The notes beneath the pieces are model-generated. The model had not been told where the DNA came from. It worked only from the letters and a program-made list of their open reading frames with translations, and made no database searches. A DNA stretch of 64,000 nt, taken from NCBI RefSeq assembly GCF_000142905.1, contig NW_013657671.1, forward strand, positions 124,001 through 188,000. Direction: 5' to 3'. Numbering within the stretch: position 1 is the first letter of the stretch; each line of letters opens with the position of its first letter. Positions 1 to 64,000 of this stretch are shown in pieces. The translations under genes and the position numbers were made by a program. This stretch comes from Thecamonas trahens ATCC 50062 (taxonomy: Eukaryota > Protista > Apusomonadida).

Positions 1-2916
1 TTCGCCGCAGTGCCCGCAGGAACGCGTTGCTCAACAGCTCGTCGTCGTCCGAGTCTGAGCCGTTGTCGGACACATGATTGACGTCCTTGCCATCTTCGAG
101 ATCGTCGTCGAGCAGCCGCATGAGCGACGAGACGTCGACGTCGTCAGATGACGACGACACGACACCCGCGTCGACGTCGTCGGCCTCGGCATCGTCGTCA
201 AAGTCCTGCTCAAAGTCTTGTTCGTCCTCGACAGCCTGCTTGAAGATGTTGATGCCGTCGTACCACTGGACAATAGCACGGGTCTTGGACTTGATCCGCG
301 CCTGGACAGCCGCCGACGAAGAGAGTCGCATGATGTCGACGAGCGAGGCACGGAGCCGGAGCCAGGCCTGCTTGACCCGCGACCGGCCCGAGGTTCGGTC
401 GACCTGGTCGGTGAGAAAGGCCTCGCGGAACTCCTTTTCCAGCACCAGGATGGTGAGCTTGCGGAGTGCCGACGGATTGATCCAGTTGAGGAACTGGACA
501 AAGTCCTCGCGGTCGAGGTCGCGCGAGCCATTCGGCCCGTTCTTGGTGTACCCCGCCCGCCGCTCCGCAGGCGTGAGCTTGGGCAGAAAATGGTTGTAGT
601 GCGGGTGAAGGCGCCACTTGAACCGCTTGATGCGGATCTTGCCGCGAGCCGCGAGCACAACTGCGCCGTCGTTGAGCGAGGTGTCGGTGTAGTTGGGCGC
701 CGAGAAGACCGTTGTCACTGCCGGAAAGTCAAAGTCGGGCCCAGCCGCCGAGGCCTCGAACCCGTGTTTCTTCTGCTGGTGGGCGCGGACAATGCCGGTC
801 ACCGAGTTGATGCGCAGAAAGGCGTCGACAGCCGGCTTGCCAAAGTCGTGCACGTTCTTGCCGCGCGACGACGAGTGGAAGTACGACTGCCGATACCCGC
901 CTGGCGCCTTGCGCCGCGCCGACGAAAGCGCGGTGAGGTCCCACGACTCGGCCTGGTCGTCGTCCGACGCCGCAAGGTCGCGGTACGGGTCGGCCCAGAG
1001 CGTGTCCTTGAGCGGCCCGCTTTTAGGCGGCTCGCGGAACCGCGAGATGCCTTCGATGTGCCGGAGCTTGACCACCTGCGGGGAGATGCCGCCATGGACT
1101 GCCAGCAGCGAGTGTCCGCCAGTCCTCACCAGCGCTGCCAGCGGCAGCGCGTCAAACGTCTTCATCAGCTCGTGGTAGAGCTTCTTCTGGTACTTGCTCG
1201 TGATTTCCGCCATCGATCCGTACTTGCGTGTCGTCTTGCGCGACTCGTGGTTACCGCGGAGGAGCCAGACCCGCGATGGGTACCGGACCTTGGCCGCCAG
1301 CAGCAGAAGCGCCACCTCGGCCGAAAAGTACCCGCGGTCAACATAGTCGCCGAGGTATAGGTGCTGCCGCTTTGAAGTGCCAGGAAAGCCCGAGATCTTG
1401 AACATCTCCTGCAGGTCAAAGTACTGCCCGTGGATGTCGCCCATGATGGCCACCGGCTCTTTGAGCACCAGCAAGTTTGGCTCCGACTTGAGAATCGCCC
1501 GTGCCTGCCGCACAATCGTCAGCGCGTCGGCCTTGCGGAGCTTGCCCTCCCGCAGAAAGTGGGTGTAGATGTTGCGGAGCCGCGGCCGCCCGTCGGCGTC
1601 AAATGCTTTGCCGTGCATCAGCCGGTTGTGGTCGTGGAGGAAGAGGACAAAAACCGGGCGGCTGCCGTCGATTCCGATGCTACTGAGACGCTTCGACGAG
1701 CGCGGAACGTGGAAGCCGTCGTAGTAGAAGCGGAGGAGCGAGCCTGATGGGTGCTTGGCCATCTCGGCCACCGCCGTGCTGAACGCCTTCATCGTTGCGT
1801 TCGCCTTGACCGTCACCTCGTAGTACTCGTCGAGATAAAACGCGTCGACCGTGACGCGGATGCACCCGTCAGGCACCGACGACCGGCTGCTGTACGAGTA
1901 GCTGCTGCCCGCGGATCTGCTGCTCGACCCGCCCGACGAGTCCGTGCAAGTCTCGGACTCGGACTCGCTCGAGTCCGAGTCCGAGTCCGAGTCCGAATCC
2001 GACTCGCTGCTCGAGTGGCCGTCCACCCGCTGCTTGAGCAAGAGAAACAGGTTGTGCGTCGAGGCGCCGCTGTCAGAGGCCTCCTCGTCCGAGAGTTCGT
2101 ACATGGGTCCGGTGTAGCCCATGATGGTGCAAAACTCGGGAAAAGTGATGCCGCCGTCGTGATTGACATCTGCCACCGCAAGCATCGCCGCCTTGTCCTC
2201 CACCTCGAGCCCAATCTTGTTGAGCACCGCCTCGAGCTCCTCCACAGACACGCTGCCGTCGCCGTCGGCGTCAAACACCGCGTATGCATCGCGGAGCTCG
2301 CGGAGCTGCATCCGCTGCGCCGCATGGTGCATCGCCACAAAGTCGTCAAATGAAATGGCATCGTCCTTGCTCTTGCCCACCGTCTCCAGCAACGCCTGTG
2401 CGTCTGCCGCAGATGACGCTCCGCCCATTGCCGTCAGCAGCGCACGGACCTCGGCGCCCTCCAGGATTCCGTTTCCATTGCGATCTGCGGCATCGAACAC
2501 TGCCCGCATTCCCCGCAGCTCGCCCTCGCTCAGCTCGGGCTCCTCTCGGCTGCTTGCCTCGCTCCTAGAGCCCGATCCGGACCCAAACGACAGGCCCGAG
2601 TCCTCGTAGCCGGACTCGTAATCGGTGCCGGACTCGTAGTCCGAGTCTGACCCCGAGTCTGACCCCGAGTCCGACCTCGAGTCGGACCCCGAGTCTGATC
2701 CCGAGCTTGACTGCGACCGCTCGCCTTGCTCGCCTTGCTCGCCTTGCTCGCCTTGCCCGCCTTGCCCGCCTTGCTCGCCTTGCTCGCCTTGCCCTCGCCC
2801 TTGTCCCTGCTCGACCGCCGTCCGTGGCTCCGTGCCGTGTCCTTGGCCTCATCTGCAGACAGCTTTTCCCACCCATGTCTCCGAGAGACGGGTGTGTGTC
2901 CTTGAGCGTTGCCCAT
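1..2916 (-). CDS. Calmodulin-like EF-hand + ubiquitin/SUMO-like + calcineurin A (PP2B)-type Ser/Thr phosphatase fusion protein; 3' end runs off the window; apparent 1-nt frameshift near 2719
   Basis: I translated the minus-strand frame that stays open from about 2848 to position 2; it is absent from the ORF track because it has no stop in the window. It contains EF loops DRNGNGILEGAE, DADGDGSVSVEE and DVNHDGGITFPE, then PPP motifs GDIHG (~1430-1445), GDYVDRG, LRGNHE, HGG, RAHQ and FSAPNY. Calcineurin-specific segments are present: FDADGRPR..HFLREGKL and RFREPPKSGPLKDTLWADP. The likely N-terminus MGNAQG.. (ATG 2916) is in another frame; the first in-frame ATG is at 2509. Confidence 0.88.
2717..2802 (-). 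repeat. 9-bp coding tandem repeat (AAGGCGAGC)n encoding KAS/KAG
   Basis: About 8 direct copies of ctcgccttg/cccgccttg on the + strand. Confidence 0.85.
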
Positions 2917-3305
2917 ACTGCCCTATATCCGTATTCTCAGCCAGTCGAAGCTACCGACAAGTGTACTGCCTCGGATTGTCGGGCTGGGATAGCTCGTCGG
3001 GCTGGAGATAGCTCGCCGTCCGTCGCGATCGCGATGGAGATCACCACCGCCCTTTTCTCCACCTCGCCGGTTCCCGGAATACAGGACAGGTGGCTACGCC
3101 CCGAACACGGCCAGATGACCACCCCTGGCGTTCCAGCTACCAGTCATCCACGCTCTACGCCGCCGCCCATGCCCCCTTACTCGGAATCTCCCTCTCCCCT
3201 CCCTTTGCTGGCCAGTCCTCGCCCTCGTCGCCGGCGGAGCGTCGGGTTTACGGCCTTTTCCGGAATTCGGCAAGTGATCACACCACCAGCCACCACCCCT
3301 CCGCG

Positions 3306-4898
3306 ATGATGACTTCCACAGCGGACATCCGGGGCGTGGCCGAGACAGACTACGCCGCAGCCTTGGGCGTTGAGTGGCACAACGTCATCGCAGAGCTTGC
3401 GCCCGCACAGGCGGCACCCACCTACCCAGCCGACGACGCCGCCACGGTCATCAGCGCCATTGACACGGGCGCCGTCGACGCGGTCACCCACGCCATCGTC
3501 GACCTGCCGCGCCTCGGATGGGCGGCCGAGACGGCGCCATCCAGCACCCTCGGCATGTTTGCACGGGTCTTTTTCGCCGCCCTGCTTGCCGGCGAGTCCA
3601 ACGTCCCGCCGCTTGCTGGGCTTGCTGGCGGGGGCGAGCGGGCGGGATTGGCAGCACCGGGTACCGCCACCGTGACGGCGGCGCGACGGTTTGTGCTTTT
3701 GGCGGCTGAGGCCATTGCGCTCAAAGCAGAGGCGGCCGACGGCCACAAAGGCAAAAACCACGGATGGGTGGTGCTGAGCAAAGGCTTGCGGTCCGGATTT
3801 GTCGGCTCGGTCCAGCAGCTGCGCATCGCCGCGCTCTCGCACGCCACACTGCGCGCCTCACCGCCCGCCAGCGCCCGCGAAGAGTTGCTGCTCGCGCTGG
3901 CAGCGCTCGAGACGGAGCAGGAGGCGGACACCTGCACCGATGCATGGGTAACTGCTGGGAGGATGCTGCTTGCACTCGCGCCGCACCCGGGTCCTGAGCT
4001 CGATGGCGTGGCTGAGATGGCGGCGAGCCGCGGCCTGTGGCGCGGCCTGCGGCTGGCCATCAGCGTCGGGCGGGCAGGCCGACTGCACGTTGTCCATCCA
4101 ATTCGTGGCTCGGTCCTCCATGCCTTGGCCGCGGGCGGTGGCAGCCGCCGCCGCCCGCGGCCAAGGCCTGCCGCCGCCGAGCTCGAGCTTGCCGCCGCCA
4201 CCGTTGCGGTGCTCGAGGGGGTTGTGGCGCAGCGCGCTGGTCTCACCCCCAACGGCTGCAGCGTCATCGGCCATATGCTCTCGATGCAGCGTGGGTACGA
4301 CCGCGCGCGCCCAAGCATGCTCGCACGCGCAACGCGGTGCGCCACCGTCCGGGCACTGCTCGAGACCTGGGCGCACAAGACCGCGGCGGTGCCAGAAAGT
4401 GCGGCGCCCGAGCTCGGCGCCACCGCCGACGACGACCCGCTTACCCGCCAGCTGCAGGAGGCCTGGCTCCGGGTCCAGTCTGTCAACCGGAGTCTTGCCG
4501 GCCCGCTAGACCGCTTGCTGCTGCCGCGCAGCAAGCCCGAGCCGCCGCAGCTCTTTCCACGCCTCGGTGAGGTCGAGCCCGGCATGGTGGCCACCGAGCA
4601 GTGGCTTGCCATTCCGCTGGCCCAGCTCAAGACGGTTGTCGGCCGCAGCGGCCGGGTCATTCGCCCGCTGCAGCGGAGCCACGGCGTGGTGGTCCTCACC
4701 CCCGAACGCGACGCCGTCGTCTCGCCGCCGTCGCCAGCCGCCGCACCGACCCGCATCGTCGTTCTCGCCATCCTCGGCAGCGCACGCCGGGTCCGCAACG
4801 CCGCCGCAGAACTTGTCGGCCTTGCGCGCCGCGGTCAACGCCACGACCAGCACTTCCGCTCGCTGCGAGCAAGGACCGGCCAGCCGCGCACGCTCTAA
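3306..4898 (+). CDS. Hypothetical protein with a C-terminal type I KH domain
   Basis: ORF 3090-4898 with first ATG at 3306. C-terminal LAIPLAQLKTVVGRSGRVIRPLQRSHGVVV...LAILGSARRVRNAAAEL fits a KH fold with a GxxG loop (GRSG). Confidence 0.6.
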   Translation: MMTSTADIRGVAETDYAAALGVEWHNVIAELAPAQAAPTYPADDAATVISAIDTGAVDAVTHAIVDLPRLGWAAETAPSSTLGMFARVFFAALLAGESNVPPLAGLAGGGERAGLAAPGTATVTAARRFVLLAAEAIALKAEAADGHKGKNHGWVVLSKGLRSGFVGSVQQLRIAALSHATLRASPPASAREELLLALAALETEQEADTCTDAWVTAGRMLLALAPHPGPELDGVAEMAASRGLWRGLRLAISVGRAGRLHVVHPIRGSVLHALAAGGGSRRRPRPRPAAAELELAAATVAVLEGVVAQRAGLTPNGCSVIGHMLSMQRGYDRARPSMLARATRCATVRALLETWAHKTAAVPESAAPELGATADDDPLTRQLQEAWLRVQSVNRSLAGPLDRLLLPRSKPEPPQLFPRLGEVEPGMVATEQWLAIPLAQLKTVVGRSGRVIRPLQRSHGVVVLTPERDAVVSPPSPAAAPTRIVVLAILGSARRVRNAAAELVGLARRGQRHDQHFRSLRARTGQPRTL

Positions 4899-5701
4899 AC
4901 CATCTTGCCCTCCTGCGACATGCTGTCGCCGCGCAGCCGCGCCCAGAACACGCCCGCCAGCGCAAGAACAAGGCCCGAGACAAGGCCGACAGCAAAAAAC
5001 GCGAGCTTGGTTAGTATAGTGCATGCAAGCGAGGCATCGGCGGCGGCAACTTTTGCCAGTCGGGCATCAACGCGTCCGTCGCCCACAGGCTCGCCGGCCT
5101 TGCCGCCAGTCTGGGGCTTTGCTCCCAGCCGAAAGACCGGATTAGGCATGGCGGCAGCAAAGTCTGCGCCCTGCGACCAGGCGTGGAGGGCAGAAAGCGA
5201 GCGCGCGCCGCCGTAGGGGATAATGCGAGGGCCACGGACGAGGAAGAGAGTCGGATAGCCACGGACGCCAAAGGCGCGGCAGGTGGTGGCCGATCGGGTA
5301 CAGTCGATCTTGGCCACTCGCAGCTCGGGCGCGTCCTGCTTGGCTAGTGCCACCAGCACAGGCTCGAGCTCTTTGCAGTAGTGGCACCATGGGGCGTAGA
5401 ACTCGACCAGCGTCAGCGACTTGTCCGACAACAGCTCGCCAGCATCCGCATCGCTCATATGCACAATCTGCCCGTTCCCGCTCCCGCTTCCGCTTCCGCT
5501 CTTGACCGCGGCATTCCCAGCTTCCACGCCACCACTTGCCACACCATCGTCCGATTCGCCTCCTTCCACACTATCAACCACCATGCTGGCGTCGGCTGCT
5601 CGCCCGGCCTCAGCCACCGCCGGCTCAGCTGCGCAGAGAGCCACTGCCACTGCGAGCAAGCAGATGGTGGCTATAATGGTTGAGCTCAGGGGCAGGTGCA
5701 T
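4895..5701 (-). CDS. Thioredoxin-related transmembrane protein (TMX/PDI family, single Trx domain)
   Basis: Hydrophobic signal peptide after ATG 5701, LVEFYAPWCHYCKELEP active site, KIDCT...FGVRGYPTLFL, and a C-terminal TM helix (FFAVGLVSGLVLALAGVFW). Confidence 0.88.
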   Translation of the reverse strand: MHLPLSSTIIATICLLAVAVALCAAEPAVAEAGRAADASMVVDSVEGGESDDGVASGGVEAGNAAVKSGSGSGSGNGQIVHMSDADAGELLSDKSLTLVEFYAPWCHYCKELEPVLVALAKQDAPELRVAKIDCTRSATTCRAFGVRGYPTLFLVRGPRIIPYGGARSLSALHAWSQGADFAAAMPNPVFRLGAKPQTGGKAGEPVGDGRVDARLAKVAAADASLACTILTKLAFFAVGLVSGLVLALAGVFWARLRGDSMSQEGKMV

Positions 5702-6110
5702 GAAGAGGCGAGTAGGGGGTGGGGGTGAAGTGCCCAGCCCCACTCACTACTCCCCCTCCCCCCCCCCTCGCCCCTCCCTCCGGTTCCTGGCTGCGGCTGC
5801 CGACCGGGTGACCTCCCACCCACCCACACGGAAACTTGCCTCCACTACGATCCATGCCATGTATCACAGATCAAACCACAGCTATCATCACAAAATCCCA
5901 GCAGCTACCTAGTGATGTGCCTGTCTAGGCCATGTTCGCGATTTACGCTCCTGTGCTGCAGCAGAATATCGCGCTCATGTTGACTATGTCACCGCTATCG
6001 GATCTTCCTGATCGCCGCTTCTCGCAGACCTTGTCGTCACCCGAGTGATTCTGTGGAGAGGCTCGCGCAAGGCTCTGCGTGGACCACGTGTGCGCATAGA
6101 AAAAGTGAGT

Positions 6111-9100
6111 TTAACGCGAGAACGCCTCGGACGCCCAAGTCTTGTAGTCGTAGCCACCATCGACCTCGGGCATGACGGTCTTGAGGAACTCGACCTCCTC
6201 GGCCGGGAGCGCCTCGAGCATCTGGGCCTCGGTAATGACGTCGGCGCCGTTGGTGAGCTGCGAGAAGGCAGCCTCGATCTCCTCGAGCGAGTCGTGGTCG
6301 ACGGTTCGCGAGGAGACAAAGGCAAGGAACTCATCGAGCTCGATGAGCTTGTTGCCGTTTGCGTCGGTCTTGGACATGCAGGCCTCGAGCTCGTCATCGT
6401 CCATCTCATCGCCGAGCGCCTGGAGGGCGCCCTTGAACTCGAGCTTGGTGAGAGCGCCCTTGGACGACTTGTCAAAGTGCGAGAAGACCTGGGTGAACTC
6501 GTCGATCTGCTCGGGCGAGATCTCCGACGAGGCGGCGGCAGCGATCGACGACGAGATGTCCTGGACCTTGCCGGCGGCGACGGCGACAACCTGGTCGTAC
6601 TCGACGCGGAGGCCGTCAATGTTGTAGTTGGAGAGGGTGCGGATGCCGGCGGTGAGGAGGGCCTCGGCGGCGTTCTCGGCGGCAACGAGCTTCTCGCGGC
6701 CGGCGTTCTGGCACTCGTCAAGAATGGCCTTGGCAGCAGTCAGCTGGGCCTCCAGCTCACCCTCGGGCGGCTGGTTGAGCTCGGCCATCTTGGCCGACTG
6801 CCAGCCGTCGAGCTCGGTGGCTGCGGCGTCAAAGGCGTCGCGGAGCTTCTGGTCGCCCTCCTGCTTCGACTTGGCGGCCGCGAGCGCCTCGGCGCGCTCG
6901 TCGATCTTGCCGGTCGCAGCCTCCCACTTGGCCTGGACCTCGGCGACCGGGAAGCCGCCAAAGTCGTCCTGCCCGGCCTCAGTCAGCTGGGCCGCGAGCT
7001 CCTGGCACTTGGCGTACGCCGCCTCCTGCGCCTCGCGGTCGGCCACGGCGGCGTCAAACTCGGTCTGCTGCTCGGCCACGGCCTCGATGGTCTCGAGCTC
7101 CGAGAGCTCCTCCGACACGGCCTCCTCGAGGTTGTCGAGCCACACGTTGACGGCCTGGGCCGCCGACACGTAGTCGATGCGCAGCGTCTCGAGCCGCTCC
7201 TTCTCGGCCGACTCGGCAGCCTGGGCCGCCGCGCGCTCCGCCAGCGCCTTCTCGTCCTTAAGGTTCTCGATGGACGAGTTGACAATGGTGGTGTAGAGCG
7301 CCTTCTTCTTCTCCAGCTGCGACATCGAGTACTCGGTGTGCTTGTTGCCGGTCACACCCAGCGCCGAGACCTCGGCGTCGAGGGCCTCGACCGGGGCAAA
7401 GGCCTCGGCGAGCGGGGCGCCGTCGGCGTAGAGGGCCTCGGTCGCTGCGATGCGCGCGTCGATGTCCTCATCGTCGACCTCGTCGACGGCCTTGGTCTGG
7501 GCGTCGGCCCACTCGACAAAGGCCTGCGCAGCCTCGCCAAACTCGACGCACTTGGCCTCGATCTGGTTCTGCCGCTCGAGCTCGGCCTCGAGTGCCGTCC
7601 GCCGCGCCGCAATGGCCTCCACCAGCGAGGCGTGCTCGTTGGCGATGTCGTCGACCGTCACGTTGGTCGTCGCGGTCGTCCCGAGCTCCTCGAGCTTGGC
7701 CGCCGCCGCGAGCACCTCGTCACGCTTCGAGTCGTTCGAGCCTGAGACCTGCTCGTCGTCGGCATCGAGCGCCGCGGCGTACGCCTCGACCTCCTCGAGG
7801 TTCGAGCCAAACTCGTGGGTCGTCACCGTGTCGAGCATGTCGCGGACCCAGCGGATGTAGTCGGACGCGCCCTTGGCAAACGCCACACGGGCAGCCTCCT
7901 TGGCCTGCTCCGACTCGAGCGCAGCCTGCAGCGTCTCCTGCTTCTCGGCAGCCATGCCCGCGAGCGCCTCGAACCGCTCCGACGCCTCCTGTGCCTTGTC
8001 GTTGACAGCTTCGACCTCGGCGTACTCGAGCTCGGCGAGCTTGGCCGCCACGTCGAGGAGCTTGTCCTTGGCGGCAGCCTTCTTCTCGTAGTCCTTGTTA
8101 AAGGCGTCAAGCACCACAAGCTGAACCTGGGCAGCCGTCACCGAGCCGGTGGCGGCCTCGGCGCCGAGGTACTCCTCCTTGCGGTCGATCCAGCCGAGGA
8201 CCTCGGTTGCGTCGCCATCAAACTGGCGGACGAGCGAGGCAATCTGCTCCTGCCGGTCAAGCTCGGCCATGAGGGCCGTGCCGCGCGCCTCCTCGGCCGC
8301 CACCAGCGCCGCCCACTTGGAGCCGATCGTCTCGAGCGAGAACTCGGCCGGCGGCGCAAACGGCGGCCGGTTGTGCTCCGACGCGGAGAGGATGGTGTCG
8401 AGCTGCGAGGCAAGGGCCTCGATCTCGGTCTTGAGCCCGGCCTTGGCGCCCTTCTCGCCCGTCCGGTACGCGTTGAACTCGGCCACGCCAGCACGCGCGT
8501 CGTCAAGGCTCCCACCGCTCACCACCTCGACCTCGAGCTTGGGCGTTGTCTCGTCGATCCAGGCAACGAGCTCCTCAGCACGCGAGGTGTAGTCCTTCTT
8601 GAGCCGCTCCTCCTCCTCGAGCTCGTACAGGTAGTTGCGAACGTACACCTTGTGGTGTCCGAGCTTCCCGCGGAGCTGCGCAAGCGTCAGCGTCGTGTGC
8701 GGGTTCGAGGTGATCCGCAGCGCGCGCGCCTCGGCGTCAATCGCCGCAACCTTGGCCAGCTCGGCCTCGGCCGGCTCGCCCGCCGCGTACTCGGCCTTGA
8801 CGGCCTCGGCCACCGCGTCCGGCTCTCCCTCGGCCGCGTCGACCGTGGTCCGCTGCGCGCCGAGGTAGTCGACAAACGCCTGCGCGGCCTCGGCAAACTC
8901 GATGCGCTTCGCTTCCATCGCCTCCTGGCGCTCGAGCTCGGCCGCATACGCCTCGCGCCGCGCCTCGATCGCTGCGTCCACAGACGCGCCGGCGGCCACT
9001 GTGTCGTCGACAGTCAGCGGCGTGTACTTGTTGTCGGTCACACCAAGCTCAGCAAGCTCGGCAGCCACGGCCTGGATGGCCTCCAGCTGCTCCGTCGACT

Positions 9101-10745
9101 GGCCCGAAATCTCGGCGTCAGACGCGTCGAGCGTCGCCTCGTAGCCACGCACTGACTCGAGGTCGTTCCCGCCAAACGTCGTGTCCGAGAGCGCAATCTT
9201 CGAGCTGTGGCAGAACTTCATGTATGCCTTGGCCTTCTCGGCAAACTCCTTCCGCTTGGCGTCCTTCAGCTCCTCGCGCTCCACGCACTCCCACAGGTAG
9301 TCAGACTTGGCCTTGGCAAGGCCCTTCTGCTCCTCCGCCGCCGCGTTGAGCGCGTCCACCCGCGCCTGCACCGCGTCAGACTCGGCGTAGTTGAGCGCCA
9401 CAATCTCCGCGCCGAGGTCGTTGACAACCTGCAGCCGCGGCACGGCCTTCTTGGCTTCACCCTCGTACGCATCGTAGATCTTGAGCGCAGAACGCGCCGC
9501 AGCCATCGTGTCAATGTCCTCGCGCAGGTTGAGGTAGTTGGCCTTCTCGTCGTTCCACTTCTCGAGTGCAGCCGCCTTGCGGTTGAACCGGCCCACGAGG
9601 TTGGCCACCTTCTCCAGCCGCGCCTTCTCGGCACGGAGCGCCGCCAGCCGGAGCCGCTCAGCCTCCTCGAGCGCGTCCCACAGCTCCTGCAGCTTCTCGG
9701 GCGTGTTGCCGTCCTCGGGCACCCATGCAGGCCGGTTCGCCTGCTTGAGCTTGAGCGCAAGGCTCTGCATCAGCGCCTCGAGGTCAAGCTTCTCCGCAGA
9801 CTTGGGCGGCTTCTCGTTGGCCTTGTACTCGCCGAGCTCGTCGAGCTTGGCAATCGCGTCCTCGACCGTCCCATCGCACTCCATCCCGTTAAAGTGGTCC
9901 GTCTTGTCCGAGATCCACTGCGCAAGCGCAGCAGCCCGCGCCGCGTAGTCCTCCTTCAGCGCGTCGTTGGCCCGCGTCAGCTCGATGAGCTTGTTGATCC
10001 GCCGCGCCGCAGTCTCGCCCTTGGAGCCCGCCGCAAAGTACTTGTAGTACTGCGAGACATACGTCATCACAGACCGCTCGTCTGGCTTCTCAGACTCGAC
10101 CATGTCCGCCACGTCGAGGAACCGCGGAATGCCGAGCTGCTCCTCCGCAACAGAGAACGCAAGCTCGAGGTTCTCCGCGTCGTTGCCGGCAGAGAGCGTC
10201 TCGTACGGGATGAGGTTCGGCTTGTGCGCGTGAATGATGGCGCAGAACGCAAGCCCGTTCTTCCACGACCGGTGGAAATTGGTAATGTCCACGTTGTCGT
10301 ACTTTTTCGTCTTCTTCTGGCACCAAAGCAGGAGCGCGTCCTTGGCGTTGAGCTCCTCCTCGGAAATGTCCGCAATGTCGAACTTCTGGATAATCGTCCA
10401 GATCATACCCAGAATGAGCTTCAGGTTGCAGTCCACCACGTCCTCGGCAGAAATCGAGTCCAGCCGACACCGCGTGTTGAGCAGCTCGAGCGCGAGCGAC
10501 ACGTTCTGGATCTTCATGATCCGGAGCTTGCACTTCTTGATCGGCTTGGCAGAGACCTTGTCGCCCGAAAGCACCTCCGCGAGCGTGATCAGCAGGAGTC
10601 CGTTCTCAAAGTCCTTCTCCAGGTCCTCGAGCGTCGCGCCCACCTTGTTCAAGTGCAGCTGCACCCACTTGGTGAACGACTTCTGCTGCATGCGGATCCA
10701 TGTCGTGTCCGCGATCTTCCACCCGGAAGCAGAGGTACCAGCCAT
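6111..10745 (-). CDS. Elongated alpha-actinin/spectrin-family actin cross-linker (CH-CH, ~10 spectrin repeats, C-terminal EF-hands)
   Basis: CH1 (WIRMQQKSFTKWV, LEKDFENGLLLI, AEDVVDCNLKLILGMIWTII) and CH2 (AKDALLLWCQ, NFHRSWKNGLAFCAII, KPDERSVMTYVSQYY). Spectrin repeats follow, then EF-hands (FSHFDKSSKGALTKLEF, DANGNKLIELDEF) and an actinin-type tail (MPEVDGGYDYKTW). The first ATG is 10745; the ORF track starts at a GTG at 10769. Confidence 0.95.
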   Translation of the reverse strand: MAGTSASGWKIADTTWIRMQQKSFTKWVQLHLNKVGATLEDLEKDFENGLLLITLAEVLSGDKVSAKPIKKCKLRIMKIQNVSLALELLNTRCRLDSISAEDVVDCNLKLILGMIWTIIQKFDIADISEEELNAKDALLLWCQKKTKKYDNVDITNFHRSWKNGLAFCAIIHAHKPNLIPYETLSAGNDAENLELAFSVAEEQLGIPRFLDVADMVESEKPDERSVMTYVSQYYKYFAAGSKGETAARRINKLIELTRANDALKEDYAARAAALAQWISDKTDHFNGMECDGTVEDAIAKLDELGEYKANEKPPKSAEKLDLEALMQSLALKLKQANRPAWVPEDGNTPEKLQELWDALEEAERLRLAALRAEKARLEKVANLVGRFNRKAAALEKWNDEKANYLNLREDIDTMAAARSALKIYDAYEGEAKKAVPRLQVVNDLGAEIVALNYAESDAVQARVDALNAAAEEQKGLAKAKSDYLWECVEREELKDAKRKEFAEKAKAYMKFCHSSKIALSDTTFGGNDLESVRGYEATLDASDAEISGQSTEQLEAIQAVAAELAELGVTDNKYTPLTVDDTVAAGASVDAAIEARREAYAAELERQEAMEAKRIEFAEAAQAFVDYLGAQRTTVDAAEGEPDAVAEAVKAEYAAGEPAEAELAKVAAIDAEARALRITSNPHTTLTLAQLRGKLGHHKVYVRNYLYELEEEERLKKDYTSRAEELVAWIDETTPKLEVEVVSGGSLDDARAGVAEFNAYRTGEKGAKAGLKTEIEALASQLDTILSASEHNRPPFAPPAEFSLETIGSKWAALVAAEEARGTALMAELDRQEQIASLVRQFDGDATEVLGWIDRKEEYLGAEAATGSVTAAQVQLVVLDAFNKDYEKKAAAKDKLLDVAAKLAELEYAEVEAVNDKAQEASERFEALAGMAAEKQETLQAALESEQAKEAARVAFAKGASDYIRWVRDMLDTVTTHEFGSNLEEVEAYAAALDADDEQVSGSNDSKRDEVLAAAAKLEELGTTATTNVTVDDIANEHASLVEAIAARRTALEAELERQNQIEAKCVEFGEAAQAFVEWADAQTKAVDEVDDEDIDARIAATEALYADGAPLAEAFAPVEALDAEVSALGVTGNKHTEYSMSQLEKKKALYTTIVNSSIENLKDEKALAERAAAQAAESAEKERLETLRIDYVSAAQAVNVWLDNLEEAVSEELSELETIEAVAEQQTEFDAAVADREAQEAAYAKCQELAAQLTEAGQDDFGGFPVAEVQAKWEAATGKIDERAEALAAAKSKQEGDQKLRDAFDAAATELDGWQSAKMAELNQPPEGELEAQLTAAKAILDECQNAGREKLVAAENAAEALLTAGIRTLSNYNIDGLRVEYDQVVAVAAGKVQDISSSIAAAASSEISPEQIDEFTQVFSHFDKSSKGALTKLEFKGALQALGDEMDDDELEACMSKTDANGNKLIELDEFLAFVSSRTVDHDSLEEIEAAFSQLTNGADVITEAQMLEALPAEEVEFLKTVMPEVDGGYDYKTWASEAFSR

Positions 10746-11688
10746 CTTCTTCTGTACATGTCGCGCCACAACCCCTCCTCACAATCGTGAGTCTTCCCCA
10801 AACACAGCCCACAGGACAGAGGCCACACTCTCGCTTGCCTGCTGCTCCATCTCCATCACAGCATCAAAAATTACGAACAAAGTTCTCGCTGCTCTCGCCA
10901 CAACCCAGGCAGTCGCCGCGACCTCTCGCATTTGGGGAACTTGCGGGGGTGAAAGGGGGCCGTGGGAGCACGATGGACGACCAGGGCCAAGAAAAATAAC
11001 CGCCCATCCCCCTTCCCATCCCCTTGTACTTTGTGGGTGGCCAACTTGACTTGCATGGCTCGCGACCCGGAGAGGCAGGACGGTGGTAAACGGGGGGGGG
11101 GGGGGGGAGGGGAGGGGCCACCGCTTTCAACCGAAATGCAGGCGAGGCCAACGAACACCAAAAAAAACAAACAACCATTCATTGGCCACTACCACCCAAC
11201 GGCCGCTTCGGGGGAAGGAGCAGCGGAGGGGCGGAGGGGGGGGGGGGGGGAGCGTGTGTGTGGGGAACAGCCATTACGACCTCAAGTCGACCTGGCAAGG
11301 AAACAGAGCCAACAACTGCCTCGTGTGTATGTGTTGGAACTTGAGCATGGTCCTACATGCTTGCTATACTCTTCATCGCATCATGCTTGTCGTACCGGTT
11401 CAAAATGAGAGCTGTGGTGCCCGTCGCCTTCTGGTCGGGTGAATGGCGTACTCGCCGCATTCAGCTGTTATTCTCCACCTGCAAAGCACTTTCTTGAGCA
11501 CATGTGTTGCCAAACTGGCCACGTTGGGGCAGGCTGCTTACTCGCTCTTCATTTCGCCGCTATCCACCGAGTTGCCCCACCGCAGTTGAAGATATTGTCG
11601 CAGGGTCACAGTTGCCCTCAGTTGCTCGCCCAGAACGGCCCAGACGCCGGGTCCGAGGCTGAGGCCACCCAACTCGCAACATCAGACC

Positions 11689-13161
11689 ATGGCGAGCGTG
11701 GCTGCATCAGGCAGCTGTCGTGCTCAGGATGTGGCCAGGCGAGTGTTTGAGGCGGCGGTGGCTGCGGCTGACCCGCGGCAGTGCGTTGCTGATGCGCTCA
11801 CAGTTGCCGGCTCTGTGCTCTCGGTGGCTCGCCCACTGGGTGGGAGCGCAAAGGAGGGCGAGGCGACGGCGGTCTCGGTTGATCTGGCCGAGACTGGTGG
11901 CGTGGTGCTGGTGGGCGCAGGCAAGGCGGCCGTGCCGATGGCAGCGGCGGTGGTCGAGGCGCTCGGGCCTGCCCTTGACCACCTCGGCCTTCCGCTCTCG
12001 GGCCACGTGGTGACCAAGACCGGCCACTTTGTGGGTACCTCGTGGGAGGCTGTCTTTGCCGACTCGCCGGTTGCGGTAGTCGAGGCTTCTCATCCGATTC
12101 CGGATGCCGGCTCGGTGGCGGCGGCCGATGCTATTGTGGCTGCGCTCAAGGCTGCGGCGTCGGCCTCGCCGCCGCCGCTGGTCATCAACGTTCTCTCGGG
12201 CGGCGCATCGTCACTGATGGAGTCGCCGGCAGGCCCGCTCAGCCTCGACGACGTACAGGCGACGTACGAGGCGCTCATTGGCTGCGGCGCTTCCATCGAT
12301 GACATCAACGCCGTCCGCAAGCATCTGTCGGCGGTCAAGGGCGGGCGTCTGCTGGAGGCTGCGGCGCCGGCCGCCATCGTCACGCTCGCTCTCTCGGACG
12401 TTGTCGGTGATGCGCTCGACGTCATCGGCTCGGGGCCGACCGAGGAGGACACTACATCGTTTGATGACGCCCGCGCCGTTATCGCCCGTTACAACCTCGC
12501 CAACACCTTGCCGCCGCCGGTGGTCGCTTACCTCGCCGCCGGCTCGCCAGCCAACGACACGCCGTCGCGCGCAAGCCATCCATGCCTCTTTGCCGCCGCC
12601 ACCAATGTTGTTGTCGGCTCAAACGCGCTGGCGCTGGCTGCGGCTGAGCGCACCGCCCGCGAGCTCGGCTTTGGCGTCATCGTCCTCTCGTCGCGGGTCG
12701 AGGGCGAGGCTGCCGGCGTTGCTCCTGTCTACGCCGCCCTTGCGCGGAGCATCGTCGACTCCGCGGCGCCGATCCCGGCGCCGGCGGTCGTCCTCGCCGG
12801 CGGTGAGACGACGGTGACGCTCGGAGCGGCGCCGGGCAAGGGCGGGCGGAACCAGGAGCTCGCGCTTGCCGCCGCCGTCGCCCTCGATGCGCAGCGACCG
12901 AAGCTTGATCCGGCCGCCGCCGCCCGGATCGCCATCCTCGCCGCCGGCACCGACGGCACCGACGGCCCGACCGACGCAGCTGGCGGCCTCGTCTCGTACG
13001 CTACCGTCGCCGCCGGCGACGCCGTCCTCGGGCAAGGCGCTGCCCTCGCCGCCCTCCGCACCCATGACGCCTACCCATTCCTCACCGCCGCAGACGCTCT
13101 TGTGGTCTCGGGCCCGACCGGAACCAACGTCATGGACATCACTGCGGTAGTCGTGGCCTGA
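11689..13161 (+). CDS. GLYCTK: Glycerate kinase (MOFRL/GLYCTK family)
   Basis: Motifs GAGKAA, EASHPIPD, LSGGASSL, INAVRKHLSAVKGG, SDVVGD..IGSGPT, GGETTV, GGRNQE, GTDGTDGPTDAAG and TGTNVMD. Confidence 0.93.
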   Translation: MASVAASGSCRAQDVARRVFEAAVAAADPRQCVADALTVAGSVLSVARPLGGSAKEGEATAVSVDLAETGGVVLVGAGKAAVPMAAAVVEALGPALDHLGLPLSGHVVTKTGHFVGTSWEAVFADSPVAVVEASHPIPDAGSVAAADAIVAALKAAASASPPPLVINVLSGGASSLMESPAGPLSLDDVQATYEALIGCGASIDDINAVRKHLSAVKGGRLLEAAAPAAIVTLALSDVVGDALDVIGSGPTEEDTTSFDDARAVIARYNLANTLPPPVVAYLAAGSPANDTPSRASHPCLFAAATNVVVGSNALALAAAERTARELGFGVIVLSSRVEGEAAGVAPVYAALARSIVDSAAPIPAPAVVLAGGETTVTLGAAPGKGGRNQELALAAAVALDAQRPKLDPAAAARIAILAAGTDGTDGPTDAAGGLVSYATVAAGDAVLGQGAALAALRTHDAYPFLTAADALVVSGPTGTNVMDITAVVVA

Positions 13162-13379
13162 GTGCGCACTTGGAGCAGCCTTGGGTGTGGCGGTAGGGAG
13201 GGGGAAGAGCGTTTTGCGGTCACGATCGCGATCACGATCGCGCCAGGTTTCGCCATTCTCAGGAAAAAGCCGCACGATACAGATACAGGCGCACTCATAC
13301 GGCGTAGCCTTGGCCCTCCCCCCACTCCACTTCCGGAAGCCGTACAGAGTGAGGCTGCGATAGGTGGCGACGGGGCAAC

Positions 13380-13922
13380 ATGACGTTTGATTTGGAGCAG
13401 GTGCTGCACCACCGGGTGGTGCGGACGGGTGAGGCCGAGGGCGAGAGCGCGGTGCCGTCTGCAAGCGAACGGAGCGCGGCCATTGCGGCGGCCGAGGAGG
13501 CGCTGGCGGCGGCCAAGGCAGCGCATGTGCAGGCATTGCGTGATGCCAAGACTGCGCTTGACGCCCACGAGAAGGCTCTGGCCACCGCCGAGGCGGCGCA
13601 GGCGACGCTCGACGAGCTTGGCGCCGGCATTGAGCATCTGGAGAGCCAGCTGGCCGAGGCCACCGAGGCTGCCGCCGCAGCTGCGCCCAAAGTCAAGGCC
13701 ACCGAGGCTGCCGCTGACGCCGCGGCCGACGCTGTCGACGACGCCAATGACGAGCTCGAGCGGGTCACTGCTCTGCCCGTTGGGGTCGTCTACGAGAAGG
13801 ATCTGCCGCGCCCGTACCGGGTCGTTGCCCCGGCCGATCCCATCTCGCACAACACCTGCCGCGACCGCCTCTCGCTCTGGCTCAACGCGCACGGCGTCGT
13901 CATCAAGGCTGAATATGCATGA
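13380..13922 (+). CDS. Hypothetical Ala/Glu-rich coiled-coil protein (180 aa)
   Basis: ATG-initiated ORF with GC3-rich codon usage and a heptad-like central region; no family recognised. Confidence 0.6.
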   Translation: MTFDLEQVLHHRVVRTGEAEGESAVPSASERSAAIAAAEEALAAAKAAHVQALRDAKTALDAHEKALATAEAAQATLDELGAGIEHLESQLAEATEAAAAAAPKVKATEAAADAAADAVDDANDELERVTALPVGVVYEKDLPRPYRVVAPADPISHNTCRDRLSLWLNAHGVVIKAEYA

Positions 13923-14065
13923 ATACGGGCAGGTGTGAGACTTACGGGGAAGAAAGGGAGCGTTTTCGTTCAATGGGCCTGCGCAGCAAGAGCTGCGGCG
14001 AGCGCGGCCACGCAGTGAAGCACGGCGATCGCCACAGCCGGCGTGGTAGCGGCGTCAGCAGGCGG

Positions 14066-14841
14066 CTACGACGCCAGCGCGCGCGTGGCCGAGACAAAGT
14101 CCTGGTAGTGCGAGGCGTAGGCCTCGGCAAGATGCTTAAAGGCGGCATCGACGGCCGAGGCGTCCGGCGCGGCGAGCTCGAAAAACGGATAGCGGAGCGA
14201 CTTGGCGAAGTGCAAGCCGAGATCGGCATCTACAGCACGCAGATCGCTCTTGTCGGCCTTGTTGGCCACCACCATGCCGACTGCCGGCAGCGCGTTGTCG
14301 GCCGAGAGCAACTCGGCCCACTCGCGGATCCACTCAAACGAGTCGATCGAGGTCACGTCGTAGACAAAGATTAGAACGCATGTGGCGTCGACATACTCGC
14401 GCGCAAGCTCGCGGAGATACGGCTGACCAGGCGTGTCGTAGAGGAAGAACTGCACGCTAGCCGACGGCAGCTCCAGCGCCTTCTCCAACGGTGTCTTGAC
14501 CTTGTGCTCCGGCACCTGCCCCGCCACCGGCGAAGCCGGCGTCGACGACGCCCCGCTGCCGTCCTCCAGCACCACCGTCCGCAGCGCGTCCACTCCTGGC
14601 AGCTCCACAGCCGATGTCATCGAGTAGTTGGATGGGAACAGTCCACCGCCCGACTGAAACACTGCCCATACATCGCCCACTGTGAGTGCCCTCCCTCCCG
14701 CCAGCCTCGCACCAGTCGCGCGCCGACCTCCTCTCCCCCCTTCCCCTCTCCCCCGCCCCCGGGGAACATACCCTGCGCAAGCGCGGTCTTGCCCACCCGA
14801 GGACCGCCCACAAGCACACACTTGCACCTCAGCGAAGCCAT
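14066..14841 (-). CDS. IFT27: Intraflagellar transport protein 27 (Rab-like GTPase RABL4); exons 14772-14841 and 14066-14661
   Basis: Spliced product MASLRCKCVLVGGPRVGKTALAQ|VFQSGGGLFPSNYSMT...VQFFLYDTPG...LIFVYDVT...VANKAD...AFKHLAEAYASHYQDFV matches the IFT27 pattern, with no CaaX. Intron 14662-14771 is GTATGT...CAG with consistent phase 1. Confidence 0.88.
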
Positions 14842-15152
14842 TCCTGACAAAGTGTGGTTGAGTTGGGTGTGGAGAAGTCGGGGTTGGGTTCCGGGGTCGG
14901 GGTCGGGTCGAACGTCGGGTCTGCGGTTGGCGCGTGGGGGAGGGGGGGGGGGGGGCGGACGGAGGGGGAGGGATCGACAAACAGTACGTCTGGTTGCAAC
15001 ATCATCATCAACGCCAACAGACTTGCGAGTTTCTTTGATCTGCTCTCTCGCTATTGAGGCAACATCGGTCGGCGATGTTGAGCAGTGCCGCTGGCACTGA
15101 TCGTGATGTCGCGCAAAAGGTACAGCCCACAACGCGACGTCTGACTCTGTCG

Positions 15153-15992
15153 TCACACGCTGGAGTGACTCCGGCTTAGGGCATAGCTGGCTAAATCAAG
15201 GCCATCAACAAAGTCTTGTTGTGCGAGTAGCCAGGCTACGACCTCTTTGCGCCCGTTTGCGGCCGCCAAGGTCAGGCACGCCTGGCGATCGTCGGCCGAG
15301 CACGAGAGCGCCGAAAGCAGCGATTGCACCACGGCGAGACTCCCGAGGCGGCATCCACTCTTTAGCGCGCAGATCAAGCGCTGTCCGGTGAAGCCATCGC
15401 AAACAACATTGCTGCTCACCATCACATGGCACACCACGCTCGTCATGCCGTGATCGGCGGCGGCCTCGACGATGGCTACTTTGTCAACGTAGCTTCCGAC
15501 CGAGTGGAGCCGCACCACTAGATCCAACACAGTCTGCTCCGGTAGACCGCCGACAATGGCGGCAACAACAAGCGGGACCGAGTCAAGACCGTAGTACCTG
15601 TCCTTCAACAGCATCTCGTCCGGAAAGATGCCCAGCCTGCCCCCAGCAGCGGCGACGGCCTCGACCAGCCACCACCACGCCTCGCTCTCCGGCTCGGCGA
15701 CGGCGCTGGCCATCATCGGCTCGACCCACACGGCATCCTCCCAGTACCAGTCGTTGGTGGCAATATCATCGGCCTCGCTTCTCAGCGCCATCCGTGCTCC
15801 ACGCCACAAGCCGTTCGCCACGCAAGCACCGATGCCGAGCAGCGCCGCCGCCCTTGCCCGCGACCAATCATCCCCAAGCAGCGCACACGCTGCCTTCTTG
15901 CATGTCATAGCCCACGCAAGCACATCCTCCGCCGTAAGCACGCCAGTCTCGTACGCCACCACATGAAAGATCTCCTTGGGAAGCGCCTCCAT
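15153..15992 (-). CDS. F-box-like + ankyrin-repeat protein, possibly truncated
   Basis: N-terminus MEALPKEIFHVV...TAEDVLAWAMTCK resembles an F-box. Ankyrin-like units: AAADHGMTSVVCHV, GCRLGSLAVVQSLL, AAANGRKEVVAWLL. Confidence 0.6.
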   Translation of the reverse strand: MEALPKEIFHVVAYETGVLTAEDVLAWAMTCKKAACALLGDDWSRARAAALLGIGACVANGLWRGARMALRSEADDIATNDWYWEDAVWVEPMMASAVAEPESEAWWWLVEAVAAAGGRLGIFPDEMLLKDRYYGLDSVPLVVAAIVGGLPEQTVLDLVVRLHSVGSYVDKVAIVEAAADHGMTSVVCHVMVSSNVVCDGFTGQRLICALKSGCRLGSLAVVQSLLSALSCSADDRQACLTLAAANGRKEVVAWLLAQQDFVDGLDLASYALSRSHSSV

Positions 15993-16331
15993 CCTCGGCG
16001 ATAGCCCCCACAAGCAGAGAGCAGCCACAGAACTCTCAAGACAAGTGTGCTGACCTATGTCTATGCCCCGCCCTCATCAAAGCCACGCATCACATCGGTG
16101 TCATCCCAGACTCCGATCATGATCGACAACCCAGATGTAGATGCGCCATTCAGAAGCGTCTCATTCTCCGCCACAACCCTTGGCCCCCCCTCTCCCCCCA
16201 TCTGGCGCCACCAGCCCGACCGGCTGCGGATCATCCTCGGCTACTCGAGTCAGCTCACCCACCCACCCCGCCACCCACGACACCACTTCCCTACCCTCAT
16301 ACCTCTACCTCAGGACTCACCCATCGAAGCC

Positions 16332-17894
16332 ATGGGCGGTGAGTCACGGAGCTACGGTGGATTGGTGACGCTCTCGATCATCGTCAACTACGTCCTGGGC
16401 GTCGGCCTGCTCGCCTTGCCCTACGTCTTTCGGGTGGCCGGCATTGGACTCGCCGTGGTGGCCATTGTCATCGGTGGCATCTTCACCCACATCACCGCCA
16501 TGCTGGTGGCAGAGGCTGAAGATCTGTCCAAGCGCGCTCTTCGCAACGGTTCGCTCGTCCTTCCAGGATCGGTCTTCTCGTCCCACGTCTGTTCGTCGTC
16601 CCCCGTCCTCACCGAGACCTCGCCCATGCTCCGTCGCACGACGGCTGCTTCTGCTCCGTCGGCGATCGCGGTCAACTCGGGTGATGTGGAGGTCCTGTCG
16701 GCCACAGCTGGTGCCGCGCCGCGCCTAGATCCGCCGCTCGAGGTTGTTGACATGGTTCATCTCTACTACGGGCCGCGGGTCCGGGTCGCGTACATCATCG
16801 GGCTTGGGACGTATCTCGTCGGCGGGCTCTGGGCGTACACCGCCATCTTTGCGGTGGCTCTCGGCGCGGCCTTTCCGCTCAAGTTTGCGGTGGCGCCCGA
16901 GCATCGCGCAGGACTGACCTGCGATGCTCATGCTGGCTTTGAATCGGATTGTGAGCTTGTGTATCTGGTGTACATTGCCGTCTTTGCCGCCATCGTCATT
17001 CCGCTCTCGTTTGTGGATGCCGCGTCGCAGTGGCTCGTCCAGATTGTCCTCACTGTGGCGCGGTACGTGACCATCGCCATGATGATGATCATTCCGGTTG
17101 CGGCTCTGTATACCGACTCGGTTGACGCCGCGCCCGGCGCACCTGCACACCCGCCACACATCGCACCGGGCGCCGACGACCTATTCCGCTGGACCGGGAC
17201 CGGCCTGGCGCTCCTCACCGGCCTCTACTCGCTCGTCTTCCAGCACTCGGTCCCCGGCATCCTCGCGCCGCACCGCAACAAGGCCTCGATCCCGCTTGTC
17301 CTCGCCCTCTCTATCGCCTCGATCAGCATCCTGTACATCGGCCTCGGCATCGCGTCGGCGTTGTACTTTGGCGAGTCGACCCAGCCGTCGATCAACGTCA
17401 ACTACTCGACCTTTCGCTACGGCCGTGCAGATGGGACCAATGTCCCGCTGTGGGGCAAGATCTGTAACGACATCATTGTTCTCTTTCCGGGCATCTCCTC
17501 CATCTCGACCTACCCGCTAATCGCGCTCACCCTTGCTAACTCGGCGCTTGTTACTCTTCCGCTCTCGATCACCGGCGCGCCCGGGTCTGCCAAGCGCGCT
17601 CGCGCCACCTGGGTCACCCGCGCCGCAGTCGCCATTCCTCCGGTCGTGGGCGCGGTCTTTGTCCGTAACCTCACCACCATTCTCTCGTACGCCGCCATCC
17701 TCGCCATTGCCATTGGCCTGGTCATGCCTGCTGGCATCTGGCTCGGCGCCGTCCGCCATGCCGCCGCCCACGGCATTGACCGCGTCGCGCCGTACGCCTC
17801 TGTCTTTACCTCGCGCATCACGGCTGGAACGTCGCTCGCGTTTGGTGTCGCCTGCCTCGCTGCCTTTGTCGTCGGCCTTGTTGCAAAGAGCTAG
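16332..17894 (+). CDS. Amino acid transporter of the Aa_trans/SLC38 family, TMEM104-like
   Basis: IVNYVLGVGLLALPYVFRVAG, LEVVDMVHLYYG, YLVGGLWAY, YSLVFQHSVPGI, LFPGISSISTYPLIALTLANS; about 11 hydrophobic helices. Confidence 0.85.
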   Translation: MGGESRSYGGLVTLSIIVNYVLGVGLLALPYVFRVAGIGLAVVAIVIGGIFTHITAMLVAEAEDLSKRALRNGSLVLPGSVFSSHVCSSSPVLTETSPMLRRTTAASAPSAIAVNSGDVEVLSATAGAAPRLDPPLEVVDMVHLYYGPRVRVAYIIGLGTYLVGGLWAYTAIFAVALGAAFPLKFAVAPEHRAGLTCDAHAGFESDCELVYLVYIAVFAAIVIPLSFVDAASQWLVQIVLTVARYVTIAMMMIIPVAALYTDSVDAAPGAPAHPPHIAPGADDLFRWTGTGLALLTGLYSLVFQHSVPGILAPHRNKASIPLVLALSIASISILYIGLGIASALYFGESTQPSINVNYSTFRYGRADGTNVPLWGKICNDIIVLFPGISSISTYPLIALTLANSALVTLPLSITGAPGSAKRARATWVTRAAVAIPPVVGAVFVRNLTTILSYAAILAIAIGLVMPAGIWLGAVRHAAAHGIDRVAPYASVFTSRITAGTSLAFGVACLAAFVVGLVAKS

Positions 17895-17909
17895 CCGAGA
17901 GCAGCCTGC

Positions 17910-19442
17910 TCATCGCGCATGGTCTATCGAGTAGTCGATGTCGGAATGAATGTCGCCCGGCGGATGAGCCGCAGACGCTGCGAGCAGCGCGCGCGCCTGA
18001 TCAGCTTGGTTCATCAGCGCAACCAGCCTTGACTTGAAGGCTCGGGTGTCGACCCGCAGTGTAGACAACGAGCCGACGCCATCCTGAAGCGCCGACCGTA
18101 AATCGGCGTGGGCAGCTGCCACCGACGCGGCGTTGGTGGCCGGGACGGGCATCACTTCCGCCGTCGACGCGTCGGCGGCAGGCACTGCCACCGCTGCTGC
18201 AGCTGCCGCCGCTGCGCGTGCCATGTCTCGCTCGTATCGCTCGCGCAGCCGCTCGAGCTCATTCTCCACAGCCGCAATGAGCGCCTTTTGCTCCTCGATG
18301 ATCTGGTCCTGTGCTGCAAACAGCGCAGCATCGAGTCGCGGTTCGGGTGAGCTCGGGACGGCGGCCACCGCAGCAGCAGCTGGTGCGTCGCTCTGGCAAG
18401 CAGCTGCTGCCTTGGCCTCCTCGAGCTCTTCCGAGAGCCGATTGATGACGGCCTCGAGCATGGCCACGGTCTCACGCTCCGAGCCGGCCTGGTCTTCAGC
18501 AGCCTCGAGCGCCGCCCGCGCGGCAGCAGCCTCGGCGGCGGCGGCCTGCTCGGCAGCACGTGCGCGGGCGTCGGCGGCAGCGCGGACCTCGTTGAGGCGG
18601 GCCAGCGGGACCGAGTCGGCAGCGGTGGCTGCGGCGGCTTCCTTCAGCGCCGCATTGGCCTTGAGCACGGCCTTGAGCTCGAGCTGGAGCTCGGCAATGA
18701 CATCCATGAGCCGCAGCATGTTCTCAGCGTCAGCCTCGCGGGCTGACGGTGGCCGCCAGCCTCGCGGGCGGACCTGGGCAAGTCCCTCCTGGGCGGCGAG
18801 GACCAGCAGTGCCGCGCGATGGATGTCCATGACATGTGCTGACCGCCGCAGGTTTGCCGCCTGTCCGACAAGCCGCGACGTGTCCATCGCCGCCGGCGCC
18901 ACCCGCAGCTTGGCCTCGACCTGCTCCACGCCGGTCTCGGCAGCTGCCGCTCGGGTCTCAAACTCGGCCTCCAGCCGGGCCAGCTCAGCCGCAAACTCGG
19001 GAGCAGCGTCCGAACCAGCCTGCGCTCTCCGGGCCAGCCACGCCGTCCGCTCCAGCGCCGCCAGCCGAAAGGCCAGCACCCGCCTGTCCTCCAGCACATC
19101 GGCCAGCATCCGCGCCGAGCAGTCGTCAGCCGCTCTCCCGCCCACAAACGAGACATAGTCGAGCGAGGCCTCGGCCTGCCCGGGCTCGACTGATCCCGCC
19201 GAGATATCCGCCACGCTTGCCGGCACCACCAGCTCATCCCCAGCCCACCGGCCCACCGCGCCCTGTAGAGCCACCCGTAGATCCGCCGCCACCTCGTCTG
19301 CGCCAGGCACCTCCTGTTCGGCAGCCTCCTCCAGCCACTGTGCCGCCCTCGACGCCGCCAGCACCAGCCCGTCCAGCCCCCCATCAGCACCAGCACCAGC
19401 ACCAGCACCAGCACCAGCACCGGAACCCACAACAGCCTCCAT
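17910..19442 (-). CDS. Hypothetical coiled-coil protein
   Basis: First ATG at 19442 (MEAVVGSGAGAGAG...). Long Ala/Glu/Arg heptad regions with coding-type codon bias. Confidence 0.65.
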   Translation of the reverse strand: MEAVVGSGAGAGAGAGAGADGGLDGLVLAASRAAQWLEEAAEQEVPGADEVAADLRVALQGAVGRWAGDELVVPASVADISAGSVEPGQAEASLDYVSFVGGRAADDCSARMLADVLEDRRVLAFRLAALERTAWLARRAQAGSDAAPEFAAELARLEAEFETRAAAAETGVEQVEAKLRVAPAAMDTSRLVGQAANLRRSAHVMDIHRAALLVLAAQEGLAQVRPRGWRPPSAREADAENMLRLMDVIAELQLELKAVLKANAALKEAAAATAADSVPLARLNEVRAAADARARAAEQAAAAEAAAARAALEAAEDQAGSERETVAMLEAVINRLSEELEEAKAAAACQSDAPAAAAVAAVPSSPEPRLDAALFAAQDQIIEEQKALIAAVENELERLRERYERDMARAAAAAAAAVAVPAADASTAEVMPVPATNAASVAAAHADLRSALQDGVGSLSTLRVDTRAFKSRLVALMNQADQARALLAASAAHPPGDIHSDIDYSIDHAR

Positions 19443-19596
19443 GCGCGTGAGTGTGTGTGAGCGTGTGCGCGAGTGGGGTGTGGGCCCACGCCGCAGCAGC
19501 CGCTGCCACTGCCATCGGCATAGACAGCCGGTCGACGGCACCAGCACCGGCACCGGCACCTCACCCCCCCCCCCCCCCCCCCCTCTCACCACCACC

Positions 19597-21057
19597 ATGG
19601 CCTCCCCAGCACAACCATCCGTGACGGACGCCCTAGCTACCCTTGCCGCCGCATGCCCGTCGTCCCCGCCGGCTGCCGCCCTCAAGGCCCTCTGCCGGGC
19701 CTCGCTAGAGGCTTCGGTCAGGGCTGCTCTTGCTGCTGTCCTCCCGCATGCCCTGGCCATGGCTGTCGAGGCTCCGGCGGATCATCCGGCTCTGCTCTAT
19801 GTCTGGCGCCTGCTGCGGAATGCTGCCGCCGGATGTGAGGACAACCAGCTGGCTCTGGCCACAGCGCTCGCCTCCTCGCCGCTGCTCCATCCGAACCACT
19901 TGACCGCCCTCCTTGCCCCTCCGGCCTCGCCGGCCTGTGCGGTGGCGTATCTGCAGCTGTTGGTCAACGTGGTCTCGGCTAACGAAGCTGCTGCTGCTGT
20001 GCTGTTTGATCCGGCTCTACCGGTCCTCTCGGCGGTGGTGGCCTCAGAGGCTGCTCGCGCCGTCGATGGCCTCATCGGCCTCGTCCCGCTGTTTGTGGTC
20101 CGCGCCGCCGTCGCCGTTCCGGATCTCTTGCCACAGAGTGAGCCTTGGCTTGCGCTTGTGCTGGAGTTAGTGGCCCAACTTGATACCGAGGACTCGCTCC
20201 TCTTCACCAACGTTGTGCATCTGGTCGAGCTGGCGGCCGACGCAGGCGTGCTCGGCGCCTGGCTGGCCGCCGCCAAGACAGCGTCGCCTGACTCGGCCAT
20301 GGAGCTGCTGAAGATCCTCGACGGCCTCGTGCACCGTGCCGAGAGCGAGGGCGGCGACGTGACTGCATTTACTCCCCTGCCGCTTGCCGAGACCATCATG
20401 GACGACCTGGTGGGCGACATCAACGCCATGCTCATGCCGCTAGCCGCCGGCGCGCCGACGGCCGGCAGCGGCAGCGACAGCGACGACGACGACGGACTGA
20501 CCGGGCGCATTGCTGTCAACCGCGACGTGCAGGACTCGGCCATGGCGCTTCTCCGCCTCCGCCTCCGCATCCTCGGCATGGTGCTGGGCGGGGCGGAGCC
20601 AGTGCTGCGCGACGCCGCCGGATCCCGCGGCCTCGTCGCCGGCGTCACCATGCTGCTCAAGGCTGTCCACGCCGCGCAATCGCACACTGTCCAGGCACGC
20701 CGCGCGCGGAACGGGCCTGACCATGACGGCTCTGGCATTCCCGACGGCCTTCTTGCCGAGGTCATGCGGCTCGTGGCCAATGCGGCCTTTGAGTCGCCGG
20801 CCAACCAGGACGAGGTGCGCGAGACCGACGGCATGATGGTCATCCTGGACTGTTGCAAGCTTGACGAGCGCAACCCATATCTCCGTGAATGGGCTCTTAT
20901 GGCTGTCCGCAACCTCACCATTGACAACACCGCCAACCAGGAGGTCATCGCTGAGCTGGAGACTCGCGGCATCGCTCCCGGCACAGACCTCGACTCGCTT
21001 GGTATTGATGCCGAGATCGACGAGCACGGCAAGCTCCGGGTCTCGCGTCGCAAGTGA
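19597..21057 (+). CDS. ATXN10: Ataxin-10 homolog (armadillo-like)
   Basis: C-terminal Atx10 motif NQDEVRETDGMMVILDCCKLDERNPYLREWALMAVRNLTIDNTANQEVIAEL, and an N-terminal RLLRNAAAGCEDNQ segment. Confidence 0.9.
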   Translation: MASPAQPSVTDALATLAAACPSSPPAAALKALCRASLEASVRAALAAVLPHALAMAVEAPADHPALLYVWRLLRNAAAGCEDNQLALATALASSPLLHPNHLTALLAPPASPACAVAYLQLLVNVVSANEAAAAVLFDPALPVLSAVVASEAARAVDGLIGLVPLFVVRAAVAVPDLLPQSEPWLALVLELVAQLDTEDSLLFTNVVHLVELAADAGVLGAWLAAAKTASPDSAMELLKILDGLVHRAESEGGDVTAFTPLPLAETIMDDLVGDINAMLMPLAAGAPTAGSGSDSDDDDGLTGRIAVNRDVQDSAMALLRLRLRILGMVLGGAEPVLRDAAGSRGLVAGVTMLLKAVHAAQSHTVQARRARNGPDHDGSGIPDGLLAEVMRLVANAAFESPANQDEVRETDGMMVILDCCKLDERNPYLREWALMAVRNLTIDNTANQEVIAELETRGIAPGTDLDSLGIDAEIDEHGKLRVSRRK

Positions 21058-21087
21058 GCATCCTCACTGCAACTCGCAGCAGAGCCA

Positions 21088-22082
21088 TCAATCAAAGACA
21101 AACGAGTGCGACTTTGTTAGCGACGGCGGTGCCTCGGGCGTCTCCGAGCCCGAGCCCGAGGCGGAGTCCAGGTCTGAGTCGTCATCAGACTCGCTCCCCA
21201 GATGCTCCCGCCTGATCACGCCGGCGTCTTGCTGGGCACCCACTCCTGGCGCTTGCGCCTTCACCGGCCATGCCCTCGGCGGAGGCTGCAGCTCGTCCTC
21301 TTCCCTGTTGTCGTCCTGATCAAAATCTTCATACTCGTACTCGTCCTCAGATGACGACGACTCCTCGCCCTCGTACCAGTCGAGCTTGCTCTGCATAAGC
21401 GCCATCTTGTAGCGGAGGACGACAATCTCCTTGCGGTAGTAGTTGACCAGGTTCTCCTGCTCCTCCAGCCGCCGCTTGAGCAGGACCACGTCAAGCGCTT
21501 CACCGCGCGTCGTCTCGTCCAGAAACCGCACCGACTTTTTCTTGCCCTTGGCCAGCCTACTTCGACCCGCGGCCACCGTCTTGGGTGCAGGCGTGCTACC
21601 TGTCATCGCTGCCGCCTTCGCAGCAGCTCTGCCAGCACTGTTCTCGCATTCGTCGGCCTCTACTGGTGCGCTCGCACCTGCCTCGCCGCCCACCTCAGAC
21701 ATCCCAGCCGCTTCCTGTGCCCGGCTCGTCTCCATCTCGGCCTCGTCCTCGGCCGTCCGCCACATGTCGGCCAGCACCTGGTGGCGATGCTTGGTCAGCA
21801 GCTTGTCGATCGAGTGCATCGAGTCGCGCGACCGTTTCGCCAACGCCTTGGCCGCCTCGGCCCCAGCCTCACCATCGCCATCATCCACCACCGGCAGCGG
21901 TCGCTCTCGCCTTCTCGCCCGCCGCGCCGCAATGCTTGCTTGGCTTCCCCGGCAGCATGCCGTCCACCGTCCTTGCTTCCGCCGTCGTCGCCGCCGCCCG
22001 AGTCACCAGCGCCGGTGGGCGCAGGCTCCACGGCCCCTTTAGACTCTCTGTCCACGCACGCCTCGATGCACACCTCGTCCAT
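21088..22082 (-). CDS. Hypothetical protein with a short coiled coil and acidic tail; probable 1-nt frameshift near 21936
   Basis: ORF 21088-21891 (KKKSVRF, LKRRLEEQENLVNYYRKEIVVLRYKMALMQSKL) has no nearby ATG. The frame starting at ATG 22082 (MDEVCIE...) joins it if one base is added. Confidence 0.5.
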
Positions 22083-22780
22083 AACTGGCTCGATCCCGCT
22101 GGTTGTCCCGACTGGTCCCGTCTTCACCCCTCCGCCACGCCACGCCACCCGCTCGCCTCGCTTCGGCGTGGAGTGTGGGCGCTCGGCCACAAGTCGGCTC
22201 CTTTGCAAGTGTCACCGCCGAACTTTTTCTGCCCCTAGAATCCACTGACCACGCCCTGATCGCTCCACTGTGGCCTCTGCACTCGCCACATCATAATCTA
22301 ACGCCGCCGCTCACCAATGGCTTTATGACCATACATCTACATGCTCCGTTCTCGCTGCCTGCTTGCTGCCCTGCCGCCCTCACACCCACCCCGAGATGAA
22401 GGCCCCCAATGCTGGGCATCGCCACCAGCACCCAATAACCCGCTCCACCATCACCCCTCCCCTCCCATCCTTCCCCACCATTGCACCATTGCATCCGTAG
22501 CGATCAACCCAGTACCCCCTCCCCCCTCCCCCCCCTACTTCCAACACAGCGACGTGGCCTTCGCCAAAAAATAACGGACCGTCCACCGATTAAAAATAGA
22601 CAACGAAAAAGTGGGCAACTGGTTGGCATGGCGAGTGTCGGCGAGCGGAGAGCCAACCGACCAACCGACGACTGGTGAAGGGCTGGGGGGGGGAGGGGCG
22701 GGGGGGGGGGGGGGGAAGGGGAACAGCAGGCGAGCGTAACATCTCACCACCACTCTTGCCTGCCGGAGAGGGACTTCTGT

Positions 22781-25700
22781 ATGGGTGCTAACCAAGGAAA
22801 GGCTACCAACGGCAAGGGGGGCAAGGGCAAGGGCAAAGGTAAGGTCAAGGGTAAGGCTAAGGGCAAGGCCAAGAGCAAGACCAGCACAGCCGCTGCTCCT
22901 GCTCCTGCTCCTGCTCCTACCCCTGCTCCTGCCCTTGCCCCTGCTCCTGCTCCTGCCTCTGCTCCTGCCCCGGGCAGCTCCTCCACCCCTACCACTGCTG
23001 CCACATCTGCTCCTGCTCCTGCTCCTGCTGCCTCCAGCTCGGCTACTGCTGCTCCTGCTCCCGCTCGACCAACTGCTGCCGCTCCTGCTCTCGCTGCTCA
23101 TGCTCCCGCTCGGCACTCGTCCGCTTCGCAGCAACCGCTTGCTTCCCGTCCGCAGTCGACAACCGCTACTGTGACCTACGCCGGTGCCAGGTCGTCGGGG
23201 ACGCAGCGCTGGCTGCTGCTCCGCTCTCGCCGCCGATGGCCTCGGGCTCGGCTCCCCGCACCAAGCACAAGGGCAAGCGCAAGTCGCGGAAGGGTTCCAC
23301 AGCTGGCAGCCCACCGACGCGGGGAAGCGTAGGCCTGGATCACACCGGCCACCGCCGGTCGCCCATGCCTTCCGAGGTCTCGCACTCGCCGGAAAAGGCT
23401 TCAGCTGCCGACGACGCACGGGTCGAGCGCAAGCTCGCCCTGCTCTCGGACAGAGAGATGGAGCTGGAGCGCCGAGAGCAGAGCCTGCGTGCCGAGGCTG
23501 AGCGGCTGGCGTTGGTGGCTTCTTCGCTCCAGGCTGACTACACCAAGCTGCAGCGCTCGGTCAAGGCAACCCAGATGGCCGAGCACGAGGCGCAGGTCCG
23601 CCTTCGGCGCAAGGACAACGAGGCCCGCCGGGCACAGAACCAGATGCTCAAGTACGAGCGCAAGGTCCGCCACGAGGAGCGCCTCATTCAGGAGGAGAAG
23701 AAGCTCCTCCGCTCCGCCATTGCCGACGCCATCACCGACGGCGCGCTCAAGCCGCAGCAGATCTCGCACGTCGAGGCCCTTGCTCGCAAAACGGTGTGGG
23801 ATCCAAAAGTCAAGACCACCTCGCTGCTAGCCTCGCTTCCAGCCGAGAACTCGACCACCCGTTCGGCCGCAGGCTCGGTGGCGGACACCACCCTCCGCGA
23901 CGGCCCGCCGCCCAAGACCTCGTTCTCGGGCCTCCCGCTCGACGCCAACGGCAAGCCGATTTACCCCAAGCGCCGCGCACGCCGCAATGCCGGCACCGCG
24001 TCCCAGGGCGGCTCGGCGTCCGGCGTGTCCGCTACGCGTGCACCTGGGCGCGGCTCGTCCGACGCGGGCGGCGGCCCGCCGCGCGGCACCGTCGTCACCA
24101 TCGACGTCACCCAGCTGCCGGTCTCGCCTGACACCTCTCCGATTGCGCGTGGGCCGAACGCCTCGGTCCTGGACGTCATCGACACCTCGGGCATCGGCAA
24201 CTCGCATGGCTACACTTCGTCGCAGTATCGCGCGGCCCGCGCGGCCCAGGAACTCTCGCCGTCGCCGGCGCTCCGCCGGCGCTCGCGACGTGGTGACGAC
24301 ACCGAGTCGGTCACCTCGTGCTACTCGACGCGCTCGGTCGTCCTCGACGACAACGAGCTCGATGCCATGTTTGCGCTTCGCAACTCGAGCGGTGCTGAGC
24401 CGGCGGCGCCACCGACCGGCTCGTATGCCGCGTCGTTCCTCGACCGCTCGCGCTCGTCACGCGCCCACGACGCGTCGGCTTCGGAAGGCTACGCCTCGCA
24501 GTTCCGCAAGCGTAAGCAAAAGTCGACCAACTCTCGCGTCCGCCCACCGCCGCGCAAGACCGCACCATCGGGCACCAAAGCATCAGCCGGCGCACCGAGC
24601 GGGAGCAAGCCGAGCGCGACCAAGCAGTCCAAGGCCAAGAGCGCCCAGGCCGACCAGGTCCGTGCCCTTGGCTACGAAGCCATCTATCCAGACGTGAGCA
24701 TCGACGAGTCGGCGCCACGCCCGCGGCCGGTCCGGCGGCGGCGGCGCAAGGTTCGCACCACTGGCTCTGTCGGCGCGGCCGACGTGTCTGTCGCTTCGGG
24801 CGCGTCGGCTCCTCACGACGAGTCCGACTCGGAGTCTGTTGCCACGCTCACGTCTGCGTCGTCGCTTTCGACGCTGCCCGGGCGCCACGACCACATCCAT
24901 GTTTCGCTTGACCCAGACGCGCCGGTCGACGACGACCTGCGCCACTTGCTGGACCAGATGGACCGCTTCCAGCGCGAGGTCGCCCGCCGCAAGATGATGC
25001 GCGAGACAACAGCCGCCGCTGGCTCCTACGCCGCCGCCCACTCATCGCTCCTCGCCACGCGCGCCCAGAACTCGGCCTCTTCGTCGACCATTCGCCAGAT
25101 CGAGGCCGACATGGCGTCGGACGACGAGCTGGTTGCCCGTCGCGACGGCGCCGACGCCACTCCGTTCTTTGACGTCTACGCCTCGGGCACGCCGGCTCCT
25201 CACGAGCAAACCCGTGCTGCGGCCACAGGCTCTGGCCCGCTCTCGACCACCGACCTGGCGTCGGGAACCCGCCGGCAGAGCTCAAGCACCACCGCGTCGA
25301 TTTCGGGCGCGTCGATCGTCACCCGGTCGGCGTCGACGTCGGTTGACGGCGGCGACGCCGCGCCGGCTGCTCACTACTCGGGCGGCTCCTACGCCGACGC
25401 CCACGGCTACGAAGCGCAACTGCCTGCTGCCTCGAAGCCGGTTGAGCTCACCGAGTCCGACGACTTTGACGAAGCACTGCTCACCGGCAACCACTTTGGC
25501 ACCGTCGGCCTCGCTGCCTACCTCTCCGAGGACGAACAGGACGCTGCTGACATTGCCGACGCCGACGCTTCACTGGCCGACGTGCTCGACGCCGAGCCGA
25601 TGCCGGCGCCCACCCCGGCGCCCGCGCCTGCCCATCCGCTCTCGTCGTCGTCACACGCCCTCTCGTCGGCCGATGACATCGAACTGGAGCCGCAGCCCGC

Positions 25701-26043
25701 GCATGAGCCGGCAGTCATCGCGGTCAACCTCTTTGCCTCGGGCCCCGACTCCTCGCTTCCAGCGGCCGAGCCGGTACCGGAACCTGCGCCTGCGCCTGCC
25801 GTCGACGGCTCGCTCTCTATCGAAGATCTCTCGGCGTGTTCGGCCGAGTTCGAGCCCGAGTCCAAGGCAGAGCTTGAAGCTGAGCCCGAGCCGGCCGCCC
25901 GAGCCGTCCCGCCCACCCCGCAGCCATCCAAGCCTGTCGACGACCCGTACCTCGCCGAGTTTGGCCTCGACTCGTCGTCTGACTCGCTCGTCATCGACCA
26001 CCAGTTCTCGTACTCGGAGCGCGCGATGGCAGCTCAGCAGTAA
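22781..26043 (+). CDS. Large low-complexity protein: MG/polybasic N-terminus, (PA)n linker, coiled coil (~23410-23720), Ser-rich disordered region; apparent 1-nt frameshift near 23188
   Basis: ORF 22781-23332 (MGANQGKATNGKGGKGKGK...APAPAP) and ORF 23236-26043 join as ..TYAGA-QVVGDAALAAAP.. if one C is added at ggtgccag. Confidence 0.62.
22809..23095 (+). repeat. Coding low-complexity repeats (GGCAAG)n and (GCTCCT)n
   Basis: Directly visible hexamer arrays encoding (GK)n and (AP)n. Confidence 0.8.
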
Positions 26044-26094
26044 AGCAAGACGCTCAAGACCGCACGCTTTGACCTGCACGCGTTTGCTTGCGTT

Positions 26095-29000
26095 TTATTC
26101 ATCCTGCAGCTGGATCTTGACCAGCTCGGGCGTCGCCTCCCACCACCGTTCAAAGTCGGAACGGAGGACCGACGACGCGAGCTCGACCGCCCGCTCGAGG
26201 AAGGCCAGTTCGTCGACAATAGGCTGCATCCATGCACGGTTCCGTTCAAACAAGACCTCGTCGTCGGGGTTAAGCACGGCCTCGCGGCCAGAGTTTTTTC
26301 GGGCCACACAGTTGAGAATGACACCGTAGAGCAGTCCCTTGCCCGAGTCGATGAGGTCGTGCTGGAGCTGACGTCGGAGCGAGCCGAGCATGCGCTTCTT
26401 CTGCAGGACCCGCTTGCGCTTGGAGAGCCCAGGCTCGCTCGACATGTACTTGCGGAAGGCCTCGTCCTTGGAGATCGGCTCGCGATCGGCACCAGGCTCA
26501 GCGCCTGCGCGGGTCAGCCGCTCGTATACGCCCTCGCTGCCGCAGTCACGCGCATGGGCGGCGTGCTTGCGCTCAGCGAGGACGGCCGAGACAGAGTTGA
26601 TTTCCGGCACAAACGAGCACTCGCGATCCATGTCGGCCTTGATCTCCTTGACATGCTCACGATATCGGCTCAACGCTGTCGGCGGCACCGCAGCATGGAG
26701 CGCCCCGTCGGGCACCTTGTCCGGGGAGCCGTACTGCTCAGCAAGCTCGCGCTCAATGCGAGTGTACGACATTTCGCGGGAGGCCTCGGTGATCTTGGGC
26801 ACATGCGTGCACACCTGAGCCTCCTCTGCAGCCAGCTCAGCGCGGAGCTTTGCGGTTCGCTCCGACGAGATCGGATCGGCAAACTTGAGCATCGACGGCT
26901 CGCGCGGACCCTTCTTTGCCGCCAGCGCCAGCGACTCTGCGCTCACCTTGGGCACAAACGTGCATTCGGCCATGCGATCGGCCTCGACCTGCGCAGCCAG
27001 CTGAGCCCACCGCTTCTCTTGCTCGGGCGTGCGCTTGACCGTGAGGTCAACCCGGTTTCGCGACGCCGCCGCCGCCAGCTTGCGCGATCGCTCCGAGATG
27101 ACCGGCTGGTACGTGAGTTCGGCGTCCCAGTCAATCTTGGCACGGCTGGCCTTGGCCGACGAAGCCTTGAGACCACGGGTTCCCACAAACGATGGTGCTC
27201 GCGCCACAGTTGTCGGCTGGACATACCGCTTGCGAGCTCTTGCGGGCGGCGACGACGACGCAGCCGGTGTTGGCGACGAGGTACGGACGCGGCTGGGGCT
27301 CTCATGCGCCCGCGGCGACGCGCTGGGGCTGACCGCACCACGGGCTCGGCCCTGCGGGTTTCGGCCGTTTCCGCCCGACCCGGCTCGGACTTGCGGCCGC
27401 GAACGGGAGCGGTGGAGCACACGGTGGTGAAAGGCAGACGGTGACATGCCGTACTGCTCACGGTACCACTCCTCGAACGCACGCTGCTGCTTCCGCTCGA
27501 TCTTGTTGAGCGCCATCTTGAGCGTTTGCACCTCTTTGGCCTTGGGTACAATCTGCGCTGCGAGTGCTTGCTTGGCCGCCTTTGCGGGCGACGCTCGCTT
27601 GCGGCCCTTGGGCGACGAGGCCGCGGTTAGCGACTTGAGCTTGTCCGGTAGAGCGGCGAGCTCCTTGACACGAGCCGCGAGGATGGTTCGCCGCTGGGCC
27701 ACTGCGCGGGCGAGAGCGGCGCCGTGATCTGAATTGTGCGACCAGGCCTTGAAGGCGTCAGCCGGTTCGACTGGGCGCGGCTGTGGACGGCGCGAGCGGG
27801 CAAGGCCGTGGCTCGTTTCGGTGAGAAAGAGGCGGTCAAAGACGGCGCCGCGCTCGCGCTCGACATCGACGCCGCCTTCGCCCGAGTCAACGCTCGACCC
27901 GCGACGGGCCATCTTGCGCGAGGTTGGCGAAATGGCCGGCAAAAAGGTGCACTCTTTGACCTCGGCGAGCTCTCGGGCATGCAGGTGCTCATCAAGCTGG
28001 CGCTGACGTTCGGCCGAACGCGCAAAGAGCGGCGAGTCAAGCGAGAGGGCGGCCAGCTTGGCCTCTGTCGGCGACACGGCGGCGGCCGCTGGTGGCGGCT
28101 CACGATGCGTTCGTGGCGAGTCGAGCGAGTCAACCTCGTCGGCGTCAGGCGACGCGGCGACAACGACAAAAACACCGTCGTCGACCTGTCGCTGGAGCCA
28201 GGCGTCAAACTCATGAGCATACCGCGACTTGGCCTGGGCCACGATCCGCTGCGCAAAGGCGAGCTCGCGAATGGCGTTCTCAATGGGCTCCGGCGGGTGA
28301 TACTCGCCGAGCGCTGAGCGGACCGGTGGACGCGGGTTGCGAAGGCCGTTGAGCTGAAACACCTTGTGCAGCGCCAGCTCGAGATCGTCGGGCGTGCCAT
28401 GAGCCTCAAGCTCGGATCGGACATCCGCAAGCTTGGACGCGTAAATGGCTTCTTTGTCGCGCACAACCCTCCAAGCCTGCTCCGACGCGCGGAACTCGGT
28501 TTCTGCCGCCGCGCGGGTCTTGGCCGGCAGCGTCGTACGCGATGCATTGAGCGAGAGCCGGGCGATGACATCGAGCTTGGAGATGGACTTGCCTGTCAAC
28601 CGCTTGTACGAGGCTGAGATAAGCTCGTCTCCGTTGTTGGCAATGTCGATGGCCGGCTTGAATGCGTTGTCGCGGAGGATGCGGTCATCGGTGGAGAGGC
28701 CGATGTCCGGGTTGAACCGAGCCTTGCGGGCCTCGAGCTCCTCCTTACTCCGCGCTGCACGGCGCTGCGCCAGACTTTTAGACCGCTCGCGAATGGCAGG
28801 CGCAAAGGTCAGCTCGCGCTCCTCCTCCTTGCGGATCTTTCGGCGAGTGGCGTCGAGCACATCGGTCTTGCGCAGCGCCAGCACCGCCGGATCTGACGAA
28901 TGAGCAGCCTTTGCCGCGAGTTGACGCGATGCCGGCGAGATGGCTGGCGAAAAGGTGAGCTGATCCGAGACAGCGAGCTTGCCCTCGACCATGCAGTGCT

Positions 29001-29541
29001 TGTGGGTTGGCGACGAGGTGTCGACTGCCGAAAAGATGCTGCTGCCCTCGGCCTTGCCAAACGACGACAGCAGCTGGCTTCGCACACCATCCAGATCCTC
29101 TCTGGTCCTCCCGCGCCCACCACCAGCCTTCTGCCGGCTGCTTCGATTTCGCAACTTCGCGCTACCAGCCCCACTCCCGCCAGCTGCAACGCCCAGACGT
29201 CCGCGCGGCGCCGGAGTGGCGGCGGCAGCACCACCAGCGGCCCCGGCTGCGGCTCCGCTCGCGCCAGCACCTCGGGCCCTTGGCGCTGGAGTGGCGGCGG
29301 CGCTTGCACCTCTTGTCCTTCTCCGTCCAGCGCGCACCGGAGTCGCCTTGGCAGCACTTGCGCTCTTCTTGGCGCTGCCGGTGCCGCGCCCAGCCCGGGC
29401 CTTGGGTGCCGGCGTCTGTGTCCCGTCGCGGGGCCGTGGCTTCCGCCCGGCCGGTGTCCCACCACCGCCTCGCCCACGGCCTCGCCCACGGCCTCGCCCA
29501 CCACTTTGCCGGCCCTTTCTGCCTGCGGCGCCGGTGGGCAT
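26095..29541 (-). CDS. Uncharacterised 1148-aa protein with eight (E/Q)-(C/L)-T-F-x-P-x-I repeats and an RG-rich N-terminus
   Basis: Repeats QLTFSPAISPASRQLA, ELTFAPAIRERSKSLA, NAFKPAI, ECTFLPAISPTSRKMA, ELTYQPVISERSRKLA, ECTFVPKVSAESLALA, VCTHVPKITEASREMS, ECSFVPEINSVSAVLA. Confidence 0.8.
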   Translation of the reverse strand: MPTGAAGRKGRQSGGRGRGRGRGRGGGGTPAGRKPRPRDGTQTPAPKARAGRGTGSAKKSASAAKATPVRAGRRRTRGASAAATPAPRARGAGASGAAAGAAGGAAAATPAPRGRLGVAAGGSGAGSAKLRNRSSRQKAGGGRGRTREDLDGVRSQLLSSFGKAEGSSIFSAVDTSSPTHKHCMVEGKLAVSDQLTFSPAISPASRQLAAKAAHSSDPAVLALRKTDVLDATRRKIRKEEERELTFAPAIRERSKSLAQRRAARSKEELEARKARFNPDIGLSTDDRILRDNAFKPAIDIANNGDELISASYKRLTGKSISKLDVIARLSLNASRTTLPAKTRAAAETEFRASEQAWRVVRDKEAIYASKLADVRSELEAHGTPDDLELALHKVFQLNGLRNPRPPVRSALGEYHPPEPIENAIRELAFAQRIVAQAKSRYAHEFDAWLQRQVDDGVFVVVAASPDADEVDSLDSPRTHREPPPAAAAVSPTEAKLAALSLDSPLFARSAERQRQLDEHLHARELAEVKECTFLPAISPTSRKMARRGSSVDSGEGGVDVERERGAVFDRLFLTETSHGLARSRRPQPRPVEPADAFKAWSHNSDHGAALARAVAQRRTILAARVKELAALPDKLKSLTAASSPKGRKRASPAKAAKQALAAQIVPKAKEVQTLKMALNKIERKQQRAFEEWYREQYGMSPSAFHHRVLHRSRSRPQVRAGSGGNGRNPQGRARGAVSPSASPRAHESPSRVRTSSPTPAASSSPPARARKRYVQPTTVARAPSFVGTRGLKASSAKASRAKIDWDAELTYQPVISERSRKLAAAASRNRVDLTVKRTPEQEKRWAQLAAQVEADRMAECTFVPKVSAESLALAAKKGPREPSMLKFADPISSERTAKLRAELAAEEAQVCTHVPKITEASREMSYTRIERELAEQYGSPDKVPDGALHAAVPPTALSRYREHVKEIKADMDRECSFVPEINSVSAVLAERKHAAHARDCGSEGVYERLTRAGAEPGADREPISKDEAFRKYMSSEPGLSKRKRVLQKKRMLGSLRRQLQHDLIDSGKGLLYGVILNCVARKNSGREAVLNPDDEVLFERNRAWMQPIVDELAFLERAVELASSVLRSDFERWWEATPELVKIQLQDE

Positions 29542-29661
29542 GGTGAGTGGCGTGCGGGCGTGCTGCTGCGGTTGCTAGTGCTGCGAGGGGCTCTGCCGTT
29601 GCTCGTTCGCTCGCTCGTTCGTGGTTGGTTCATTGCCGCTGGCACCAAATGGGGGCAGTCG

Positions 29662-30886
29662 TCACGAGGCGGCGGCGGTGGTGGCGGCGGCTGCCTCGGC
29701 AATCCGACGCTGGCGCTCCTCCTCCATGGCACGGTTGGCCTCTTCGGCGGCGACGGCGCGGGCGTCGTTGTCGGCCGCCTCGGCAGCTTCCATCGAGGCC
29801 TTGCGGCGCTTGCGCTCGGCTTCGGCGAGGCGATCGGCCTCGTTGCGGGCGGCGCGGCGCTCGAGCTCCTCGTTGGAGATCGACTTGGCCTCCTCGGCGA
29901 GGCGGCGCTTGCGCTCGGCCTCCATGGCGGCGTCTGCGGCTGACGCTGCTGACGCGCGCTCGGCCTCGTCGGCCCGGGACGCCGCATCAACAGACGCTCG
30001 GCGCCGACGCTGCTCGTCGGCGGCCATGAACGCGGCCTGCTTCTTGGACGCGGCATGGAGAAGAGCCTCGGTGGTGTCAGGTTCGAGGGCGCCTGTAGAC
30101 GATGCAAGCGCCTTCTCCACCATGCCCGACTCGATGAGGCGCTGGCGCTCAGCCTCGACCTGCTGATCGACCTCTTCCCGCGCAGCCTGCCGTTCGAGAT
30201 CGGTAGCGTATTCAGCCACCGCAATCTCAGCCATCTGCCGCTCGCGCTCTTTCTCGATGGCAGCCAGCGCCTCGACGCGGGCAGCCTTACGCTCTTCCTC
30301 GTCACGCGCAGCCGAGTTGTCGACCGACGCCCGGCGGCGGCTGCGCTCCTCCTCCATGGCCACATCTGCGGCGCGGCCAGCAGCCTTGCGCTCTTCCTCG
30401 TCACGCGCAGCCGAGTTGTCGACCGACGCCCGGCGGCGACTGCGCTCCTCCTCTTCCATCGTCGCCGCCATCCGCTTGTTTACCACTCGCATGACTTCCG
30501 TGTCGGCCTGCGAGTGATCGAAGGGGTGTGAGAAAAGGAAGGGAAAAAAAACTGAGGCCAAAAAAAGGCACGCTTTTCTGCCATGGAACAGTGTGGGGCA
30601 CAGGCATGGCAGAGGTGTGTGCGTATGTGTTTGGGGGGGAGGGGTATGGAGCGGAAGGAGGGAAGACGGCGAAGAGATCCGGGATGCGTACCGCAGCGCG
30701 GGTAGCAGCAATTGCATGGTCTGCAGCAGCGCCATGGTCTGTGTGGCGAGAGGTGCTCCCGTTCAGACACGCCCTCGTGCCAGGTGCACCCACCACAGTC
30801 TCGCAATGTTCCACACCCGTGCGTGCCGAGACGGCACGTGCTCAGCGAACCACTATTTTTCGACCATATTTCAGCTGCAAGGCCAT
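29662..30886 (-). CDS. E/R/A-rich helical repeat protein; main exon 29662-30507, probable exon 30692-30738, tentative first exon 30865-30886
   Basis: Repeated MEEERSRRRASVD motifs. Phase-consistent introns at 30508-30691 (GTACGC...CAG) and 30739-30864 (GTCGAA...CAG; weak donor, tentative). Confidence 0.6.
30290..30452 (-). repeat. Internal coding duplication (~81-bp spacing) encoding EEERSRRRASVDNSAARDEEERKAA twice
   Basis: gctcttcctcgtcacgcgcagccgagttgtcgaccgacgcccggcggcg occurs at about 30291 and about 30390. Confidence 0.75.
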
Positions 30887-30912
30887 GGTATTGATGTGCA
30901 TCCACAGTGGAT

Positions 30913-31030
30913 GTGAGTGAGTTGTGCATGTGTGTGCATGTGTGTGTGTGTGTATGTGCGTGTATGTGCATGTGTGTGTGTACGTGTGTGTGTGTGTGTG
31001 TGTGTGTGCATGTGCATGTGTGTGTGTGTG
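30913..31030. repeat. (TG)n/(TGTGCA)n microsatellite in a divergent promoter
   Basis: Directly visible dinucleotide tract. Confidence 0.9.
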
Positions 31031-31137
31031 TCGTGTGCCCGTGGTTCCGGTGTATGAGCGAGTGGTCCAGTTCTGGTCGCCAGCTGGTGACTGTGACGGT
31101 GCTCCTCTCTCGTTTTTCCCCCTCATTTCCTCCCACT

Positions 31138-32086
31138 ATGGCCACTGCTGTGCGTTCCGTGGTCAGCCGCTTCCTTGCGCGGTACTCCGGCATCGAGGGT
31201 GGAGTCCTCCTCCGCGGCAAGGTCTTCCAGCAGCTGGGGGAGAAGTATCCTTCATTTAAGAAGTTTAACAACGGTATGCTCCTTGCCCGCCCTTCTCCAC
31301 CATGCCTGCCCCCCTCCCTCCCCCCCCCCCGTCCCGTGCTCAGCGCCACGCGTCCTCTTCTCAATCATCCTACATTGGTGTTCATTCTCCCTCATCCCGG
31401 ACCCGCCACAGGGCGCACCTTGCACCACAGGGTGACCAGCACACCCCAGACCCACGACACCACTCACATTCTCCCATCGTCTCCCTTTTCCCGCTTCTCT
31501 GCGTGTTATTCCGTCATTGCCCGGCGTGTGACTGCTCGCGCTGTGGCGGGCCAATGCGGCGACAAAACGTCAACGAACGTTCGAATGGTGTTATTTCTGC
31601 TGGTGGCGTTATCGTGGGCATGACGACGATACGATTCGGCCCGGGCACTGGCTGCGCCAACGGGGCTGGCAACGGTGGCGACCGACGGCAGTGCTGACGG
31701 TGGCGCCGGCGTGGAAGTGGGGGCTGGCAGCAGTTCCGTTGTATGGGGCGGTGTCGGGCGATGTGCAGGTGGAGAACATCGACCTCAAGACCTCGGGCGC
31801 GCTCTCGCTGACAGGCATTGTCTGGGCGTACTACGGCATGCTTGTTCGACCGACGGCGTACTTGCTGGTCGCCGTCAACATGGCGCTTCTGGCGGTCAAC
31901 GGGACCAACGTTGCCCGCAAGGTCATGTACAACCGCGAGCTGGCGGCGGCGACCGACCTCTCGGTGGTCGACACCCTCCAGGTGATCCCGGCGCCGGCGC
32001 TGACTGCGGTTCCTGCAGCCGACGTCACCGTCGTCACGCCGAGTGTGACCGTGGCCGAGAGCGACGTGGCCGATGCCGACAAGTAA
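31138..32086 (+). CDS. Mitochondrial pyruvate carrier family protein (MPC2-like); exons 31138-31273 and 31692-32086
   Basis: Spliced ..KKFNN|VLTVAPAWKWGLAAVPLYG...ENIDLKTSGALSLTGIVWAYYGMLVRPTAYLLVAVN matches the MPC pattern. Intron 31274-31691 is GTATGC...CAG, phase 1. Confidence 0.8.
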
Positions 32087-32103
32087 AGTTGCAATTTTGA
32101 GAT

Positions 32104-33423
32104 TTACTCGGCGCTCAGCGGCTTGGCCCTCTTGGCCGGCGCGGCGCCGTCGTCATCGCTGGGCGCGGCAGGAGAAGCCGCCGCTGCTGCGGCAGCAGCG
32201 CGGACGCCACTGCGTTGGCGTTTGCGGGCGGTGCGGCGCATGGAGGCCTTGCGGGCCTTAGCAGCGGCGATCTCCTCGGCGGTGGGCGCCGACGGGTCGT
32301 CCGCGAGCGGCATTGACTTGTGGCCGGCAAGGACAAAGCCCGAGGTGTTGTGGAACGAGACCTCCGGGTGGGTCCGGTCGGGGAGAACCTGCTGCGGGCG
32401 GAGGAATGTGTGCGAGAGGCGGAGGGCGATAGCCGAGTCGGTCTCGACCAGCCATTGGAAGCAGGCGACCAGCGGCTCAGCGTAGGAGAAGAAGATGGCA
32501 AACGGCTCGCCGAGGCCGAGGATCGGGTAGATGGCCTGAAGGACCGGAAGAGGATCGTCCTGTGGCACCATCAGTAGGCCGTGGGCTGTGCCCTCGGCCA
32601 GCGGCAGCGGCGCAAGCTCGGCCGCCAGCTCCGGGTTGACCAGAGCCTCCAGCTGCGTGGTGACGAGCGGGGCGAGGATGGGCGAGTCTCCGCCTTGCGC
32701 CCAGTGCATGATGGAGAGGCTGTGGAGCTGCGGCGAGGCACAGCGACCGTAGTTGACGACCTTGCCGTGGCCGCCGCACCGCTCCAGAACGGCACCGGTG
32801 AGCAGGCCGTTTGTGCCGTCTACAATTGCATACGAGGCGCCGGCGCGGACGTTGGCAGCAGTCAGCATGTACGCCAGAGCGTCCGGGCGGAGGAAGCAGA
32901 GCTTGCGCGGCGAGCGATCAAAGAGGGCGTCGGCGACGCGTGCGGCGGTGGCCTTGTACGCGGTGAGGACGTACTCGTACTTTTGCTTCTTCTTGACAAT
33001 GTACTTTGCCTGGGAGAAAGCGGTCTTGGAGTCGTAGGCGGCGTGCGACTCGACGAGCTGACCGATGATCTCCTCCACCGGCTTGCCCTCCTCGCGCATG
33101 GCCTGGATGGCCTCTGCCGACATGGTCTGCTCCTCCTTGAGCTTGATGTGGCGATTGTCACCGATAACCCCATCCTCCGGCGCACTGATCTCTGTCAGCT
33201 CTGTATCCGTAGCCACTGAGCTCATCCGCACCATCTCCGAGCCCACCAGATGGAACATGCTCCCGTACGGCTCGCCGACCAGACCCGCCAGAGTTGCCCC
33301 ATTCTTCTTCTTCCCCATCCGCAGACTGGTGGAGGCAGAGGCCTTCTTGATCATATAGAAGCCCTTGTTCGACCACAGCACAACCTGCTCACCCTCAGAG
33401 ATGACATTGTCCTTGCTCTCCAT
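32104..33423 (-). CDS. TRM6: tRNA (adenine58-N1)-methyltransferase non-catalytic subunit TRM6/Gcd10
   Basis: LVGEPYGSMF, GDNRHI, QTMSAEAIQAMR, KTAFSQAKYIVKKKQKY, LRPDALAYMLTAANV, LRPQQVLPDRTHP..SGFVLAG; ATG at 33423. Confidence 0.92.
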   Translation of the reverse strand: MESKDNVISEGEQVVLWSNKGFYMIKKASASTSLRMGKKKNGATLAGLVGEPYGSMFHLVGSEMVRMSSVATDTELTEISAPEDGVIGDNRHIKLKEEQTMSAEAIQAMREEGKPVEEIIGQLVESHAAYDSKTAFSQAKYIVKKKQKYEYVLTAYKATAARVADALFDRSPRKLCFLRPDALAYMLTAANVRAGASYAIVDGTNGLLTGAVLERCGGHGKVVNYGRCASPQLHSLSIMHWAQGGDSPILAPLVTTQLEALVNPELAAELAPLPLAEGTAHGLLMVPQDDPLPVLQAIYPILGLGEPFAIFFSYAEPLVACFQWLVETDSAIALRLSHTFLRPQQVLPDRTHPEVSFHNTSGFVLAGHKSMPLADDPSAPTAEEIAAAKARKASMRRTARKRQRSGVRAAAAAAAASPAAPSDDDGAAPAKRAKPLSAE

Positions 33424-33621
33424 CCTGCCCCTCTCCAACCTCTCCTACTCTCCGTCTCTCTCGAGTCTGAGCGGTGAAGTGGTCGTCGGTCGGCGACAAC
33501 GAGCCCTGCCACTGTCCGGTCTTGCCCGTCCCGTCTTGACTGACCGCTCATTCGACCAGTCGGATAGCCACGGGGCCTGGGCCTGGGCCAGGAACGGGAT
33601 GGGGAGGGAGGGAGTGGGGAA

Positions 33622-33831
33622 CAGTGTGTGGTGATGGCGGGATGGGGAGGGAGGGAGGAGGGGGATCTAGGGTGATGGTATCAGTGTGTGGTGATGGCGG
33701 GATGGGGAGGGAGGGAGGAGGGGGATCTAGGGTGATGGTATCAGTGTGTGGTGATGGCGGGATGGGGAGGGAGGGAGGAGGGGGATCTAGGGTGATGGTA
33801 TCAGTGTGTGGCGATGGCGGGATGGGGAGGG
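33622..33831. repeat. 60-bp G-rich minisatellite, about 3.5 near-perfect copies
   Basis: Unit cagtgtgtggtgatggcgggatggggagggagggaggagggggatctagggtgatggtat at 33622, 33682 and 33742, with a partial copy at 33802. Confidence 0.95.
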
Positions 33832-34239
33832 GGCGAGGGGGTTGGGAATTGGCGCTGCGTGGGGTGCTGGACATGGTGTGGTGGTGATGATGAGATGAGG
33901 ACGATTATGTTGACTGCTGATAAGGGCATGATCGGCGCGCGCGCGCGTGTGTGTGTGAGGAGGGGGAGATGGATCATACTTGTGTGTTCGAGATGATGTG
34001 GTGGTGATGAGGGTGGAAGTGATTGGAGGCAGTGGGAGGTGGTGTTCATGGGCCATGGTGACCAGGCTTTGGCCTCTGGCTTGGCTGTGGCGACCTGGCG
34101 ACCACAGGCGAGTGCGACCACCACCGAAGGTCGCCCGCCGACCACCTGACCACCCAAGCCGACGACCTGTGGCCACACCCGTCCACCCCACCCCTTCTTC
34201 CACACCCCCCACACCCCCACCCTCCCCCCCACCCACCCC

Positions 34240-35490
34240 ATGCACTCGCCCACCCCCTCGCCGCCGGCCACCGTCACCCTTGCCGTGGCTGACCTGTCCG
34301 GTCGTACCGTCGCCCTCGCCCTCGCCCCGCCGGCTACCTATGCCACAGCAACTGCTGCTGCTGCTGATGCGCTGGGCGTGGTGGAGGCCATGCGTCTGCT
34401 CCCGCCACCGCCGCATCCAATGCCCTCCGGTCACACCGATGAGCTTGTTCCTGATGTCTTTGTCGGACCGGGCGCTCCACCGCTGCTCGCTGTCATGGCT
34501 CGTCCGCCGGTCGACCCGCCGCCGCCAGAGCCCGGCCTGCCGCCGTCAATGGACGAAGTCATGCGCGTCACCTCCGCCGCCATCGATGACGACGATGCCT
34601 CGCTCGATCGTGCACATAACGTGTGCGCCTCGGTCCGTGAGCTCGTCTCCTCGCTCCTTGGCATTCCTGTCGACGCGCTCGACGCCGACGAGGCGTCACA
34701 GGACGTTCATGCCTCATCGACGCCACAGCCGGCTCGAGTCCCGCCACCGGTTGCTGCTGGCCCACTTGCTGCCCTCACTGACATGGGCTTCCCCGAAGCC
34801 CACGCCCGCAAGGCGCTCATGCTCGCCGGCGACTCGGTTGCTCGCGCCATGGAGTGGCTGCTACTGCACGAGGGCGATCCCTCGCTTGACGCCCCACTCT
34901 CCGAAGAAGAGCTCCAGCGCGTCGGCGTACTGGCTCCCTCCGCTGCAGCTGACGCAAGTGCCACGGGCGCAATCGCTGCGCCACCACCATCGTCTGCTGG
35001 TGACGCTGCCGGCGAGCCCTCTGTGTCCGAGCACACTGAATCGCTTGACGCAGACCCCTTCCAGCCCAACGCAGACATCCTGGCCTCGATCCGTGACATG
35101 GGCTTTCCCGATGATGACATTATCGCCGCCCTTCGCGCTACCGACAACCACGAGGAGGCCACCGTAGCCTGGCTCCTTGGCGACTTTGACACTGCCGACG
35201 CGCTCGTCGCGGCACGGCGGCCCGGCGCGAACGAGGGTGCTCCAAGCGATGGTAGCCTGGGCGTAGACGACGTTACGCCATCAATCGACACGCAGTCGCC
35301 TATTGTCCAGGCCATTGTCAACAATCCAACCATCCAGGCCGGCCTGCGCAAGCCACACGTCCTTCAGGCCTTCCACATGCTGCTGACAGACCCGTCGTCG
35401 GCGGTGCAACTGATCAACGACCCCGAGGTCGGACCCATCCTTCTCCGCATTCACACCATCATCTCCAACCTCGCTGCCCGCACCCACTAG
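34240..35490 (+). CDS. UBAC1: UBAC1/KPC2-like protein (degenerate Ubl, two UBA domains, STI1-like C-terminus)
   Basis: UBA1 LTDMGFPEAHARKALMLAGDSVARAMEWLLLHEGDPSLD; UBA2 IRDMGF...ALRATDNHEEATVAWLLGD; C-terminus SPIVQAIVNNPTIQAGL...INDPEVGPILLRI. Confidence 0.82.
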   Translation: MHSPTPSPPATVTLAVADLSGRTVALALAPPATYATATAAAADALGVVEAMRLLPPPPHPMPSGHTDELVPDVFVGPGAPPLLAVMARPPVDPPPPEPGLPPSMDEVMRVTSAAIDDDDASLDRAHNVCASVRELVSSLLGIPVDALDADEASQDVHASSTPQPARVPPPVAAGPLAALTDMGFPEAHARKALMLAGDSVARAMEWLLLHEGDPSLDAPLSEEELQRVGVLAPSAAADASATGAIAAPPPSSAGDAAGEPSVSEHTESLDADPFQPNADILASIRDMGFPDDDIIAALRATDNHEEATVAWLLGDFDTADALVAARRPGANEGAPSDGSLGVDDVTPSIDTQSPIVQAIVNNPTIQAGLRKPHVLQAFHMLLTDPSSAVQLINDPEVGPILLRIHTIISNLAARTH

Positions 35491-35498
35491 CCGCGGTT

Positions 35499-38400
35499 TT
35501 ACTCGTTCACCTCGTGGACGTGATGCATGTCGTGCGCCTTGCACCACTCGAGGCCGGCAATGGCCCGCAGCTTCTGCAGCTGCTTCATCGAGTAGTTGGC
35601 TGCGCCGAACTGGACCGACACCTCGAGCTCGTTCCCGGCGCGAGAGACCGTAAACGCCTCGGTCTCACCGGGGAACGCGTGCGACATAATAACCATAAAA
35701 TCCGGCTTTGAGTTGGTCGGCATGCCGCCAACCGCCGTGATGGCGTCACCAACGAGCAGCCCCGCGGCCTCGGCAGCCTTGCCGGTCCGCAACTCCTTGA
35801 TCACCACTCCTGTCGATGCCGTGTCGACCACCACACACCCGAGCTGCGGCTTGAGCCCGAGAAGAATCTTCCGCGCCTTGTCGCGCCTCTCGGTCTCGGG
35901 GTCGGGCTGCGGCTCGGCTGCTGGCACCGATGCGCTGGCACCGGCAGTGCGCTCGTCGTCGTCGCTGTCGGTGTCGGCATCATCGAGCGCAAGCACCTCA
36001 AGCTTCGACTTGTCCACCTTTGCGGCCGGTGGTGCCATCGCAAGCGGCCCATTCAGCGCGGCATCCACTTGTGCCTTGGTGGCGCTCGAGCGATGCTCAA
36101 AGACCTTGGCTCCTGCCTCCGCTTGGAGCGCACTTGCCGCAGCCATAGCTGCCCGAAACGCGGCCAGCTGTTCTGAGCGCACGCAGCCAGAAGCGGCCGA
36201 GCTGGAGGCGGCCCTTACCGCCAGCGGCGAACCTTGCTCTCCGTCAGCGTCGGCTGCATCATCCACAGCGACACTCGTCACATCGGGCACAGCCATGTCC
36301 TGGCCCAAGAACGAGCCACGCGCACCTGCAGCCGTCGCACGGCCGATGGTTGCGGCAGCGACGTGCCACCAGGTAAATGCAGCCGCGAGCGCGGCGCGCC
36401 ACGCAGGAACGTCGGCTGGCGAGCTCGGTGTGAGCGTGTAGCGGATATCCGGACAGCCGTTGCTACGACCCGGCACCACAAAGACGAGTACATGACCGTC
36501 CGCTGCAATTGTGCCCTCGAAAGCTCCGCCGTCGAGGCGGACTGCGTTCTCGACGCCAGCATCGGTAGCCGCCGAAGAGTACAACAGGAGGATGTTGTGA
36601 CGGACTGCGGCGTAGCCATACGGCTTGGAGACGTCTGCAGAGACGGCCAGAGCCACACCGCCGTCGCATGCAGGAAGGCCACCAGCATCGGCATCACTTT
36701 TGGTCACGCCATAGGCGGCAAGAGCGAGCTCGAGGTCCGAGTCAAACGCATCGTGAACAGCGCGCATGGTCGGGACGAGGGCGGCCGTCGGCACAAACCG
36801 AGTCCCCTTTTCAGCAGCCGCAGCCAACTCGGCCTCGAGCTCGGCGACACGATCGCGGAGAGTGGTCAGCGCGGCTACATCATCAGCGTGGGCAAGCGAG
36901 TATACCTCCTCAAGGGCGGCCAGTTCGGTCTCAAGAGCGGCGATCTGGTCGGCTTCTGTAGCTGCGGTCGACTGGGCCTCAGCCAGCGAGCGCGAGAGCT
37001 CCTCAACATGCTCGGTGTCACGAGCCTGGATGGCATCTAGCTCGGCGTGGGTGGCGTCGAGCTTGGAAGTGAGGGAAACCAGGCGCTCTTGCATATCAGC
37101 AATGCGGGCATCGTCAGCCTCGCGCAGTCGAGCAAGCTCATCCTCGAGCTCGGCGATGCGTGCGCGAAGCTCGGCATCAGAAGACTCCATCTCGGCCTTG
37201 AGAGCGGCAAGTTCGGCCTCAAGCTCAGCGATGCGATTCTGGTCCGCATCTTGGAGAGCAGAAAGCTCGGTGTGCATGGCAGCAAGCTGAGCCTTATTGC
37301 TCTCGAGCTCGAGCTCGGCCTGAGAGACCTTGGAGGCAAGCTTGGTCGACTCGTCGTCGGCCTCAGTCTCCAGGTCGGCAATGCGAGCATCGCGTGCAGC
37401 CAGAGTCTCTGTCAGCTCGGCGATTCGGGCATCGCGGTCAGCAATGATAGACAGCTCCGTCTCGGCGGCAGCAAGCTTCTCTTGCACCTCGGCCAGCTCC
37501 GCCTCGAGTGCAGTGATCCGCTCGGCATCATCCTCCTTGGTCGACGCCAGCTCCGCCTCGAGTGCAGTGATCCGCTCGGCATCACCCTCCTTGGTCGAAG
37601 CCAGCTCCGCCTCGGCGGCTGCAAGCTTCTCCTGCACCTCGACCAGCTCCGCCTCGAGTGCAGTGATCCGCTCGGCATCACCCTCCTTGGTCGACGCCAG
37701 CTCGGCCTCGGCGGCAGCAAGCTTCTCCTGCACCTCGCCAGCTCCGCCTCGAGTGTAGTGATCCGCTTGGTATCATCCTCCTTGGTCGACGCCAGCTCCG
37801 CCTCGGCGGCAGCAAGCTTCTCCTGCACCTCAGACAGCTCCGCCTCGAGTGTAGTGATCCGCTTGGTATCATCCTCCTTGGTCGACGCCAGCTCCGCCTC
37901 GAGGGCGGTGATCCGCTCGGCATCGCCCTCCTTGGTCGACGCCAGCTCCGCCTCGAGGGCGGTAATCCGCTCGGCATCGCCCTCCTTGGTCGACGCCAGC
38001 TCGGTATCGGCGGCAGCAAGCTTCTCCTGCACCTCAGACAGCTCCGCCTCGAGTGTAGTGATCCGCTCGGCATCACCCTCCTTGGTCGACGCCAGCTCCG
38101 CCTCGGCGGCAGCAAGCTTCTCCTGCACCTCAGACAGCTCCGCCTCGAGTGTAGTGATCCGCTTGGCATCGCCCTCCTTGGTCGACGCCAGCTCCGCCTC
38201 GAGTGCAGTGATCCGCTTGGCATCACCCTCCTTGGTCGAAGCCAGCTCCGCCTCGGCGGCAGCAAGCTTCTCCTGCACCTCAGCCAGCTCCGCCTCGAGT
38301 GTAGTGATCCGCTTGGTATCATCCTCCTTGGTCGACGCCAGCTCGGCCTCAAGCGCAGTGATACGCTCGGCATCGCCCTCCTTGGTCGACGCCAGCTCGG

Positions 38401-41400
38401 CCTCGAGTGCAGTGATCCGCTCGGCATCACCCTCCTTGGTCGACGCCAGCTCGGTATCGGCGGCAGCAAGCTTCTCCTGCACCTCAGCCAGCTCCGCCTC
38501 GAGTGTAGTGATCCGCTCGGCATCGCCCTCCTTGGTCGATGCCAGATCCGCCTCGAGGGCGGAGATCCGCTCGGCATCGCCCTCCTTGGTCGATGCCAGA
38601 TCCGCCTCGAGGGCGGTGATCCGCTTGGTATCATCCTCCTTGGTCGACGCCAGCTCGGCCTCGAGGGCGGTGATCCGCTCGGCATCACCCTCCTTGGTCG
38701 AAGCCAGCTCCGCCTCGAGTGCAGTGATCCGCTCGGCATCGCCCTCCTTGGTCGAAGCCAGCTCCGCCTCGGCGGCAGCAAGCTTCTCCTGCACCTCAGC
38801 CAGCTCCGCCTCGAGTGTAGTGATCCGCTTGGTATCATCCTCCTTGGTCGACGCCAGCTCGGCCTCAAGCGCAGTGATACGCTCGCCGTCACTCTGCTTC
38901 ACCTCTGCCAGCTTCACCTCGGTCACAGCCAACTTCTCCCGTGCACCGGCAAGCTCTGCCTGGACGTCACCAAGCCGTCCTTGCAGCAGATCAGCTCGGT
39001 CTGTCGCACCCTGGATCCGCTTCTCTGCAGCCTCCAATCGAGTCTCTCCATCGCGCTCCACAGCAGCAACCTTGGCCTCGAGTCTTGACACTTCGTCCTC
39101 GAGCCCACTAACCCGCCTTTCGGAGCCGGCGCACGTAGTTTCCAGCCCAGCCACAGTCTTCCTCAGCCCCACAATCTCCGCCTCTAGGCCTTCGGCCTGC
39201 ATCTTGCTTTCCCCTCGAACGCGTGCCAGTTCATCCTCGAGCTCGACGATGCGCGCTTTGCTCTTCTGCCGCGCTTCCGCGAGCTCCTCATCCAGCTCCG
39301 CAATCCGACGCGCCTCGGTTGCCCGGCTCAGCTCCACCTCGGACTTGACCCGCGACAGGTGTTCGGCCTCCTCGACCTTGACCTGCTCAAACTTGGCCAC
39401 AGACACCGCTTCCGCGTCGACCACCTCGGCCTCCAGCGCGCTGATCCGTTTCGCCGACGTAGTCCGTTCGAGTGCTAGCTCGGCCTCGAGCTCGCCAATC
39501 TTCGCCAGCGACTTCACTCTGGCCTCCGAAAGCTCGGTCTCGAGCTGCGAGATCCGCTGCGCAGCTGATGCCTTGACATCGCCAAGCTCGGCCTCCAACT
39601 GGCTGATCTTGGCCTGGCTGGTCGCGGCTGCAGTACGCAGCTCTTCCCGTATCCGCGCGTTCTCCTCCTTTGCGGCTGCCACCAGACCTTGAAGCTCGCT
39701 GACAGTCTCACCGTGTCGCGCCCGCTCGGCGGAACGATCCGCATCGAGCCGGGCTACCCGGCTCGCTGCATCTTCCTCGCTGCAAGTTGCCTTCTTCGCT
39801 AACGCAGCTGCCTCGGCCTCGCTCCGACCCAGCGATGCGAGCGCTGTCGCGAGCTCACCTTCAGCCTCTCCCGCTCGCTTCTTCGCCGCGGAAAGCTCGC
39901 CGCTCACTTCAGCAAGCTCGCTCTCTACGCGTGCAAGCTTGGTTGCTTGAATCTTCAGCTCACGCTTGGCTCCACTAAGCTCTGCACCCAGTTGAGCTTC
40001 ACGTCCCTCGAGCTCAGCACGCGCCTCCACCCACTTGGTCCGCGCTGTTGCAAGCTCATCTTCTGCTCTGCAGATCTTCTCCTTTCCAGCAGCCAACTCG
40101 GCCTCAAGCTCGCTTCGCGAACGCACAGCTGCCCGTGCTTCAGCCTCGGCTCGAGCCTTCAACTCGTCGACTTCGGTCGCAAGCCGCGCCGCATTCGCCC
40201 GCTCATTCGCACGATCGCCGGAAACCTTCCGCGCCTCGTCACGCGCAGCGTCCACGTCGCCCTGAAGGCGCGTCTTGACTTCTGCAGCGCTTGCCTCGGT
40301 AGCCGCGAGTCGGTTGCTCAACCGGCTGTTCTCGTCAACCGTCAGCTCGACCTGCTTTCGCAGCCCAGCCAATTCGGCTTCCAGGCCGGCCACACGCTCC
40401 TTACTTGCAGCCATACATTGCGCTGCTTCGTCGCGCGCATGCGAGGCATCCGCACGCGCCTGAGACAGCGAGCTAGTCAAGCCAGCCACTTCGTCGACAA
40501 GACCATCACGGCGCGCCTCCAATCGTGCGCATTTCTCCTCTAGCGCTCCAGCATGCACACGCAGCTCGCGCTCGCGCTCCTGGCTTTCTTGGCAGGCAGT
40601 CCGGAACCGGTTCGACTCGGCCTCGGCCGTGGCGACTCGCTCTCGTAGCGACACGCCTTCCGCCACAGCTCCCGCGCACGCAGCTCGTACCTCCTCCAAC
40701 GCACTTGCTTTGGCATCCAGGTCGATGCGCGTCCGCGCAAGCTTGCTCTCTGTCTGCACTAGTTCCTCGCGGAGCGTGCTCACTTCTCGACGCGCCGCCG
40801 CCAGGCTCGTCGCTTCGCTGGCACTCTGCGCACTAAGCTCACGCACTTGGAGCGCTATCTCCATCTTGGCCGCACTCTCGCGCCCACTGGTCTCCTCCAA
40901 CTTGGCCACCGCTGATGCCAGTCCGCTCCGCTCCGTCTCCGCTACGCTCAGCTTAGCCTTGGTTGCGCCAAACGCAGTCATCGCTTCCTCATGCTCGCTC
41001 CGTGCAGCTGCCAGTCGCGCCTCAGCCTGCTCCTCCCGCGCCTCGCTCGATGCCCGCGCCCTGCGCTCAGCCTCGAGAAGGCTTTCGGCCTCGCGCACCA
41101 ACCGCCGCAGCTCGCTCACCTCGCCTGCTTGCTGATCCACCACATCCCGAAGCTTACGAATGCTCTCGTCGGCAGCCCGCGCTTGCGCCTTCAGCTGCTC
41201 GCGGAGCTGGCTGACGAGCTGGCGTTCACGCGCAACCGTGTCGTCTCGCTCAGACAGGCTCGCCATCAGCCCATCCCGCGACGCTTCTAGCCCGGCTGCC
41301 CGTGCCAATGCCTCGTGCAACGACTGGCGCAGCTCGCCCTCGCGTGCCGTGCCAGCAACAGCTTCCTCGCGTGCAGCGACTGCACGCGCCTGAAGCTCGG

Positions 41401-44400
41401 CAGCTCGTGCGCCGCTTGCCTCGCGTGCAACAGCGTGTGCCTCTTCCCGCTCTGCAGCGCCCTCGAGCTTAGCCTCCAACACCGCGTTGGCTCGATTAGC
41501 CATGGCAAGCTCTCGTCGCATCTCAGCGATCTCGGCCGCCTGCGCGGTCGCATCACGTCCTGCCCGCTCGCGTTCCGCTTGCCGCTGTGACCCAATCGCC
41601 TGAAGCTGCTGCCTCAAACATGTGCCGTCGTCACGGAGTCCAGCTACTTCCCGCTCGAGCGCACTCTGCTGTCGACGCGTCTCGGCCACTTCGCCTTCTA
41701 GCACCGTCACGGCAGCACCAAGCTCTCGTTCACGACCAGCACTCAGCTCGGCGCGCGCTCGCGCACGCTCCAGTGCAGTGGCTGCCTCGGCAGCATCGCG
41801 CTGCGACCGCGCCTCGCAAGCACGCAGTCTGCTTGTCTCAGCCTCACTCGCCTCCAGTGACGACCGCAACGCCCGAAGCTGTTGCCGTGCCGCCCGCTCT
41901 GCATCACGCGACTCTGCTAGCCGGCGCCGTGTCTCCTCGAGAGCCGCAGCTACGGCATCCACACCAGCCTGCTCGATCTCGTCATCGGCAGCGTCCAACG
42001 CTGTCTGCTCGGACCTGGACACAGCGACGGCCTTCGCCTGGGAACGCGCTGCCTCCACTTCGCCTGCAAGCCGGGCCACGTCAGCGGCGGCCTCGGCCAG
42101 TCGCTCCTCGCGCTCTGTAGCCTCATCTACTCCCATCCACCACCACTCGTGCTCCCCAGTGAGTCTCACACTCGCATTTCTCGTTGCAGAAGGGCATGTT
42201 ACCCCCCTTTTTTCCTCATTCCGTACCCCGTCGTGCTGTCAGTTTGGCCTTCGCCGCGGCAAGCTCGTCTTCCAGCTCTTCCACTGCCACTTGCAAGCTC
42301 GACGACTGCGATCGCGCCTTGCTCACTGCACCGGTAAGAAGAACCACCTCAGACTGCGCCTCGTGCAGCAGCTCCTCAGAGCTGGAGAGTGCCTCGCGCA
42401 GTCGCGCAGCCACCCCCCGCTCGTGGTTGGCCTCGTCGTGCGCCTGCTGCAGCTCGGCTCGAAGCTCGCGCAGCTCGGCGCGCTGTTGCGCGAGGTCATC
42501 CTCAAGCTCATCCGCACGCTCAGCCGCGCGGCCAGCTGCGGCCAGCTCCCGCTCGAGCTCGTGCACACGCACAAGCGCATTGGCGCCGTCGCTCGCCTCA
42601 GCTTCCGCAACAGCAAGTCGCGCCTGTGCCCGCTTGAGCTCGGCACCCAGTGCAAGCTCGCGCGCGTCGGCGTCAGCCGCAGCCTCACGAGCCGCGTCGC
42701 CGTCGTCGAGCGCCCGCGCAAGCCGTGCCTCTACCGCACTACGCGCAGCCTCCGAATCCTTGAGTGCGTTTTCGTTCTGGGCAGCTTCGCTGTTGGCGAG
42801 CGAGAGCTCCTCGCGAAGCCGTGCCGTCTCGTTCACCAGGTCGGACTTGACCTGGTGAAGTGCTTCCTCGCGCGAAATCATCGCTTGCCCGGAGAGCTCG
42901 GCTGCATCAAGCGCCTGTCGCGTCGCCTCCAGCTGGGCCAATGCTGTCTCGGCTTCGGCAGTCCGGCTCGCAAGCAGCGCTTCGGCTTCGTCGAGCGCCG
43001 TCGCCGACGCTGCCGCCGCTGCTTCAGTCGACTCGTGCAGGCTAAGCAGCTCGTCAATCTTAGCCACGAGCTGCTCCACGTGACTCTCGGAGTCCATCAG
43101 CTCGCTCTCAAGCTCTTCACACTTGCGGCCTAGCGCCGCCTGCGCCATTTCAGACTCTTGCAGCGCCTCGCTCAGCGAAGTGACGTCCGAAGAATGCTTC
43201 TCGCACAGCACCTTGGCCCGCTCAAGCTCAGCCTTGGTCGTCGCAAGAGTGGAGTCAGCCATGCTGGCAGCAGCTTCGAACTCTTCACGAGCTTCACGCT
43301 CGGTCGCCGCTGCCGCCTTGGCTGCCTTAAGCTTGCTCGACAGCACCGCAGCCTCCTGCGACATTGCCTCGTGCTCCGCCCGGAGACTCTCAAGGCTTCG
43401 CTGAGTCCTCTTCAGCTCTGCTGCCGTCTCGACGCACTCTTCATGGCTCGCCACCAGCCGCTCCGCCATCGACTCCTTGGCCTCTTGCACCCGAGCCAAT
43501 GCCGCAGTCATCTCACGAACCTGAGCCTGAGCCGACGACAGCTGCAGCGCCACGCTTGCATGGGCATCCTTCTCGGATCCGAGCTCCAGGCGGAGCGACT
43601 TGACCTCGCGCTGCGCGTCAGCAAGCGCATTCTGGGCTGTCTCGCTTGATCGAGAGCTCGACTCGCTCTGTCGCTGGATGCTCTCGATCTGAATGCTCTG
43701 TACAGCTGCGGCGTCGTCCTTGGACGCCAGCTCGCTCCGCAGTGCCCGCAGGCTATCGGTCAGCTCGGCAACCCGTGCCTGAGCCCCAACAGCCTCCGCC
43801 TTGGCCTCGGCTGCAACCCTCTGTGCCGCTTCCGCCTCGGCCTCGGCCTCGGCGGCCCGCGTCTCGGCGCGGGACTTGTCACGGAGCGCAGCGTCGCGCT
43901 CCTTGCCAGCCTCGAGTGCAGCCAGATCGGCGGCCGCGGCAGCATCCCGAGATGCCGTTGCTCGCGTGCGCGCAGCTTCGGCCTCGGCTTCGGCGTCGAG
44001 TGCCTTCTGTTCCGCCGCCCGCAGCAAACGCTCGGCATCAGCCTTGGCATCAGCCAGCGCATCGCCTCGCTCCATCGCCTCGACCCGTGACGATTCCTTG
44101 GCCTTTGCGGCGACCGTCACGCGCTCGAGTTCCGCCTCTAGCGCCGCAACACGCGACTTGAGCGCCCGTGCTTCGCCCGCCGCAGCCGCAGCCTCCTCCT
44201 TCGAGGCGGCCGCGGCTGCTGTCGCCGTGTTAAGCCGCTGCTCAACGGAGAGCAGCTGCGCTCCAGCAGCTGCCGCTTGGTCCATCGCCACCTGTGCCTT
44301 GGCCGACTCGACCTGCACCCGCGACTGGGCCGCATGAAGCGCCTCCTCGTCCTGTGCCGAGCTTGCCACCAACGCCGCGTGCTTCTCCTGCATCGTCGCC

Positions 44401-47400
44401 AGCTGTGACTTGACGTTCGCCAGCGCGGTCGCACCAGCCCCGGCCTGCAGGGTCTTCGACTCGAGGAGGACTTCGAGCTCTGCAGCGCGCGCACGCGCTT
44501 CGCGCGCCGCCTCCGCTGCCGCCACTTCCCGCTGCACTGCAGCGTCAAGGTTACTGGTCAGCATCTCGTTCGACGCCTTCAGTGTGCCAAGCTCGGCCGC
44601 TTGCTGCGCAACCTCTAGTCGGAGTGCTGCTGCTGTCGACGTCGCGTCACCGCTGTTCTTCGTCAGCGACGCCAACTGTGCCTCCAGGCCGGCAAGCTGT
44701 TGCCGCAGCGCGTCCTGGGTAGCCTTCTCGGCACGAACAGCATCCATAGCCTGTGTCTGACCAGCCCGTGACTCCAGCAATTGGCTCTGGGTCGCCTGCA
44801 GCGAGGCAGTCATCTCCCGCTGCGCGTTCTGCAGCTCGTCGTTGAGCCGCGTCGCCTGCTCCAGTGCCTCGTCCGACGCTGCCAGTCGCTCCGAGGCCAA
44901 TCCCAGCTTGCTCTTAAGCTCACGGGTCTGGGCCACGGCCCGCTCGTGGGCCTCGGCCAGCTGTGAGGCCGAGGCTTGCGCCTCCAGGACGGTGGCGCGG
45001 CTCAAAGCAGCCTCCCGCTGGAGAACGGAAACCTGGGCATGCGCCGCATCCGCTTCGCGCCGCGCCTCTGAACACGCGTGCTCGGCAGTGAGAACCGCCG
45101 CCCGCGTCACATCGAGGTCGCTGGTCAGCGACGCAGCATGGGCCTCGGCCACCTCGAGCTTCGACTGCAGCGCCTGTGCGCGGCTGGCTGCTGCTGCGGC
45201 CTCGCCCCGAGCGCTCTGTGCAATCTCGTTGGACTCGCCAACTTGCTGCTGCAAAGACGCAATCTCAGCCCGTAGTGCCGCATTGGTTGTGCTCGCTGCC
45301 CGGATGTCAGCCTCTTGTGTCGCGGCGGCGAGGCCCGCCGCAGCCACCTTGTCGTGCTCGCGCACAAGTGCAGCTTCTAGCTCGCGAATCTTGTTCTCCA
45401 GCTCGGCAGCGCGAGCATCCGCAGTCACACGGGCGTCGCCGGCTTCGCGCCGGACAGCTGCAAGTCGCGCAGCTGCGGCGTCCGCATCGGCCGCACGCGC
45501 TGCATCGGCCGCAATCGCGTCGGCCGCGCGCGCCTCCTCCACCGCACGCTTGGCGGCCTGGGCCTCTGCCAGCTGCTTCGCAAAGAATGTCTCTGCGTCC
45601 GAACTTGTTACCGCAGCAGCGTCGCGGGCCTCGATGCTGGCCTGCGCCTCGGCAAGCGCCGCCTCGGCCGACTCGGCTCGGCGCGTCGCGGCACGCGCAG
45701 CTGCCTCGGCAGAAATAAGCTCAGCGCGGACGCCGGCCAGCTCGGTCTCGATGGTAGCCTTCTCGGCCCGTGCTCCGTCGAGCCGCCGCTGAGCCTCGCT
45801 GAGGTCCGCGGCGGCGGTCGCACGGCTCTCGGCCAGTGCCGTGTCATGACGACGCTCGGCGGCAGCAACTGTCGCTGTCGCTGCTTCGAGCTTGGCTGCG
45901 AGCGCCTTGTTCTCAGCAGAGCTGCTTGCCAGCGCTGTGTCCACAGTAGACTTTGCAGCCTGTGACTCGGCGAGTGCAGCCTTGACTGAGGCCAGCGCCT
46001 GGTCCTTGGCGGCGACTTCGGCCGCCAGCGACTCGGTGCGTGATCCGACCACGTTCAGCTCGGCCTTGGCCTCAGCCGCCGCGGCCTTGGCCTCGGCAGC
46101 CTCGCGGTTACGATCGCCGAGCTTGGTGTGTGACGCAGCAAGGGCGTCGTGCGCTGCCGCCAGCGAGCTCTGCAGCTCGGCCACGCTTGCTAGCGCAGCC
46201 TCCTTCTCGCGCGAGAGAGTCGTCACGCGCAGAAGGTCGTGCTTGAGAGCCGCGTGCTCTCTGCTCAGCGTTTCGTGGGCAGATTTGAGCGCCGAGTTCG
46301 ACTCGGTCAGCGCAGAGTGCTTGATGTCCAGGTGTGCGAGAGCAAGCTTGGCCTCCTCTGCCGCGGCGGTCGCCCGCACCGCTTCGGCCTGAGCGTCCTT
46401 GCGCGCATTGCGCTCGGCGCCGGTCGCCTCCTGTGCCACCTGTAGAGCATCCCGCAACGCCACCCGCTCGGCCTCCGCAGACGCCAATGAGCCCGAAAGC
46501 GCCGTGTTGGCATCACGAACTTCCCGGAGCTGTGCCTCGGTGGCGAGGAGCTTGGCCTCAACCTCGGCAGCATGCTGCGACGCCGCGTCTCGCTGTGCAC
46601 TAACTAGGTCGAGATCACTCGACTTGGCCTGAAGTTGGGCCGAGTCGGCCAGAACACGTGCAAGCTCGTCGCGGACGGGTGCAAGGAGCGCAACCTCCCG
46701 CTCAGTCGACTCAAGCGAGAGCATCGTGTTCTGAATCTCGTCGCGGAGGAACTCGTTTGCCGCAAGAGCGTCTTGCAGCCGCACAGTTGTCTGGGCCAGC
46801 TCCGAGTTGAGGGCAGCCGCCCGAGCCGCGGCCGCCTCGTGCTCGGTTGTCACCGTCTCGAGCTGGGCAGCCAGCCGCATCCGGTCGTCGACGACAGTAT
46901 TGTGGCGTTCCTCCATCTGACGCAGCTGCTCGGCGCTCGATTCAAGCTGGTGGAGCCGGACCACCACCTTGTGATGCGCAGCGAGGGTGTCGAGCACTTC
47001 CTGCTGCGCGGCCGCGAGCTCATCCTTGATCTTGGGCAGCGCCAGGAGCTCGCGCTGGGCGTCGTGGAGCGCGGCGGACACTGTCTCCATTTCGTCGAGC
47101 AGCGTCTGCTTATCGCGGGCCAGCGCCCGCGCCCGGGCCTCGGACGCCTCCAGCACCGCAAGCTGCTCGGTCGCCTGCTCGAGCGACGAGTTGGACGACG
47201 CCAGCGTGCTTGCTAGCGAACTCTTGACCGCGGCGAGATCCTCGAGCTCGGCTCGTGCAGCCTTGAGCTCACCCTCAGTGGCAGCGAGTCTGGCCGGCAG
47301 AGGCGCAAGCTCAGCCGCGGAGGCACTGGCGCCGGCAAGCGACGCCCTCGCCACTGTCAGAGCCTGGTTGAGTGACGCCACCTCGTCCGCTAGCGGCCGC

Positions 47401-50400
47401 AGCGTGAGCAGCTCGGCATTGGCCGACGCGAGCTGCGACGTGAGCGTCGAGACCTGCTGCGACGCCCCGGCAGCAGCGGCAGCAGCAGCCGCGGTATTGT
47501 TCCGCTCGCTCGTCAGCAGCTGCTCAAGCTGAGCAACCCGAGCTTGCTCGGCCGTCACGCTCGACTCGGCCACAGCAACCGACGACTCGAGGGCGGCGGC
47601 GCGAGTCTGCGCCACTGTCAGCTGGTCAGCGAACTGGTCGCGTGACGCAGTCGCCCGATCAAGCGAGCTCTCGGTGTTGCGCAGCTCATCCAGAGCAGCC
47701 TTGAGCTGGGTCTTGGCCGCCAACGCTGCCGCGAGCTGATCTTGGCTCTCGGCGAGCTGGGTCTTCAGCGCCGCCGCTTCGACATTGGCCCGGCTCGCCA
47801 CGGTGAGCTCAGACTCCAGGTCCTCTATCCGCGCAGTGGCGTTTCCGACAGCGATCTTGAGCGCCGTGTTGGATGACGCGAGCGTACGAGCATGCTCGTC
47901 GGCCGCAACTTGGGCGTCGCGCAGCTGTGCAACCTCCAGCTTGGCCGCCGAGAGCTGGGACTGAGCCGCAAAGACGTCCTTGGAGCCCGACGCCGCCGCC
48001 GCCCGTGCCGTCGCGAGCTCAGCCTCGAGCGAAGACGCGTGCTCTAGCTTGGCGTTGGCGGCGCGGAGATCAAGCTGGGACGACGTCAGCTCTTGGGTGA
48101 CTGCGTCTAGGTTTGACGTTAGCGCCGCGTTGGCAATGGAGAGCATGGTGTGCTCTTCGGCAATGCTCGACAGCTGAGCCGCCTTCATCTTAGCCTCGGC
48201 AAGGAGCTCTGACGTGTGCTCCAGCTCGGGCGCGAGGACGCTGACCTTCTTGATGGCCGCGTCGCGGGAGGCATGCGCGAGTTCGAGGTCGCCCTCGAGC
48301 TCGATGATGCGGGCACGGGCGGTGGCAAGCATGATCTGCGTCTCATGGGCAGCCGCCGATGCGTTCGACTCCGCCTCCGCGAGGCGCGTTACCTCCAGCT
48401 GGGTGTGCGAGGTGAGTGCCTGTGACGACTCAAGCTCAGTGCGGAGGACTGAGAGCTCAGATTGAAGGCGGGTGCGGTCGGCAGCCGCCGCCTCAAAGTC
48501 GGAGCGGGTCGAAACAAGCGAAACCTCGACGTTGGAGAGCGCAGCGGCGCGGCGCGAGACGTCAAGCAACTGGCCCTCCAGTTCAACAGTCGAGTTGGAG
48601 AGTGCATGCGTCGCCTGCTGGGTCTCGGTCAGCGTCGTCTTGAGCTGCGAAAGCGTCCACGACTCGGCCTCCAGCTCGAGTGCGTACGCCTGCCACTTGG
48701 CCAGCGACTGCGAGAGCGCCGCCTTTTCGGCCATCGTCGACGACAGTTTCGTCTTGACCGACGAGATCTTCGTCGCCGAGTCGGTCAGTGCCGCCTGGGC
48801 AGTCGCGGCCAAAGTCTTGAGCGGTGCCGTGGCGGCGAGCGCAGCTTGCGCTGCGGCAAGCTCGCTGACAAGCTCGGCTTCGCGCGCACTAGCTGCGACG
48901 AGCTTGTCCTCAGCTCGGTCAAGGTCGCTCTCAAGCGCCTCAATCTTGGCGTCCCGGGTCCGGGCCGCAGCCGCGGCAGCGGCGGCTGCCTCCGATGCCT
49001 GCTGCGCGGCAGCTTCGGCGGCTTCGTTGGCGGCGCGACGGAGCGCTGCGAGCGACGAGGCGTGCGAAGATTCGAGAGTGTCGCGCTCGGACGCGGCACG
49101 AACGAGCGCCGCGTCGCGGTTGCGCACCGTATTCTGTGCTGCCGCAAGCTTTGCCTCAGCCGTAGTCAGAGCGTCCTGTGCGGCGGCCAGCTCGTGCTTG
49201 GCAGACCGCGCGGTCTGCGACTCGTCGGCCAGCTGCTGGGTAAGCGTCGCGACGCTAGCCTGAGCCGTGGCAAGCTCAGCCTCGGTCACTGTGGCCGAGG
49301 TACGGGTTGACACCAGCTGGGCGTTAGTAGTGTCGAGCTCGGCCTGGATCCGGGCAATCTCGCGCGATGCCTTCTCGGCCTTGACTTCCAAGTCGGCGGC
49401 ATCCGACTGGGCGGCAGCGAGGTCGACAGCAGACCGCTCGAGCTCGGCCTGCGATGACGCAAGGCTCACGGTGAGCGCGGCAATGCTGGCCTCGGCCACC
49501 CGCAGCTCGGCCGCTGGAACAGTGTCGACCGGCGGTGCCGGCGGCGGCGTCGCGGCCGCTGTCTTCTGCTGCGGCGAGCCACGGGTCGAGTTGGACGGCC
49601 AGAGCAGGTGTGAGTTCGAAGACGCCATGACCGCCGAGAGCGAGGCAAGTTCAGCCTGAAGCGTGGAGACCTGGTCGCGGAGGAGATCAGCCTCTGCTGT
49701 TGTTTCCATCTGCTGCGAGACAACCATCGAGCTGGAAAGCGCCATCGAGAGCTCGCTCTTGAGGGTGGAAATGTCGGCTCGGGCCGATCGGACCAGGGCC
49801 TCGTTGTCGGCTCGCGACTGCGTCAGCGCGGCGCGAGTCGATGCAAGCTCGGCGCGGAGTGCCGCCAGTTCACCCGAGTTCGTGGCGCGGCTCTGGGCGG
49901 GACTCGTGCTCAGCTGGTACGCCCGCAGCTGGTGGGCCTGGGTGGCGGCGAGCTGCTCGACCACCGTCAGCTGGGCCTGCAGCTCTGCGAGCTGTGAGCG
50001 AAGCACATCCGAGGAAGCCGATGGTGGGCTGGCCGCTCCGCCGCCTGCCTTTGCTAGCTGGCGGCGCAGTCGCTGGACCTCGAGCTCGAGCTCACGCTCG
50101 CGCTCACGCGATGGAGTCGAGGAGGGGATCGGCGACGCGCGCGGCGAGGCATCTGCTGGTCCCGAGCGTGCGGTTTGCGGCAGAAGCGATGCATTGGCCA
50201 GTCGGGCCTGGAGCTCGGCCACAGTCTGCTGCTCGTCCTGCAGCGCAAGGACAAGGACGTCCTTCTCCGAGGCCAGTCGGGCCGAAAACGACTTTTCGGC
50301 GTCGAGCCTTCGCTCGAGCGTCTCAAACTCGGCATCGAGAGCAGCAAGGTCTGGCGAGGAGCGAGTGTCCACCGCATGGAGAGCAAAAGGAAGCAGCGCC

Positions 50401-50854
50401 AGTGCGTCTTGATAGTTGTTCCACAGCTCGATAACAAAACCCTGCAGCGCTGGTCGAGCCGAGAGCTGAGCCAGTGCCAGGCCAGCCTCCTGCTCTGTCT
50501 TTGTCTTTGCAGCCTGCAGTGCTGCAATAAGGGAAGGAAGAGTGTTCCGCTTCGCCAGCGGAGCATCCGGCACCACCTCGTGGTACCGTTCCATAGCACT
50601 CAGCACCTTGCTATTGGTGTAGGAGGAGGTGGAGGGGAGGGGGGGAGGGGGGGCTGTGAGTGGCAACAGAATCATAGCAACCGATGGCTATGGGCATGAC
50701 CCGCACTGCGGCCGGGAGGGGCTGCGGGGGGAGGAGGGAGGAGCTGGGGACCTGGTGGGGGTAAGGCGCGATGCAGAGGAGGGGGGAAGGAGGAGGAGGA
50801 AGAATGGGGTTGTGGTTGGGCTACGTACCTTGCTGATGAGCTGGTGGAGGTCAT
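35499..50854 (-). CDS. Giant (~5,000 aa) coiled-coil protein with C-terminal PH-like and PDZ domains; exons 50829-50854, 42227-50610 and 35499-42126, with a 1-nt frameshift at ~37737
   Basis: ORFs 42216-50675, 37412-42169 and 35499-37733 join through intron 42127-42226 (GTACGG...TAG, G|AT=Asp) and a single missing base in one repeat copy (cacctcgccag vs cacctcggccag/cacctcagccag in neighbouring copies). The tentative first intron 50611-50828 (GTACGT...TAG) is phase-consistent. PH-like region: YAAVRHNILLLYSS...PADVPAWRAALAAA. PDZ region: KPQLGCVV..GVVIKELRTGKAAEAAGLLVGDAITAVGG. Confidence 0.82.
37455..38885 (-). repeat. Coding tandem array of ~20 units mixing 54-bp (ITALEAELASTKEGDAER) and 96-bp (ITTLEAELAEVQEKLAAAEAELASTKEGDAER) repeats
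   Basis: Near-identical nucleotide repeats are directly visible, and both unit lengths are multiples of 3. Confidence 0.95.
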
Positions 50855-51054
50855 GTCGGCCAGCTGCTGCTGCCTGGCAGAGGGGGGTGACCGGGTGGCG
50901 AAGAAATGTGTCGGGCCCAGTCGAGCGATGGCGGAATCGCTGGCGTACGGCAGACGGAGAGCGCTCTGGCGCGCCATGTCCAGATGCGAATAAAGAGTGG
51001 TGGGTCAGCAAGGTTTACGTTGTGGGGGGAAAATAGTGGATCTTTTAGATAGAA

Positions 51055-52501
51055 TCAAAAGGTGGGCGGCGGCTGGTTGGCGGGGGCAAAGCCGACGCGG
51101 GGCGGGCTGACCGAGCGGTCCCAGACGGTGGTGTACTGGCGGAGGACGACGTCGCCAAGGATCCAGAGCGGGCCGGCCTCCTCGACCGGAATCGACTCGA
51201 TGCCGAGGACACACTCGGTCGAGTTGGAGGTCTGGACCTTGAGGACGTAGTACTGCGGAGCGAGGTCAAGCTTGTTGCCCGAGATGGTGAGCGAGATGGT
51301 GGGGAGCGAGTCAACGTTGGAGCAGTCGGACTTGACGGTGCCGACGGCCTCGATGACACCCTTGGCGTCGTTGGACGGGATGGCGAGGATGGTGGTACCG
51401 GTGTCAACAACGGCGGCGCAGCCGAGGAACGCGCACTTGTGGGCAAAGCTGCCGACAGTGACCTGGGTCATGCGGATGAGCCAGTACGACGGAAAGTCGA
51501 CGTTGACGTAGAAGAACGAGGCTCCGGGCTTGACGTATGACTCGTCGATGTCGCCAAAGAGGAAGACAGACTCGGTGTTGCCGGGTGCAACGTCGTTGGA
51601 GAGAAAGACCTGGAGCAGGTCCTTGCTCAGCAGCTTTTGCGAGATCATGTTGTCAAACGGCGTCGGCACGCCCTTGGGCTCCGAGATCTCGTCAAAGGCG
51701 AGGCCGAGGATACCGTCGAGCGGCTCGTCCTCGAAGAACTTGGCCATGACATCAGCCTGGCCCAGCTTCTGCGACTTGATGTTAAGCCCGGCCACATGGA
51801 CGGTATCGATGACCAGCGAGCCGGCAGTGAAGCCGGTGCCGTACGGCCTGAGCAGGAAAGGAGGGATTGGAAGGGAATTAGAGACCGCGAGAGGAGGGAG
51901 GAGAGTGAAGATGGAAGGCAATGAGAGGGCAAACATCAACGTACACAGCGAATGGCTGGCCATCAGCAACAGCAGTGGTCGAAGCCGTGGCGTTGTACCG
52001 CGGCTTGGTCGAGCATGCTGCCGAAGCGCAGAAGACCGAGGGAACCCAGAGGTTGCTTGAGCCGGTGTCGAGCTACAGCCCAGCCCACACCCATCCATAC
52101 ACCTCCCACACGCCGTGAGTGCCATCCATCCCTTCCTCGCAAAGTCTCCAAAAAAAAGCATCCGCAACTGCACCTGCATGCACAGCGCCACGTTTCCGAG
52201 CCCACCACACACGTACCACCACACGGTAAGGGCCCTGGGCAGGCGTGCCGACGGTGATGTTGGCGACCCAGAGCTCGTCACCGTAGTTGACAACCGTCTG
52301 GGGATGACCCCCGGTGGCGGCGTTGTACTTGGCCAGCGAGCGCATGGGCGCCGCTCCAGAGACACGGGCCTTGTAGCCAGCAAGCCAGGCCTCGGCCTGT
52401 GCAGGCGTGTGCCGCTGCTTGGCCACCGTCATGCGCACGCTGTTGCCCATAACACTGGCTGCGAGCGCAGTCAGCAGAAGGAGCACAACCACAGTCTGCA
52501 T
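51055..52501 (-). CDS. Secreted/lysosomal aspartic protease (pepsin/cathepsin D-E family A1); exons 52217-52501, 51945-52072 and 51055-51847
   Basis: Signal peptide; spliced YRVV|LDTGSSNLWVPS and GQPFAV|PYGTG; DGILGLAF; second catalytic motif VVDTGT; WILGDVVLRQYTTVWD. Introns 52073-52216 and 51848-51944 both have GTACGT donors and are phase-consistent. Confidence 0.93.
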
Positions 52502-52635
52502 GGTGCTGAGAAAAATGTAGAGAAGTGCCTCTCATCTTTGCCCTCCCCCCCCCCCCCCCCCTCACTTGCCCCGCCACCGCCGTGTGTCGCCACAGGCCAG
52601 CACCCTCCTTGTGAGCTCTACGGAGATAAACTTTA

Positions 52636-55116
52636 TCAGCGCCGATGCTTGCGATCCTTGACGTTTGCCGTGGCATAGTAGTGATTTCCAGTCTTCCGCT
52701 TGTTGGTGGTCATCCGCGGCTCCTTGAGCGTCCTGGGGCGCTTGCGCAGGGTGCCGTCGTCGTCGCGGTTGTTGCGCCGGCGCTTGGCCGAGCTCTTCTT
52801 CTTAGAGCTGGCCTTGCGGGCCGCGGCCGACTCCTCGGCCTGGGCCGCACGCCGCGCGGCCTTGCGGGCCTTGATGGCCTTCATCTCAGCGCGCGCCTCC
52901 TCGAGCGTCCGCTTGGGAATGTACGGGCCAGCCATGACGCCAAACTTGGTAGCAGCGTCCGAGTCAGAGCTCGAGGACGAGCCCGAGGACGAGCTGGAAC
53001 CCGAGGACGAGCCCGAAGAAGAGCCCGAGTCTGCACCATCGTCGGACGGCGGCTCGATGGTGTCGACCTCTTCACCGATGACGGCGGCAAAGACGTCGTC
53101 CCAGTTAACGACCGGGCGGGCCGAGATGGGCACCCCGGCGCGCTCGGCAGCCGACTTGGCGTCCTCCTCGTCAAGGTTGGCCAGGGCCTTGGACTGCGGC
53201 ATCGACGAGAGCATCTGGGCGACCGACGGGCCGGACGAAGCTTCCGATTTCGCGCTCTTCTTGGCTTTCTTGGCCTTCTTCTTGGCCAGGGCGACCTTGC
53301 GGGCCTTGGCCGACGGAGCGGGCGTGGGCAGCGCCTCGGAGCTTGCCTCCTCGCCGAACAGCGTCTCGGGGCCCTGCTGGCGGCGCTGGGCCTGCATGCG
53401 CGCCGCGCGGTCATACCGCAGTGCGTCGGGATCCTCCTCCTCCGGGAAGACCGGCTCGACCTTGGGCCCGCGGGCAATGGCGCCCTTGCCCTCGGACTCT
53501 GCTGAGGTCGGCGGCTCGGGGACGACCGGCTCGGCCGGGCCGCGCTCGATAAGAGCCTCGAGCTTGGCGCGGGCGGCGTCCTCGGCAAGCGTGCCAGTCT
53601 GGTCCTCCAGGCGCTGGCGGGCGATGGCGAGCGCGGCCTCGTAATCCTCGACCACCTCGGCGTCGGCAATGTTGTCCTCAAACGGCGGCTTGACAAAGTA
53701 CGGGATCTTGCCGCGGATCCAGTCGTTGAGCACCTGCTTGGCGGTGGTGTACGTGTCGGGCTCGTTGCCCTTGTTGAGCCGGTTGAGCTTGCGGGCGAGC
53801 TGGGTCAGAAAGTCGCCAGCGGACTCCCACTCGAGGATGCCGTACGTCCGCTGGAGGTAGACGCTCTTGACCCGGTCGAGCACGCCCTGGACATGGTCCT
53901 CCGGGTTGGTCAGGTTGGTCACCCGCACCACACCCTTGAGCACAATGTCCGTCTCTGTGTCGTTCGAGTCCGACTCGTACACCACGCCGGGGCAGTCGAT
54001 GAGATAGATGCGCCGCATGAGCGTCACGTACTGCCACACCTTGGTCTGCCCGGGCACCGGCGCCGTCGGGCACGTCACCTTGGCCTTGAGCGTATTGATA
54101 ATCGACGACTTGCCCACGTTCGGGTACCCAATGAGGCCGACCGAAATCTGCGGCTTGTCCGAGTGCAGCTTGGCAAACTGCCGGAGGAGCTGGATGAGCG
54201 CGCCCTTGCCAAACGAGTTGGAGAGCGAGGCGTGGAAGGCCAGTGTCGGGTACTCGGCCGAGAGCACCTTGATCCACCGAGCCGTGACCCACGTCGGAAC
54301 CAGATCGCACTTGTTGAGCACAAGCACCATGTGCTTGTGCGGCGCCTCTTCCTTGAGATGCCGCTCAATCCGCGCAGACCGCGTGCCCATCGGGTCACGC
54401 GCGTCGAGCACCTGCAGCACCACGTCCGACGAGTCAATGACCTTGTACAGCTCGCCCCAAATCCGCCGCGACTGGCCCTTGGCAAAAATCCCGCTCCGCG
54501 TCACGTCCTTGTACTCGGTCTCCACCTTGATGTTGCGGTCCGTCGACTCTGAGTACGTCGCCACGCCCTCGGCAACCGTCTCGGCAAGCGTCGCCATGTC
54601 AATCGCGCCGACCTTGGGCCGCTTGCGCGTCCCGCGCGGGCCAAACACAGCCTCAAACGGCTCGGTGTCCAGAATGTGCGACCGCGGCGTCGTGCCGAGC
54701 GACGACGTCGACTTCTTGCCTGTCGCGTATGGCGACGATGCAGACTCATTGAGCAGTCCCATCGGAATCTTCTTCTGCTTCAGCAGCACCGCGTACGGGT
54801 TGTTCACCTGGTTTGCCAGTGCCTCGCGGAACTCGGTCAGCTTGTCCTGCGACACCACATCGGTGTTGCCGAACCACCGCCGCGACGGCTCGATCCGAAC
54901 CGGCTTGCCGGCCTTGTTTGACGTAAGGTACCCGCCGATCACCTTGCCGTGCTTGTTGCGGATCTTATCCTTCTGCTTGTACATCGCAAGCCGCCGAACC
55001 GTCGACCGTGACCGCATCGACTTGTGGTCCGTGTCTGTCCGCGACAGGACACGATCTTGGTTGGTCGACGAGTTGGACGTCGACAGCTTGCGGAACTTGC
55101 TGTTGGGTCCCGGCAT
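52636..55116 (-). CDS. NOG2: Nucleolar GTP-binding protein 2 (circularly permuted GTPase, 60S biogenesis)
   Basis: NGP1NT region ([12 protein letters not shown]), [25 protein letters not shown] (G4), GYPNVGKSS (G1), DCPG (G3), [13 protein letters not shown], and C-terminal [15 protein letters not shown]. Confidence 0.96.
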
Positions 55117-55129
55117 CTTCCCCTATCGC

Positions 55130-55176
55130 CACACACGCACACACACGCACACAAACACACACGAGCACACACACGC
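55130..55176. repeat. (CA)n-like microsatellite upstream of NOG2
   Basis: Directly visible acacacgcacacacacgcac tract. Confidence 0.7.
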
Positions 55177-55638
55177 GCATATCACGGGTGAGAACACTCA
55201 CACCAAAGCAAGCGCGGGAAAGCGAGGAGGACAGGAGACGGGAAGAGGGGGAAGGGGGGGGGGTGGGGGTGGCGGGAGGGAGGGGGGGAGGGCTCCGTTC
55301 CATCTCTGCTGGCATCCATCCAACATCACCCCTGCCACCACCAGTTCCTCCTCACAACCGCTCAGTTGTCCGGTAGGTAGAAGGTGTCGAGGGGGTGGGA
55401 ATCATGATAGAGAGGGGACAGAGGAAGGGGGGGGGAGGGAGGGGGGAGGGGGACTGGGACTGCTTGGCATGAGAAGGGGATAGTCGTACCTGTACCTGCA
55501 AGCCAAAGACGGGTGGCGTGGGATCTGCGCTGGACGCTGGGGTTTCGAGGCGATTCATAGGCCATGCCCGCACTCGGGGTAGAACGGTACGCTCCAGCGG
55601 AGCTCAAAGATCGCTAGCTACCAGCCACAGGAGTTGTT

Positions 55639-57185
55639 TTACATGATGCTGCACGCCGACTTGGTAAGCGACTTGGGATAACCAAGCGCCCACTCGACGC
55701 GGCCGAGCTTGGTGTCGTCGTACGGCGGGTAGCGGACGGCGTTGAGACCCTCCATGCCGGCGCCCTTGCCGAGGACGGCCTTGGTGTGGGTAAACTCGTC
55801 AAAGCCCCACTTGCCGTGATGGGCGCCCATGCCGGAAGAGCCAACACCGCCAAACGGCAGGGTGATGACACCGTGCTGGATGACAGTGTCGTTGACGCAG
55901 ACAGAGCCTGACGAGGTCTCGGTCAGCACCCGCTCGCGCACGCCCTTGTCGGTGGAGAAGAGATAGAGTGCCAGCGGCTTCTCACGGTCCTTGATAAAGT
56001 CGAGGGCCTCGTCGAGTGAGTTGACCGAGAGAACCGGGAGGACCGGGCCGAAGATCTCGTCCTGCATGACCGCCGCAGACGGCGAGACATTGCGCAGGAT
56101 GGTCGGCGGAATGTACTTGGACTCGCGGTCGGCGCGCTCCGGCCCGCCGGTCACCACGTCGAAATCCGACCCCGACGGGTTGTCTAGCAGCGACAGAATG
56201 CGGTCAAAGTGGCGCTCGTTGATGATCCGGCCAAAGTCAGGCGACTCGGCCGGGTTCTCGCCGTAAAACTCGAGGATGGCGGCCTGCATGGCGTCCACAA
56301 GCTCGGCCTCGACATCGGCGTGGGCGAGGACGTAGTCGGGCGCAATGCACGACTGCCCCGAGTTGATCAGCCTCCCCCACACGATCCGCCGCGCCGCCGC
56401 CGCGACGTTGGCCGTCGGGTCGACGATGACTGGCGACTTGCCGCCGAGCTCGAGCGTGACTGGGGTCAGGTACTTGGCTGCCGCCGCCATGATCACCTTG
56501 CCCACCGCTGTCGATCCGGTGAACGAGATGTGATCAAACCGAACGTCCAGAAGCGCCTGCGTCTCAGGCACTCCGCCGGTGACCACAGACACCACGTTGG
56601 GCTCAAAGTACCGCGGAATGACGTCGGCAATGACTCGCGCCACATTCTCAGACATCTCCGACGGCTTGAGCACCACTACGTTGCCCGCTGCCAGCGCAGA
56701 CGCCAGCGGTAGAAACGTCAGCATGCACGGGTAGTTCCACGGCGTGATGATGAGGATGACCCCTAGCGGATCGCGCCGGACCTGAATCGAGTCGAACGAG
56801 TTGACCCATGACGCAGACTTGACCGACTCGGGCTTCATCCACGAGCCTAGGTTCGCCGCCGCGTAGTCGATCTCAGCAAACAGCTGCGCAAGCTCGGTCA
56901 CCTTGGCCTCGGTCATGCACTTGGACAAGTCCGCCTCGAGGGCCTCGATCAGCTCATCCTATTCGCACCGAACCCGCAACTCGCCGCCCCGTAAGCCGGC
57001 GCTCGGCGTCGCCACACACATGCCCATGCCCACACACACACACACCCTCCACCCATACTTACCTGGCACTCGAACAGCAGCCGCTTGAGCGTCTGGAGCT
57101 GCTCCAAGCGCCACGCCTGCGGAAGGGTGGCGCCGGTCTTGTGGAACGTCCGCATGGTCGTCACGAGCGTGCCGTAGTCGGACAT
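55639..57185 (-). CDS. ALDH3: Class 3 (fatty) aldehyde dehydrogenase with a C-terminal CaaX box; exons 57063-57185 and 55639-56958
   Basis: PLGVILIITPWNYP, KPSE, FTGSTAVGK, LELGGKSP, NSGQSCIAPDY, EIFGP, PFGGVGSSGMGAHHGK, RYPPY; ends in CSIM*. Intron 56959-57062 is GTAAGT...TAG, phase 0. Confidence 0.94.
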
Positions 57186-57299
57186 GGTGAGGTTTTTCGA
57201 GAGAAGTTGGACCCCAAGCTGTGGCGAGGTTGGTGTCAGCGGCAGCACCGCATGCAGACTGGGCTTTTTACATGCTCTTGCGCAGCTCGCCATAGTGTA

Positions 57300-59129
57300 C
57301 TACATGTGCGACACTGGCCCATATTCATGCGCCCCGCCATTGTAGAGGATGAACGCGTCTTCGGGCGAGCCGTACATGGCCAGCCAGTCCCAGCCGTGAC
57401 CATCAGGCTCGGCTACCGCTGGCAGTGGCGACGGGACGCACGCGTGCCTATCGTGCGGCTCGCGGGCGCAGCACGGCTCGCGTGGCAGGTACCAAATCAC
57501 ATGATCGGTGACTCCTGACGGTGTGAGCGCGGCAGCGAGTGAGCCGGCTTTGTCAAACTGCTCCAGGTAGTTGCTCCCGTACGCCCTGCTGAAGATGCGA
57601 TCCTGCTCGGCCACGGCCGTGGCGTAGACATGGCCCGCGAGACCATGTTCCAGCAAGCTCTTTGCGTTGTCAAGGAGCATGCCAGCTTCGGCGACACCGG
57701 CAAATCCAAACTCGTTCTGGACTGCTTGCGGCGTCTCGAGCCCCGCAATGCGATGAAGGCAACTCTGCATCGTCGGCGGAAAGTCGGCGTAGTCGTCGGG
57801 CGCGCCAGCCGCGATCACCTCCGGCGGCGCAATCCAGCAGCGGTAGTCGAGACCGCGAATCTCATGGACCCCCTTATCTGGCTTGCCACCCTTGCGAAAG
57901 ATCCAGCCAAACGATGCGATCGCGTGCTTTTCACTCATCGGCAGGAACGAAGAGTCGATGGTCTGTGGCCGGAAGAAGCTCTGCTTGAGCGTCAGCTGAA
58001 AGCCGTCCAAGTTGTACAGGTCGAGCGTGCGCGGATGAATAAAGACATTTCCAGGATGCCGGTCGCGAAACGAGAGCAGCACGTCGCGCAGCATCATCAG
58101 CCGCAGCTGCCAGTCCTTGACGTGTGAGACGAGCGAGAAGAGAAAGCCGGTCTCCTGCACCTTGGACGACCGCATAAGGACGTCTAGCGAAGCCACCTCG
58201 CCAGGCATCTTTTCCACAAACGAGACACATCCCCACGCCGTACCATTGACGTCGACAAACGGGCCCACAAAGGAGCGCGGCGTCAGTTGATCCAGCCCGC
58301 ACTGCTCCTCGACCTTGGTCACCGCCGCCACATACGGAATGTACTTGCCCCATCCGGACGCTCCAGGCTCACACCTGTCGTGAACCGTCGCCGCCTCACG
58401 CTCCTTCTCCATGTCGTAAATCTTGGCCATTGCTCGCATCTCCTCCCGCCCGCACAGGGCCGCCAGCTGAGGCCCAAGCACGACGTGGACTTCGAAGAAC
58501 CTGTACTCGGACGGCCGAAAGTACTCGGACGCCCCGAGATCAATGTCGCCAAAAGTAGGCGACTGCGAAGTGACAAAGCGAGATACTCTTCGCACGTAGT
58601 CGCCCTTCATACTCGTGTTGGCAAACACCATGCCCACGGGGCACTCGCCGATCACGCCGTCGACCATGGTGCCGGCAGGCCAGCTCCCATCAATCTCTAC
58701 CCGGTCTTTGGGCACGTCGGCCCATCGGGTGTATTCTCGCTCAGCGAGCGGAATCTCCTCATCCAGTCTCCGCCTCTTGACAGCAGGCGGCGGAGGTGGC
58801 GGCAGCGGAGGCTGCGATCGTTCAGCCGCACCCAAACTTGTCATCAGTGAGCTCGAATGCGGCGGCGCAGAGCCGCTGCCGCCGGCGCCACGCTCAAACC
58901 GGGCTCGCTGCTGTCCAATCTGTATGTTGACGTCGTACTCGGTGCCTACATGCCACACCAACACACCGCCAAGGGCCATGGCAGCCACTGCCATGACAAG
59001 CACCGTCCACACGCGCCACATGGAGAGCTGCGACGCGCCGAGCTCGTCGACACGCGCATCTCCCAGAGCCGACACCCGCCTCTGCGCCTTGTCCAGCTTC
59101 TTCTGCGCTTGTCTATGCCCTGGACCCAT
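57300..59129 (-). CDS. Type II membrane protein with a putative secretory-pathway kinase-like (FAM20/Four-jointed/PI3-PI4K-like) lumenal domain
   Basis: ATG 59129 (MGPGHRQ..), a single TM helix VWTVLVMAVAAMALGGVLVWHV, a Pro-rich stem, then AMAKIY, MMLRDVLLSFRDRHPGNVFI and LYNLDG. Confidence 0.6.
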   Translation of the reverse strand: MGPGHRQAQKKLDKAQRRVSALGDARVDELGASQLSMWRVWTVLVMAVAAMALGGVLVWHVGTEYDVNIQIGQQRARFERGAGGSGSAPPHSSSLMTSLGAAERSQPPLPPPPPPAVKRRRLDEEIPLAEREYTRWADVPKDRVEIDGSWPAGTMVDGVIGECPVGMVFANTSMKGDYVRRVSRFVTSQSPTFGDIDLGASEYFRPSEYRFFEVHVVLGPQLAALCGREEMRAMAKIYDMEKEREAATVHDRCEPGASGWGKYIPYVAAVTKVEEQCGLDQLTPRSFVGPFVDVNGTAWGCVSFVEKMPGEVASLDVLMRSSKVQETGFLFSLVSHVKDWQLRLMMLRDVLLSFRDRHPGNVFIHPRTLDLYNLDGFQLTLKQSFFRPQTIDSSFLPMSEKHAIASFGWIFRKGGKPDKGVHEIRGLDYRCWIAPPEVIAAGAPDDYADFPPTMQSCLHRIAGLETPQAVQNEFGFAGVAEAGMLLDNAKSLLEHGLAGHVYATAVAEQDRIFSRAYGSNYLEQFDKAGSLAAALTPSGVTDHVIWYLPREPCCAREPHDRHACVPSPLPAVAEPDGHGWDWLAMYGSPEDAFILYNGGAHEYGPVSHM

Positions 59130-59251
59130 CCCTATGTCTCCTCGCCTCGGCAGCAGGAGCAAGTCTATGGGCGACTCTGTTGGGAGCACCGGAGGAGTGA
59201 TGAGAGCGCTGCGAGGAGGCAGGTGCCCCAGCAGCAGCCGTCTCTTTGTCC

Positions 59252-59284
59252 ATCGCGAACGATCACGATCGCGATCGCGATCGC
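59252..59284. promoter_or_regulatory. Candidate promoter element: tandem (CGATCG/CGATCA) palindromic array in the kinase-like/FANCI bidirectional promoter
   Basis: atcgcgaacgatcacgatcgcgatcgcgatcgc; similar arrays at 13219-13242 and 3021-3036, also just upstream of start codons. Confidence 0.35.
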
Positions 59285-59343
59285 TGTCGGCAAAGCGGCA
59301 CCCGGCACACGGCACACTCGTCGCCGCCAACACCACCACCAGC

Positions 59344-62300
59344 ATGGCCACACTCGTGGACCTTGTTCCCCAAGTCACGTCGCTGCTGGCAGCATCCCAA
59401 GTGCATGGAGGCTCTCTGAGGCTTTCCACACTCAACTCGCAAGCCCCGTCGCAGACTACGCAGGCTCCCGAGGAACAGGACCGGCTGCGTGGTGCCGTCG
59501 CCGACGCTCTCGCCGCCGTCGACGACGATGGCCTTGCCTCGTTGCTTAGGGATAACATGACACCGGAAACCATCGGCAGCATGCTCCCACTGCTCAAGAC
59601 CATCTTCTTTGGTACGTCGTTGGGGGGGGGGGCAGGGGGGAGGGGGGGGAGAGGGGGGAGAGGGGCTCGGCGACCGCCGCGGGGCCGAAACTACGACCTT
59701 TTTCGGACCAGCCAACTCACTCTTACCCCCTCTCGACTTTTCAGGCTGCGCCACGGCCTCGGACGCGTCTGTGGCGCGGCGGACCGCAGTCTACACCACC
59801 ATCATCAGCTGTTTTGCCGACGCGCGGCAGATGCTGGAGACCAAGGCCATCCAGGCGGTCATCTCGCTCCTGCTGGTCGAGCTGGAGCACTTTCCGCCGA
59901 CGGCGCTCGTCGCGCTCCTCGACCACTACGCAGACCTCTTCCACGCCGGCGACGTCACTTGGGGTGCGGCGCTCGAGTTTGTGCCTGCGCTACTCTCCAA
60001 TGTAGAGAGCCTCGCCGAGGTGCCCGGGCTCGGCATCTCGGGAGCTGAGTTCCAGTCTAACTTTGTCGGCAAGATCATCCGGGCGCCGCTGCCGCCGGTC
60101 ATTGTCACCCCGCTCACCACCATGTTCAAGGACATCTCGCTTACCTCGCCTGACCTGCTCAAGGTCTTTGTCCGCATTTTTGAGCTCTTTCCGGCCCTGG
60201 AGATCCAGGAACTCCCTTCGCTTGTCTACCACCTGCTCCTCCTCGGCTCCAAGGGCCACCGCGCCTTCCTCCTCTCGTCGATCATCAAGGCCTTTGACGC
60301 CCAGCCGCCTCACGCCCGTGACACCGCCGTCGAGTCTACTGTCGCGCTCCATGTCAACTTTGCCATGAAGCAGGATCTCAAGCTCGGCAAGGAGCTGCTC
60401 AAGGTGGCCAAGCGCGACACGCTGGCGCTCACTCCGTTTGCGCTCTCGCTCCTCCTCTCGTCGGCGCTCATCTCGCGGTTCGAGGAATCGGTTGTCGAGA
60501 TTGTCAAGCACGGCTTGCTTGCGTCGGCCAAGGACGCCGCTGCCCGCAAGGCCTCGATCTGGCCGCTCCTGGTCGACGTTCCGCTCCCGCCGGTCTCGGA
60601 CCTCGGCGCCGTCCTCGACACCGTTGTCGCCGCCACCACAGCAGGCTGGGACCTCCTCGTCCCACCACTGCTCAAAGTGGCGCTTGCGCTCTCGGACCTC
60701 ACGCTGCGATCGGTCGGCTACTCGCGCGAGCTGCTCGCCCAGTGCCACGCTCGCGCCGCCGCCATGCTCACCACTCTGTTTGAGGCTCACGAGATGGCAC
60801 GTGCGCCGCTGCTGGAGCAAGTCTTTGCCCGGGTCATCACCCTTGCCCCGTCGGCCGAGGCTAACATTGCCCTCCTCGCCACGCTCGTCGTCCGCAACCC
60901 ATCGCGGTTCATTCCATTTGCCACAAAGGTCAAGGAGCTGGTCAACTACCTCTCGTACCTTAATCTCGCCACCGCCGCCGCCCTCATTGCCGCCCTCATT
61001 CCGCTCGCCTCGGTCCTGCCGTCGTTTCTGGACCATCTCATGCTTGTCCTCAAGAAAAGTTTGTTCAATCGCGAGCTCACCTCGCGGCTGGTGGCACTCT
61101 CGGGCTTTGTCGCCCTCCTCCGCGCCCTTTGCATCGACGAGACGCCAGCGAGCAACACCTCGCATGTCTCGACCGCCAGCTCGGCTACCGGGGCCGCGTC
61201 GCTCGATCTCTTCTCGTTCTCGCAAGCGCCGCCGATGAACAGCAACGGCGCCGCTGCCGCGCCCAGCACGCGCGCCGAGACCAACCCCGACGACTTTCGG
61301 CTTGTCCTTCCCAACGGCCACGCCCTGGCGCTGGAGATCCTGGGCCATCTCAAGCGCTGCCTGACTCAACAATACGCCGTCCGCGCGCTTCTGTACGATG
61401 CCCTGCCCGAGGTTGCTGCCCGCGTTCCGGCGCTCGGCCAGGACGTGCTGGAGCTCCTCTACTTTCAGCTCTCCAAGTACTACGTCAAGGCTTCAACCGG
61501 GCCGCCGCTCAACCTGGGTGGGGCGGTTGTCGTCAAGCCGGATGCCGAGTTGGTGGTGGTTGTCGACGACCTGCCGGGGCTCCTTCGCGCCGTGCGCAAG
61601 GCGCTCTCGGCCGTCGCCAAGCCCGATGGCGGCTTTGAGCGCGCCACCTTTGCCGCTGCGCTCTCGACCATGTTTGAGTCCATTTGCGAGCGATCGGCTG
61701 CATGCAACGCCGAGGACTACGAGCTCGACAAGACGGCCAACTTTGATCCCGCAGTCGTGGCCGGTGCCGCCAACCACACTCGTGCCACCCTATTGCTTGG
61801 TCTCCACGAGGTGCTCATCGAGACTGCGGTCTCGCGCGAAGCTGCGCGCGGCGCGTCCAACATCCTCGGCCCAGCCCTCGTCGAGTACGCCAAGTACCAC
61901 GAGCTCCGCAAGCGCGTCAATGGTGCAGCCGGCACCCGCAAGGGCAAGTTCAAGAAGGGCAAGGGCATGGGCCCAGGCCGGTCGGCCCTGCTCAAGGCGC
62001 TTGTCCGCGAGCAGTCGCGGACAAAGCTCTCGTGGACTTATCGAGTCAAGATGCTCAAGGCTCTGTTTGCTCTCCCGGCCGATGGCTCGGTCGCACACGC
62101 CCCGTCACTCCTCCGGCACATCATGCTCACGCTTGTCGCTGATCTCAGCGAGGGTGCCAAGCTTGTCCGCTCGGCCGGCGCCGAGTCGATCGGAAGCGCC
62201 AGCGGTAGCGGTAGCTCGGCCCAGGACGACGCGCTCGGGGGCTTTGGCGCGCCGCTCAACCCGGTTGCTGCAGCCCGCTTCCTTGCTCGGCTGCCCTCGG

Positions 62301-63600
62301 TCTGCTCGCGCCTTGTCCCGCTCCTTGCCGCTCAGTTTGACGCTGTCAAGGTGCTGTACGCGGTCGAGATCGACGCTGCGCTTGCCGCCGCACCGCCGCC
62401 GCAGGTCGGTGACAACTACGGCGACGCCACGCCTCTGCTCACACTTTGCCTCTCGGCACTGCACGAGGCGCTGGCAGTGGTGGCGCCGCACCCGGCTCGC
62501 TTTGCCAAAGTCCTCTCGTCGCTGGTAAGCGGCTCTGCCGATGCGCCGCTGCGCGATGCCATGGGCGTCCTCAAGTCGTGGGCGAGCGCGCTCCTTGATG
62601 CCGCCTGGTTTGAGCCGCTCTCGTCGGTCCTCGACACGCTAGTCCACCTTCTCGACAACCACACCCCTGTTGCCGACTACGTGCAGCACGAGGCGTGGGC
62701 CCGCAGCTTCATCGAGCGCAAGGCCATTCTGGACGAGGGTGTGGCGCGCAAGCTCCTGCACTTTTTCATCACTGTCTCGGTGGCCGACGTCGAGGACTCC
62801 CAGCTCAAGCTTGCTGCCGATGTCAACAGGCTGTTTGGTGGCCTCGATATGTCGACCTACGACGGCGAGGTCGAGTGCGAGATTGTTTGCGATGCCAACG
62901 GGACCGTGGTAGTCAAGCAGGTGCTCGCCGGTGTCGAGGTTGCGCTCGGCCACGTCGAGTGGCTCCTCTCACTCCTCGACTCGCTCCCTCCCTCCGACCG
63001 CGGATCCGAGATGTACAAGGAGCTCTTTGATGCGCTCTGTGTCCGACTCCTCGACGAGACCGCCGTCCTCCGCGCGCTCTCATCGTCGTCGATGCGCAAC
63101 GGCCAAGCCTCGGACGTCCTGCTTAAGTCGCTCATCCACTTTTACCGCACCTCGCTCCTGGTCATCAAGCACGTGCTCGCGGTCAAAAAGGCCAAGCCGT
63201 CGTCGCGGCTGCAGAAGCTCGTTGCCAACGCCGCCGAGCTCGCCGGTCTCACCTACAACCTCGTCAACTACCTGCAGTCGTACGTAATCAATGCCTCGAC
63301 GGCCCGTATCGCCCGCGAGCAAAAGCTCATCCCAGGCCTCATCTTTGCCATCGAGCAGTACGAAGTCAACGTGCTCTCGCTAGCCCAGTCATCGGGAACA
63401 TCGCTCGTCCGCAACTTTAAGCGCTCCGTCGCCCGCGACTTTAAGATCAAAACGATCTGCTCAATGTCGCCCTCCAGCGCCAGGACGAGATCGACGGCAA
63501 GTCCAAGAAGCGTGCCCGCTACGGCTCGGACGACGATCCGCCAGGCTCGCCGGGCTCGTCGCAGGTCGACGACGACAGCGGACGGCCACACAAACGGTGA
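59344..63600 (+). CDS. FANCI: Fanconi anemia group I protein; exons 59344-59611 and 59745-63600, with an apparent 1-nt frameshift at the A-run 63449-63452 (the uncorrected ORF ends at 63616)
   Basis: QELPSLVYHLLLL, DHLMLVLKKSLFNRELTSRLVALSGF, LEILGHLKRCLTQQYAVRALLYDAL, REQKLIPGLIFAIEQYE, RSVARDFKI. Intron 59612-59744 is GTACGT...ACTCAC...CAG, phase 1. Confidence 0.92.
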
Positions 63601-63621
63601 CAATGTCGCATCGTAAATGTC

Positions 63622-64000
63622 TCACTTGCTCGCCTCGCAGGGCAAGATCAGTGCCGCAGGGATGAGGTCGGTCATGCCAAAGATGTCGGTGAGCGCGCTG
63701 ACGACGAAACTAGCCTTGTCGTCACCATCTCCGGCCTCGCGGACTACGGTCTCGACGTCGTGGGCACGACCAGGGCTCTTCGAGTTGGCAGTGATCACAA
63801 CAACAGCTTGCCCGTCAGTTGAGACCTTCACTGTGTGCTCGATGCCTGGATCGGTGCTGCGTCGCTGGCGGACAACAAGCATGCGCGAGAAGATGGATTC
63901 GGTCATGAGCCACTGGTTGAGGTCGGCAAACTCGCCCAGCTCGACCGGGATCGGACGGAAGACGTACCCCGGCACCAGAGAGGGATCGTCACTCGAAGCA
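63622..64000 (-). CDS. 3' end of a hypothetical protein that begins beyond the right edge
   Basis: The minus frame is open to the window edge with coding-like codon usage and converges on the FANCI stop; no family recognised. Confidence 0.55.
   Translation of the reverse strand, partial: ASSDDPSLVPGYVFRPIPVELGEFADLNQWLMTESIFSRMLVVRQRRSTDPGIEHTVKVSTDGQAVVVITANSKSPGRAHDVETVVREAGDGDDKASFVVSALTDIFGMTDLIPAALILPCEASK

What the first reader, a model, noticed from the sequence alone, without database searches (positions are those of the whole stretch)
1..2916. Self-contained Ca2+-activated phosphatase: calcineurin A fused to its own calmodulin-like domain
Seen in sequence: one minus-strand frame, missed by the ORF track, encodes a calmodulin-like module (~2105-2520; three canonical EF loops and one degenerate). 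An acidic Ser/Asp linker and a Ubl-like domain follow, then a complete calcineurin-A-type catalytic domain. Downstream, ARIKSKTRAIVQW (~260-305) resembles the calcineurin CaM-binding helix (EVIRNKIRAIGKM), while the calcineurin-B-binding helix looks divergent (FVQFLNWINPSALRK). Established: canonical calcineurin needs separate CnB and calmodulin, and PPEF/RdgC phosphatases carry EF-hands at the C-terminus, not the N-terminus. Inference: this may be a single-chain, CDPK-like phosphatase that supplies its Ca2+ sensor in cis, possibly membrane-anchored by N-myristoylation.
Basis: partly seen in the sequence, partly recalled or inferred. Interest (0 to 1): 0.82.

Follow-up and report, generated by a model that had tools for sequence, protein, structure and literature searches.

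The report
Calcineurin-like phosphatase with built-in calmodulin
The protist Thecamonas trahens has a real gene that joins a calmodulin-like calcium sensor, a ubiquitin-like domain and a calcineurin-related phosphatase in one chain. It belongs to a small family I found described in no paper, and it probably switches itself on with calcium without separate helper proteins, though nobody has tested this.

Summary
One uninterrupted minus-strand frame runs from window 2848 to a stop 97 nt beyond the window's left edge. It encodes a four-EF-hand calmodulin-like module (three canonical loops, EF2 degenerate), an acidic linker, a ubiquitin-fold domain, and a PPP catalytic domain with an intact active site whose closest relatives are calcineurin A.

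The genome is Thecamonas trahens ATCC 50062, and the protein is already in public databases (P0001, 990 aa). This genome holds six paralogues. About ten 50%-identity clusters among 1.84 billion protein representatives share the family's C-terminal region. One relative carries the EF module at the C-terminus, and some have none.

In a tree the family is a well-supported clade next to canonical PP2B, not inside it.

It lies four residues upstream of a conserved helix (877-894) carrying the calcineurin autoinhibitory motif F-x2-A-x3-[D/E]-x3-E. AlphaFold puts that helix where the calcineurin autoinhibitory domain sits. The EF module is confidently placed only when residues 851-990 are present.

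This fits CDPK-like self-activation, but it rests on models only. The MGNAQG start is in another frame, so myristoylation is uncertain. First readers of this scan also flagged paralogues elsewhere in this genome.

The parts
2761..2916 (-). Putative first coding segment, MGNAQG... (P0001 residues 1-52). It has a Lys/Ala/Ser 9-nt repeat and a possible N-myristoylation signal. It is in a different frame from the rest of the gene.
   Evidence: Translation; database model P0001. The frame relation was worked out.
2720..2760 (-). The 41-nt stretch that the public gene model removes as a GC-AG intron to pass from frame 1 to frame 3. It could equally mark a single-base assembly error nearby.
   Evidence: P0001 against the window sequence. 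364 formally possible GT/GC-AG joins exist. A homopolymer indel was found in paralogue C17.
2540..2719 (-). Ser/Asp/Gly-rich low-complexity linker (residues 53-112), predicted disordered.
   Evidence: pLDDT about 30.
2090..2539 (-). Calmodulin-like module with four EF-hands (residues 113-262). Loops: EF1 2485-2450, EF2 (degenerate) 2377-2342, EF3 2272-2237, EF4 2170-2135. It is followed by the conserved motif LGYxGxxxEL.
   Evidence: Pfam EF-hand_7 twice. Best PDB matches are calmodulin, E about 1e-19, while CnB scores only 19 bits. The C-lobe matches the Ca2+-bound CaM C-domain at rmsd 1.9 A. The motif is seen in alignment A1.
1871..2089 (-). Acidic Ser/Asp linker (residues 263-335). Two short low-confidence helices at 261-284; residues 270-330 are predicted disordered.
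1631..1870 (-). Ubiquitin-like beta-grasp domain (residues 336-415).
   Evidence: pLDDT above 90. VIA Z 11-11.6, rmsd 1.4-1.6 A to ubiquitin and UBL domains. PF00240 hits in relatives P0003 and P0125.
581..1618 (-). PPP catalytic domain of PP2B type (residues 420-765). Motifs GDIHGQ, GDYVDRG, GNHES, HGG, RAHQQ and SAPNYTD are all present. It carries an insert of about 30 residues (631-660) relative to calcineurin A.
   Evidence: Pfam; PDB phmmer; hhalign E 1.9e-94 to canonical PP2B; VIA Z 51, rmsd 2.2 A to 1AUI; invariant columns; motif table.
329..517 (-). Helical region at the position of the calcineurin CnB-binding helix (residues 787-849). It includes EDFVQFLNW (E790 is invariant in the family) and LVLEKEF.
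   Evidence: Alignment A1. Helices H787-799 and H809-820 have pLDDT 76-94. No significant similarity to the CnA CnB-binding helix.
260..313 (-). It is the candidate docking site for the EF module.
   Evidence: Helix H855-872. A basic K/R-rich pattern is conserved in the family. The pTM contrast between the full-length and 105-850 models.
194..247 (-). Autoinhibitory-domain-like helix (residues 877-894) with the motif F878-x2-A881-x3-E885-x3-E889.
   Evidence: VIA alignments to autoinhibited calcineurins end at model 893-894, paired with the end of the AID (1aui_A residue 486), whereas AID-less chains stop near residue 780. PP1- and PP5-substrate chimeras also align up to 892-897. MAFFT places canonical F..A...D..NE..P under it. 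E885 and E889 are at least 90% conserved.
1..193 (-). Acidic tail (residues 895-958). The gene continues 97 nt outside the window into a polybasic end (KGKRGKSKSKSK...RKRK) and the stop codon.
   Evidence: Predicted disordered.

Best explanation
This is one real gene of Thecamonas trahens. It encodes a multidomain Ser/Thr phosphatase of a small, undescribed family related to calcineurin A.

Domain order: [possible myristoyl signal] - calmodulin-like 4-EF module - ubiquitin-like domain - PP2B-type catalytic domain - helical region - basic amphipathic helix - autoinhibitory helix - acidic and polybasic tail.

Most likely mechanism (inferred, not shown):
- At rest, the C-terminal helix 877-894 lies in the catalytic cleft as the calcineurin autoinhibitory domain does.
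- When Ca2+ loads EF1, EF3 and EF4, the protein's own calmodulin-like module grips the adjacent basic helix 855-872 and pulls the inhibitory helix out.
- The enzyme would then be activated without free calmodulin and without calcineurin B. This is the logic of CDPK and CaMK kinases applied to a phosphatase.
- Lipid or polybasic elements at the ends probably hold it at membranes.

Shown here: the gene structure, the domains, the intact active site, the family and its phylogenetic position.
Inferred: the autoinhibition, the cis docking and the Ca2+ dependence.
For: Single gene:
- A 981-codon open frame.
- The relative P0002 is one uninterrupted ORF in three metagenome assemblies, including Tara Oceans.
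- Six paralogues in the genome have the same domain order.

Domains.

Active site: D480, H482, D510, R514, N542, H543, H594, R671 and H699 lie in columns conserved in at least 90% of 69 aligned PP2B-type sequences; H594 and H699 are invariant.

Position in the PPP family:
- The family clade has 100/99 support. It sits with canonical PP2B on one side of a 96/95 split, away from the genome's own PP1-, PP2A-, PP5- and PPEF-type genes.

Autoinhibitory helix:
- VIA alignments to 1aui, 4or9, 4orb and 4ora reach model residue 893-894, paired with the end of the AID, in a register that matches F878/A881/E885/E889 to F470/A473/D477/E481.
- MAFFT gives the same pairing.

Cis sensor:
- The full-length model has pTM 0.70 with only about 710 ordered residues of 990. 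That is only possible if the EF module is placed with confidence.
- The model of residues 105-850 has pTM 0.71, where a docked EF module would give about 0.85. The pLDDT of the EF C-lobe (215-234) falls from about 80 to 64.

Fusion pattern ('Rosetta stone' type):
- In this family the CaM-like module is N-terminal in most members, C-terminal in P0126, and absent in the P0004 lineage.
- All of them keep the conserved C-terminal helices; the basic character of the first helix is weak in P0126.
Against: - No experiment and no transcript data were available.
- I could not see predicted contacts or PAE. EF docking is deduced from pTM arithmetic on one run per construct.
- The AF2 alignment contained canonical calcineurins whose AID MAFFT had placed under the family motif. 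This may have steered the model.
- Sequence statistics do not support homology of the C-terminal region: hhalign E 0.32, and a 26-column AID profile finds nothing significant.
- In the model the EF module has a continuous central helix (176-201), so it is not the classic wrapped calmodulin-peptide form.
- EF-less family members show that the C-terminal switch can work with a separate partner, so free calmodulin could act here too.
Confidence: 0.55

Rival explanations
1. The N-terminal EF module is a built-in calcineurin-B equivalent: a constitutive, myristoylated structural subunit on the helix after the catalytic domain. Free calmodulin would still bind the basic helix 855-872 in trans to release the autoinhibitory helix.
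For: - The model protein starts MGN..., like myristoylated CnB (from my own knowledge), followed by four EF-hands.
- EF-less relatives keep the basic helix and the AID-like helix, so a trans sensor must exist for them.
- The genome encodes several calmodulin-like proteins.
Against: - The EF module scores about 70 bits to calmodulin but only 19 bits to CnB.
- In the model it is not where CnB sits. The single-chain CnB-CnA structure 4il1 aligns over 474-475 residues only at rmsd 14 A.
- The construct that keeps helices 787-849 but lacks 851-990 loses confident EF placement.
- The family shows no significant similarity to the CnB-binding helix.
Confidence: 0.2
2. The EF module does not gate catalysis. 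It acts as a Ca2+-dependent localisation or membrane switch (Ca2+-myristoyl-type, or Ca2+-dependent partner binding), and the phosphatase is regulated otherwise.
For: - A possible myristoylation signal here, and MGLGLT in paralogue C6.
- Polybasic C-termini in P0001, P0003 and P0123, and a CaaX-like end (CVVQ) in P0002.
- Long disordered linkers separate the EF module from the rest.
Against: - The pTM contrast indicates a defined intramolecular position that depends on the C-terminal regulatory helices.
- P0126 carries its EF module at the C-terminus, after the regulatory helices, while most members carry it at the N-terminus. A module kept in the same chain at either end fits regulation of the enzyme better than N-terminal membrane targeting.
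Confidence: 0.12
3. Artefact: two adjacent genes (a calmodulin-like gene and a calcineurin-like gene) wrongly read as one, or a decaying pseudogene.
For: - The 5' end needs a frame join.
- The assembly contains single-base indels.
Against: - There is no stop codon between EF1 and the C-terminus over 949 codons within the window; the full open frame is 981 codons.
- The same order occurs in five more paralogues and in uninterrupted metagenomic ORFs.
- Catalytic and Ca2+-binding residues are intact.
Confidence: 0.03

Closest known systems
Calcineurin A (PP2B/PPP3 catalytic subunit)
   Same: It is the closest catalytic domain by sequence (38-42% identity, E about 1e-64; hhalign E 1.9e-94), by fold (Z 51, rmsd 2.2 A) and by tree. 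It shares the SAPNY-x-D signature. It has a C-terminal helix with the AID motif F-x2-A-x3-[D/E]-x3-E that is modelled in the active site, preceded by a basic amphipathic helix.
   Different: - It forms a separate clade outside canonical calcineurin A; Thecamonas has its own canonical CnA on contig C36.
- It carries a calmodulin-like module and a ubiquitin-like domain in the same chain.
- There is no recognisable CnB-binding helix sequence.
- The basic helix lies 4 residues, not about 50, from the inhibitory helix.
- It has an insert of about 30 residues in the catalytic domain.
PPEF/RdgC phosphatases (PP7 group)
   Same: A single-chain PPP phosphatase with its own EF-hands, regulated by Ca2+ (structure and mechanism in PMC11962071).
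   Different: PPEF has an N-terminal IQ motif and C-terminal EF-hands, and its catalytic domain belongs with PP5. Thecamonas has its own PPEF-type gene (C44), which falls on the other side of the tree. The fold match to RDGC is weaker (Z 36).
EFPP / PPP8 of Apicomplexa
   Same: N-terminal EF-hand motifs followed by a PPP domain (Kutuzov and Andreeva 2008, as cited in PMC8355824 and PMC4094981).
   Different: EFPP is described as apicomplexan-specific, very large (218 kDa in Toxoplasma, PMC8785970), and with substitutions in catalytic residues. Here the active site is intact and a Ubl domain is present. I had no EFPP sequence, so the relation is untested.
CDPK (calmodulin-like-domain protein kinases)
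   Same: The same logic: an enzyme, an autoinhibitory junction and a calmodulin-like domain in one chain, often N-myristoylated.
   Different: CDPK is a kinase, not a phosphatase, and its sensor is C-terminal. The likeness is an analogy only, with no homology outside the EF-hands.

Membership tests
PPP-family Ser/Thr phosphatase | The motifs GDxHG, GDxVDRG and GNHE, plus the HGG, RAH and SAPNY metal and phosphate ligands. | tested here: met
   All are present. They fall in invariant or at least 90%-conserved columns of 69 sequences. Pfam Metallophos E 4e-28.
Calcineurin A (PP2B) | The catalytic domain falls inside the PP2B clade. | tested here: inconclusive
   The family (100/99) groups with canonical PP2B on one side of a 96/95 split, away from the PP1, PP2A, PP5 and PPEF types. 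It forms its own clade in an unresolved polytomy with the two canonical PP2B groups and three other Thecamonas PP2B-like genes.
Calcineurin A (PP2B) | A CnB-binding helix (NFMDVFTWSLPFVGEK type) directly after the catalytic domain, and an obligate CnB partner. | tested here: not met
   The profile alignment to canonical PP2B stops at HPxY. The C-terminal regions alone give E 0.32, probability 0.2%. In the fold alignments that lack the AID, no match goes beyond residue about 784. CnB binding itself is not testable here.
Calcineurin A (PP2B) | A calmodulin-binding domain. | tested here: inconclusive
   A basic amphipathic helix (855-872) exists and the best, non-significant hhalign path pairs it with the CnA CaM-binding domain. 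There is no statistical support and no binding test.
Calcineurin A (PP2B) | A C-terminal autoinhibitory domain that occupies the active site. | tested here: inconclusive
   The motif F-x2-A-x3-E-x3-E is conserved. AF2 places it where the AID sits in 1AUI, in matching register. But a short profile search is not significant, and the model may be biased by its alignment.
PPEF/RdgC | C-terminal EF-hands, an N-terminal IQ motif, and a catalytic domain allied to PP5. | tested here: not met
   The EF-hands are N-terminal here. The genome's PPEF-type gene (C44, C-terminal EF-hands) and its PP5-type gene lie in the other half of the tree.
EFPP (apicomplexan EF-hand PPP) | A long N-terminal region with EF-hands and a PPP domain with altered catalytic residues; sequence kinship. 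| not tested
   Only the domain order could be compared, from papers.
Calmodulin-like EF-hand module | Two lobes of paired EF-hands with canonical 12-residue loops; calmodulin as the nearest relative. | tested here: met
   Three canonical loops and one degenerate. The top 60 PDB matches are calmodulins or calmodulin-containing fusion chains. The C-lobe is at rmsd 1.9 A to the Ca2+-CaM C-domain.
Ubiquitin-like (beta-grasp) domain | The ubiquitin fold. | tested here: met
   Z 11-11.6 over 73-79 residues at rmsd 1.4-1.6 A. PF00240 scores above its cut-off in P0003 and P0125.

The most novel reading that the evidence does not exclude
These proteins would be the phosphatase counterpart of CDPKs: an old, separate branch of calcineurin-type enzymes in which a calmodulin-like domain in the same chain (N- or C-terminal) pulls a calcineurin-type autoinhibitory helix out of the active site when Ca2+ rises. 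The enzyme would then need neither calcineurin B nor free calmodulin, and should be insensitive to FK506 and cyclosporin. The added ubiquitin-like domain would give a second, still unknown, regulatory or targeting input.
Probability: 0.4. Interest if true: 0.72.

Novelty: new variant of a known kind. Interest (0 to 1): 0.57.

Why it matters
Calcineurin is the textbook Ca2+/calmodulin-dependent phosphatase. It is described as working only as a holoenzyme with separate subunits (PMC10214084). A related family that carries its own calmodulin-like sensor, at either end of the chain or not at all, is a natural experiment. It shows how Ca2+ control of a phosphatase can be wired, and how subunits become domains.

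If the mechanism holds, the protein offers three things:
- a compact, single-chain Ca2+-switched phosphatase for biochemistry and for engineering;
- a test of whether the calcineurin autoinhibitory helix predates the CnB/CaM arrangement;
- a view of Ca2+ signalling in apusomonads, close relatives of animals and fungi.

Tried and rejected
- Complex prediction (EF module against residues 780-900, with Ca) was not available. No direct interface test was made, and that says nothing either way.
- hhalign of the C-terminal regions, family against canonical calcineurin: E 0.32, not significant.
- A 26-column profile of the canonical AID gave no significant hit in family members, and no better than on reversed sequences.
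- I enumerated introns that could join the MGNAQG frame to the main frame. There are 364 formally possible GT/GC-AG joins, so sequence alone cannot decide.
- I looked for calcineurin B among four EF-hand loci of the genome. They are a centrin and calmodulin-like proteins, not CnB. Whether Thecamonas has CnB stays open.
- Giant-virus contigs match only the generic catalytic domain (residues 445-740), with no family-specific parts. The Atlas lead to a Nucleocytoviricota EF-hand-phosphatase cluster (score 0.87) was not confirmed as kin.
- CnB-like reading of the EF module: rejected on sequence and on position in the model.
- PPEF membership: rejected.
- Six literature searches found no description of this family.
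For the 5' end I used only the database's own model P0001, by id. For paralogues split between frames (C17, C6) I used single open frames only, and left out the joined versions.
Full report
**What is in the sequence**

The three minus-strand translations of window 1-2916 show one frame with no stop from position 2848 down to position 1. The window is G000:C9:124001-188000. In the flanking DNA the frame runs on for 32 codons to a stop at L001:1403-1405. A six-frame search of the genome reports a 981-codon open frame here.

Pfam finds Metallophos and two EF-hand pairs in this one frame.

The first in-frame ATG (window 2509) lies inside the entering helix of EF1, so coding sequence must start further upstream. 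The ATG of MGNAQG (2916) is in another frame. The public protein model of this gene (P0001, 990 aa) joins the two frames by removing 41 nt (2760-2720, GC...AG) inside a 9-nt tandem repeat.

I could not decide between a real intron and an assembly indel:
- 364 GT/GC-AG joins are formally possible.
- The assembly does contain homopolymer errors. Paralogue C17 is split where a run of four T stands, while the metagenomic relative P0002 reads Val-Phe-Asp, which needs five.

The N-terminus, and with it the myristoylation idea, is therefore plausible but unproven. P0001 was used only as the database gave it, and split paralogues were used as single open frames.

**Organism and database status**

Earlier notes of the scan name the genome Thecamonas trahens. 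I confirmed this. Paralogue C6 is XP_013761524.1, 'calcineurin subunit A [Thecamonas trahens ATCC 50062]', on a contig of the same length as C6 here. P0001 itself is in NCBI, UniRef and EukProt. The protein is thus already deposited, but only with automatic annotation.

**Domains** (P0001 numbering)

- Residues 113-262 form a four-EF-hand module. The top 60 PDB matches are calmodulins or calmodulin-containing fusion chains (E about 1e-19). The CnB part of the 4il1 fusion chain scores only 19 bits.
- Residues 336-415 have the ubiquitin fold (Z 11-11.6, rmsd 1.4-1.6 A). Relatives give Pfam ubiquitin hits.
- Residues 420-765 are a PPP catalytic domain with every catalytic motif intact.

**Which phosphatase family**

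- Against PDB sequences, calcineurin A scores 224 bits, PP2A 160 and PP1 156.
- By fold, calcineurin gives Z 47-51, PP5 43, PP1 40 and the PPEF protein RDGC 36.
- Profile-profile comparison with 25 canonical PP2B sequences gives E 1.9e-94 over residues 407-766.

I built a maximum-likelihood tree (IQ-TREE, LG+C20, 38 rows) from three sets:
- all PPP-type open frames of this genome;
- five metagenomic or transcriptomic relatives;
- 14 canonical PP2B-type sequences (12 labelled PP2B by source name or top hit, 2 unlabelled metagenomic).

The query's family is a clade with 100/99 support. A 96/95 split puts it together with canonical PP2B and three other Thecamonas PP2B-like genes. On the other side are the genome's PP1-type (C14), PP2A/4/6-type (C46, C12, C40), PP5-type (C5b) and PPEF-type (C44) genes. 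Those labels come and, for PP1 and PP5, from signature motifs I know.

Within the PP2B-like group the branching is unresolved. The family sits beside the canonical calcineurin A clade, not inside it. Thecamonas also has a canonical CnA of its own (C36, 60% identical to Aspergillus nidulans cnaA).

**The family**

The genome holds six paralogues with the same order of parts: C9 (this one), C17, C6, C29, C5 and C3.
- The C3 copy has degenerate catalytic motifs.
- C29 and C5 carry inserts of about 290-320 residues inside the catalytic domain.

An exhaustive HMMER search of 1.84 billion 50%-identity representatives found about ten clusters that share the region after the catalytic domain.

P0002, the closest relative of paralogue C17 in the tree, is one uninterrupted 888-codon ORF in three independent marine metagenome assemblies, one of them from Tara Oceans. 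This independently confirms that the EF-hands and the phosphatase are one gene.

The position of the sensor varies:
- P0126 has the Ubl, the catalytic domain and the C-terminal helices, but carries its four EF-hands at the C-terminus.
- The P0004 lineage has only a short N-terminus, the Ubl and the phosphatase.
- All N-terminal-EF members share the motif LGYxGxxxEL after EF4.

Other PP2B-like proteins with a C-terminal EF pair also exist. The ESM Atlas lists EF-hand-plus-Metallophos clusters in haptophytes, oomycetes and green algae (leads only). EF-hand/PPP fusions as such are therefore not unique. This particular family is rare.

**The C-terminal region**

Statistically neither is supported:
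- The full profile alignment stops at the end of the catalytic domain.
- The C-terminal regions alone give E 0.32.

Something else emerged. I ran AlphaFold2 on the full protein with a 69-sequence alignment (pTM 0.70; catalytic domain and Ubl pLDDT above 90; EF module 64-90; C-terminal helices 64-89). Its best VIA-align matches were the four autoinhibited full-length calcineurin structures. For 1aui_A the match is Z 51.2, rmsd 2.2 A, model 389-894 on chain 14-486.

Calcineurin chains that lack the autoinhibitory domain stop matching near model residue 780. PP1- and PP5-substrate chimeras, whose fused peptide lies in the active site, also align up to residues 892-897.

The end point 894 on 486 implies F878/A881/E885/E889 on F470/A473/D477/E481 of human CnA. 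MAFFT had independently put the canonical 'F..A...D..NE..P' under the family's 'F..A...E..YE..P'. E885 and E889 are conserved in at least 90% of the family.

I therefore read helix 877-894 as an autoinhibitory-domain equivalent.

Two caveats apply:
- A short AID profile finds nothing significant.
- The AF2 input contained canonical calcineurins aligned at these columns, which could bias the placement.

**Does the sensor act in cis?**

- Full-length model: only about 710 of 990 residues are ordered. A pTM of 0.70 cannot be reached unless the 155-residue EF module is placed with confidence. Its mean contribution must be at least 0.5.
- Second model, residues 105-850: this lacks the basic helix, the AID-like helix and the tail. 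It gave pTM 0.71, where a docked EF module would give about 0.85. The value fits an undocked module. The pLDDT of the EF C-lobe segment 215-234 fell from about 80 to 64.

So, in AlphaFold's view, the EF module's position depends on residues 851-990.

It is not in CnB's position: 4il1, a single-chain CnB-CnA, aligns over 474-475 residues only at rmsd 14 A. The EF module keeps a continuous central helix (176-201), so it is not the classic wrapped form. Its C-lobe resembles the open, Ca2+-bound calmodulin C-domain (rmsd 1.9 A).

This is indirect evidence, from one run per construct.

**Conclusion on mechanism**

Taken together, the best explanation is a self-contained, autoinhibited, calcineurin-type phosphatase whose own calmodulin-like domain releases the inhibitory helix when Ca2+ binds (confidence about 0.55).

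The main rival is that the EF module is a fused CnB-like subunit and free calmodulin is still needed (0.2). A pure localisation role for the EF module (0.12) and an artefact (0.03) are less likely.

The polybasic C-terminal tail here and in P0003 and P0123, the CaaX-like end of P0002, and MG-starts here and in C6 all suggest membrane association.

**Comparison with what is known**

- Canonical PP2B is described as working through holoenzyme complexes (PMC10214084).
- PPEF/RdgC has C-terminal EF-hands and an IQ motif (PMC11962071).
- Apicomplexan EFPP/PPP8 has N-terminal EF-hands but altered catalytic residues, and is called apicomplexan-specific (PMC8355824, PMC4094981, PMC8785970).

Six full-text searches found no paper on a calcineurin-type enzyme with a calmodulin-like and a ubiquitin-like domain, or on calcineurin in Thecamonas.

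I rate this a new variant of a known kind. The domains and the regulatory logic are familiar, but the combination and the clade are undescribed. First readers of this scan flagged paralogues of the same family on other pieces of this genome, which agrees with the six copies found here.

Noticed in passing
L031 (G000:C17:254000-261000), junction near L031:4307: Paralogue C17 is split into two frames between EF2 and EF3. A run of four T stands where the metagenomic relative P0002 reads Val-Phe-Asp, which needs five. This is most likely a single-base homopolymer error of the assembly.
   Followed up: partly
L024:1792-6312 (+) (G000:C3:~624300-628800): Paralogue C3 has a 1507-codon open frame with the same EF-Ubl-phosphatase order plus a roughly 500-residue N-terminal extension. 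Its catalytic motifs are degenerate (GDLHGH, GNYGTHS, RGAMES, SAPNL), so it is probably a pseudophosphatase.
   Followed up: partly
L028:2229-5561 (+) and L029:2061-5834 (-): Paralogues C29 and C5 carry low-complexity, Lys/Ser/Asp-rich inserts of about 290-320 residues inside the catalytic domain, at the same place as the 30-residue insert of the query.
   Followed up: no
P0126 (NCBI GCA_041445565.1, 3.7-kb contig): A member of the same family (Ubl, catalytic domain, C-terminal helices) carries a four-EF-hand calmodulin-like module at the C-terminus instead of the N-terminus.
   Followed up: partly
L023:1253-3622 (-) (G000:C20): Another PPP gene of this genome has an N-terminal EF-hand (residues 118-144) before its Metallophos domain. 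In the tree it lies far from the PP2B group, with C3b and C62. It might be an EFPP-like type.
   Followed up: no
L009:427-3393 (+), L011:388-3834 (-); P0166, P0182, P0198, P0212, P0220, P0234: Two long PP2B-like Thecamonas genes (C55, C19) form their own clade. Several long metagenomic PP2B-like proteins carry an EF-hand pair near the C-terminus. Whether these belong together was not checked.
   Followed up: no
C-termini of P0001, P0002, P0003 and P0123; N-terminus of P0268: Family members end in polybasic tails (P0001, P0003, P0123) or in a CaaX-like CVVQ (P0002). Paralogue C6 (P0268) starts MGLGLT. These are repeated hints of lipid or membrane anchoring.
   Followed up: no
window 3090-4898: Just upstream of the gene, long open frames overlap on both strands (602 aa on +, 458 aa on -) in DNA of 66-73% G+C. 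I did not examine which, if either, is a gene.
   Followed up: no
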